This document shows, piece by piece, positions 1-44,225 of a DNA stretch of 44,225 bases. Numbering within the stretch: the stretch's first letter is position 1; every line of letters starts with the position of its first letter. The notes under the pieces are model-generated. The model did no database searches. It saw only the letters and a program-made list of their open reading frames with translations, and was not told the DNA's origin. The position numbers and the translations under genes are program-made. The stretch is from an uncultured Campylobacterales bacterium (GTDB lineage: Bacteria; Campylobacterota; Campylobacteria; Campylobacterales; Hydrogenimonadaceae), in contig CAZORY010000001.1 in the NCBI GenBank assembly GCA_964582435.1, forward strand, positions 1 to 44,225, read 5' to 3'.

Positions 1-195
<195 letters not shown>

Positions 196-298
196 TGTTC
201 AATCCTTTCACTCTTGCCGATCAATAAAACTTAACTTCTAATAATTCTTTAATAAATAATTCTTTAAAATATTCAAAATCAACCAAAAGGAACACCTT

Positions 299-1045
299 AT
301 GACGTTGCGCAAAACTTTCGCTTCGCTTTTGTTGGGCTCCTCCATGCTTTTGGCGGGACACCATACGATTCACTGGGGATATACGGGCCATGGCGGTCCT
401 GAGCATTGGGGCGAATTGAGCGACGACTTCAAGATGTGTTTGATCGGTAAAAATCAATCTCCTATCGATCTAAGAACCGAATCGATGTTCGATACGAAAC
501 TTCCGGCGATACGGTTTCACTATGCCACGAAGACGAAAGATGTAGTGGATAATGGACATACGGAACAAGTCGATATCGTACCCGGTAGCTACATCGTCGT
601 CGATGGCATAAAATTCGAACTCAAACAGTTTCATTTCCATACACCTAGCGAAAACAAGATCGATGGTCGATCTTTCCCATTGGAAGCCCACTTCGTACAT
701 GCCGACGAACATGGCAATCTCGCGGTCGTGGCTTTGATGTTCAAATATGGCAAGCCCAATCCCGTCATCGATAAGATATGGTCCCGTATGCCTAAAAAGG
801 CGGGTAAGAAACATGATTTGACGATGAAGGCGCAAGAGATCAAACGACTTCTTCCCAAAAACAGGGACTACTATCGATTCAACGGCTCTTTGACGACCCC
901 TCCATGTAGTGAAGGGGTCCGATGGTTGGTCTTGAAACATCCCGTCACGATTTCCAAGAAACAGGTCCGTCGATTCGCTAAAATCATGGGACATGCCAAC
1001 AACCGGCCGGTCCAGCCGATCAACGCACGTGTTATTTTGAAATAG
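299..1045 (+). CDS. cah: Periplasmic alpha-class carbonic anhydrase
   Basis: Signal peptide; WGY..GPEHW, NQSPID, Zn ligands in QFHFHTPSE and EAHFVH, GSLTTPPCSEGVRW, NNRPVQP; AAAAGGA RBS. Confidence 0.95.
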   Translation: MTLRKTFASLLLGSSMLLAGHHTIHWGYTGHGGPEHWGELSDDFKMCLIGKNQSPIDLRTESMFDTKLPAIRFHYATKTKDVVDNGHTEQVDIVPGSYIVVDGIKFELKQFHFHTPSENKIDGRSFPLEAHFVHADEHGNLAVVALMFKYGKPNPVIDKIWSRMPKKAGKKHDLTMKAQEIKRLLPKNRDYYRFNGSLTTPPCSEGVRWLVLKHPVTISKKQVRRFAKIMGHANNRPVQPINARVILK

Positions 1046-1062
1046 TTACAACCTCTTGTTTG

Positions 1063-1296
1063 ATGGATCCTTTCGATATCCCTCCTCGTCAGCGGACGCG
1101 GCGAAAACCTTTTCGGCCGCGCTGCAAACGCTGCCGAACCAACCGATACATCATCCCGATCGTCTATAGTGCCGCAATCGATGAGGCACTTTTGGAAAAA
1201 GCACGTGAAGGGACGATCAAAATCGGTGGAGATGCGCGTAGCGTCGATGCCCCGAACTGGTACTGCCGGCAGTGCGGAGAAGCTTTTTTACGCTAG
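1063..1296 (+). CDS. Small zinc-ribbon-like hypothetical protein
   Basis: CKRC...IIPIVY...IKIGG...WYCRQCG (two CxxC pairs); ATG at 1063, alternative TTG at 1060. Confidence 0.7.
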   Translation: MDPFDIPPRQRTRRKPFRPRCKRCRTNRYIIPIVYSAAIDEALLEKAREGTIKIGGDARSVDAPNWYCRQCGEAFLR

Positions 1297-2865
1297 CGTG
1301 CCTATCACCTCATTTTTGAGTGCCTGTTTGTCGATCGTTCGACTATGGAGCGATTGACGAGGCATATCGGTACGATGGAGGATATGCACGGGTAACATAT
1401 AATGGGGTAGATGCTTTTTGAGTTCGAAGAGAATTTCGTTTTTTGGGATCGGCCTGTCGGCGCCATAGACCATCACGATCGCTTCCTCGATCTCGTCGTC
1501 AGGGATGGCGAAGACGGCGCACTCGACGATCTGCGGCAAATAGCGTGACACGATACTTTCGATTTCATAGGGATTGACCCTATATCCTTGGGTTTTGATC
1601 ATGTCGTCTTTTCGTCCGACGAAGTAGAGATACCCCTCTTCGTCGGCGTAGACATAGTCGCCGCTAGCTACGACGATCTCGTCGGTCAGTGCGCCTTCGG
1701 GGGCGACGATCTTTTGTAAAATCTTGATACTTTTGAAGCGTTTGGCCGTCTCTTCGGGCGCGTTCCAATACCCTTTGTAGATGCAGGCACCTCGATGGAT
1801 CAGTTCCCCAACTTCTCTAGGTCTACACGCTTCACCTTTTTCGTTCATGATGAAAAGTTCCACCCCCGGCACGGCCTTGCCGATCGAGTCGGGGCGGATG
1901 TGGATCTGGGAAGGCTCCAAATAGGCCGAGCGAAACGCTTCACTGAGCCCATGCATCGCATAGAGTTCGGCTTTGGGAAAGTGGGTCGTGAGGTTTCGGA
2001 TCATCGCGCGGGTGAGGTTGCCGCCCGAGGATGTAATGGCTCTTAGCTTGGCGAAGTGTTCCGGTTTGGGAATACGATGGGCATCGGTATCGAACATTTG
2101 CGTCACATGGATCGGCATGAGGGGGAGCACCGTCACGCCGTCGTCGATGAGGTGCGCGAAAAAGTCCGTAGGAAGGGCGAAACGGTGGATCGCTAGCGTG
2201 GCTTGGTTGTAGAGGGCGGTGAAAATCTGATTGAGACCGTAGTCGAGATTGAAAGAGAGGGTCCCGCTGATGACATCCGCTTGGTTGATCCTGAGATAGG
2301 TCGAGACGATCGCGGCCCCTTCGAAAAAGGCCCGATGGTCGATGACGATGCCTCCCGGATTGCCGGTGGAGGCGAACGTATAGGTGATGGCGGCGTTGTC
2401 GTGGGGATTGACGCGGCTGGTAAATTCGGCGGGATGGCACTTTTCGATCTCTTGAAAGGAGACGCTGGCGCGCTCGTCGGGCGTGTAGGTGACGATGCGC
2501 CCTTTAAAGCCGGTCGCTTCGATCGTCTCGATCTTTTTGGCGTCGGTGACGACGAGGGTGATGCCGGCGTCTTGGAGGATATGGCGAACTTGTTCGGTTT
2601 TGAGTAATCGAGTGATCGGCACGATCACCAAATCGGTGGAGAGAATCGCCAGGATCGCCACGACCTGATCGATCGATTTGTCCGAGTAGATGCCGATACG
2701 GCTACCTCGCGGAAGCTCGAGGCTTTGGAGATAGTGGGCGATACGATCGACCCGTTCGAGGAGTGTGGCGTAGGTGAGTTGTCGGTTGGCGTGTACGAGG
2801 GCTATTTTGTCGGGGGCCGTGCGGGCGGCCGTTTGCAAAAGGGCGCGGACGGTGTTGACGGTCAT
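1288..2865 (-). CDS. AMP-binding (ANL superfamily) enzyme resembling exosortase A-associated acyl-CoA ligases; P-loop degenerate
   Basis: SFNLDYGLNQ, HGLSEAFRS, SGDYVYADEEGYLYFVGRKDDMIKTQGYRV; GGAGG RBS; start overlaps glmL stop. Confidence 0.88.
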   Translation of the reverse strand: MTVNTVRALLQTAARTAPDKIALVHANRQLTYATLLERVDRIAHYLQSLELPRGSRIGIYSDKSIDQVVAILAILSTDLVIVPITRLLKTEQVRHILQDAGITLVVTDAKKIETIEATGFKGRIVTYTPDERASVSFQEIEKCHPAEFTSRVNPHDNAAITYTFASTGNPGGIVIDHRAFFEGAAIVSTYLRINQADVISGTLSFNLDYGLNQIFTALYNQATLAIHRFALPTDFFAHLIDDGVTVLPLMPIHVTQMFDTDAHRIPKPEHFAKLRAITSSGGNLTRAMIRNLTTHFPKAELYAMHGLSEAFRSAYLEPSQIHIRPDSIGKAVPGVELFIMNEKGEACRPREVGELIHRGACIYKGYWNAPEETAKRFKSIKILQKIVAPEGALTDEIVVASGDYVYADEEGYLYFVGRKDDMIKTQGYRVNPYEIESIVSRYLPQIVECAVFAIPDDEIEEAIVMVYGADRPIPKNEILFELKKHLPHYMLPVHILHRTDMPRQSLHSRTIDKQALKNEVIGTLA

Positions 2866-4061
2866 AGAACCTCCTTCGGGATGAGTCCATAAGTCCAGAT
2901 ACGATAGTCGCTATCCATGACGACTTGGGGCGCTTGATGGAAGTGGAGCAATTTTTTGTAAAAAAAATGGATGATCTCTTCTGCTTCGGTGTGTGAGAGG
3001 ATTTGGGTGATGCCGCCGGTTAGCACGATCGTGTTGAGTTTGTCGAGTTTGAGATCGACGTAGTCGGTGTGGTGACCGCTCACTTTGTAGAGGATCAAGA
3101 AGATGGCCAACTGCATCAGCACTTTGGTGGCCGTTTCGCTCATCTCGTCGAGGACATGCTCCGTCTGTCCCAGATGATGAAGCAGTTCGAAAACGAATTC
3201 GTTGGCCCTGGCCGCATGCACGAGACTGGGACGGGATTTATAAACGCCTAGTTTTTTGAAAACGAGGCGATCGTATCCTCCTTCCCCCGTGAGATTGTCG
3301 TCGATCAGATCGGTGCTGTAGTGGATGTCGGTCGTGGCTCCGCCGATATCGATGACGATGAAAGGGTCGGCCACGCCCATCTTCTGGCCGATGAGAGGCA
3401 GGGCTTGGTTGACGATGTAGGGGGTGGCGAAGATCTGATTGTCGGTGATGGCATAGAGCTGTTTGATATCTTCTTTGCCCATGATGTCGGCTTGGTAGAG
3501 GTCCGTCAGGTAGGTCTTGAGAGGTTTTTCGGCGATTTTGAGGCGATCGTCGAGGATATTGTCGAAGATCACCAAATGAGGGATCGCTTCGCTCAAAAAG
3601 CCCCGTTCGCACGCGCTACCGACATAGACGATATTTTGGTAGCGGCACTTTTGCAAAAAATCGACGAGCCGCTCGTCGAAAATCCCGCCCACACCGTCGA
3701 TCCCGCCGACCAAAATCACGACGTCGATCGTTTCGGCAGGGGGCTTGGCTTCTTCGATTTGGCGCCAAAGAAGGGTGTCGATGATGTTGATGCCGGAGTT
3801 GAAGGCGGTATTGACGGCATATTTGAGGCTAAAGGAGCGGGTCAGACCGATGATCAGGGTGCTGAGCCCCCCATTGGCGGAACTGCAGATGTGGATGCGA
3901 TCGGGTGGGTACATCGCGATCGTTCGGCCCGCTTTGTCCATCAAGTCGTCGTGGATCGGTCGGGTGAAATCTCGAAAATATTGGCGCGGCATCCGCCCCT
4001 CTTCGGCCACTTTGAAATAGGTGCTGCCGATATCGATCATCAGGTGGCCTTTTCGTGTCAT
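2862..4061 (-). CDS. glmL: Glutamate mutase L (GlmL/MutL-type accessory or reactivating factor, ASKHA fold)
   Basis: IDIGSTYFK, CSSANGGL, ILVGGIDG, IDIGGATTDIH motifs; follows glmS/glmE. Confidence 0.88.
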   Translation of the reverse strand: MTRKGHLMIDIGSTYFKVAEEGRMPRQYFRDFTRPIHDDLMDKAGRTIAMYPPDRIHICSSANGGLSTLIIGLTRSFSLKYAVNTAFNSGINIIDTLLWRQIEEAKPPAETIDVVILVGGIDGVGGIFDERLVDFLQKCRYQNIVYVGSACERGFLSEAIPHLVIFDNILDDRLKIAEKPLKTYLTDLYQADIMGKEDIKQLYAITDNQIFATPYIVNQALPLIGQKMGVADPFIVIDIGGATTDIHYSTDLIDDNLTGEGGYDRLVFKKLGVYKSRPSLVHAARANEFVFELLHHLGQTEHVLDEMSETATKVLMQLAIFLILYKVSGHHTDYVDLKLDKLNTIVLTGGITQILSHTEAEEIIHFFYKKLLHFHQAPQVVMDSDYRIWTYGLIPKEVL

Positions 4062-5419
4062 TGCATGATTCCTATATCTTGGATGATCTTTTCGACGACC
4101 GATTGCCCCTCTTTCAAGTCGATGCGATGCCGTTCGTACGCGAAGCTTTCATCGGAAATCGGCAGACGCCCCCGCTCGTAGATACGGATGTTCATCTGCG
4201 GATCTCGGACGGTGATCACCTGGTTGGCGTTGATGACGTGGGGAGAGAAGGGGATTTCGAGAAGTCCTTGTTTGATAGCGTTGAAGACTTTGCGCCAGAG
4301 CGTGTCGGCCGGATCGTTGAGGATCGCTTCCATGATTTCGCCCACCATCCGCTCGAGATGGGCCTCCTCCTCTTCGTCGCCGATCGTGGGCAGTCCTTGG
4401 AGGATACCGAGGGTATACTGTACACTGGCGACGGCTCGGGCGTTGGCTTCGGGTGTGGGAATCCCGAACGCTTCGTGACGGGTTTTGGTGATGATCTTGT
4501 CGGCGCCTACCATCGCGGCGATGACGGTGGAGGTGGTGATGAGGGCGTCGGAGTACACTTTGTCGTAGGGAAAAGCGCCCATCCATTGGTGGTAGACCAA
4601 ATGGATACGGGCGTCGTGGTAGCCGAAGTGGTCGGCATAACGACGGGCGAGTCGCTTGAGAACGTTGGCGGTGACGATATCTTGGAGCATCGAGCCACTT
4701 TGAGAAAAACTGACCGAAAAGGAGACGACGCCCTCTTCGAGCGCGAGCAACATCTCGATCAGTTGGATGACGATGACGATCGCCGGCGGTTGGAGGGTGG
4801 CCGAGAGGGGACCGAAAGATTCGCGATTGATCGGTTCGTTGAGACGAGAGTAGTGGGCACAGACTCTCTCGACGTATTTCCAGTAAAGAAAGGCTTTGTC
4901 GAGGGGGAAATTTTTGGAGTAGGGCAGCAGATAGGTGATCGGTCCCCCTTCGATTTCGAAGATGCCCGAAGCGATCGCCATCTCGACGAGAAGCCTCGCA
5001 TCGGGCGTGCCGTGGCGTAGGCTTACGGGGGTGTCGAAGTGCACCATCATCTTGCGGGTGGTGCGGTAACCGTGGTTGATGAGTGGGTAGCCGTTGAGCA
5101 TATCGGTGTCGTTGGCTTCGGAGAGTGCCAGCATCTTTTTGGCCGTAGCGTAGTCGTTGAGGCGGGTGTTGGAGTCGATCGTCAACGGCAAGACGTCGAC
5201 CCCCGCCTCCTTGAACGCTTCGTAGAGGGCGAAAACTTTTTCGTAGGTCGGAAAGCCGCCGCGGGGCTGGACCAACATCTTGTCGGAGGTAGCGAAACGG
5301 TGGGCGATGAAGAGGTTTTTGCTGGCCTGTTTGACGAAAGCTTCGATCTCATCGAAATCGAAATCGTCGACGAATTCGTTGCGGGTGATGATGGCGCGCT
5401 CTTTGTGCAGCAGGCTCAT
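4058..5419 (-). CDS. glmE: Methylaspartate (glutamate) mutase large subunit E
   Basis: QPRGG, TIDSNTR, LNGYPLINHG, RHGTPDARLL, EGGPITYLLPYSK, INRESFGPL, HQWMGAFP, KIITKT.HEAFGIPT. Confidence 0.94.
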   Translation of the reverse strand: MSLLHKERAIITRNEFVDDFDFDEIEAFVKQASKNLFIAHRFATSDKMLVQPRGGFPTYEKVFALYEAFKEAGVDVLPLTIDSNTRLNDYATAKKMLALSEANDTDMLNGYPLINHGYRTTRKMMVHFDTPVSLRHGTPDARLLVEMAIASGIFEIEGGPITYLLPYSKNFPLDKAFLYWKYVERVCAHYSRLNEPINRESFGPLSATLQPPAIVIVIQLIEMLLALEEGVVSFSVSFSQSGSMLQDIVTANVLKRLARRYADHFGYHDARIHLVYHQWMGAFPYDKVYSDALITTSTVIAAMVGADKIITKTRHEAFGIPTPEANARAVASVQYTLGILQGLPTIGDEEEEAHLERMVGEIMEAILNDPADTLWRKVFNAIKQGLLEIPFSPHVINANQVITVRDPQMNIRIYERGRLPISDESFAYERHRIDLKEGQSVVEKIIQDIGIMQ

Positions 5420-5835
5420 AGGCTCGCTCCTCGACGTCTGGCCAGTTCGGCTTCGAGGCGGTCGAGACCTATGTTCAGATCGACTTGGTGAAAAACGAGA
5501 TCGAAGCCGAAACGTTTGAATTTGGCCTCCACTTCTTGGGCATCCATCTCACCGACGCCAAGATTGCCACCGATCATGAAAAGGACTTCTTTACGGAACG
5601 TCACTTCATTTTTCAAGATTTGGAGGTCGCGGCACCACCCTTCCGCTTCGCCGTTGAGCGAAGAGATGAGCAGTACGTCCGCATCCGTTTCGACGACGGC
5701 ATCGAGAAACTCTTCGAGATAGGTATTGACGCCCAGATTGTAGACACTGAAACCTCGCTCTTCGAGTGCGATTTCGATCAAACGGTTGGCTACGACATGA
5801 ATGTCGTTGCCCACGACACCGGTCACCACTTTCAT
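5416..5835 (-). CDS. glmS: Methylaspartate (glutamate) mutase cobalamin-binding subunit S
   Basis: B12-binding domain: DIHVVA (DxHxxG variant), NLGV, ISSLNG, IGGNLGVG. Symbol is the mutase glmS/mamA, not glucosamine synthase. Confidence 0.93.
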   Translation of the reverse strand: MKVVTGVVGNDIHVVANRLIEIALEERGFSVYNLGVNTYLEEFLDAVVETDADVLLISSLNGEAEGWCRDLQILKNEVTFRKEVLFMIGGNLGVGEMDAQEVEAKFKRFGFDLVFHQVDLNIGLDRLEAELARRRGASL

Positions 5836-5867
5836 GACATCACTTGAGAAACTTTTTTCATGATGGC

Positions 5868-5900
5868 ATTTTAACCAAAGGGAGGTGTTTTTTGTATAAT
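5868..5900. promoter_or_regulatory. Divergent sigma70-type -10 elements (glm operon on minus, rraA-like gene on plus)
   Basis: TAAAAT on minus at 5868-5873 and TATAAT on plus at 5895-5900 in an 87-bp intergenic gap. Confidence 0.5.
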
Positions 5901-5922
5901 TTACTCAAAAAAGGCCGTTGCC

Positions 5923-6423
5923 ATGAAATTTTACACCGCCGATATCTGTGACGAACTTCCGGGCGAAGTCCAAGTGTTGGAACCTGGATTTCACCCCTAC
6001 GGAGGGGTGGAGAGCGCTTTTGGGCCGATTCAGACTCTCAGGCTTCATCGTAACAATAGCGCGTTGATCGAGTTGCTCAAAGAGCCGGGAGAAGATCGCT
6101 TCATCGTCGTGGATGTGGCCGGGGCTTACGACGCGGTCGTAGGAGAAAATTTGATGAAACTGGCGGCGCACCATGGCTGGGCGGGAATTCTCGTCAACGG
6201 TTATGTCCGCGATATTCATGTCACGACGACCGTCGAGGTGGGCCTTTGGGCGCTGGGAACCTGCCCCAAAAAGAGTTTCGAGACGAATCCTGGGGAACGG
6301 GGGGTGTCTGTGCATTTTGGTGGTGTCACGTTTCGCAACGGAGACTATCTATTGGCCGATCGAGATGGGATCGTCGTCATCTCCGCCGCTGCGATGGAAA
6401 AACTGCAGAGCAAGCTTTTCTGA
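5923..6423 (+). CDS. rraA: RraA family protein (RNase E regulator / HMG aldolase-like)
   Basis: TADICD, AVVGENL, GWAGILVNGYVRD, GDYLLADRDGIVV. Confidence 0.9.
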   Translation: MKFYTADICDELPGEVQVLEPGFHPYGGVESAFGPIQTLRLHRNNSALIELLKEPGEDRFIVVDVAGAYDAVVGENLMKLAAHHGWAGILVNGYVRDIHVTTTVEVGLWALGTCPKKSFETNPGERGVSVHFGGVTFRNGDYLLADRDGIVVISAAAMEKLQSKLF

Positions 6424-6960
6424 CTATTTGTCGATTTTCGTTATTTTCGATCCTTCCAAGGTCAGATTGTACATGAGCCCTTGGTTGCCGAAAACGAATC
6501 CGACGACCGGATCTTTGAAGTCGATCGTATTGACATCTTCGCCGACCCCCCATTTGGCGATCGCCACCGATGCGTCGGCGCCGATTTTCCATCCATCGCT
6601 ATGGCGAAACTGATCGAGGGCTTGCTTGGTCAAGAAGACGATGACGATCGACTTTTTCTGTGCCCCGATTTGCCAGCCGAACGAGGCGGAAACTGTATTG
6701 TAGTAGCCGACGATTTTGCCGTGGACCAACAACGCGCCCTCGCCGTACTCGCCACCGATACCGAATCCCGCTTTGTAGACGTTGGGAAACACGAGGTACC
6801 CTTGGGCTTTGCGTAAAAACTCGGCGCCCCCCTTCACCTCCTTGTCGAACTGCTTGATCGTCGCCCGGATTTCGATATTGAGCGCCTCTTTCGATGCGGC
6901 ATGAAGCCAGGAGGTCAGACTCAAAAGAAGAATGAACCACGGAAAATAGGCTCGTTTCAT
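6424..6960 (-). CDS. Exported Ysc84/SYLF-domain protein
   Basis: VFPNVYKAGFGIGGEYGEG, SASFGWQIGAQ, GWKIGADASVA, GLMYNLTLEGSKI; start MKRAYF with GAGAGG RBS and signal peptide; TATAAT at 6989-6994 (minus). Confidence 0.88.
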   Translation of the reverse strand: MKRAYFPWFILLLSLTSWLHAASKEALNIEIRATIKQFDKEVKGGAEFLRKAQGYLVFPNVYKAGFGIGGEYGEGALLVHGKIVGYYNTVSASFGWQIGAQKKSIVIVFLTKQALDQFRHSDGWKIGADASVAIAKWGVGEDVNTIDFKDPVVGFVFGNQGLMYNLTLEGSKITKIDK

Positions 6961-7114
6961 ATCGATCCCTCTCACCATTTTTTTTGGCATTATAGCCTTT
7001 ATCTCCCCCGATAAGGTGTGAATCGATTTAAACGTGGCCGTTACCTTCGGCCGAAAGCGCCTTCTTAAGGGATTCGTTGTAAAATCTGGCAAAATGTGAA
7101 TGCAAAGAGGTGGT

Positions 7115-7915
7115 ATGCCGAGTGTAAGACTCTTTTGGATGGCTCTCCTGCCTGTTTGGATGTGGGCACAAGTGCATTACGCACGGCTCGATCCTTACCA
7201 GTCCTATGCCATCAAGGCCGCATATGCCGGCACGGTGGTCGCAGCCGACGATGGGTTGGAAGGTAAGACGGCGAATGCACAGGTGGTCGTGCAAATCGAG
7301 GATGTGGTGGATAGAGCCCAAAAAAGAGCGATCGAAACGACGATCGAAACACTCGAGAAGACGTTGGCGATCACGCGACGAATGGTCGAAAACCAGCAGA
7401 CCGTATTTAAAAAAGATCGAGATTATTATCGACGAATTTTGCCGCTCAAAACCAAATCACGTACGGAAAAGGATCGCGTTTTTTCGACGATGATCGCCTC
7501 GCAGAACCAACTTTTGAATCTACAAGAAAAGATCGCGACACTCGAAAAGCAACTGGCCGATGCGAAGGCCCAGCGGATAGCGCTGAAAGATCGTATCGAA
7601 AAAAAACGCATCACCGTGCCGGGTCTGTATATCTACAAAGTGGCGGTGCGTGCCGGGGATTATGTCGCACCCGGAAAGTTGCTGTTGACGGCGATGGATT
7701 TGAGAAAAGGGCGACTGGTGCTCTATCTCGACCCGGACGAGATGAAAGGCATCGAAAAGAAGAGGATCTATCTCGACGGCAAGCCGACCGATTGGCGATT
7801 CGAAAAGATCATCCGCGTCGCCGATGAAAAGCATATCTCTTCCTATCGTGCCGAAATCGTCGTGCCCAAGCCCGAGGGGCTCTTTTCACGACTTCTAAAA
7901 ATTGAAATCAAATGA
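7115..7915 (+). CDS. HlyD/membrane-fusion-like periplasmic adaptor
   Basis: Signal-like N-terminus, IKAAYAGTV lipoyl half, long coiled coil, VRAGDYVAPGK second half; alternative start 7100. Confidence 0.75.
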   Translation: MPSVRLFWMALLPVWMWAQVHYARLDPYQSYAIKAAYAGTVVAADDGLEGKTANAQVVVQIEDVVDRAQKRAIETTIETLEKTLAITRRMVENQQTVFKKDRDYYRRILPLKTKSRTEKDRVFSTMIASQNQLLNLQEKIATLEKQLADAKAQRIALKDRIEKKRITVPGLYIYKVAVRAGDYVAPGKLLLTAMDLRKGRLVLYLDPDEMKGIEKKRIYLDGKPTDWRFEKIIRVADEKHISSYRAEIVVPKPEGLFSRLLKIEIK

Positions 7916-7924
7916 GGTGAATCG

Positions 7925-9673
7925 ATGCAGTTGAGTGCTTGTCCATTGGATTGTTACGACGCGTGTGCCGTCGTGGTCGATCGAGAAAGTTTGAAAATGA
8001 CCGGATCGCCGAACCACCCGTTCACGAACGGTGCTTTGTGTGTCCATCTCAATCGCCATATGAAAGAGGCCCCGCGTATTCAAAAGCCCCGTATCGACGG
8101 ACAAGAAGTGAGTTTGCAAGAAGCGCTCGAAGCGACGGCCGAGGCGATCGCGTCGGCGGGCGAGGATTTTTTGCTGTATAGAGGCAGTGGCAATGTCGGC
8201 TATATGCAGCGTATAACCGAACTCTTCGTCCACGCCCACGGTGGGTGGACGACGGAAGGCTCGCTTTGTGACGGCGCCGGCCAAGCGGGTGTGGCAGCGG
8301 GACGCGGTGTCTCGTTGGCTTTGACGCCCGAGACGATCGCAGCGGCGGAGACCGTAGTCGTTTGGGGACGCAACGTTTCGGTCACCGACCCGCATATGAT
8401 GAGGTTGTTGGAAGGCAAGACGCTTGTCGTCATCGATCCAGTCAAAACCAAGATCGCCAAAATGGCGGATTTGCATCTGCAAATTCGTCCGAGGAGCGAT
8501 TTTTATCTGGCGATGCTCTTGGGACGTTTCGCTTTCATGGAAGAGATGGACGATCAGGATTTTATGGACGATCGTTGTGAAGATGCGGATTGGTTCTACG
8601 ATTTTTTACGTACTTTCAAAGTGGTCGATTCACTCAAGCATTGCGACATGACGTTGGACGATCTGGGAGATCTGTTGTTGGCGATGCTTCATAAAAAGAC
8701 GGTCTTTCTCGTGGGAACGGGCGTCCAGAAATATACGATCGGCGATCAGGTGCTTCGTGCCATAGATGGTGCGGCGGCCGTGATGGGGATGTTTGGAAAA
8801 CAAGGGTGCGGCGTCAGTTTCCTAGCCGACTCGATGGCGGGCTTCAGCGATCCGATCCCGACCAGTCCCAAAAGGGTCGCCAAACCCATCGCCCCGTTCG
8901 GACGCTTCAAAACGGTCCTGGTGCAAGGAGGCAACCCGCTGGCGCAGATGCCCGGTCTAGCCAGGGTCGAAGAGGAGATGGCCAAGGTCGACGATCTGAT
9001 CTATTTCGGCCTTTACGAAAACGAGACGAGTTCGAAAGCTCGGATCGTTCTGCCGGCCCAGGACTTTTTGGAAAAAGAGGATTTGCGTCTCAGTTACGGT
9101 CATCCATACGTGCAACCGATGCCTAAGATTAAGGAAGCGGATTTCGGAGTGAGCGAATATGAACTGACCCGGTTTTTGATGGAGCGTTTCGGGTACGAAG
9201 GATTGATGCCGGAACGCCACTATATCGACGTGATGTTGGAACAGTGCCGCAAAGAGGGGGAGTGGTATCGATCGCCGGCGTACGATGAGGAGCCTTACGT
9301 CACATCCTTCGCCACCGAGAGCGGTCGATTCGAATTTATCGACGAGTTCGAGGACGATTTCGATCCCGAAGAGGAGGGGCTGTGGCTACTCACGCCCAAG
9401 AGTCCCCATTCTCTCAACAGTCAGTTTCGTAGAGAAGAAGAGGTGTGGCTGCACCCATGCCATGGCTTCGCGGAGCGAGAGAGGATCAAGCTAAGCAGTG
9501 ACTACGGCGAAGTGACGTTGCCGGTACGACTGAGTGACGATCTCCGTCCAGATTGCGTACTCGTCTATGCGGGAACGCCGGGCGTCAACTATCTGACGCC
9601 GCCGATACAGAGTCTGGAGGGAAAAAACGCCTGTTATCAGGAAGTGAAAGTCAAATTGGAGAAGATATCATGA
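7925..9673 (+). CDS. Molybdopterin-dependent oxidoreductase (DMSO reductase superfamily, uncharacterised clade), no Tat signal
   Basis: CPLDCYDAC...GALC [4Fe-4S] motif, GSLCDGAG, VVWGRN, VVIDP, ETS..A.IVLPA, SLNSQF. Confidence 0.88.
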   Translation: MQLSACPLDCYDACAVVVDRESLKMTGSPNHPFTNGALCVHLNRHMKEAPRIQKPRIDGQEVSLQEALEATAEAIASAGEDFLLYRGSGNVGYMQRITELFVHAHGGWTTEGSLCDGAGQAGVAAGRGVSLALTPETIAAAETVVVWGRNVSVTDPHMMRLLEGKTLVVIDPVKTKIAKMADLHLQIRPRSDFYLAMLLGRFAFMEEMDDQDFMDDRCEDADWFYDFLRTFKVVDSLKHCDMTLDDLGDLLLAMLHKKTVFLVGTGVQKYTIGDQVLRAIDGAAAVMGMFGKQGCGVSFLADSMAGFSDPIPTSPKRVAKPIAPFGRFKTVLVQGGNPLAQMPGLARVEEEMAKVDDLIYFGLYENETSSKARIVLPAQDFLEKEDLRLSYGHPYVQPMPKIKEADFGVSEYELTRFLMERFGYEGLMPERHYIDVMLEQCRKEGEWYRSPAYDEEPYVTSFATESGRFEFIDEFEDDFDPEEEGLWLLTPKSPHSLNSQFRREEEVWLHPCHGFAERERIKLSSDYGEVTLPVRLSDDLRPDCVLVYAGTPGVNYLTPPIQSLEGKNACYQEVKVKLEKIS

Positions 9674-10857
9674 CACTCGAATCGATGGATCGGACCTACG
9701 TACTGCCGACCTACGCGAGAAACTACGTCCACTTCGTACGAGGTGAGAATGCCACGCTTTACGACGACGAAGGGCGTGACTATATCGATTTTGGCAGCGG
9801 GATCGCCGTTTGTAGCGTCGGTCATGGCAATCCAAGGTTGGCCGACGCGATTTGCGATCAAGCCAAAAAATTGATCCACACTTCCAATCTATACTTGATC
9901 GAACCGCAGGCCAGATTGGCTAAAAAATTGGCCGAATTGAGTGAAATAGATGGTCAGACCTTTTTCGCCAATAGCGGTGCCGAAGCCAACGAAGGGGCGA
10001 TCAAGATCGCCCGCCGTTACGGCGAGGGGGAGGACGGCTCGATCAAACGTTACAAAATCATCACTCTCGAGCACTCTTTTCACGGGCGGACGATCACGGC
10101 GCTCAAAGCGACGGGTCAGGAGGCGATGCATACCTATTTCGGCCCTTGGCCCGATGGATTCGTCTATGCCAAAGATATCGAACACATCTACGAACTGATC
10201 GACGATCACACCGTGGCCGTGATGATCGAACTGGTCCAGGGCGAAGGGGGCGTGCAGCCCATGGACAAGCGTGCCGTCCAACGTCTAGCGGCTGAACTCA
10301 AACGCAAAGATATTCTCCTCATCGTCGACGAGGTTCAGACAGGTATCTATCGCACGGGCGAAATGCTGGCCAGTAATCTCTACGAGATCACACCCGATAT
10401 CGTGACACTGGCCAAAGGATTGGGGGGCGGAGTCCCGATCGGTGCGATCATGACGACTCTCAAAGGGATTTTGAAAGCAGGCGATCACGGAAGCACCTTT
10501 GGCGGTAATTTCCTCGCGACCCGTGCGGCGTTGGAGGTGCTGGCGATTTTGGAGGAGGCCAAAGAGAGCGGTGTGCTGGACCATCTATTGCTTCGATTCG
10601 AAGCACGGCTCAAAGAGTATGTCAAAAAATACCCCACGCTGTTCGAGAAAGAGGTGGGCTTGGGACTGATGCGGGGTTTGCGGGTCAACGAGGGCTTCGA
10701 TGCGGGCGATATCGTCAAAGCGGCCTTCGATCAAAGAGTGGTAGTACTCAAAGCAGGGCGTAATACGGTGCGTTTCCTACCCGTGTTGACGATGAGCGAA
10801 GAGGAGATGGCGATTGGTTTCGAGCGGTTCGATGCGGCGCTGGCTACTTTGGTGTAG
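9670..10857 (+). CDS. argD: Acetylornithine aminotransferase
   Basis: YIDFGSGIAV, NSGAEANEGAIK, SFHGRT, DEVQTG, TLAKGLGGG, HGSTFGGN; ATGA overlap with upstream stop. Confidence 0.92.
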   Translation: MTLESMDRTYVLPTYARNYVHFVRGENATLYDDEGRDYIDFGSGIAVCSVGHGNPRLADAICDQAKKLIHTSNLYLIEPQARLAKKLAELSEIDGQTFFANSGAEANEGAIKIARRYGEGEDGSIKRYKIITLEHSFHGRTITALKATGQEAMHTYFGPWPDGFVYAKDIEHIYELIDDHTVAVMIELVQGEGGVQPMDKRAVQRLAAELKRKDILLIVDEVQTGIYRTGEMLASNLYEITPDIVTLAKGLGGGVPIGAIMTTLKGILKAGDHGSTFGGNFLATRAALEVLAILEEAKESGVLDHLLLRFEARLKEYVKKYPTLFEKEVGLGLMRGLRVNEGFDAGDIVKAAFDQRVVVLKAGRNTVRFLPVLTMSEEEMAIGFERFDAALATLV

Positions 10858-12028
10858 CGTAGCGTTGCCGCTGGTTGCGAGCGACCCGACCGATCTACTT
10901 TCGACGATCAAAAAACGAGATCTCGAGCTTCAGCGCCAAAAAAACGCCGCCGAAAGTACGCAATTGGAGTTGAGTTGGATCAATCCCGTGACGTTGAGCT
11001 ACACCGATAGCCGCAACGATCAGTTCAAATCGACTCAGAAACGCCGAGAATTGGTCGTCAGCGTCGATCAGCCCATTTTCAAAAGCGGCGGTATCTGGGC
11101 GGCGATCGAATATGCGAAAGCGAACCGTAAAGTCGGAGATCTGACTATCGCGTCTCAAGAGCGTCGTTTGATCAAAGAAGTCGTCGCCGCCCTTTTCAAC
11201 TTGAGAAAGAACACTTTACAGATCGAAAAACAGAAGCTCCTCGTCGCCAACGACCGCATCGATATCGAAAGAAAAAAAGAGCGTTATCTCAGCGGTGATT
11301 TGGATAGCGGTTTTATGGACCAGGCGATTTTGAAAAAAAATCAAGATACGTTGCAACTTTATGCGTTGCAAGATAGCAGAGCGCAGTTGTACAAACGTTT
11401 CAAAGATCTTAGCGACGCCGATCCGACGACCTTGAAGCTACCGACATTCCAACTGATGAGTAAAGAGGCTTTCTTGAAACGCCATATCGACGTGACGTTA
11501 GAAAAAGAGAAGGTGGAAAAAAGGGATTATTTCAAGACGATGACCTATGCGCGTTACCTTCCAACCTTGAGTTTGCAAGCCAGTTACGTCAAACCTTACG
11601 AAAACAATTTCTACTACACGGGCGGCAATCTTTTCGACTTGACGCACGATTACCATACCTACGGTTTTCGCATTACGATGCCTGTCGACATCAACAGCCT
11701 CTATACGATCGAATCGGCCAAAGTCGATTATCTATCGGCCAAAGTCGCGCTCCTGGATCGAAGACGAGAAGCCGGCAACACCTACGAAGCGGCCCTGAAG
11801 CGGCTCGACGTCCTCGAACGGATGATCGCCTTGGCCAAAGAGGACGAAAGACTCTATACATCATTGGTCGACAGTACTCAAGAAAAGCTCGAAGCCGGTG
11901 AATTGACGGTCTACGATCTAAAGACAATGAAAAACTCCAAAAAAATACGTCAGATCGACCAAAGGATCTTTGCGATCGACAAACAGCTCGTATTGCTCGA
12001 TCTTTTCGAAAAGTACGGTCGAGAGTGA
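10832..12028 (+). CDS. TolC-family outer-membrane channel
   Basis: Signal peptide MRRWLLW; VSVDQPIFKSGG, YLPTLSLQASY, GFRITMP; coiled coils. Confidence 0.8.
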   Translation: MRRWLLWCSVALPLVASDPTDLLSTIKKRDLELQRQKNAAESTQLELSWINPVTLSYTDSRNDQFKSTQKRRELVVSVDQPIFKSGGIWAAIEYAKANRKVGDLTIASQERRLIKEVVAALFNLRKNTLQIEKQKLLVANDRIDIERKKERYLSGDLDSGFMDQAILKKNQDTLQLYALQDSRAQLYKRFKDLSDADPTTLKLPTFQLMSKEAFLKRHIDVTLEKEKVEKRDYFKTMTYARYLPTLSLQASYVKPYENNFYYTGGNLFDLTHDYHTYGFRITMPVDINSLYTIESAKVDYLSAKVALLDRRREAGNTYEAALKRLDVLERMIALAKEDERLYTSLVDSTQEKLEAGELTVYDLKTMKNSKKIRQIDQRIFAIDKQLVLLDLFEKYGRE

Positions 12029-12080
12029 AAAGTCTTCGTCGGTACCCCAAAGAGTGAACGACGGTCGGTGAGGAGTCGAT

Positions 12081-13088
12081 TTGAAAAGTTTCAGTGAATA
12101 TATGAACGAGTGGCTCTATGGCCCCGATGGCTACTATGCGCGCTACAAAGCGATCGGCAAGGAAGGGGATTTCTTTACGGCAGTGAGTACCAGTCGTTTT
12201 TTCGGAGCGACGATCGCCCACTACATGATAGGAATGATCGACAAGGGCGTGCTCTCACCCGATGCGACACTGGTCGAAATTGGTGCGCATCGAGGTTATC
12301 TGTTGGCCGATATGATCCGTTGGATCGCCCATGAATCGCCGGAACTGCTGGAGACGATGCGATTCGTTATCGTCGAGCGTTTCGCGGCGTTGCAGTCGAT
12401 ACAAAAAGAGTACTTTCACACCCAGTTCGGCGAAGCGATACCGCTCGAACACGTCACCGATCCCCGACTGATCGGTGCCAAAGAGGCCTTCGTTGTCGCC
12501 AATGAAATTTTCGATGCCTTCGGTTGCGATCTTTTGTACAAAGGCAAAACGGCACTGGTGGACGAGGCCCATAAGATTCGATTCGAAGGGGAGGATGAGC
12601 AGGTCTTGGCGATCGCCGAGAGATATGGCCGTATCAAGGGGGAGATCGCTAGGGGATACGAAAGTTTCGCCGCCGGACTCTTCGAAGGGGCGAAAAAGAT
12701 GCTTTTCGTGACGTTCGATTATGGAGAGAAAGAGCCTAGAGACGATTTTTCGATCCGAATTTACAAGGGGCACGAGGTCCATCCGCTTTTCGAGGAGGGA
12801 CTGGATCTTAGAGAATATTTCGGCCAAAGCGATATCACGTACGATGTCCATTTTCAGCATCTTTTCGATGCATTCGAGAGTGCCGGATTCACCAAGTATG
12901 CCTATAAAACCCAGTTGCGTGCCCTGACCGAGATGGGATTGCCCGATCTGTTGCAGCAGTTGGCCGATCGCGGCGATCAGGCCCTCTATCTCAGAGAGCT
13001 CAACAAAGTCAAAACCTTAATCGACCCTCAAGTGATGGGGGAGCGTTTCAAAATGGTGGAGTTTCGTAAAAATATCGAGATAGAATAA
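12081..13088 (+). CDS. SAM-dependent methyltransferase, MidA/NDUFAF7 family
   Basis: FSEYM..LY...GYY, GDFFTA, VEIGAHRG, ANEIFDAF, FDYG, DITYDV, MGERFK; TTG start with GAGGAG. Confidence 0.9.
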   Translation: MKSFSEYMNEWLYGPDGYYARYKAIGKEGDFFTAVSTSRFFGATIAHYMIGMIDKGVLSPDATLVEIGAHRGYLLADMIRWIAHESPELLETMRFVIVERFAALQSIQKEYFHTQFGEAIPLEHVTDPRLIGAKEAFVVANEIFDAFGCDLLYKGKTALVDEAHKIRFEGEDEQVLAIAERYGRIKGEIARGYESFAAGLFEGAKKMLFVTFDYGEKEPRDDFSIRIYKGHEVHPLFEEGLDLREYFGQSDITYDVHFQHLFDAFESAGFTKYAYKTQLRALTEMGLPDLLQQLADRGDQALYLRELNKVKTLIDPQVMGERFKMVEFRKNIEIE

Positions 13089-13092
13089 AGAT

Positions 13093-13686
13093 ATGAAAAA
13101 GATAATATTTCTACTCTCTTTCCTCTCGGTATTCGGTTTGGCGGACAAGGTGAATGGGTGGAAACCCTTACACGAGGCGGTTTTCGGTGACGATCTCAAA
13201 AAGGTCGCTTCTATTCTCGCATGTAAAAGTTGTGACATCGACGCCCAGTCGAAAGCCGGTATCACACCTTTGCATATCGCCGTCAAGACTCGAAACTTTC
13301 CCATGGTACGTTACTTGGTCGAACATGGCGCCGACGTCGATATGCAAGACAACAATGGATATACCCCTTTGTTGTACGCCATCTCCCAGCGCCGCTTCAA
13401 AATCGTACGTTATCTGGTACTTCACGATGCCGACGTGAATCTGCCCAACAATGCCGGTATCACACCGTTGCAACAAGCGGCCTATAGCAACGACTTTCGA
13501 ATCGTCGATTTTTTGATCGACCATGGTGCGGATGTGGAAGCACTCAACAAAAACGGGATCAACGCTTGCGAACTGGCCTATATCAAAGGCAATTTCGCGA
13601 TGGCCCACCATTTGATTCCGTATACCGAGGGGATTTGCGGCAAATATGTCGATGAATTGAAAGCAGTGAAAAAGGAGAAGAGATGA
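13093..13686 (+). CDS. Exported ankyrin-repeat protein
   Basis: Signal peptide; 4-5 repeats (GWKPLHEA, GITPLHIA, GYTPLLYA, GITPLQQA) with GADV..D/N linkers. Confidence 0.92.
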   Translation: MKKIIFLLSFLSVFGLADKVNGWKPLHEAVFGDDLKKVASILACKSCDIDAQSKAGITPLHIAVKTRNFPMVRYLVEHGADVDMQDNNGYTPLLYAISQRRFKIVRYLVLHDADVNLPNNAGITPLQQAAYSNDFRIVDFLIDHGADVEALNKNGINACELAYIKGNFAMAHHLIPYTEGICGKYVDELKAVKKEKR

Positions 13687-13883
13687 CGGTGATCGTCAAT
13701 GGTGAAAAAAAGAGTTTCAAGGAGGGGACGACGCTCGGTCGAATGATCGAAACGTTGGGGATCGCCGACAAGGTGATGGCGGCGGCTGTCAATATGGAAG
13801 TCGTGAAAAAAGAGCAATGGGAGACGTTCCAGCCCAAAGAGGGGGACAAGATCGAATTGCTTCACTTCGTCGGAGGGGGTTGA
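13683..13883 (+). CDS. thiS: Sulfur carrier protein ThiS
   Basis: 66 aa, VNG, AVN..VV, GDKIELLHFVGGG C-terminus. Confidence 0.93.
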   Translation: MTVIVNGEKKSFKEGTTLGRMIETLGIADKVMAAAVNMEVVKKEQWETFQPKEGDKIELLHFVGGG

Positions 13884-13906
13884 ACCTTAGAAGTTGGAGC
13901 GGCGAT

Positions 13907-14257
13907 TCACCGCGTCTCGATCGCGGCCACGGCGATGGCGAAGCCCCCGTCGTGGGCGATGGAAAGGGATGTGCTTTGGATCGCGAATCGTTCGACGATC
14001 CCGTCGGGAAGGGTGAAGTAGGGTGCGCCTTTTTCCGTTTTGCTCAAACGGATATCGTGAAAGGATAATTCGCTTCCGATGCCGGTACCGAGGGATTTGG
14101 CGATCGCCTCTTTGGCGGCCCAGAAGCCTGCCGCGGTTTGAGGGTTTTTGACGAGAGTTATCTCCTCTTCGCTCAAAAAACGTCGTAAAAAGCGCTCCCC
14201 ATATTTTTCGAGAGAGTTTTCGATACGCTCGACGACGACGATATCGACACCGATCAT
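13907..14257 (-). CDS. acpS: Holo-ACP synthase
   Basis: IGVDIV, FWAAKEAIAKSLGTG, LSIAHD. Confidence 0.94.
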   Translation of the reverse strand: MIGVDIVVVERIENSLEKYGERFLRRFLSEEEITLVKNPQTAAGFWAAKEAIAKSLGTGIGSELSFHDIRLSKTEKGAPYFTLPDGIVERFAIQSTSLSIAHDGGFAIAVAAIETR

Positions 14258-14781
14258 TGGATGACGAATTCCGTAAAATAGACATGCCTTATTTCACCGT
14301 CGTCGAGATGGCGGTTGATTTGGGCGATGATCTCCTCTTTCAACTTCTCTTTACCTTTTGCCGTGGTGATCTCCTCGACCGTTTTGGAGGAGAGAATGGA
14401 GATGACGATGTCACGTATCATCGGAGTTTTCTTGTCCAATTCAGGCGTGAGTTCCTCACTGTCCTCTTCTAGATTCATCTTGACGACGAGATAGCGCCGC
14501 CCGTTTTCACTCATCAAATTGACGGTAAATTTATCCAGTGGATACATCGGTCCGACCGCCAGATCGTCACCGTTTCGACGATGTTTCTTTTCGACTTTCT
14601 CTTGCTTGACACTCGTACCGTCCGCACTTTCGTCGTCTCCGGAAAGCATCAAGTAGGCGACGACTCCTCCGATCGCCAGGACGAGTACCAGGAGCACGAC
14701 GATGATGATCAAGACCACGTTACTACCGCCGGAGCTTTTCTTCTCCTCTTCTTGCGTCTCTTCTTTCTCTTCTTCAGCCAT
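14254..14781 (-). CDS. fliL: Flagellar basal body-associated protein FliL
   Basis: Acidic N-terminus, single TM, FTVNL, IRDIVISILSSK, GKEKLKEEI, VYFTEFVIQ. Confidence 0.93.
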   Translation of the reverse strand: MAEEEKEETQEEEKKSSGGSNVVLIIIVVLLVLVLAIGGVVAYLMLSGDDESADGTSVKQEKVEKKHRRNGDDLAVGPMYPLDKFTVNLMSENGRRYLVVKMNLEEDSEELTPELDKKTPMIRDIVISILSSKTVEEITTAKGKEKLKEEIIAQINRHLDDGEIRHVYFTEFVIQ

Positions 14782-14910
14782 ACCTATTTCCTTCCCTGGT
14801 GGTTTGTTTCTGATGGTTTGGGATAGTATCGGCACAATCGTGTTTGAGTTGAGCTATTATACCGATTCAGGGCTTTTTGGCTAAAATAGTGAAAAAAAAG
14901 GGCCGAAAGG

Positions 14911-15720
14911 GTGTTGGTGTTTGGTTGGATAGAAGATTTTTTTGCCTGGATTGGACGGCCTTTCATGGGTTTGTATCGAGCGATGGATGCGTTTGGTCGT
15001 TTCATCGTTTTTCAAATGGGTTTGTTGCCTTTGTATTTCCGGCCGCCCTATCGTATCCGTGAATTTTTTCGTCAGGCCGATAGTATCGGGATCGGAACGT
15101 TGGGCGTCATTTTGTTGACCGCGCTCTTTACGGGATTGGTGGAAGCGATCCAACTCTATCACGGTTTTCACCGTTTCGGGGCCGAAAATTTCATGGGATA
15201 TACGATTTTCGTCTCCATATCCAGGGAGCTTGGTCCCGTTTTCGCCGCGTTGATGTTGACATCTCGGGCGATCAGTGCCATGGCGGCGGAGTTGGGGACG
15301 ATGCGGGTAACCGAACAGATCGATGCGATCGAAACGCTGGCCGTCGACTCGAAAAAGTATCTCATCATTCCAAGAATTTTGGCGACGACTCTCTCCTTGC
15401 CGTTGTTGGTGATCGTCTTCGATTTCGTCGGGAACGTCAGCGCCTATTTGATCTCTACCGAAGCGTTGGGTGTCAATCCGGTGGCTTATCGCGATACGAT
15501 CACGCAATATTTGGAGTTCGCAGATATCGGTACGGGGGTTCTCAAGGCGGTGGTTTTCGGATTTTTGGTAAGTAGTATCGGTACCTATCTGGGCTACGTG
15601 GCCCGTGGGGGTGCGAGGGGCGTGGGACAAGCCACGACGGCAGCGGTGGTTTACGCCGCTATCACGATCTTCGCGGCCAACTATTTCCTCTCGTCTCTAT
15701 TTTTGTTGCTCAACTGGTAG
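14911..15720 (+). CDS. mlaE: MlaE-family ABC permease
   Basis: RELGPVFAALM, AELGTMRVTEQIDA, YLIIPR, GGARGVG.ATT.AVV; start approximate. Confidence 0.9.
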   Translation: MLVFGWIEDFFAWIGRPFMGLYRAMDAFGRFIVFQMGLLPLYFRPPYRIREFFRQADSIGIGTLGVILLTALFTGLVEAIQLYHGFHRFGAENFMGYTIFVSISRELGPVFAALMLTSRAISAMAAELGTMRVTEQIDAIETLAVDSKKYLIIPRILATTLSLPLLVIVFDFVGNVSAYLISTEALGVNPVAYRDTITQYLEFADIGTGVLKAVVFGFLVSSIGTYLGYVARGGARGVGQATTAAVVYAAITIFAANYFLSSLFLLLNW

Positions 15721-15728
15721 CCATCGGT

Positions 15729-16007
15729 TCACTCGCATCGATCGATACCAAGTTTTTCGATCAACGCGTCGATGAAAGGTCCGGCCTCTTTGTCGTAATC
15801 GTCGTGAAATTCGATGGAGACGATACCGCGGCCTTCCCCCTCTTCGATCGTAGAGATCTCTACCTGGCACTCTTTGCGATAGGGTGTTTGGGCGATGGCC
15901 TGGAGGATCGTGTGCTTTTGTCGGTCGTCGCGATAGAGAAGTTCGAGCTTCTCGTAGCGCTCTTCGTGGGAGTGGATGGCGGTGATGGCGTCGAGTATGT
16001 CGGACAT
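15729..16007 (-). CDS. Hypothetical protein (92 aa), paralogue of 22019-22327
   Basis: Shared motifs EERYE.L, ILQAI, IEF.DDYDKE, KLGID.CE; start MSDILD. Confidence 0.8.
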   Translation of the reverse strand: MSDILDAITAIHSHEERYEKLELLYRDDRQKHTILQAIAQTPYRKECQVEISTIEEGEGRGIVSIEFHDDYDKEAGPFIDALIEKLGIDRCE

Positions 16008-16069
16008 ATGGACTCTTTCTAATCGGTGGTAGTATAAAATATGGGCGAGATTATAGCAAAAGGATCGCA

Positions 16070-16624
16070 ATGAACTTTTTATTCGATAGCCGCTCTCATT
16101 TCAATCTGGCCAACCTCTTTACGATGGTCAACATCACGTGTGGTTTGGCGGCGACCTACTTGATCACTCAAAAAGATTTTTTCGATGCTATCGTCCTGGC
16201 GTGGATTGGGGGTGCTTTCGACATCTTCGATGGGAAGATCGCTCGAAAATTTCGTATATCCAACGAATTTGGGATCCAGCTCGATTCGTTCGCGGATTTT
16301 CTCTCTTTCGTCCTGGTGCCGGTTTTTCTCATTTTTCAAGCGGTATACGCCTCTTTAACGGGTGGTTGGTTTTTTGTCGCGGCCATCGTGAGTATCTACT
16401 ACGTCATCAGCGGGCTAAGACGTTTGATCCAGTTCAATCTCGATGCCGAAGCGGGGGAAGTGGGAAAATTTTTCGTCGGCATACCGACACCATTGGGAGC
16501 CATCTTGTTATGGTTCGTCTATTTAGGATACACCTACGATGTTTTGCCGGCACAAGGAGTGATGGTACTGATGGTGCTCGTCGGTTGGGCCCTCAATAGC
16601 AAAATCAGAGTGCCCCATCCTTAA
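16070..16624 (+). CDS. CDP-alcohol phosphatidyltransferase (PssA-like)
   Basis: AN.FT..N, FDIFDGKIAR...EFGIQLDSFADFLSF, F.GIPTP. Confidence 0.88.
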   Translation: MNFLFDSRSHFNLANLFTMVNITCGLAATYLITQKDFFDAIVLAWIGGAFDIFDGKIARKFRISNEFGIQLDSFADFLSFVLVPVFLIFQAVYASLTGGWFFVAAIVSIYYVISGLRRLIQFNLDAEAGEVGKFFVGIPTPLGAILLWFVYLGYTYDVLPAQGVMVLMVLVGWALNSKIRVPHP

Positions 16625-16640
16625 GAAAGAAGGGTGGATA

Positions 16641-17990
16641 TTACATCCACTCCACCACTTTGGCGACCTCTTCGGCGCCGAAGCATTTGATCGGGGTTTT
16701 GAAAGTCGGTTTTTTTGCGACGATCGCTTTGGTGAAACCCAGGGTGTGCGCTTCTCGAAGGCGTTGTTCGAGATGGAAGACTTCGCGAATGTCGCCGATG
16801 AGGCTGACTTCTCCGATGAAGACGCTCTCGCCGCTTAAGGGCCTGTTGCGAAAGGAGCTGATAATGGCGGCGATGATCGCCAAGTCGGCCGCCGGCTCGG
16901 CGATTTTGATGCCTCCCGCGATATTGACGAATACGTCGTACTGACCGAAAGGCAGGTCCAGTTTCTTTTCCAAAAGTGCGAGCAGCATCGTCAGACGACT
17001 GGCATCGAAACCCGTCGTCGAGCGTTTGGGATTCCCGTAGCCGCTCTCGGCGACGAGGGCTTGGACTTCGATGACGAGAGGTCGTGTCCCTTCCATCACG
17101 ACCGTCACGGCACTGCCCGCTTGGGGTTTTCCGCGAGTGAAGAATTTGGCGGCGATATTCTCGGCGCTGGCGAGTCCATGTTCCGTCATTTCGAAAATCC
17201 CTACTTCACTGGTACTGCCGAAACGGTTTTTGAAGGCTCGCAACATCCGTATCTCCCTACTGGCGTCTCCTTCGAAGTAGAGAACGGTATCGACCATATG
17301 CTCGAGGACTCTGGGACCGGCGATGGAACCCTCTTTCGTGATATGGCCGATGATGAAGATTGGTAGCTGCTTCTCTTTGGCCAGGCGCATCAAGTCGAAA
17401 GTGATCGTTCGCACTTGGGTGACACTGCCGGGTGCCGACGGAATCGCGTCGGAGTAGATGGTCTGAATCGAATCGACGATGATGAGATCGTAGGACCCTT
17501 GTGCCAGTTCGGCTTGGATCGCTTCCAAGCGGATTTCACCCAGTAGATAGAGATTTTCATGGTTGGCACCCAAACGATTGGCCCGCATTTTGATCTGTCC
17601 ACCGGACTCTTCACCGCTGACATAGAGGATCTTTTTGCCTTGGGCGGCGAGATTGCCGCCGATTTTGAGCAAAAGGGTCGATTTGCCGATCCCGGGACTT
17701 CCGCCGATCAGTACCAGCGAACCCGGAACGATCCCCCCGCCCAATACCAGATCGAGTTCCCGGTCGCCGCTGCTAAAACGGCTGACCTCCTCCTCTTCGA
17801 TCTGGGTGATCGGTGTCGCTTTGGCGGTATGCGAGGCGAGAGAACGACTCGTTTCGTCGAGCACCTTGATCTGTTCGGCGCTGAGTTCGACGAAGCTCTC
17901 CCACGCCCCGCAGTTCGGACACTTGCCCATCCATCGAGGACTTTGCATCCCACAAGCTTGACACTCGTAAAGGGTGCGTTTTTTGGCCAT
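16641..17990 (-). CDS. radA: DNA repair protein RadA/Sms
   Basis: C4 zinc finger, GSPGIGKSTLL, KNRFG, Lon-like C-terminal domain. Confidence 0.97.
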   Translation of the reverse strand: MAKKRTLYECQACGMQSPRWMGKCPNCGAWESFVELSAEQIKVLDETSRSLASHTAKATPITQIEEEEVSRFSSGDRELDLVLGGGIVPGSLVLIGGSPGIGKSTLLLKIGGNLAAQGKKILYVSGEESGGQIKMRANRLGANHENLYLLGEIRLEAIQAELAQGSYDLIIVDSIQTIYSDAIPSAPGSVTQVRTITFDLMRLAKEKQLPIFIIGHITKEGSIAGPRVLEHMVDTVLYFEGDASREIRMLRAFKNRFGSTSEVGIFEMTEHGLASAENIAAKFFTRGKPQAGSAVTVVMEGTRPLVIEVQALVAESGYGNPKRSTTGFDASRLTMLLALLEKKLDLPFGQYDVFVNIAGGIKIAEPAADLAIIAAIISSFRNRPLSGESVFIGEVSLIGDIREVFHLEQRLREAHTLGFTKAIVAKKPTFKTPIKCFGAEEVAKVVEWM

Positions 17991-17991
17991 T

Positions 17992-19137
17992 TCAGTTTGC
18001 CGCTAGTGCTTGAGCTTTGTAACCGCGGATCACGCCGCCATCTTGGTCGAGAATTTCGATCTGATCGGCAAGATCGTTGATCTGTAGGCGATAGGTCTGG
18101 CCGGTGGCGTGTTCGCTGACGAAGTGTTTGGAGAGAAGAGTGAAGCCATCCATCTCCAAAAGCTCTTCGAGTTTGGCACGCTGAGCTTGACTCAGTGCAT
18201 GGAGATCGACGTCGTGTATTTTACCGGACGACGGTACGACGTTACTATCTTCGATATAGATCGCATCGAGGATCGTATCGACGAACGCTTTGGCATCGAA
18301 GGGGATGAGATCTTCGGCCCGCTCCCCGACACCGATATAGTAGATGGGGAGCCTCAATTCACTGGCGATACTAAAAAGCGCGCCCCCTTTGGCGGTACCG
18401 TCGAGTTTTGTGATGATGATTCCGTCGATATCCACCATCTCTTTGAACGCGATCGCTTGCTCGATGGCGCTGTTGCCCTGAGTACCGTCGAGTATCAAAA
18501 TCTTGCGGTGGGGTGCGGCTTTGTGGTCGTCGGTCGCAGGCATCGCTTTGGCGCAGACGCGGACGATCTTTTTGAGTTCGTTGGCCAGATTGGTCTGTGT
18601 ATGAAGCCGTCCGGCCGTATCGATGATGACGTGATCGTACCCTTTGGCTTTGGCGGAGCTGATCGTATCGAAAGCGACGGCGGAGGGGTCGTGGCCTTGC
18701 TTGGTATAGACGATGGGTACGTCGATACGTTCCGCCCATGAACGCAACTGTTCGATCGCCGCGGCTCGGAAGGTATCGGAGGCACCCAGCATCACCCGTT
18801 TGCCCTCGCTTTTGTAGCGTTGGGCCAGTTTGGCGATCGTCGTGGTCTTGCCCGCCCCGTTGACGCCGACGATCAGTTCGACGAAGGGCTTTTCGCCGTC
18901 GGGTTCGATCTTCTCGACGTCGTAGATGAAAAGGGAGATGAGCGTGTTGTAGAGTTGGATGCGCCGAACCGATTGGGGGAGCGATTCGACGATTTTTTCG
19001 ACCAGATCGTAGGTGACATCCGCTTCGAGGAGAAGATCTTCGAGTTCGTCGCGATCGATGGTTTCCCGCTTGACGGGTGCGCTGCTTTGGATCGTCTCGA
19101 CGGTCTTTTTGAGTCCCTTCCTAAGAAAAGAGAACAT
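17992..19137 (-). CDS. ftsY: SRP receptor FtsY with C-terminal extension
   Basis: GVNGAGKTTT, DTFRAAA, DTAGR, TKLDGTAKGG. Confidence 0.96.
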   Translation of the reverse strand: MFSFLRKGLKKTVETIQSSAPVKRETIDRDELEDLLLEADVTYDLVEKIVESLPQSVRRIQLYNTLISLFIYDVEKIEPDGEKPFVELIVGVNGAGKTTTIAKLAQRYKSEGKRVMLGASDTFRAAAIEQLRSWAERIDVPIVYTKQGHDPSAVAFDTISSAKAKGYDHVIIDTAGRLHTQTNLANELKKIVRVCAKAMPATDDHKAAPHRKILILDGTQGNSAIEQAIAFKEMVDIDGIIITKLDGTAKGGALFSIASELRLPIYYIGVGERAEDLIPFDAKAFVDTILDAIYIEDSNVVPSSGKIHDVDLHALSQAQRAKLEELLEMDGFTLLSKHFVSEHATGQTYRLQINDLADQIEILDQDGGVIRGYKAQALAAN

Positions 19138-19138
19138 C

Positions 19139-19720
19139 CTACTTCACCCCCTTGAGAGCCTCTTTGATATCGCTTTCGAGCATCTCTTCGGGCACGAGAC
19201 CCACGTAGTGGCGGAAATATTTGCCTTTGACGAAGAGAACCATGAAGGGAATGGAGAAGTTTCTAGGCTTATGGAGCATCTGCATCACTCGATCGGCCAA
19301 TGTCATGTTGTCTTTGGCGTTGGAGACGAGATAGTTGATGCCAAACCCTTGTTTGAAGCGTTCGACGGCGGCTCTATCTTTGGTTTCCACCAGGACCCCG
19401 ACGATTTTGAGTTTGCCTTCATACTTTTTTTGTAGATCGGCAAGGTGAGGGATTTCGGCACGGCAAGGAGGACACCACGTGGCGAAAAAGTCGAGCATGA
19501 CGACGGGTTCGCTCACATTGAAGTCGATCCCTTCGTCACCGATCGTCGCTTGGATCGACGTGTTGCCGTCACCCAGTACGAACGAGGTGGGTTGGGATGT
19601 TTCCTGGGGCGTGGACGTCTGCGCCGGCCCCTTTTTTTCGCCGCCCTTTTCACCACAGCCCGTCATCAGGAAAATCGTGACCATCGTGACAAATATCCAT
19701 ATCGTTCGTCCATATCGCAT
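19139..19720 (-). CDS. TlpA-family thiol:disulfide oxidoreductase lipoprotein
   Basis: Lipobox MTGC, FFATWCPPCRAEIP, SIP cis-Pro loop. Confidence 0.9.
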   Translation of the reverse strand: MRYGRTIWIFVTMVTIFLMTGCGEKGGEKKGPAQTSTPQETSQPTSFVLGDGNTSIQATIGDEGIDFNVSEPVVMLDFFATWCPPCRAEIPHLADLQKKYEGKLKIVGVLVETKDRAAVERFKQGFGINYLVSNAKDNMTLADRVMQMLHKPRNFSIPFMVLFVKGKYFRHYVGLVPEEMLESDIKEALKGVK

Positions 19721-19775
19721 TCGTTGTCCCTTTTGGTTAGAATAACGGGGATTATAGTGCAACAGGACTTAAAGA

Positions 19776-20369
19776 ATGGACAAAAAAATTTTCAGGCAAG
19801 AGTGCTTGCGGAAGCTAGAAGGCACTTTGGGATCGAGACGTTTCATCAAAAATCACCGATTGATGGAAAAAATCGATTTTCTCATAAAAAAATATAATCC
19901 TAGATCTATACTTTTCTATCTTCCGATGGGCCATGAACCCGATATTCGTCCTTTGATTCGCAAGTGGCGAACGAAGGTGAATGTCTATGTACCGTTTATG
20001 GAAGGGAAAAGTTTCAAACTGGTACAATACAGGCTGCCATTGTATAGAAAAAGATACGGCATTTACGAACCGAACAATTCACATTTTTACAAAAGAGAGA
20101 TCGATATGGCGGTCGTTCCGGTCGTGGGGGTCGACCGGCGTCTTGGCCGCGTAGGATTTGGAAAAGGGATGTACGACAGATTTTTCGGGTCGCTCGATCG
20201 ACGACCTTTGATACTGTTCGTCCAGTTGGAGAAGTGTTATACCCGTGATGTCGTCACCGACGATTATGATGTCGTGGCCGATATTTACCTGACCCCCGAA
20301 GAGACTATTACCCGAGGGAAAAAATATGTTGACAGAGTGGATCATAGGAGGTGCGGCCGCTACCGTTAG
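19776..20369 (+). CDS. 5-formyltetrahydrofolate cyclo-ligase
   Basis: YGIYEP, VVPVVGVD...RVGFGKGMYDRF. Confidence 0.92.
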   Translation: MDKKIFRQECLRKLEGTLGSRRFIKNHRLMEKIDFLIKKYNPRSILFYLPMGHEPDIRPLIRKWRTKVNVYVPFMEGKSFKLVQYRLPLYRKRYGIYEPNNSHFYKREIDMAVVPVVGVDRRLGRVGFGKGMYDRFFGSLDRRPLILFVQLEKCYTRDVVTDDYDVVADIYLTPEETITRGKKYVDRVDHRRCGRYR

Positions 20370-21861
20370 CGGTGTCGTGGCATTTTTTATCGCGAAAAAA
20401 ATCGACGCGTCCAAATACGATATCTACGTCGAACAGGCGCGTGCGAAAGCCAAGGCGATCGAACATGAAGCGGAGGCGGTCCTACAAAACGCCAAACTGC
20501 AGGTCAAGGAAGCCGAACTCGAAGCCAAAAAGAAATACGAAGAGGAGTTGGAACGCCTCAACAACGAGTACGATACGCGGCTGGCTCAACTGCAACAGCG
20601 CGAAAAGCAGCTGATCGAAGAGCAAGAAGAGTTCAAAGATTCTCAAAAGAGGATCAAAGAGCTCGAAATCTCTCTTGAAAATCTCAAAACAGAGTACGAA
20701 ACCAAACGTCGTGAACTGCTCAATCGGCTAGAAAGCGTCTCGGGATTGACCTCTGAAGAAGCGAAGCGTCTGGTGCTCGAAGCGGCCGAAGAGGATGCGA
20801 GATCCGAAATCGCCCATATCGTCCGCAAATACGAAATGGAAGCCAAGAACGAAGCCAAGCGGAAAGCCAATTACATATTGGCTCAAGCGACGACGCGCTA
20901 TGCCGGCGAATTCGCCGCCGAGCGGCTCATCAACGTGGTCCATTTGCCCGACGACGAACTGAAGGGCCGCATCATCGGGAAAGAGGGACGCAACATCAAG
21001 ACTTTGGAGATGCTGCTGGGCGTCGATATCATCATCGACGATACACCGGGAGCCATCATTCTGAGCTCTTTCAACCTCTACCGCCGTGCCATCGCGACGA
21101 GAACCATCGAATTGTTGATCGAAGACGGTCGCATTCAGCCGGCTCGTATCGAAGAGATCTACGAAAAGGTGACCGAGGAGTTCGATCAAATGGTCCTGGA
21201 AGAGGGCGAGCGTATCGTCGTGGATCTAGGACTTTCGCCGATGCATCCGGAGTTGATGAAACTGATCGGTCGCCTACGCTACCGTGCGAGCTACGGTCAG
21301 AATGCCCTGGGTCACTCTCTGGAAGTGGCCCATTTGGCGGGCATTATGGCGGCCGAAATGGGAGGTGACGAACTTTTGGCCAAGCGGGCCGGTATTCTTC
21401 ACGATATCGGCAAGGCGTTGACCCATGAATATGCGGGAAGTCACGTCGATTTAGGGGCCGAAGTGTGTCGCCGCTACAAAGAGCATGATGTGGTGATCAA
21501 CGCCATCTACGCCCACCACGGTCATGAAGAACCCAACAGTATCGAATCAGCGGCCGTTTGTGCCGCCGATACCCTCTCCGCCGCACGACCGGGTGCGCGA
21601 CGGGAAGTATTGGAGAGCTTTCTCAAACGGGTCAAAGCGATCGAAGAGATCGCCACCGCCAAACCGGGCGTCCATCATGCCTACGCCATCAACGCAGGCC
21701 GTGAAGTACGTGTCATCGTCAACGCTTCCCTCGTGACCGACGATGAAGCTATTCTTTTGAGTAAAGAGATCGCGGACGAGATCGAAAAAGCGGTCCAATA
21801 CCCCGGAGAGATCAAGGTCAACGTGATTCGAGAAACTCGGGCCGTTCAGTACGCTAGATAG
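20326..21861 (+). CDS. rny: Ribonuclease Y
   Basis: N-terminal TM, coiled coil, KH (KGRIIGKEGRNI), HD domain (LHDIGKA). Confidence 0.97.
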   Translation: MLTEWIIGGAAATVSGVVAFFIAKKIDASKYDIYVEQARAKAKAIEHEAEAVLQNAKLQVKEAELEAKKKYEEELERLNNEYDTRLAQLQQREKQLIEEQEEFKDSQKRIKELEISLENLKTEYETKRRELLNRLESVSGLTSEEAKRLVLEAAEEDARSEIAHIVRKYEMEAKNEAKRKANYILAQATTRYAGEFAAERLINVVHLPDDELKGRIIGKEGRNIKTLEMLLGVDIIIDDTPGAIILSSFNLYRRAIATRTIELLIEDGRIQPARIEEIYEKVTEEFDQMVLEEGERIVVDLGLSPMHPELMKLIGRLRYRASYGQNALGHSLEVAHLAGIMAAEMGGDELLAKRAGILHDIGKALTHEYAGSHVDLGAEVCRRYKEHDVVINAIYAHHGHEEPNSIESAAVCAADTLSAARPGARREVLESFLKRVKAIEEIATAKPGVHHAYAINAGREVRVIVNASLVTDDEAILLSKEIADEIEKAVQYPGEIKVNVIRETRAVQYAR

Positions 21862-21977
21862 ATGGACGTGGCGATCGAAAGGTGTCGATGTCATGGATGA
21901 TCGGTAGGGTTGGAGCGGGAAGAGGTGAAGGCGACTCGTGGCGAAGTAGAAAAAGAATCACCGCTCTTTGGGTGCGC

Positions 21978-22007
21978 AAGATCGCCGGTTTGGATACCGA
22001 CGATCTT
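21978..22007. terminator. Stem-loop between convergent genes (probable bidirectional terminator)
   Basis: AAGATCGCCGGT-TTGGAT-ACCGACGATCTT, 12-bp stem with one imperfect pair. Confidence 0.55.
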
Positions 22008-22018
22008 TCATGAAATGC

Positions 22019-22327
22019 TCAATCGCTTTCACACTTGTCGATACCGAGTTTACGAAGAAGAATTTCGAAAAAATCGCCACCCTCTTTGTCGTAATCGTCG
22101 TTGAATTCGATGTAAAAGGCGTAGGGTGTTTGTCCCGCTTTTTCACTGTTTTCGAAAACCATCGGCCGATCCCCCGTCTCTTCGATCGTCTCGTCGATCG
22201 CTTGCAGGATCTCATCTTTGAGCTCAGGGTGCTCTTTGAAGACGAGTTGGAGCCCCTCGTATCGTTCTTCTCTTCGAAAATAGGCTTGAATCTGACCACA
22301 TCGGTTCGGTGTTCTGGCTTCTGACAT
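22019..22327 (-). CDS. Hypothetical protein (102 aa), paralogue of 15729-16007
   Basis: AGGAG RBS before MSEART; motifs shared with paralogue. Confidence 0.82.
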   Translation of the reverse strand: MSEARTPNRCGQIQAYFRREERYEGLQLVFKEHPELKDEILQAIDETIEETGDRPMVFENSEKAGQTPYAFYIEFNDDYDKEGGDFFEILLRKLGIDKCESD

Positions 22328-22447
22328 CGAGTGTCTCCTGTCGAGTAGGTTGTGTGATTTAATCACAAAATCGGTAAAAAATCAAGGGAGATCGAGCAAA
22401 GGGCTTTCGAAATCTCCTCGACGGGGCGGTAAGGGATAATCGACGGG

Positions 22448-23362
22448 TCAGGTAGCGCTGTGTCCGGCAAATTGCGGGTACTCCTCTTCGTTGATTTCCG
22501 AATCGTCGTAGGGATCGAGGTGAATGTTGATGAGCCAGTCGGCATCGGGATCGATCCTTTTGATCTTCTCTTCCACGTTGTCTCCGATACGGTGAGCTTC
22601 AAGGAGCGACATGTCGGGATTGAAGACGAGATGGACATCGACGAAGTAATCGTTGCCCGCTTTTCGAGTTTTGAGCCAGTGGTAGTCGGTGACGCCGGGT
22701 TCGCTTTCGATCGCTTGTTTGATCTTTTCGACGATATCATCGTCCAGCGAGACATCCAGTAGCATCAAGACCCCTTCGCGAATCAGCTCGTAGGCCGAAT
22801 AGATGATGTAAAGGGCGATGGCGATACCCAAGATCGCATCGATCATATAAAAATCCGTGAAATAGATGACGGCGAGGGAAATCAAAATGGCGCCGTTGCT
22901 GAGAAGATCGGTTTTGTAGTGGAGTGCGTCCGATTTGATGACCATGTTGTTGGTGATTTTCGCCACATGGTTGAGGTAAGCTACAAGGCCGCCGGTAAGG
23001 ACGATGGAGAGCAACATGACGCCGATCGAAGCGTCCAGATGCGTGATCGGTTCGGGGTGGATGATTTTTGTGATCGCTTCATAACCGATAAAAAGACCCG
23101 ACATCGTGATGACCACCCCCTCGATGACGGCGGCGATCGCTTCGACTTTGCCTAAACCGTAGTTGAACCGTTCGTTGGCCGGTTTTTCCGCGTTTGAGAC
23201 GGCGAAAAAGTTGAAGAGCGAGACAGCTAGATCGAGCCCCGAATCGATGGCCGAGGCCAAGACCGCGACCGAACCGCTGAGAATACCGACGATCAGTTTG
23301 ACGATGACTAGGGTGACGGCGACACTCGAACTGACGATCGTGGCTCTCTTTTGCATGGTCAT
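22448..23362 (-). CDS. Cation diffusion facilitator (FieF-like) transporter
   Basis: [39 protein letters not shown]. Confidence 0.93.
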
Positions 23363-23409
23363 GGTTTATCTCCGGAAAAAAATTTAGGAATTTTACTATA
23401 ATCTGCTTT

Positions 23410-24315
23410 ATGAACCTACAAGAGATTATCGAAGAACGTCGATCGTGGCTACGATGGAAACATATCGCGCCGTTGCGTGAATCGCTCGAGCGTCTGCCCC
23501 TTTTCGAGGATGTCACGGTGGCGTTGGGCGATTGGATACGTCTCGATGCTCCTTCGATCGACGAAGCGCAGAGAAAGGCGTTGGAAACGGTGGCCCGTAG
23601 GATGATGCCGTGGCGCAAAGGGCCTTTCGATCTTTTCGGCGTGGCGATCGACAGTGAATGGCGTAGTTACAAAAAATACAATCTTTTGCGCCCCTACATG
23701 GATCTAGAAGGCAAAAGGGTGGCCGATGTCGGATGCAACAATGGCTATTATATGTTCAGGATGCTCGAAATGGCCCCTAAAGAGGTCTTGGGTATCGATC
23801 CTTCGCCGCTGTTTCGTTCCCAATTCGATCTCATCAATCGGTACATTCGCAGTGACGTGTTGCGTTATGAATTGCTCGGTGTTGAACATATGCGCTATTT
23901 CGCCGATATGTTTGATACGATCTTCTGTTTGGGGGTCCTATACCATCGAAGCGATCCGATCGTAGCGCTCAAATCTTTGAAACAGGCACTCAAAAGAGGC
24001 GGCGAACTCTTTTTGGACACGTTCATGATCGACGGCGAATCGCCGATTTGCCTCGTGCCCGAGTCGACCTACTCGAAAATAGGCAACGTCCATTTCGTCC
24101 CGACGATCCCTGCCTTGGAGCATTGGTGTAAAAAGGCGGGTTTCGAACGTTTCGAAGTATTGGCCGTCGTCAAAACGGAATCCGACGAGCAGCGTAGGAC
24201 CGATTGGATACAGGGAGAAAGTCTCGAAAATTTTCTCAATCCCGACGATCCGTCGTTGACGGTGGAGGGGTATCCGGCACCCAAACGGGTCTATATCAGA
24301 GCCTATAGGAAATAG
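23410..24315 (+). CDS. cmoB: tRNA U34 carboxymethyltransferase
   Basis: [45 protein letters not shown]. Confidence 0.95.
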
Positions 24316-24317
24316 CC

Positions 24318-24791
24318 ATGGCCGAAGAGATAAACGACGTGAACGAAATCGAAACGGAATCAGACCGTCAGTCGCAAGAGAGTATCGAGCTGAAAACCCA
24401 TCAGCGGATCGACCAATCCCTTTGCGGCAACCTCGTGGAATTGAAACCCGGCTACGCGAAGGTGGAATTGGAGACGACACGGGATATGATCGTCGACGAG
24501 ATGGGGCTCGTACATGGAGGATTTACTTTCGGTGCGGCCGATTTCGCGGCGATGGCAGCGGTCAACGACCCCAACGTGGTACTCGTCAGTAGCGAATGTC
24601 GCTTTCTTTCGCCTGTAAAAGTGGGGGACCGTATCGTCTTCGAGGCCAAAGAGCTTTACAAAGAGGCGCGAAAGCGTAATGTCCATGTGGTCGGCTTTTT
24701 CGAGGATATCAAAGTCTTCGAAGGAGAGTTCATGGCCGTCGTTTTGGAACGCCACGTCCTCAAGCTCAAACTGGTCAAAGATGAGGAGTGA
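24318..24791 (+). CDS. Hotdog-fold thioesterase-like protein (Cj0977-like)
   Basis: DEMGLVHGGFTFGAADFAAM, FLSPVKVGD; position after cmoB as in Campylobacter. Confidence 0.85.
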   Translation: MAEEINDVNEIETESDRQSQESIELKTHQRIDQSLCGNLVELKPGYAKVELETTRDMIVDEMGLVHGGFTFGAADFAAMAAVNDPNVVLVSSECRFLSPVKVGDRIVFEAKELYKEARKRNVHVVGFFEDIKVFEGEFMAVVLERHVLKLKLVKDEE

Positions 24792-25385
24792 TCAGATCGC
24801 TCGCATCCAATAATCGATAAACGGCTTTTCCGCGCTCAGTGTCGTTTTGGGCCCATGACCGGGTAAGATGGTGTAGTCGTGTTCTATCTTTCTAGCTTTT
24901 TCGAGGCTTCTTTTCATCGCCTTCGGATCGGAATAGGGAAAATCGACCCGGCCGATGGACCCTTTGAATAGAAAATCGCCGCTGAACCACGTATCGTCCC
25001 ACTGGATGGCGGAGCAGCCGGGGGTGTGGCCGGGAAAGTGACGAAAGAGAAAGGAGACCCCCTCGATCGTCACCCATTCGTCGGGGGCGACGGCGACGTC
25101 TGGGAAGCTGGGCGGTGTCCCTTGCTCGAAAGGGTCCTTTTCGAGCATGAAAGCGTCACCTTCGGGGCAGTAGATGGGGATCTGCAATCTCTCTTTGAGT
25201 TCGGCGTTGCTCCAAACATGGTCGAAGTGGCCATGGGTATTGAGAATGGCGACGGGGTTTCGTACCTGTTTGAGGACCCATGCCGTGGCACCGACACCCG
25301 GATCGACGATGAAATCTTTGCCGTCGACGTGTAGAACGTAACAGTTCGTCTGATAGGGGCCCATCGGTTGCATCGTGATCTTCAT
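24792..25385 (-). CDS. MBL-fold metallohydrolase (glyoxalase II-like)
   Basis: TNCY, THGHFDH, PGHTPG, SGDFLF, PGHG. Confidence 0.93.
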   Translation of the reverse strand: MKITMQPMGPYQTNCYVLHVDGKDFIVDPGVGATAWVLKQVRNPVAILNTHGHFDHVWSNAELKERLQIPIYCPEGDAFMLEKDPFEQGTPPSFPDVAVAPDEWVTIEGVSFLFRHFPGHTPGCSAIQWDDTWFSGDFLFKGSIGRVDFPYSDPKAMKRSLEKARKIEHDYTILPGHGPKTTLSAEKPFIDYWMRAI

Positions 25386-25399
25386 GCTATACTAACTCC

Positions 25400-26218
25400 A
25401 TGGAATTTTTCGCTTCGACCTGGCAGGCTCTATCCGAAAGCGATCCCGAACGTAAAGGGGTTTTGGTAGAGCAATTGTACACAAATCTTAAAAAGAATCG
25501 TCTGACGTTCGATCATGGGGCGTCCATCCTATCGCTCGACACGCCCTCCTACGCGTCGATCGTACCGATCGTGGCACCTCGAGACGTACCCCGTCGCAAG
25601 CGTTTCGACGAAGTGGAAGGACAGGCGGTGCTCCTGCACGCCATCGCTCATATCGAATACAGCGCCATCGATCTGGCGCTCGATTCGGCATATCGTTTCA
25701 GAGAGATGCCTGTCGATTATTACCGTGATTGGATCGAAGTGGCACACGACGAGGTTCGCCATTTCAAAATGTTGGCGGATTTGATGGCGAAGATCGGGGT
25801 ACGATACGGAGATTTTCCCGTTCACACGGCCCTTTTCGACGCCGGTAGAAAGAGTGCCGGCGATGCGTTGGAGCGGATGGCGGTGGTCCCTCGTTATCTG
25901 GAAGCGGGAGGACTCGACGCCAATCCTCGCATCATCGCGAAACTCGCTCAAATACCGGGAAACCCTTTTATCGAGCGTGTGATCGAAGCCTTGGAGACGA
26001 TTTTGCGCGAAGAGGTGGGCCATGTGGCCAAAGGGGATCGGTGGTTCAGATATCTTTGCGACGCAAGAGGGGTGGATCGCACTATCTATTTCGACATTAT
26101 CGAGCGATACTATCCTGGATTGGAAAACAAAAGGCTCTCGTTGAACGTGACCGCAAGGCTCGAAGCTGGTTTCGCGTGTGACGAATTGAAACGGATGGGT
26201 GCGAAATCGTGTGATTGA
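25400..26218 (+). CDS. Ferritin-like protein (DUF455 family)
   Basis: LHAIAHIEYSAIDLALD, DEVRHF, LEAGGLD, EEVGHV..GDRWF. Confidence 0.9.
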   Translation: MEFFASTWQALSESDPERKGVLVEQLYTNLKKNRLTFDHGASILSLDTPSYASIVPIVAPRDVPRRKRFDEVEGQAVLLHAIAHIEYSAIDLALDSAYRFREMPVDYYRDWIEVAHDEVRHFKMLADLMAKIGVRYGDFPVHTALFDAGRKSAGDALERMAVVPRYLEAGGLDANPRIIAKLAQIPGNPFIERVIEALETILREEVGHVAKGDRWFRYLCDARGVDRTIYFDIIERYYPGLENKRLSLNVTARLEAGFACDELKRMGAKSCD

Positions 26219-26319
26219 TCGATACTTACGAGAAAACGTTAAATATAAAATGGACGATTAACTAAAAATTCAGTATTATAGAGTCAATTCTATCTTCCAT
26301 ACAGAATCAGGAGTCTCAG

Positions 26320-27456
26320 GTGGCACGTGAAATCCCATTTTTCAAACCGGAAATAGGCCCCATGGAGCGTGAACAGATCGAAGAGGTTCTCGATCTTGAA
26401 GGCGCATCGAAAATCGAAGAGTTGGAGCGAGCCTTCATCGAAAAAACGGGTGCGAGCTATGCCGTTTCGACCAACAGTGGGACATCGGCTTTGCATCTGG
26501 CGATGTGTGCGATGGATCTCAAACGGGGCGACAAAATCATCTGTTCCGTCAACTCCTTTCCGTCGGTACCCGAAGTGGTGCGCCATTTCGACGCCGAGCC
26601 GATCTTCGTCGATATCGACGCCGAAGATTTCAACATCGATTTGGACGCTTTGGAAAAGGTTCTGGAGAAAAACCAATCGAAAAAACTCAAAGGTGCCATC
26701 GTCAACCATGTCGGTGGGCAACCGACCGATCTAGAGCGCCTTTACGAGATCGCCGCCCGTTACGGTATCCGGATCGTCGAAGACGCGAGCGATGCGATGG
26801 GTGGTACCTACGAAGGCAAACCGATCGGAGCGATCGGTGCGGATATCACCTGTTTCAGCTTTTCGCCTCATATGAAACACTCCGTGGCCAACGGAGGTAT
26901 GCTGCTTTGCGAAGACGAGACCCTTCACGAACGCTCCCGGTTGCTTCGCAACCATGCCATACAGTCGGATGGCTGGGACAAATACGGCAACCTCGAGTAT
27001 ATCTACGATGTCGTGGATATCGGGTGCAAATACGATATGAGCTTACTCGATGCGGCGTATGCATTGGCTCAATATAAAAAAATCGACAAAATGATCGAAA
27101 GACGACGACAAATCGCGGCGATCTACGATCGAGAGCTTGCCGGTGTGAAACATGTCACGCTTCCCGTCAAAAAAAGAGATCACATCTATCAACTCTATAT
27201 CGTTCGTATCGATCGCAATCGCGACGGTTTCGCCAGAGCGCTCAAAGAGCGAGGGGTGCATACGGGCTTGCATTACATTCCTCTTCATCTGATGAGTTAC
27301 TATAAAAACAAATATGGCCTTCGCGTCAACGACTTTCAGCAAGCGCTGCAGACCTATCAGCAAGTTCTCTCCTTGCCGATCTATCACAATATGAGCGATG
27401 CCGACGTCGCATATGTATGCGAAGCGGTCAAAGCGGTCGCGGCGGAACATATTTAA
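26320..27456 (+). CDS. DegT/DnrJ/EryC1/StrS-family aminotransferase-like protein
   Basis: NSGTSALHLA, PIFVDI, IVEDA, FSF, GVHTGLHY.P, LSLPIY; GTG start with AGGAG. Confidence 0.88.
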   Translation: MAREIPFFKPEIGPMEREQIEEVLDLEGASKIEELERAFIEKTGASYAVSTNSGTSALHLAMCAMDLKRGDKIICSVNSFPSVPEVVRHFDAEPIFVDIDAEDFNIDLDALEKVLEKNQSKKLKGAIVNHVGGQPTDLERLYEIAARYGIRIVEDASDAMGGTYEGKPIGAIGADITCFSFSPHMKHSVANGGMLLCEDETLHERSRLLRNHAIQSDGWDKYGNLEYIYDVVDIGCKYDMSLLDAAYALAQYKKIDKMIERRRQIAAIYDRELAGVKHVTLPVKKRDHIYQLYIVRIDRNRDGFARALKERGVHTGLHYIPLHLMSYYKNKYGLRVNDFQQALQTYQQVLSLPIYHNMSDADVAYVCEAVKAVAAEHI

Positions 27457-27473
27457 ATGATCGAGCCTCGAGC

Positions 27474-28415
27474 GTGAAAGAAGCGTCGGAGGGCTTTCGC
27501 GCTTCGGTCGTCTCCTTTTTCGAAAATCTTTTCTACCGGCCCAGGTGGTATCACTGGGTCGTGGCGATGGTTTTGCTGCCGTTTTCGGTGACGTACGGCA
27601 TGGTGATGATGATTCGGCGTCGCATGCTCGAGCCTAGAAATATGGGGATTCCGATCGTAAGCGTCGGCAATCTTTTGATCGGTGGAAGCGGCAAAACACC
27701 GATGACGATCGCTTTGGCGAAACGATTCGACGAAGCGGCGGTGGTCCTTAGAGGGTATGGACGCGAGAGTAGCGGAGTCGTCGTCGTCAGTCGATGGGGC
27801 GATATCTTGTGCGACGTGAGAACTTCGGGTGACGAGGCGATGTTGTTGGCGCATGCTTTACCCAAAGCATCCGTCATCGTGGCCGAAGATCGTTTGGCAG
27901 GTATCCGCGAAGCCAAAGCGTTGGGGGCCAAGGTCGTTTTCTTGGACGACGGTTTTTCGAAAGTGGGTATCGAAAAGTTCGATCTACTCCTCTTTCCCGC
28001 CAAAATACCCAATCCTCTCCCTCTTCCATCCGGACCGTTCAGGGAGTTTTCATTCGAAAGGAAAAAAGGGGACTTGATAGCGATAGAAGGCAAGGATTTC
28101 GTCCGTAAAGTCACTTGTGAAGGGTGTGACGAGCCGATGCTCCTGGTGACGGCCATCGCCCGACCTGAGCGGCTGGAGCCTTATTTGCCACAAGATCTCG
28201 TCGCTGGACGCTACATTTTGCCCGATCATGCTTGGTTCGAGCCGGCAAAGATTCGTAAAGCGATGAAACAAGCGGGCGTCGAAAAGATTCTCACGACCGA
28301 AAAGGATTGGGTGAAGCTGAAGGATTTCGGTATCGATGGGGCTGTGTTAAAATTGGATTTGGAAATCTCGGAGCGATTGATAAAGGCGATCGAAAATCAT
28401 GTCAGAGGAAAATAG
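27474..28415 (+). CDS. lpxK: Tetraacyldisaccharide 4'-kinase
   Basis: SVGNL..GGSGKTP, LRGYG, GDEA, LDDGF, LPSGPFRE, TTEKD; start uncertain (ORF track gives 27417). Confidence 0.93.
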   Translation: MKEASEGFRASVVSFFENLFYRPRWYHWVVAMVLLPFSVTYGMVMMIRRRMLEPRNMGIPIVSVGNLLIGGSGKTPMTIALAKRFDEAAVVLRGYGRESSGVVVVSRWGDILCDVRTSGDEAMLLAHALPKASVIVAEDRLAGIREAKALGAKVVFLDDGFSKVGIEKFDLLLFPAKIPNPLPLPSGPFREFSFERKKGDLIAIEGKDFVRKVTCEGCDEPMLLVTAIARPERLEPYLPQDLVAGRYILPDHAWFEPAKIRKAMKQAGVEKILTTEKDWVKLKDFGIDGAVLKLDLEISERLIKAIENHVRGK

Positions 28416-28416
28416 T

Positions 28417-29268
28417 ATGCAAAAAAAGATGCAGGTGGTCCAGACGCTGCTGGATACGCTGCCTTTCATCAGGAAATTCGCCGGTAAGGTGATCGTGGTC
28501 AAGTATGGGGGTGCGGCCCAGGTCAAGGAGGAGTTGAAACGGAAATTCGCACAGGATATCGTTTTGATGCACCTGGTGGGCATTCGTCCCGTCGTCGTGC
28601 ACGGTGGCGGACCCAAAATCACCCAACTGCTGGCCGATTTGAAAATCCCTACCGAATTCGTCGAGGGGCAACGAGTCACCACGAAAGAGGCGATGCGCAT
28701 CGTCGAGATGGTTTTGAGCGGCGAAGTGAACAAAGAGATCGTCTCCTTGCTCAACGATCATGGATCCAAAGCGATCGGTATCAGCGGCAAGGACGCCCAC
28801 TTCATTCAAGCCCGGGCCAAGGATCGAAGCCGTTGGGGATATACGGGGGTGATCGAAGAGATCCATCCGGAGGTCGTCGAAAATTTGATCGCCGAAGAGT
28901 TCATACCCGTGATCGCACCGATCGCGGCGAGCAAGGATCCGGGTGAACCGGGGTTCAATATCAATGCCGATCTGGCCGCCAGTCGTATCGCCGTGGCGCT
29001 GAAAGCGGACAAAGTGGTCTTTTTGACCGATACGCCGGGGGTATTGGACGGTGATGGCCATCTCATCGGTACACTCGGCAGTGAAAAGATCGATCTACTC
29101 AAAAACGAAGGGGTGATCAGCGGTGGCATGGTCCCCAAGGTCGATGCCTGTATGGAAGCGATCCGTGGTGGCGTCAACAAAGCCCATATTATCGACGGAC
29201 GTATCGAACACTCGATCCTTCTGGAAATCTTCACCAGCGAAGGTATCGGCACTCAAATCGTACACTGA
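28417..29268 (+). CDS. argB: Acetylglutamate kinase
   Basis: VVKYGG, VVHGGGP, GQRVT, NINAD, GGMVPK; alternative start 28399. Confidence 0.96.
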   Translation: MQKKMQVVQTLLDTLPFIRKFAGKVIVVKYGGAAQVKEELKRKFAQDIVLMHLVGIRPVVVHGGGPKITQLLADLKIPTEFVEGQRVTTKEAMRIVEMVLSGEVNKEIVSLLNDHGSKAIGISGKDAHFIQARAKDRSRWGYTGVIEEIHPEVVENLIAEEFIPVIAPIAASKDPGEPGFNINADLAASRIAVALKADKVVFLTDTPGVLDGDGHLIGTLGSEKIDLLKNEGVISGGMVPKVDACMEAIRGGVNKAHIIDGRIEHSILLEIFTSEGIGTQIVH

Positions 29269-29275
29269 AAGGAAT

Positions 29276-29698
29276 ATGATGAAATTTTGGCAGATGACGG
29301 CTCTGACGGGCCTGGTTTTGACACTCGGTGGCTGCTTCAAATCGGAAGCGCCCAAATGTTCGGACAAAGAGGTTGTCCAACTGGTCAAACAGATCTATAC
29401 CGAACATATCGGCGAATTGTCCAAAAGCAATCCGATGTTCATGATTTTCGCCGCGGCCATACCCAAAAAAATCGTCAAAATCGATTCCGCCCGTCCCGTA
29501 TCTTATGATGAGAAGATCCATTTGCGCCAATGCAAGGCCCAAGCCTACTTCGACGACAATAGAACCGCGCCTATCGAATATACGGTTCAATTGGATGAAA
29601 AAAATAGCGATCAATTTTATGTCGAGCTCTCTTTCGAGTTTCTCCAGCCTCTTGCTCAACAAGGTATGATGCAACAAATTCTAAAAGATAAGGAGTGA
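29276..29698 (+). CDS. Hypothetical lipoprotein
   Basis: AAGGA RBS, lipobox LGGC, further Cys pair (PKCSD...RQCKA). Confidence 0.75.
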   Translation: MMKFWQMTALTGLVLTLGGCFKSEAPKCSDKEVVQLVKQIYTEHIGELSKSNPMFMIFAAAIPKKIVKIDSARPVSYDEKIHLRQCKAQAYFDDNRTAPIEYTVQLDEKNSDQFYVELSFEFLQPLAQQGMMQQILKDKE

Positions 29699-29743
29699 TC
29701 GGTGTCGAGTGCAAACTACGGGCCCCGATCGTAGGAGTTGCCG

Positions 29744-30058
29744 ATGAACGAGTATCGATTGGTCGTCGTCACGACGCCGGACGAAGAGGAGGGAATGCGT
29801 ATCGCCCGTAAATTGGTCGAAAAGGAGTTGGCCGCTTGCGTCAACGTCGTACCGAAGATGCGCTCCGTCTATCGTTGGAAAGGTGAAGTGGTGGAAGATA
29901 CCGAAGCGTTGCTTTTGATCAAAACGAGAACGAAACTCCTGGCCAAAGTGGAGCGTCGCGTCAAAAAGATGCATAGTTACGAGGTCCCCGAATTTTTGAT
30001 TTTCAAAATCGATGGGGGGAGCGACGACTATCTGAAATGGTTGGGAACGGCGATTTGA
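29744..30058 (+). CDS. cutA: Divalent-cation tolerance protein CutA
   Basis: LAACVN, SVYRWKG, LIKT, HSYEVPE, YLKW; AGGAG RBS. Confidence 0.95.
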   Translation: MNEYRLVVVTTPDEEEGMRIARKLVEKELAACVNVVPKMRSVYRWKGEVVEDTEALLLIKTRTKLLAKVERRVKKMHSYEVPEFLIFKIDGGSDDYLKWLGTAI

Positions 30059-30129
30059 AGTGAAGAAACGGCGTCGATGACGGAGATGGCGAGGATATCC
30101 GGTTGCCGTCGCATCACTTCCTAAGGGAA

Positions 30130-30138
30130 TGGTATAAT
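30130..30138 (+). promoter_or_regulatory. Extended -10 promoter element of thrC
   Basis: TGGTATAAT ending 32 nt upstream of the thrC ATG. Confidence 0.6.
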
Positions 30139-30170
30139 CCCGACAAAAATTTATCGATTTAGGATCCGAA

Positions 30171-31637
30171 ATGACTTTTATCGAAACCAGAGGAAACGAC
30201 GGTCGAAAACCGGCCGAAGTGACCTTCAGCCAAGCGATTTTGAGCCCGAGTGCGAGTTTTGGCGGACTCTACGTTCCTAAAAACTTGCCGCGACTCGATT
30301 TCGAGTTTTTGCGAAATCATCTAAAAAGCGACTATCAGACGCTATGTCTAGCGCTTTTCGAGCGATTCGACGTCGATATCGAGCGTGAAGTGCTGGTCGA
30401 AGCGTTGAAACGATACGAGCGATTCGACGATCCGAAGGATCCGGTGCCTTTGAGCAAGGTCGAAGAGGATGCCTTCGTCGGCGAATTGTGGCACGGGCCG
30501 ACTCGGGCTTTCAAAGATATGGCGTTACAACCTTTCGGTCATATTCTCTCGCAGCTTGCGCAAAAAAGGGGTGAGCACTATCTGATCATGGCGGCGACCA
30601 GTGGGGATACGGGACCGGCGACCCTGGAGACTTTCAAAAACGCTCCCAACATCAAAGTGGCCTGTCTCTATCCCAGCGGAGGGACCAGTGACGTACAGAG
30701 GCTACAGATGGTCACCGAAGAGGCGCAGAACGAAAAGGTGATCGGTATCGAAGGCAATTTCGACGATGCCCAGACGGCGCTCAAAAATCTGTTGGCCAGT
30801 GAAAGTTTCAAAGAGCGGCTCAAACAAAGCCATACGGAACTCTCCGCCGCCAATTCGGTCAATTTCGGACGGATCATCTTCCAGATCATCTACCATATCT
30901 ATAGCTACTTGAGACTTGTCGACAAAGCCGAGATAGCGCTGGGAGAGCATGTCTATCTGATCGTGCCAAGCGGCAACTTCGGCAATGTATTGGGTGGTTA
31001 TTACGCCAAAAAGATGGGATTGCCGGTCGAGAAGTTGCTCATATCATCCAATATCAACAATATCCTGACCGATCTGATCACCCAAGGAGTCTACGATCTG
31101 CGGGATCGTCGACTGATCCAGACCACATCTCCGGCGATGGATATCTTGAAATCCTCCAATGTCGAGCGGGTGCTTTTCGATAAATTCGGTGCCGAGCGTA
31201 CCAAGGCGTTGATGAGCGACTTGGATGAGAAGGGTTACTATCGACTCAGCGAGGAAGAGTTGGCGATGCTGCGAGAGGATTTCGACGCGACCTTCGCCAG
31301 CGACGAAGAGGGAGCCGCGGTCATCGCCGAGTATGCCCAAAAGGGTTATATCATGGATCCGCACACCGCGACATGCTTCAAAGCCTATCGCGATCTTCGT
31401 AAAAAGAGTCTCAAAACCGTCATCTATTCCACCGCCGAATGGACGAAATTCAGCCCGACCGTCGCCAAAGCGTTGGGCCATGAAGTAAGCAACGACCTGG
31501 AAGCGTTGGAGTGGATCAGTCAGAAGTACCATATCCAAGTGCCGCCGATGATCGCCGAACTTTTCGACAAACCGATCGTCCACGACACCGTCGTACCCAA
31601 AGAGAAGATCGAAGAGGAGATCCTCTCATTCCTCTGA
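30171..31637 (+). CDS. thrC: Threonine synthase
   Basis: GGLYVP, ELWHGPTRAFKDMAL, ATSGDTG, NSVNFGR, VPSGNFGN, DPHTA. Confidence 0.96.
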   Translation: MTFIETRGNDGRKPAEVTFSQAILSPSASFGGLYVPKNLPRLDFEFLRNHLKSDYQTLCLALFERFDVDIEREVLVEALKRYERFDDPKDPVPLSKVEEDAFVGELWHGPTRAFKDMALQPFGHILSQLAQKRGEHYLIMAATSGDTGPATLETFKNAPNIKVACLYPSGGTSDVQRLQMVTEEAQNEKVIGIEGNFDDAQTALKNLLASESFKERLKQSHTELSAANSVNFGRIIFQIIYHIYSYLRLVDKAEIALGEHVYLIVPSGNFGNVLGGYYAKKMGLPVEKLLISSNINNILTDLITQGVYDLRDRRLIQTTSPAMDILKSSNVERVLFDKFGAERTKALMSDLDEKGYYRLSEEELAMLREDFDATFASDEEGAAVIAEYAQKGYIMDPHTATCFKAYRDLRKKSLKTVIYSTAEWTKFSPTVAKALGHEVSNDLEALEWISQKYHIQVPPMIAELFDKPIVHDTVVPKEKIEEEILSFL

Positions 31638-32863
31638 AAATCGCCGTGGTGGGAGGGGGTGCGGCCGGCTTGATGGCGGCGATCACCGCCAAAAGAGAGG
31701 CTCGTGAACATGTCCATATATCGATATATGAACAAAATAGGGAGCCTGCCAAAAAGATACTCGCTTCCGGTAACGGCCGATGCAATATCTCCAACACGTC
31801 GCCCTCTGGCGATGACTATTTCGGTCGCCATCCCCATTTCGTCACGCCGGCTCTGACGCATTTGGACTATCCTGCCTTCGAACGCTTCGCCCGGACGATC
31901 GGATTGACACTCGACATCAAGTCCGACGGTAGAGTGTACCCCCTCAGCAACGAAGCGCGATCGGTCAAAGAGGCGATGGTACGAGAAGCTCGACGGTTGG
32001 GTGTCGCGATCCATACCGATGCGCGGGTGGAGAGCATCGAAAAGAAAGAAACAGGCTTTTCGCTCCATGTTTTGAATGAGCCGATCCTCTTCGATCGGGT
32101 ACTTTTGGCGACCGGCTCGCCGGCGGCTCCTCAACTTGGCGGAAACTTCGACGGTATGAGACTCGCCCGCTCCCTAGGGCATACGATCGTCGAGCCTTAT
32201 CCTGCTTTGGTGGGACTTCATCTGGCCGGGAGTTCGCATACACGCATGAGCGGGATCAAAGTGCAAGCACGGTTGCGACTTTATGTGGACGGGCGTGTAC
32301 ACCTCGATACAAAGGGCGATCTACTCTTCACTCGATACGGTATCTCCGGTTTTGCGGTACTCGATCTCTCTACGGAGGCTTCACGATGGCTTGCGAAAGG
32401 CAAAAAGGTGACGGTCGGCATCCATCTACTGCCCGATTACGATCGTCAAGGGATTTTCGCACTGCTACAAAAGATGTCCAAAGCGGCGCCATGGCTCACG
32501 CTCGGCGAAACGCTTCAGGGGGTCTTGCCCCATAAAATCGTGACGCAATTGCTGATGGATTTGGATTTCGCACCCACTGTGTCGGTGGCGTCCGTGGAAG
32601 GCAAAAGTTGGCGAAAAATCGCCGCGACGTTATCGGATTGGCGTTTTGACGTCACGGATACGCATGGCTACAAACACGCCGAAGTCGCCGGCGGCGGCGT
32701 GGATACGGCCGAAGTGTCGGCCAAAACGATGGCTTCCAAAAAGGTCGAAGGACTCTTTTTTGCCGGAGAGGTTCTCGACATCGTAGGTAAACGGGGCGGT
32801 TTCAATCTACATTTCGCCTGGGCCAGCGGCCAGTTGGCCGGTCGTCATCTCATCCGTCGTTAG
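31634..32863 (+). CDS. HI0933/YhiN-family flavoprotein (NAD(P)/FAD-dependent oxidoreductase)
   Basis: KIAVVGGGAAG, KILASGNGRCN, LLFTRYGISG, AGGGV, FAGEVLD, GGFNL; start codon uncertain (see findings). Confidence 0.92.
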   Translation: MKIAVVGGGAAGLMAAITAKREAREHVHISIYEQNREPAKKILASGNGRCNISNTSPSGDDYFGRHPHFVTPALTHLDYPAFERFARTIGLTLDIKSDGRVYPLSNEARSVKEAMVREARRLGVAIHTDARVESIEKKETGFSLHVLNEPILFDRVLLATGSPAAPQLGGNFDGMRLARSLGHTIVEPYPALVGLHLAGSSHTRMSGIKVQARLRLYVDGRVHLDTKGDLLFTRYGISGFAVLDLSTEASRWLAKGKKVTVGIHLLPDYDRQGIFALLQKMSKAAPWLTLGETLQGVLPHKIVTQLLMDLDFAPTVSVASVEGKSWRKIAATLSDWRFDVTDTHGYKHAEVAGGGVDTAEVSAKTMASKKVEGLFFAGEVLDIVGKRGGFNLHFAWASGQLAGRHLIRR

Positions 32864-32927
32864 AATTCAGAATGGCATAAGAGATAATCTGGGATAATCG
32901 TTTAAAATCATCTTAGGATCGCGAACT

Positions 32928-33977
32928 ATGGAGATTTTCAAACTTGGCGAGGTAGCCAAAAAGATGCACATGCCGCCTGATCAAGCCAAAAAATTGCTCG
33001 ACGATCATCTGATCCCCCACATCAAAAAGAGTTCCCAGAAGCGAGATACCTACTACGTCCCTCAGTTGACCCTCGATTATGCCAAGAGCGTACTGGGCCT
33101 TCAGAAGGAGAAGGATTTCAAAAAGATCGAATCGGACGCGGCGACCCTTCAGCGCTTCCACAACAAAGGGGGTCCCCGAATCCTCTCCTTTTCCAATCTC
33201 AAAGGGGGTGTGGGCAAGACCTCCATCGCCGCCAACGTCGCCTACAATCTTGCCTTGCTGAACAAACGGACTCTTCTGGTGGATATGGATTCCCAGGCCA
33301 ACACCTCCCGCTATTTCGCGAATCGTTATTTCGTAGGCGAGAGTATCAAGAACATCTTCGACAAAATGACCCGCAAAGAGAGCGTGGACAAGGAGACGGT
33401 ACGCCGCTATATCGTACCCATCGCCTTCGAGAACGCGAAGCTCGATCTTTTGCCCAGCGAACTGAGCCTTGGACGAATCGTGGAGTTGAGTCGGTCGGTT
33501 TTTACACTGCCCCACAAAAAATTGAGCGATCTATTGAAACTCGTCAAGGACGATTACGATTTCATCGTCATCGATACCCCGCCGTCGACGGGTCTTTCGC
33601 TTCATATGGCCCTCTATGCCAGCGATTTGGTCAGTATCGTCACCGATGCGGAGGATTTCAGCGTCAACGGCTTGAACGAACTCTATCTCGAGATCAACGA
33701 ATTGGCCGAAGAGACCGATCACGACGTTCGGGTCGATTCGGTCTTCATCAACAAAATCAAAAAGAGCAACATCCATAGCGTCTATATCGAAGCGATCGCC
33801 GAAATGGCGGTACGAGAAGGGATCGAAAACGTCTACACGATCAAAGACAGCACGCGATTCAAGGAGTCTCAGAATCTCCATATTCCACTCGTCGAATATA
33901 AAAAGGAGTTGGAGAAAAAACTGGTGATCGCCGAAAGCATGCTCGAATATGCCGTCGAAAAAGCGTTGGAGGCGTAA
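32928..33977 (+). CDS. ParA-family ATPase with N-terminal HTH-like extension
   Basis: Deviant Walker A NLKGGVGKTS, LVDMDSQAN, IDTPP; about 80-aa N-terminal extension beginning LGEVAKKMHM. Confidence 0.9.
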   Translation: MEIFKLGEVAKKMHMPPDQAKKLLDDHLIPHIKKSSQKRDTYYVPQLTLDYAKSVLGLQKEKDFKKIESDAATLQRFHNKGGPRILSFSNLKGGVGKTSIAANVAYNLALLNKRTLLVDMDSQANTSRYFANRYFVGESIKNIFDKMTRKESVDKETVRRYIVPIAFENAKLDLLPSELSLGRIVELSRSVFTLPHKKLSDLLKLVKDDYDFIVIDTPPSTGLSLHMALYASDLVSIVTDAEDFSVNGLNELYLEINELAEETDHDVRVDSVFINKIKKSNIHSVYIEAIAEMAVREGIENVYTIKDSTRFKESQNLHIPLVEYKKELEKKLVIAESMLEYAVEKALEA

Positions 33978-33978
33978 G

Positions 33979-34662
33979 ATGGCGAAAGTGAACCTCGAAA
34001 CATTCAAAACCAATGCCAAACGTGCATTGGCGAAAAAAGAGACCCATGGCATTTTCAAACAGCGTCGGGAGAAGTTCGAAACGGTCCCGTTGACGAGTTT
34101 GGACGAGGGGATGCGCCTTAGAATATTTTCTCGTGATTTGGAACCTTTGAAGCGTTCGATCGAGAAATTGGGGCAACTGGAGCCTATCATAGTGCGGCGT
34201 CAAGGTGATCGTTACGAAATACTCGACGGTCATCGAAGGGTGGCGGTGGCGAAGTCGCTAGGTCATGCGGATATAGCGGCGGAAGTGATCGAAGCGGAAG
34301 ACAAAGATGCGTTGTTCCTCCCTTATCTTCTCAATGCCGCGGAGAGTTTCGATCTCATAGAAATAGCTCTCTATCTTCGACATCTCACCCACGAGTTAGG
34401 TATCGATGCCGCGGCGATTCAAGAAGAGATCGGTTTGCGTGTCGATGATTTCAAAGAGCTTTTTTTCGAACGGGGCACGAATCCTCTCGAAGCCTTCAAC
34501 GACCATTTCGAAGGGCTTTTACGACGCCATTTTCGTATCGTCAAACAGCGACTCGATATCGAAAAAAATGGGGTCGGACTGAGACTCGAAGTCGATGAAA
34601 AGGCGGATGCACGCACCAAATCGGAAGTCTATCGGTTCATCTATCGATTGAGTCAGCTCTGA
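33979..34662 (+). CDS. ParB N-terminal (ParBc) domain protein
   Basis: SIEKLGQLEPIIVR...YEILDGHRRVAVA; GGAGG RBS; 1 nt after the ParA stop. Confidence 0.85.
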   Translation: MAKVNLETFKTNAKRALAKKETHGIFKQRREKFETVPLTSLDEGMRLRIFSRDLEPLKRSIEKLGQLEPIIVRRQGDRYEILDGHRRVAVAKSLGHADIAAEVIEAEDKDALFLPYLLNAAESFDLIEIALYLRHLTHELGIDAAAIQEEIGLRVDDFKELFFERGTNPLEAFNDHFEGLLRRHFRIVKQRLDIEKNGVGLRLEVDEKADARTKSEVYRFIYRLSQL

Positions 34663-34736
34663 AACGGGGCAGTGTGATTACGGTTTTTTAGATTCACTCT
34701 TGAAGAGGGGCCGATGCCGCAAAAGGCGAAGGAGGA

Positions 34737-34765
34737 TCGGGGAAGCGCTTCGAACGCTTACCCGA
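34737..34765. terminator. Imperfect stem-loop between convergent parB-like and cytochrome c genes
   Basis: TCGGG..AAGCG / CGCTT..CCCGA pairing; no clear U-tract. Confidence 0.35.
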
Positions 34766-34798
34766 CGCCGATTGGCAAGTAGATGGCGAGGGTGTTTC

Positions 34799-35239
34799 TC
34801 AAGGTTCCCAACGCCATTTGCGTAGCTTTTGATGGCAGCCGACACACTCCATCATGATATGGGTATAACCCGCGGCGATTTTGGAGTAGTCGTGTTTGCT
34901 GAAGATATCTTCACGCATCATACGGGTATAGCGTTCGATATTCATTTCACTCAGTTTCGCCAAGCTCATGGCGAATTTCGGGTTGTCCGGCATATATTTT
35001 TTGAGCGCTTCGCCATGTTTGGTCAAAAAGCCGGGTTGGACCCTTTTGAGAGCCCGTACACCGGCAAGTAGCTGTTCACGATCGTTGTAGAGGATGGCTT
35101 TTTGGATACGCATCAATCCATCCGCCATCGAATGCATCGTCTTTTGGAGCGCTTTGCGCTCCGGGGTCATTGGTACGTTCGTCTGACCGGCACCCAACAT
35201 CACAATTCCGAGTCCCAACGCCATTACGATTCGTTTCAT
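34799..35239 (-). CDS. Periplasmic monoheme cytochrome c, probably class II (four-helix bundle)
   Basis: Signal peptide, single C-terminal CVGCH, helical sequence, AAGGAG RBS. Confidence 0.85.
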   Translation of the reverse strand: MKRIVMALGLGIVMLGAGQTNVPMTPERKALQKTMHSMADGLMRIQKAILYNDREQLLAGVRALKRVQPGFLTKHGEALKKYMPDNPKFAMSLAKLSEMNIERYTRMMREDIFSKHDYSKIAAGYTHIMMECVGCHQKLRKWRWEP

Positions 35240-35334
35240 GGCGACTCCTTTTTGTGAGATAAGTCAATTTTATTCCACGTGCTCGAAAATAGGGTTTAAT
35301 AAAATAAATTGTAATTATAATTTAAGGGTGAAGT

Positions 35335-35652
35335 TCAAGAGAATAGAAGTTGATAGGGGCGCTCGATCCGATCGACGAGTGCGGGAATACTGACATTTCG
35401 GCTGACTCTGGCGAACTCTTTGCCGTCGAGAAAGATAATGGCGGTGGGGATGGAGAAGACGCCGAACGAAGCGGCGATGTCAGGCGAAACTTCGGCGTCG
35501 ATCGAAATCTTTTCGATGCGTGGAAAACGTTCGTCGAAGGCGTCGAAAAGTTTGGGGCGAAGCGCATGGCATACATTGCACCGTTCGCCCCAAAAGTAGA
35601 GCATCACCCCTGCTTTTTCTCGAATGGCTCGTTCGATCTCGTCTCGTGTCAC
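35335..35652 (-). CDS. Thioredoxin-family protein
   Basis: YFWGERCNVC, VFSIPT; GTG start with GAGGAAGG. Confidence 0.9.
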   Translation of the reverse strand: MTRDEIERAIREKAGVMLYFWGERCNVCHALRPKLFDAFDERFPRIEKISIDAEVSPDIAASFGVFSIPTAIIFLDGKEFARVSRNVSIPALVDRIERPYQLLFS

Positions 35653-35698
35653 GCCCTTCTCCTCTGTTTGGCTGGTATCATTCTACCAGCCTTTCGGT

Positions 35699-37579
35699 TC
35701 AAGTTCTATGAGATCGACGATTCATCGCTTCGACAGCGGCTAGAAGATCGAGACCCGCTTCGTTGACGCCGTTTTTGCCTAGATAGTGGGCTTCTCTGGC
35801 GGCGACCCACGCTTTTTCGAAAGTTTCCGGACTCAAACCGCTTCTTCTGTACGCCTCTTTATGATGTTTGGGCAGTATACGGATCTTTTTCTCTTTTTCA
35901 TACAAGGTTCCCACTTCGGCGACCGCTTTGACGACACGATAGATGACGGGTGTGATCGGTGCACCGAAACTGTCGGGCACGCCGCTGAGTGCTCGATCCA
36001 TCAGCTCTCCGGCTTTCGTTTCGACGATGTGACCGTCGGCCAACACTTCCACGAATCCTCTCGCTTCTAGCATATCGACCGCCGCTTCCATCATATGGCG
36101 GTCGTGCTCGGTTTTCGCCTCGTCGAGTAGTCGTTCTAGCGTCATGCCACGATTTGGAATACGTTTGAAAACATCCATTTCATAGCGTGTCATAAAGGGT
36201 CTTCGTTCCACTAGGTCGCTCAATTCGGCGTAGAATTCTCCTCGAGGGCCCGGACCATATTCGCCTAGAATCTTTTCCTCTCGTGCTTTTTCGATCCAAG
36301 CACGGTGGGGGACTTCGAAAGCTCGATGGGTCAGTTTGATCGTTTTGATCGCCTGGGACGAAATGGCTCGTAACTCCTCTTTTTGATCCTTGGCTACCTT
36401 TTCGCCATTCGTCGTCAGATGATAGATCTCTTGGCCTTTCTCATCCTCGCTAGATTCGACGAGGCCGAACGCCTCGAGCCCGTAGAGGTATTCGTGGATG
36501 TCGAAATGGCTTTCGAACCATTTGGCGTGCTCTTTGGCCGCCATGAAAGCTTCGGCGATCTGCCGTTTTTTCAAAGGCATTTCATCGAGTCTACGGCCGT
36601 ACGCTTCGATCAGCTTTTTGTATTCGGCGATTTTTTTATCGACCATCTCTTTTTTGATGTCGTCGATATGAGCTTCGCCGATATTCGCGATGCTGACGAG
36701 CGTTTCGGCCATCTCCTGAGTCAGGGCGAAGCTAAAAAGTCTACGCTCTTGCGGGTTTTTCAGAAGTGCTCGTAGGGCCATCAGATCTTCGCCTGCCGGA
36801 AGTAGTTGCAACGAATCGTCGATATAGCCCGACATCTCCAACTGGGTCGTCGCTTCCTCGCCGATAGGCTCTCCGTCCATCACGTCGGCCACCAGATTTA
36901 TGATCAGCGTATCGATCACCGCACCTTCCGGAGCAGTGGCACCGTTTTCAAGCACTTTCCGCACAGCACGACCGATACCAGTGAACGTGGCGATATCCCC
37001 TCTGGGAATCGAATAGGCGATGATTCTCATCGCTTCGAGTGCCTCTTTTTGAGTCTCGTCGAAGGGCATATGCACCGCTTCGGTCGGTCCTACGGGTGCC
37101 GTGAGGATCAGATGGGCCAGATCGTTGTCGATCATAAGTTCCGGTTCGACGATTTCGAAGGCTTTGAGCACATCTTCTCCCACTTCGTTCAGTTGCCAGC
37201 TATCGGTTTTCCGCTCTTTGTCGTGAACTTTGTGGGCCAGGCCTCTACTTTTCAGTGCCTCCAATGCGATTGCTGAGACATTGCCGCTTCTTTTGGCATT
37301 TTTCATCATCGCCAGGATTTCGCTGCCGATCCATCGGAAACGATCGTTCCAGTCGGTCACTTTGGGTAAAAGACCTTCTTCGATCGCTTCCTGCAAAGCT
37401 CTGGCGACCATTTCGCCACCGTAAGTGAGAGAAACGCTGGCGGGGGTCGGGAAGTGGATCAATCCGGCGAGTTGTAACTGACGCAATCCCGTTTCGTTCA
37501 GCTTACTCACGTCGATTTCTCGCTCTTTCGTTTGCAGCAATGCCAATAGATGCGTCGCTTCGGCTCTTTTTATCACCAT
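35699..37579 (-). CDS. DUF505-like protein with tandem winged-helix-like repeats
   Basis: MVIKR start with GAGGAG; FRWIGSEI motif recalled from DUF505 proteins; repeated L..xG.....LT..G pattern. Confidence 0.7.
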   Translation of the reverse strand: MVIKRAEATHLLALLQTKEREIDVSKLNETGLRQLQLAGLIHFPTPASVSLTYGGEMVARALQEAIEEGLLPKVTDWNDRFRWIGSEILAMMKNAKRSGNVSAIALEALKSRGLAHKVHDKERKTDSWQLNEVGEDVLKAFEIVEPELMIDNDLAHLILTAPVGPTEAVHMPFDETQKEALEAMRIIAYSIPRGDIATFTGIGRAVRKVLENGATAPEGAVIDTLIINLVADVMDGEPIGEEATTQLEMSGYIDDSLQLLPAGEDLMALRALLKNPQERRLFSFALTQEMAETLVSIANIGEAHIDDIKKEMVDKKIAEYKKLIEAYGRRLDEMPLKKRQIAEAFMAAKEHAKWFESHFDIHEYLYGLEAFGLVESSEDEKGQEIYHLTTNGEKVAKDQKEELRAISSQAIKTIKLTHRAFEVPHRAWIEKAREEKILGEYGPGPRGEFYAELSDLVERRPFMTRYEMDVFKRIPNRGMTLERLLDEAKTEHDRHMMEAAVDMLEARGFVEVLADGHIVETKAGELMDRALSGVPDSFGAPITPVIYRVVKAVAEVGTLYEKEKKIRILPKHHKEAYRRSGLSPETFEKAWVAAREAHYLGKNGVNEAGLDLLAAVEAMNRRSHRT

Positions 37580-37718
37580 CGTCAACTCCTCGTTTTTTTG
37601 ATGACATTGTAGGTGATCCGAAGCTTCGTTTCCGCGTCTTAAGTAGCACAAACTTTAGCTTAAAGAGCATTTTATGAAATATAAATAATAATTGTTGAAG
37701 ATTCATAGGGAGGTTGTT

Positions 37719-40700
37719 ATGAGAAAATCGATGCTTCTGTGGCTTTTGATAATGTTTTTTACACCTTTCGTCATGGCTGATGACGGCTATCCACAAGCCG
37801 CTACTTTCGTCCAAGGCGGCTTTTGTAAAACTTTTTCCGAAAAGAGCAGTGACTATCTGACGATGGAAGGCCGTGACGTCTACGGCATGGTCTGGCGTGT
37901 CAAGAAATGCGGATCGCCGAAGATCGAGGATATCGCCTCCCTCCTGGCCCGTCTGAATGCCAAAATCACGAAAAAATCGGGAACGATTTTGCATGGATAT
38001 TGGCAAGAAAAGGAGAAGGTTTACCATTTTAAGATCGACATCGATGACGAAGAGGCGATGAAGATCGTCGAACAACGGTTCGTAGATGTGGATTCTCCCA
38101 TCTCTTTGACGCTGCCTAGGGATGGTTCGCCGCGATATTTTTACGTGAAAATACCGACCCGAAGCTACGTGTCGGCATCGGTTCGACTCGATCGTAACGA
38201 TACCTCGATCTCGATGGAGTTGAACGGTGAGAGGATCGAGGGCGAATATCGTGAAAAGATCGACTACGCCAGGAAAATTTCGGGACAAGAAGGGGTCAAT
38301 CATCTCTATGGTCTGCCGCTTGTGGATGGGGCTTTACGTTGCAGCGTGAGAAACGACTATACGGCCAACGATGTGAAAATGACGATGGCGTTGAACGTCG
38401 AAGGTCGATTGATACCTATCGACAAAGGGCCTCGTACTGGGGGGATCGTCTTGAAAAACGTACCCTACGGGATGGCCAAAGCCATACCTGAAAACGGTAT
38501 GGAGTATATGCTGAAAAATCTGAAACCCGAAGCAACGAACGGTGATTTGACACCCAATGGCGATATCGTCTTTTGGCTTCCTGCCGGATTTTGGAGATTG
38601 CAAGTCTCTCCTTTCGACGATCGTCAAATCGATGCGGGAATCACCCGTGTCGCGGCCCGAATGATACCTGTCTATTCTGGCTACCTGACGGAAGTGAAAT
38701 GGCCGGCCGCGATGAATGCGATCTTCGAAACGGATGACGACGTTCAACTGAAGATTCTCAAACAAGGGACGAAAGCGAAGGGCAGTTATGTCGATTTCAC
38801 TCTCTTGAACTTTCCGCAAACATCCAAGCCTCCTCGACTCGACGAGCTTTCGGTCGTGGCAGGCGGCATCGAGGGCCAACCGCTCGAGGTTCGACGTTTG
38901 CGGACACCGTTGCATATCGTCGTACTGCTCGACTCTTCCGGTTCGATGAAACGGACGATGAAAAAAGCCCTCGATGCGACCTCCAAATTCCTCAAAACAT
39001 TGCCGAAAAAGAGTGTCGTCTATCTGGTGGATTTCGATACGCGTCCCAAGCTCGTCGCCAAAGGAAGGCCGTCGAAAGTGGCGCAATCGTTGAAAAAGAT
39101 CCGAGCCAACGGTGCCACGGCCCTTTACGACGCGTTGGACAAAGGCATCGACCTGTTGCACGGTGCCGATCGTCCCGCCATCGTGCTTTTTACGGACGGT
39201 AAAGATGCCAACTACAACGATACGGGCCCGGGTAGCAAGACGACGGAAAAAGAGATTTTCAATCGCGTCAAAGGGATCGATATTCCGATCTTCACCATAG
39301 GATTCGGGAAAAAACCCGACAGCGTAACGCTCGAAAGATTGTCGTCGCTCACCGGTGGGGCGTTTTATAGCGCCGAAGACTCCGAGGCATTGAAAAAAGT
39401 TTTTGAAAAAATCGAGAAAAACCTAGGCCATCAGTGGCGTTTGACCTATAAAAAACCCAAACGAGGGATGGCGGGAGATCGACCCGTTCTGGCACTTTTG
39501 GTGGACAACAGCGGCTCGATGGAAGGCAAAATGGAGAAGGTACGAAAGATTCTACACGACTTCATCCAAACATTGCCGAAAAATTTCTCGATTCAGATGA
39601 TGACGTTCAGTGACCATGTGCGTATCGAGCAGGTCTTGACCGACGATAGAGAGAGTGTCGTGCGTGCATTGTCGTCGATGAAACCGCTCTCCGGTACGGA
39701 AATCATCGCCTCTTTGCGTTCGGCTTACAAACTTCTTCACGATACACCTTCGAAAAACCGCTATCTCGTCTATATCACCGACGAGGCGATGGCGGTGGAC
39801 GATGATAACAAAGAGGCGTTGGAGAGGATTCTCAAATCCCTCGGCGACGATGGTGTCAAAACCTTGATCGTCGGTATGGTCGCCCGCAAAGATGCCAAAG
39901 TTTTCGAAGAGGCCGCGGCTATGGCGAATGGCCAATCGGTCGTCTCCACCGATCCAAGCGATTGGGAAAAGGCGCTGACCGAACTTTCCAAGAAGGTCGG
40001 CCGCGCCCCGGTCCAAAAGGGTCATACGCTACGCGTGACATGGAAATCGACCGACCGGTATGGACGTCGTTCGCTCCATTCGGATGCGATTTTCGTCGAA
40101 GAAACTCTACCTATCGATCATTCGATCAACGTCGATCCCGAATCTTTGAGGTGGAAAAAAGCGGAAAGAATCAAGCCGTACGACGGTGTGCTGAGCCGTT
40201 TCATCACGGGCGACGACATCGTCGGCCGTCAGGCGCAGGTGATCAAGCGCATCCCTTTGCATGTCACAGCCTCCAATAAAGCGGTGAAAATCACGATCGA
40301 AGAGGCGGTATTTCTCTCCAAACTCAAAGGCGTCGAGCCCTCCAACGGTCGCTATCTGGCATTGCGCCTCAAGATGAAAAATATCCTCAAACCCCAGAAA
40401 GTGGTCGTCTATCCCGACGGATCTTCCCATCCCGCCGCATGGGTGGGCGGTGGCATGGAGAAAAACGCCAGAGTGGTCAAGAAAATTCCCGATTACCTGA
40501 TACCCGATGCGAGGCTACATCTCTTTCTTTCGTGGAATAACCAACGCTTTCTTCCTCTCTCGGACGCCTCCTATCTTGCCAATCTGCCCCTGGTACTGCC
40601 CAGTGACGACGCCATCTACATCACACCTCGCAAAACGGTGGAGGGGACGCTGATCTTCGAGGTACCCGACGAATTTATGACCCAAAGCGCTTTGCATCTA

Positions 40701-43700
40701 TACGATACCGCCTACGGGCACATCGACCTACCCATCAGCGGTGTGATGAAGGTACGCAAAGAGCGGATCGTCCGACTTCCCAAGCGTGTGGAGGGAAAAC
40801 TCTCCGATACGTTTTCGCTGAAAGCCGACGGGATGGTGGATCGCGACAAGGTGGACGAAGTGGAGGCGGAATCGGGCAATCTCTTCCGCCAGGTCGATCT
40901 GACCTTTATCTCGAAGGTCCAGGCGCATCTTTTCATCGATCCTTATCGGCGTTTCAGACTCTTCGTCGAAACCCCCGAGGGGCCTTTTTATTTTTCGATG
41001 CACCCGTTGACCCGTCGAATCCCTCTGGGATTTTACAAACCGACGATTCTCACACCCGGATCTTTCAACAAACTGCGAGTACTTTTCGAAATCCCCAAAG
41101 CGTTGGCGGACTATCCGTGCGCATTGGTCGTCGATCTCAAAGGCGACGACGTCGTACTGCCCCTCAAACGTTCGAAATCTCGAAAAACGCATCCGCCTCT
41201 TGCCCAAGGCGAAGGGGAGGGAGCTTCCGTCAAAGTGTACGGCCTTTATCGTTATGAGGATCATATCGTAGCCGACGTGGCGATCGAAGACGTGCGAGAC
41301 GATGTCTCGACGGTCATAGGCGATTTTCTATCGCTCGACGCGACGAAGGCGGCGAAAAAACGGTTCGCCAAAAGAGATATCGCATTGAAAAAGGGGATCG
41401 AGAGATCCAAAGGTCTGGCAAGTTTCGGACACAATGTCATCAAAAGCGTCGAAGGGGATGTACTACCCGTGAAGCAGGGGTATTTGACGGAACTCTACGG
41501 CGATACCCTCGTACTCAACGGTCATGCACGCAGAGGCTTCGTCTTTTTCGACTTGCCGCCACAGACGAAGCCTCGAGATTTCAAGCTCACTTCCACGATC
41601 TTCAAAGGATTGAACCTCTCGTTGGAGGATAAATTGCCGCCATTTCCCTATGAAGCTTGGCTCACGAGACATACGGAATACACTCCCGACGATAGTGCCA
41701 AGGAAGCGTTGGATGAAGCGATCGCCAAAATGACAAGAATCCGTGAAGCCGAGGGCTTCGTCAAACCAGGAAGCATAGAGATCGCCGCTGTCACCCTCGA
41801 TGGCAAGGTCAAAGGAATTCCCAGAAAACCACCTTCGCTGCTTGTCGGCGGGGCCGATCGGTGGAAAAAGATCCGAACCCTATCCGATCTTGCGAAATCG
41901 GTCAAGAGATTGCGCCTCTACTCTTCCAATGCCCGAGCATGGGAAGTGGCCTACGCACCTGAAGCCGTATGGACCCAAGGATGGACGACGGAGAACGAGT
42001 TGGCGGTGATGGCCGAGAAGATTTTGGCCAAACAAGGGATCGAGACCCATCGCAAAACGGTCGTATTGAACGATCGGGGCAAGGCGGAGGCCCGGAAAGT
42101 TTTCGCCAATGAAAAGGTCGACATTTCGGAACTACCGGCCATCGCCTATCGCGACGAGAAGGGTCGGCGCCATCTGCTCGTGATGCCGCTTTTCAAAGAG
42201 GCCGAGGATTGGAAGGGCTTCATCGATCGTATCGAAGAGGGGAGCCAAAAGGATCTGACCCTCTCGATCGAGGTGGAGATCGTCGCCAAAGCGCTCGCAT
42301 CGGGCCAGATGGAGGCGAGTCGAGAAGTCACCGACGCACTTGCCGGCAGCGACGAGGAGAATTTGAAGAGCTTGACGCTGTTGAGTACCAAGTATACGCT
42401 CGCGCAACTGAGCACCGGCCCCATAGCTTTAGGATTCACTCAAAAACAGGATCTGCAAAAAGGGCTGATCATCCAAGCGGTTTGCGACTCTCCCAAAGGT
42501 AGGGAGATCGGCGAGGAGGTTCTCGAACTCAAACGCTACGAGCCCCTGCAGATCAAGATCTATTTCCATACGCCGAGCGACGACTATCTGCTGGTGCGGG
42601 ATATGGCGAAAAAGGAGTGGCCGACGGAGTCGTTTTTCGTCATGGGTCTCAATGTGCCGGACCTGACCAAAGAGACTCTTCGAAAAGCGGATGCGATCTG
42701 GAGACAAAAGTACGAAAAGTCGAAAAATCCCGATACACTCTCTAGGCTCAAATGGCTTGGAAGCGGGATCGTGGCGCGATTCGTAGGAGCTCAGAGTCCA
42801 TACGAACGAGAACTGGCCAAGAAGCTGCATACTACGATCCTTCGCGTCAAAACCCCCAGAATTTTGGTGGCAGGTTTCAGGCTGGATAGAGAGAGCGGAA
42901 TGCTCGATACGACGCTGGACCTGGTGCAGCCCTATCCCGAGATTCGCGCCGACGAAAAGACCGCCAAGCGTTTCGATACGATGGCAGGATTTTACTACAC
43001 CGACTTGGAAGCCAAAGCGGTCCCAAACGGCGTCAATGCGATGGCGCTACTGGCGGCATTGCCCAAAGATACGAAATTGTTGCCGATACTGCCTGAACAA
43101 AATAGCGAAGTGGCGGAAGTGTTGAAGCGATCGGGATATCCGAGATTCGTCTACGAGCATATCGCCAAAAGTGAAAATTTCCTACTCTTTCCCCAAAAAC
43201 CTTTGCAAATTTCGGATAAAGGCTTTAGGACGGCGTGGTTGGAGATCGAGCCGGAGAGTGGCAAAGTCTGGTCCTATCTAGATAGCGGAGAACGGGGCGT
43301 GGTTGAAAGCCAAATCGGCGAGGCCTTGGCCAGTACGCTCGATTATATGATGGGTTTTTGGCGCGGCGTGCAAAACGCCGTATGGGCGACGGCGGGCTTT
43401 TCCCTGCAGTTGACCGATTGGAAGACGATCAAGCGGTGCGCCCACGGATTCGCCAGACGGCTTGGCAACTATCTGGAAGCGGCCACCCAGCCTCAAGAGA
43501 CGCTCAAGCCTACCATGGATAAGGCCCAGGCCGCCATCTCCCACGATGTCGCCGGAACGATCGGCCTCTCCGACATGGACTATGGGTGTATGGATGCCAA
43601 GAAGCTGGCCAAACTGGTCCAAGATCATGCCGATAGCAAAGCCTGGGGCAAAGATGATTTCAAGGAGATTCTAGACGGTAGCAAATCCCTAGAAGAGATC

Positions 43701-43787
43701 GTGCAAAAAGGGTGGGGCAAAGCGAAAGAGAAGTACCTAGGATTTGCCAACGGCTACAAAGATGGAGTGGATTGGTATTTCAAGTAA
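37719..43787 (+). CDS. Large secreted protein (~2022 aa) with two vWA domains
   Basis: GGGAGG RBS, signal peptide; MIDAS LLDSSGSM...TALYDA...FTDG and LVDNSGSM...ITDE. Confidence 0.88.
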   Translation: MRKSMLLWLLIMFFTPFVMADDGYPQAATFVQGGFCKTFSEKSSDYLTMEGRDVYGMVWRVKKCGSPKIEDIASLLARLNAKITKKSGTILHGYWQEKEKVYHFKIDIDDEEAMKIVEQRFVDVDSPISLTLPRDGSPRYFYVKIPTRSYVSASVRLDRNDTSISMELNGERIEGEYREKIDYARKISGQEGVNHLYGLPLVDGALRCSVRNDYTANDVKMTMALNVEGRLIPIDKGPRTGGIVLKNVPYGMAKAIPENGMEYMLKNLKPEATNGDLTPNGDIVFWLPAGFWRLQVSPFDDRQIDAGITRVAARMIPVYSGYLTEVKWPAAMNAIFETDDDVQLKILKQGTKAKGSYVDFTLLNFPQTSKPPRLDELSVVAGGIEGQPLEVRRLRTPLHIVVLLDSSGSMKRTMKKALDATSKFLKTLPKKSVVYLVDFDTRPKLVAKGRPSKVAQSLKKIRANGATALYDALDKGIDLLHGADRPAIVLFTDGKDANYNDTGPGSKTTEKEIFNRVKGIDIPIFTIGFGKKPDSVTLERLSSLTGGAFYSAEDSEALKKVFEKIEKNLGHQWRLTYKKPKRGMAGDRPVLALLVDNSGSMEGKMEKVRKILHDFIQTLPKNFSIQMMTFSDHVRIEQVLTDDRESVVRALSSMKPLSGTEIIASLRSAYKLLHDTPSKNRYLVYITDEAMAVDDDNKEALERILKSLGDDGVKTLIVGMVARKDAKVFEEAAAMANGQSVVSTDPSDWEKALTELSKKVGRAPVQKGHTLRVTWKSTDRYGRRSLHSDAIFVEETLPIDHSINVDPESLRWKKAERIKPYDGVLSRFITGDDIVGRQAQVIKRIPLHVTASNKAVKITIEEAVFLSKLKGVEPSNGRYLALRLKMKNILKPQKVVVYPDGSSHPAAWVGGGMEKNARVVKKIPDYLIPDARLHLFLSWNNQRFLPLSDASYLANLPLVLPSDDAIYITPRKTVEGTLIFEVPDEFMTQSALHLYDTAYGHIDLPISGVMKVRKERIVRLPKRVEGKLSDTFSLKADGMVDRDKVDEVEAESGNLFRQVDLTFISKVQAHLFIDPYRRFRLFVETPEGPFYFSMHPLTRRIPLGFYKPTILTPGSFNKLRVLFEIPKALADYPCALVVDLKGDDVVLPLKRSKSRKTHPPLAQGEGEGASVKVYGLYRYEDHIVADVAIEDVRDDVSTVIGDFLSLDATKAAKKRFAKRDIALKKGIERSKGLASFGHNVIKSVEGDVLPVKQGYLTELYGDTLVLNGHARRGFVFFDLPPQTKPRDFKLTSTIFKGLNLSLEDKLPPFPYEAWLTRHTEYTPDDSAKEALDEAIAKMTRIREAEGFVKPGSIEIAAVTLDGKVKGIPRKPPSLLVGGADRWKKIRTLSDLAKSVKRLRLYSSNARAWEVAYAPEAVWTQGWTTENELAVMAEKILAKQGIETHRKTVVLNDRGKAEARKVFANEKVDISELPAIAYRDEKGRRHLLVMPLFKEAEDWKGFIDRIEEGSQKDLTLSIEVEIVAKALASGQMEASREVTDALAGSDEENLKSLTLLSTKYTLAQLSTGPIALGFTQKQDLQKGLIIQAVCDSPKGREIGEEVLELKRYEPLQIKIYFHTPSDDYLLVRDMAKKEWPTESFFVMGLNVPDLTKETLRKADAIWRQKYEKSKNPDTLSRLKWLGSGIVARFVGAQSPYERELAKKLHTTILRVKTPRILVAGFRLDRESGMLDTTLDLVQPYPEIRADEKTAKRFDTMAGFYYTDLEAKAVPNGVNAMALLAALPKDTKLLPILPEQNSEVAEVLKRSGYPRFVYEHIAKSENFLLFPQKPLQISDKGFRTAWLEIEPESGKVWSYLDSGERGVVESQIGEALASTLDYMMGFWRGVQNAVWATAGFSLQLTDWKTIKRCAHGFARRLGNYLEAATQPQETLKPTMDKAQAAISHDVAGTIGLSDMDYGCMDAKKLAKLVQDHADSKAWGKDDFKEILDGSKSLEEIVQKGWGKAKEKYLGFANGYKDGVDWYFK

Positions 43788-43798
43788 AATGATTTCGA

Positions 43799-44225
43799 TC
43801 ACATATCCAGAGGGCTTTGGATGGTTCGCGGGCTCAACTCTCTGACGATATGGGTATTGATCATCGTCGTGGATATATCCTTGTGTTCCAGTAGCCCTTG
43901 GATCGTGCGGATATCCACGTCTACTTGAAGAAGATGGGTGGCGCAGGAGTGGCGAAAGGTGTGGGCCGATACTTTCTTGGGGATCTTCGCTTTTTGTGCG
44001 GCGACTTTGATGTTGCGCCCGAATGTCCCTGGCAAAATATGAAAACGGATGATTTTTCCGCTTCTTGGATCTTGGGAACGTTTTTTCATCGGAAAAAGGT
44101 ACTGCCAGGCCAGCTCTTTGTTGGCGTTCGGGTATTTGCGCTCCAATCCGTGAGGTAGATCGACATAGCCGAAGCCTTCGCTCAGATCCTGATCGTGGAG
44201 TTTTTCGACATGTTTGATTTGAAGG
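43799..44225 (-). pseudogene. intI: Integron integrase (IntI), 3' part, probably catalytically dead; 5' part outside the window
   Basis: Frame open to the window edge: HDQDLSEGFGYVDLPHGLERKYP (IntI-specific patch), WQYLFP, DPRSG, HTFRHS.ATHLL, DIRTIQ; catalytic Tyr is Asn (TTMINTH). Confidence 0.88.

Follow-up and report, generated by a model that had tools for sequence, protein, structure and literature searches.

The locus studied here raises the question of what a B12-dependent glutamate mutase does when it is encoded beside an AMP-binding protein and no methylaspartate ammonia-lyase gene (mal) lies with it. Two uses of glutamate mutase are already known, one in fermentation and one in making starter units for natural products; the use proposed below, if true, would be a third. 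The window, by which we mean the whole 44,225-nucleotide stretch of DNA that was analysed, comes from an uncultured Campylobacterales bacterium. Its minus strand carries glmS (5416–5835; B12-binding subunit, 139 aa), glmE (4058–5419; catalytic subunit, 453 aa), a glmL-like ATPase gene (2862–4061; 399 aa) and a gene for an ANL-fold (AMP-binding) protein, called the ligase here (1288–2865; 525 aa). The first-pass annotation had described these four minus-strand open reading frames as joined by 4-nt overlaps, and ATGA is indeed found at the glmS/glmE, glmE/glmL and glmL/ligase junctions. It had also taken a divergent gene as the boundary of the unit. The four coupled genes stand, but the divergent gene, an rraA-like gene of the RraA/HMG-aldolase family on the plus strand (5923–6423; 166 aa), belongs to the module, which is five genes in all.

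Matches to the module were found in 433 stretches of genome sequence and 439 of metagenome sequence; its hosts are sulfur-cycling and marine bacteria from vents, sediment and seawater. Conservation of gene order had been put forward as a check, and the linkage of the ligase to the mutase genes is kept in 37 of 37 carriers, compared with 0 of 22 non-carriers. In 47 of 59 genome loci the glmE, glmL and ligase genes follow one another without interruption, and glmL and the ligase gene are both present in all 53 metagenome loci with enough flank, so this order does not reflect chance. The rraA-like gene occurs in 37/37 GlmE carriers and in 8/364 other genomes, although such co-occurrence counts are not independent because the carriers are related. 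In 48 of 66 genome loci it is the divergent neighbour of the unit, and 56 of 60 metagenome loci contain it; both sampled phyla show its head-to-head arrangement with glmS. A literature search, with most subscription journals outside its coverage, returned no paper on the module among the matches listed, and a search of sequencing runs listed no RNA dataset.

GlmS and GlmE are predicted to form a true glutamate mutase with 3-methylaspartate as product. GlmS has the cobalt-ligand D-x-H motif GNDIHVVAN, aligns with solved MutS/GlmS proteins, and scores 160.6 bits with NF002612 (cut-off 110) and 102.5 bits with TIGR01501 (cut-off 135.8). GlmE matches PF06368, falls just below the cut-off of TIGR01503 (366.3 against 390.1 bits) and aligns with the solved enzyme 6h9e (E 6e-83). 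Substrate residues of glutamate mutase comprise an arginine claw (R66/R100/R149), E171 and Y177, according to the excerpted text of PMC10947579. The glutamate-binding motifs picked out in the first-pass annotation align with these residues and with Y181 (clostridial enzyme numbering), all of which are kept. Among relatives, the motif GND[IV]HVVAN is present in 133/139 GlmS proteins, the remaining 6 having no regex match, while the R66/R100/R149 motifs are found in 147/147 GlmE proteins and the E171/Y177/Y181 motif in 144/147. The K-T-x-x-E motif (K326/E330), whose two charged residues presumably bind adenosine, is present in the window GlmE and in 140/147 relatives by strict regex. The module thus shares S, E and L subunits and all substrate-binding residues with the fermentative mutases of E. 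coli O157:H7 and clostridia; its GlmE is 37% identical to that of E. coli but forms a tight, separate clade in the tree. The GlmL-like ATPase matches PF13941 (MutL) and has all of the ASKHA phosphate-1, phosphate-2 and adenosine motifs. Its motifs DIGSTYFK, DIGGATTD and TGG are conserved in 126 sequences and align to E. coli GlmL, but it scores far below the cut-off of the NF040745 equivalog (77.9 against 475 bits). From its family, it is likely a mutase chaperone or reactivase.

The window contains no mal, as had been claimed, and a search of the whole genome gave the same result, with no tblastn match to E. coli MAL. No mal scored above the cut-off in any of the 37 carrier genomes, where two weak matches reached 23 and 29 bits against 286, or in 5 further entries, and genomes G427, G429 and G742 also have none; the positive control in E. 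coli O157 was found at 542 bits. Barring a non-homologous lyase, ordinary glutamate fermentation via mesaconate is exceedingly improbable in light of these searches, even though the mutase subunits and GlmL are the same as in E. coli O157. The arrangement differs as well. The O157:H7 operon runs glmS-glmL-glmE-mal with a fumarase and its own adenosyltransferase, whereas the module has the order S-E-L, adds RraA-type and ANL-fold genes, and is without mal, a linked fumarase or an adenosyltransferase.

The RraA-like protein scores above the cut-off of NF006875, and its G74-E75-x20-R96-D97 motif matches G101, R123 and D124 of the Pseudomonas putida aldolase. The E/D-x20-R-D motif, which we take to be the HMG-aldolase-type catalytic site, is found in 49/49 and 58/58 RraA-like relatives; E. 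coli RraA, in contrast, has RQ in place of R96-D97. HMG/CHA aldolases decarboxylate oxaloacetate via Arg123 and Asp124 (PMC5065237, in excerpt), and the module protein is likely a methyl-oxaloacetate decarboxylase on the strength of these residues. An AspC-type transaminase gene, whose product has E. coli AspAT as its best solved match (E 3e-130), flanks the module in 32 of 80 metagenome loci, against 9 for the family that ranks next. In 28 of 48 metagenome loci, and in 3 gammaproteobacterial genome loci, it and rraA are arranged tail-to-tail. These three are the only ones among 57 genome loci in which it is linked, and it is linked in no Campylobacterota locus surveyed; the linked-type query also had no tblastn match in the window's genome. 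Both the rraA-like gene and the transaminase had been overlooked in the first reading.

We tentatively favor, at somewhat less than even likelihood, a dedicated B12 route that runs from glutamate to 2-oxobutyrate by way of 3-methylaspartate and methyl-oxaloacetate and in which GlmL and the altered ligase serve as accessory proteins. The mutase would convert glutamate to 3-methylaspartate, from which an aspartate transaminase (in Campylobacterota an unlinked housekeeping enzyme) would produce methyl-oxaloacetate. The RraA-type protein would then remove CO2 to leave 2-oxobutyrate, whose probable use is in isoleucine synthesis. In the absence of the lyase, it is this last step that would draw the reversible mutase reaction forward; GlmL likely maintains the mutase cofactor. 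Gene content, linkage, catalytic residues, the absence of mal and the loss of adenylation motifs are observed, and from them we infer every reaction, its direction and the use of 2-oxobutyrate. This proposed chemistry has a parallel in E. coli: in the excerpted text of bioRxiv 10.1101/2025.08.26.672309, methylaspartate rescues a 2-oxobutyrate auxotroph, presumably via AspC and methyl-oxaloacetate. Since methyl-oxaloacetate also decarboxylates spontaneously, according to the same text, RraA would not be strictly required. The E. coli route combines mutase, AspC transamination and decarboxylation but runs on promiscuous and spontaneous steps, whereas the module is a candidate dedicated gene set across two phyla. 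In Sulfurospirillum multivorans, four genes in the same order (SMUL_1978-1981) were detected in the proteome in mineral medium, as described in the excerpt of PMC4585668, and this fits a housekeeping role. That no B12 was added to those cultures speaks against the reading. All 37 carriers have ilvA, so the route would be redundant for isoleucine, and the module as sole isoleucine route is ruled out. In favor of the route, no cimA was found above the cut-off in 57 genomes; against it, the loci surveyed showed neither isoleucine genes nor an attenuator near the module.

The 2-oxobutyrate pathway gives the ligase no chemical job, despite its presence in 37/37 carriers and its invariant amino-acid pocket. 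The first-pass annotation had drawn a parallel with VinN of vicenistatin biosynthesis, and part of it holds. Among stand-alone structures in the PDB, VinN matches best, and ligase D208, Y209, S280 and R312 align gap-free with VinN D230, F231, S299 and R331; VinN K330 is replaced by F311, so that four of the five named determinants of this beta-amino-acid pocket match. The activation motifs do not follow. In the P-loop (A3; residues 162–172, 2350–2382 on the minus strand), Phe164 replaces a conserved Ser, and Phe is found in 213/213 family members, whereas the loop is of Ser type in 118/120 proteins of the sister group and reads YTSGST in VinN. The loop Lys/Arg is kept in 160/163 relatives; the window copy has Gly instead. 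The A10 region (residues 502–513, 1327–1362 on the minus strand) has a two-residue insertion, with Thr510 at the catalytic Lys position. Family-wide, that position is Lys in 37/213 and most commonly Gln, and the A10 GK is present in 4/213 proteins, compared with 93/113 full-length sister proteins. This lysine is invariant in adenylation domains (K517 of GrsA; PMC11253843, in excerpt). A Lys one residue earlier, found in 105/163 relatives, may partly compensate. The adenosine and hinge motifs are intact, and E309, D403, R418, K424 and G427 are invariant in the family. A structure model has the ANL fold (pLDDT 82.8), and a fold search returned ANL enzymes only, a match that says nothing on activity. 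An Atlas search gave AMP-binding clusters only, and among 150 matches listed in a representative-sequence search, mostly multi-module NRPS, one was a family member. As judged from its motifs, the ligase is probably a non-adenylating helper with two core activation motifs altered. It would bind an adenosine nucleotide together with Asp or methylaspartate but catalyse no adenylation, and would serve either as a regulator or as a partner in cofactor handling. PtmA2 offers a precedent for losing the adenylation half-reaction, but it has an adenylating partner, PtmA1 (PMC6594144, in excerpt), while no second ANL protein co-occurs with the module.

The original proposal was of an active ligase, one that adenylates 3-methylaspartate so that it can be joined to a metabolite, a glycan or a lipid. 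Such a ligase would have to work with an atypical P-loop and with an acceptor not linked to the module. VinN as best stand-alone match, the four matching pocket residues, the invariant E309, D403, R418, K424 and G427, and the P-loop Lys/Arg in most relatives speak for this proposal, as does the occurrence of the sister group beside a fused mutase at polysaccharide loci. We nonetheless consider it unlikely, given the motif changes that run through the family and spare the sister group, the additional loss of the loop Lys in the window copy, and its failure to explain RraA and AspC. The annotators' remark that no dedicated ACP or decarboxylase was visible extends to all 160 loci surveyed: none is linked, and the decarboxylase of locus L127 and the ACP of locus L128, used as queries, had no match there. 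The window's genome has a single ACP, outside the module locus in an apparent fatty-acid cluster, and its decarboxylase matches are partial, 31–34% identical and away from the module. Nor did the suggested cell-surface role find support. The ligase is below the TIGR03098 cut-off (466.8 against 592.35 bits), and the flanking-gene survey found no polysaccharide genes or TIGR03099-like neighbour conserved beside the module. The attachment model does fit L127 and L128. Their TIGR03098/TIGR03099-like ligases are the closest sisters (36% identity) and share the DYGLNQ and GL[TS]E.FR pocket and a linked mutase, fused in these loci, but they are intact, with canonical P-loop and A10 GK, and lie among glycosyltransferase or sugar genes together with a gene for a decarboxylase or an ACP-like protein, all of which the module ligase is without. 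Likewise, the vicenistatin set (VinH/VinI, VinN, VinL and VinO; PMC11284099, in excerpt) resembles the module in that its mutase is accompanied by a protein of the ANL fold that has a pocket for beta-amino acids; the module differs in having GlmL and RraA, no ACP, decarboxylase or PKS, altered P-loop and A10 Lys, and Phe for K330.

A role for the altered ligase and GlmL in making, loading or repairing adenosylcobalamin for the mutase is compatible with the 2-oxobutyrate route, but we regard it as very unlikely. CobA/BtuR and PduO/EutT-type genes are both missing in 35/37 carriers, all 37 of which have MetH, and the E. coli O157 glm operon brings its own adenosyltransferase. In 5/7 genomes where S-E is split from L-ligase, glmL and the ligase gene share a contig and lie within 2 kb of each other, and the ligase keeps its adenosine-binding motifs invariant while its triphosphate-handling motifs are changed. 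Against these points, the window's genome and 4/4 gammaproteobacterial carriers keep the ligase despite having CobA, its amino-acid pocket is invariant, 2/5 displaced ligases carry a stop, and ready-made cofactor could be imported. The ANL fold is not known to have a corrin site, and Pfam and NCBIfam scans and the ligase fold search gave no CobA, PduO or EutT family match for any module protein. The ligase was also detected far more readily than GlmL in the S. multivorans proteome (PMC4585668, in excerpt). That the altered ligase, working with GlmL, represents a new, fourth cobalamin adenosylating/loading class, enabling a coenzyme-B12 mutase without CobA, PduO or EutT within the glutamate-to-2-oxobutyrate pathway, is likewise very unlikely. 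RraA might alternatively act as a synthetic aldolase, joining a 2-oxobutyrate enolate to an aldehyde or keto acid; transamination would then yield a branched hydroxy-amino acid, to be bound or transferred by the ligase-like protein. This scheme resembles nikkomycin logic, and mutase, aldolase, transaminase and ligase-like genes do travel together; it is quite unlikely all the same, as no acceptor-forming gene is linked, the transaminase is AspC-like, and a literature search gave nothing relevant on nikkomycin-like support among the matches listed. The RraA family does consist of class II pyruvate aldolases (PMC5065237, in excerpt). Equally, the module could serve metabolite repair: promiscuous carboxylases and transaminases would generate stray 3-methylaspartate and methyl-oxaloacetate, of which the former would be returned to glutamate and the latter turned into 2-oxobutyrate, and the ligase-like protein would act in sensing or scavenging. 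The mutase equilibrium favors glutamate, and the distribution is patchy and dispensable (1/4 same-genus genomes carries the module). Steady low-level expression in S. multivorans (PMC4585668, in excerpt) agrees as well, but two disposal routes for one pool seem redundant, and we judge this reading improbable.

If the route from glutamate to 2-oxobutyrate is correct, it would be a genetically dedicated form of the methylaspartate path to this isoleucine precursor, which reports on E. coli going back to the 1960s describe solely as a side activity, and would provide a physiological substrate for an RraA-family protein. Its wide spread in vent, sediment and seawater bacteria would therefore make it an unrecognised B12 sink. 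It also raises two puzzles: the role of a strictly conserved ANL protein without adenylation motifs, and the source of adenosylcobalamin in 35/37 carriers. S. multivorans, a cultured carrier with proteome evidence, makes functional tests feasible.

The 87-bp spacer between rraA and glmS (5836–5922) contains back-to-back -10-like boxes, TATAAT at 5895–5900 pointing to rraA and TAAAAT at 5868–5873 on the minus strand pointing to glmS. A promoter scan lists the rraA-facing site, although the number of sites is at chance level (4 against 2.7 ± 1.9), as is the promoter and terminator scan overall. Riboswitch or RNA control was considered and rejected: Rfam gave RNase P as the sole match in the window and no match for contig C17 or any of 9 loci. 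Similar paired -10-like boxes are visible by eye in the spacers of relatives.

The glmS-glmE-glmL-ligase module is a real variant of glutamate-mutase biology and an undescribed one: our literature searches, which mostly miss subscription journals, found no published account, and the available portions of PMC6461909 and bioRxiv 10.1101/2025.11.21.689712 do not describe it. An ORF check confirmed the four genes of the first-pass annotation on the minus strand (window 5835 to 1288), every one of the three proposed start/stop overlaps reads ATGA, and profile scans matched the products to glutamate mutase S, mutase E, MutL/GlmL and an AMP-binding protein. Judged by its sequence, the mutase is a true glutamate mutase. 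GlmE matches the clostridial structure with an E-value of 6e-83 and, by positions counted on the alignment, retains R66, R100, R149, E171, Y177, Y181, F216, H291, M294, K326 and E330, the last six in roles that we presume. Substrate contacts in glutamate mutase include the arginine claw, E171 and Y177 (PMC10947579, in the part available). The GlmE motifs, among them those proposed earlier to carry glutamate-binding residues, are conserved in at least 140 and up to all 147 of the relatives (140 to 147/147), the D-x-H of the S subunit in 133/139, and GlmL keeps three ATPase motifs. In a 23-row tree, 20 module GlmE rows formed one clade with 100/100 support, far from E. coli GlmE and two fused mutases, whose placing is unsure because all three are long branches.

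GlmE was found in 37/401 genomes of the window's phylum (the carriers) and in 0/276 genomes belonging to the two largest families in the sample; the module subfamily occurs in 1/351 genomes sampled from the phylum of a further genome, G401. Collection scans gave 433 genome and 439 metagenome stretches, and since the best 80 of each were examined, these loci lean to close relatives; the nearest named records are Hydrogenimonas, Nitratifractor and Sulfurovum. Within this set and where flank sufficed, the four-gene order proved conserved: glmS lies upstream of glmE in 77/77 genome loci, and glmL and the ligase follow in 56/59 (strictly contiguous in 47/59) and in 53/53 metagenome loci. The ligase gene is present in 37/37 carriers versus 0/22 non-carriers. 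As carriers are kin, such co-occurrence and linkage counts are not independent tests.

The divergent gene (5923..6423, plus strand) had been taken as an outer boundary of the unit, a view that does not hold. This RraA/HMG-aldolase-family gene travels with the module, occurring in 37/37 carriers versus 8/364 other genomes; among the best 80 of each collection it is divergently adjacent in 48/66 genome loci and present in 56/60 metagenome loci. Its product retains G74, E75, R96 and D97, of which R96 corresponds to the catalytic Arg123 and D97 to the metal-binding Asp124 of a Pseudomonas aldolase, whose enzyme class also decarboxylates oxaloacetate (both from the part of PMC5065237 available). 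An AspC/TyrB-family transaminase gene, with E. coli aspartate aminotransferase as best solved match, lies tail-to-tail with rraA in 28/48 metagenome loci and in three further loci (L112, L115, L117). It is linked in 32/80 metagenome loci of varied GC content, every other flanking family reaching at most 9. The linked transaminase was absent from the Campylobacterota loci examined and gave no tblastn match in the window's own assembly, G000 (1.68 Mb, completeness 98.3%), which encodes a different AspAT-like protein.

Methylaspartate ammonia-lyase (mal), reported missing from the window, is missing more widely: TIGR01502 exceeded cut-off in 0/37 carriers and 0/5 further genome handles (one appears to duplicate G144), the control E. 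coli O157 mal was found at 542 bits, and its protein had no tblastn match in G000. Most likely, the pathway runs from glutamate through 3-methylaspartate and methyl-oxaloacetate to 2-oxobutyrate. The mutase would perform the first step, well supported by its residues; AspC would transaminate 3-methylaspartate, as its linkage in one lineage suggests and as we infer for the window's; and the RraA-like protein may convert methyl-oxaloacetate to 2-oxobutyrate. Supplying methylaspartate rescues an E. coli strain that is auxotrophic for 2-oxobutyrate, presumably by the same steps, according to the available part of bioRxiv 10.1101/2025.08.26.672309. Because all 37 carriers retain ilvA, the module route would be auxiliary.

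The first-pass annotation instead had the ligase adenylate 3-methylaspartate for attachment to a metabolite, glycan or lipid. The best stand-alone PDB match of the ligase (1288..2865) is VinN, an entry identified through a table in the accessible part of PMC11253843. With a 16-residue tag offset applied, VinN D230, F231, S299 and R331 correspond to ligase D208, Y209, S280 and R312, whereas VinN K330 is Phe; E309, D403, R418, K424 and G427 are invariant in the family. The P-loop Ser is Phe in 213/213 family members, with subsequent positions relaxed, and A10 GK remains in 4/213 (Lys at that position in 37/213). As a control, a search with the intact ligase of locus L127 supplied 120 sister proteins; a Ser-type P-loop is present in 118/120 of these and A10 GK in 93/113 full-length members. 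When 102 family and 113 sister sequences were aligned together, pocket and adenosine motifs proved common to both groups, with P-loop and A10 among the switched or relaxed positions. A10 K517 is key to adenylation and A8 K434 to thiolation (PMC11253843, same part), and PtmA2 is a precedent for a non-adenylating ANL (PMC6594144, available part). The module ligase is thus probably not a normal ligase, as far as its motifs can tell. Residual activity is possible, since the P-loop Lys/Arg is retained in 160/163 members and a Lys lies one residue ahead of the A10 position in 105/163; the predicted ANL fold (pLDDT 82.8) cannot settle activity. The role of the ligase, as helper, sensor or cofactor handler, is the weak point of the mechanism. 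Where S-E is split from L-ligase, the latter two are still neighbours in 5/7 genomes; in 2 of the 5 with a displaced pair the ligase, beside glmL and away from S-E, carries one internal TAG (G756:C173:29313-30878 and G757:C23:21758-23323), and these copies are possibly decaying.

The attachment model does fit two sister loci with an intact ligase, a fused mutase and polysaccharide genes, but finds no support in the window module, for which neither carrier nor glycan context was found. L127:3625-13672 (G427) encodes a fused GlmS-GlmE mutase together with a TIGR03098-like ligase that is intact and a decarboxylase resembling TIGR03099; L128:8702-15373 (G429) has the same mutase and ligase types and an ACP-like ORF. 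Glycosyltransferase and sugar genes surround both, making them a candidate methylaspartate-derived glycan modification system. Their decarboxylase and ACP-like proteins had no match in 160 module loci, and the single ACP of G000 lies between genes that we take from motifs to be fabG and fabF. The window module looks like a derivative that has lost a polysaccharide-type role, on an unrooted comparison.

The module appears to be expressed in S. multivorans, where SMUL_1981 to 1978, equated with it by order and annotation rather than sequence, carry, in this order, the annotations mutase S, mutase E, hypothetical and AMP-binding protein. Of 12 proteome columns, 11 give a quantified value for the ligase, 7 for E, 3 for S, 1 for the protein at the GlmL position and 6 for an unlinked RraA; B12 was not added to the medium (all from the available part of PMC4585668). 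MetH occurs in 37/37 carriers, CobA in 2/37 and a PduO/EutT-type adenosyltransferase in 0/37; control searches found CobA in 7/14 and PduO/EutT-type enzymes in 9/14 reference genomes. Thus 35/37 carriers, including 11 genomes of one genus, have MetH and an AdoCbl-type mutase without a CobA, PduO or EutT-type match. CobA is present in 4/4 gammaproteobacterial carriers. In G000, metH and cobA/btuR share one contig and form a row with an unknown gene of 466 aa between them (L126:6541-12000, contig C17); cobA lies near metH in 4 further genomes. BtuB is the best family for a G000 receptor, at a score below cut-off.

Several loci carry additional genes. An extra gene, presumably for a LysM-domain membrane protein by its motif, separates glmE from glmL in L093:1787-2866, L095:9388-10371 and L104:9388-10485, and a protein of 119 aa that has several CxxCH motifs is encoded between rraA and glmS in L106, L109, L110 and L116:7155-7514. 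Elsewhere in the window, the 3′ part of a class A RNase P RNA (1-200; RF00010, 131.8 bits) is followed by an alpha-type carbonic anhydrase (299-1045), and 32928-43787, which may be an island, encodes, besides a ParA-/ParB-like pair, a DUF505 protein and another of 2031 aa that contains two von Willebrand A domains.
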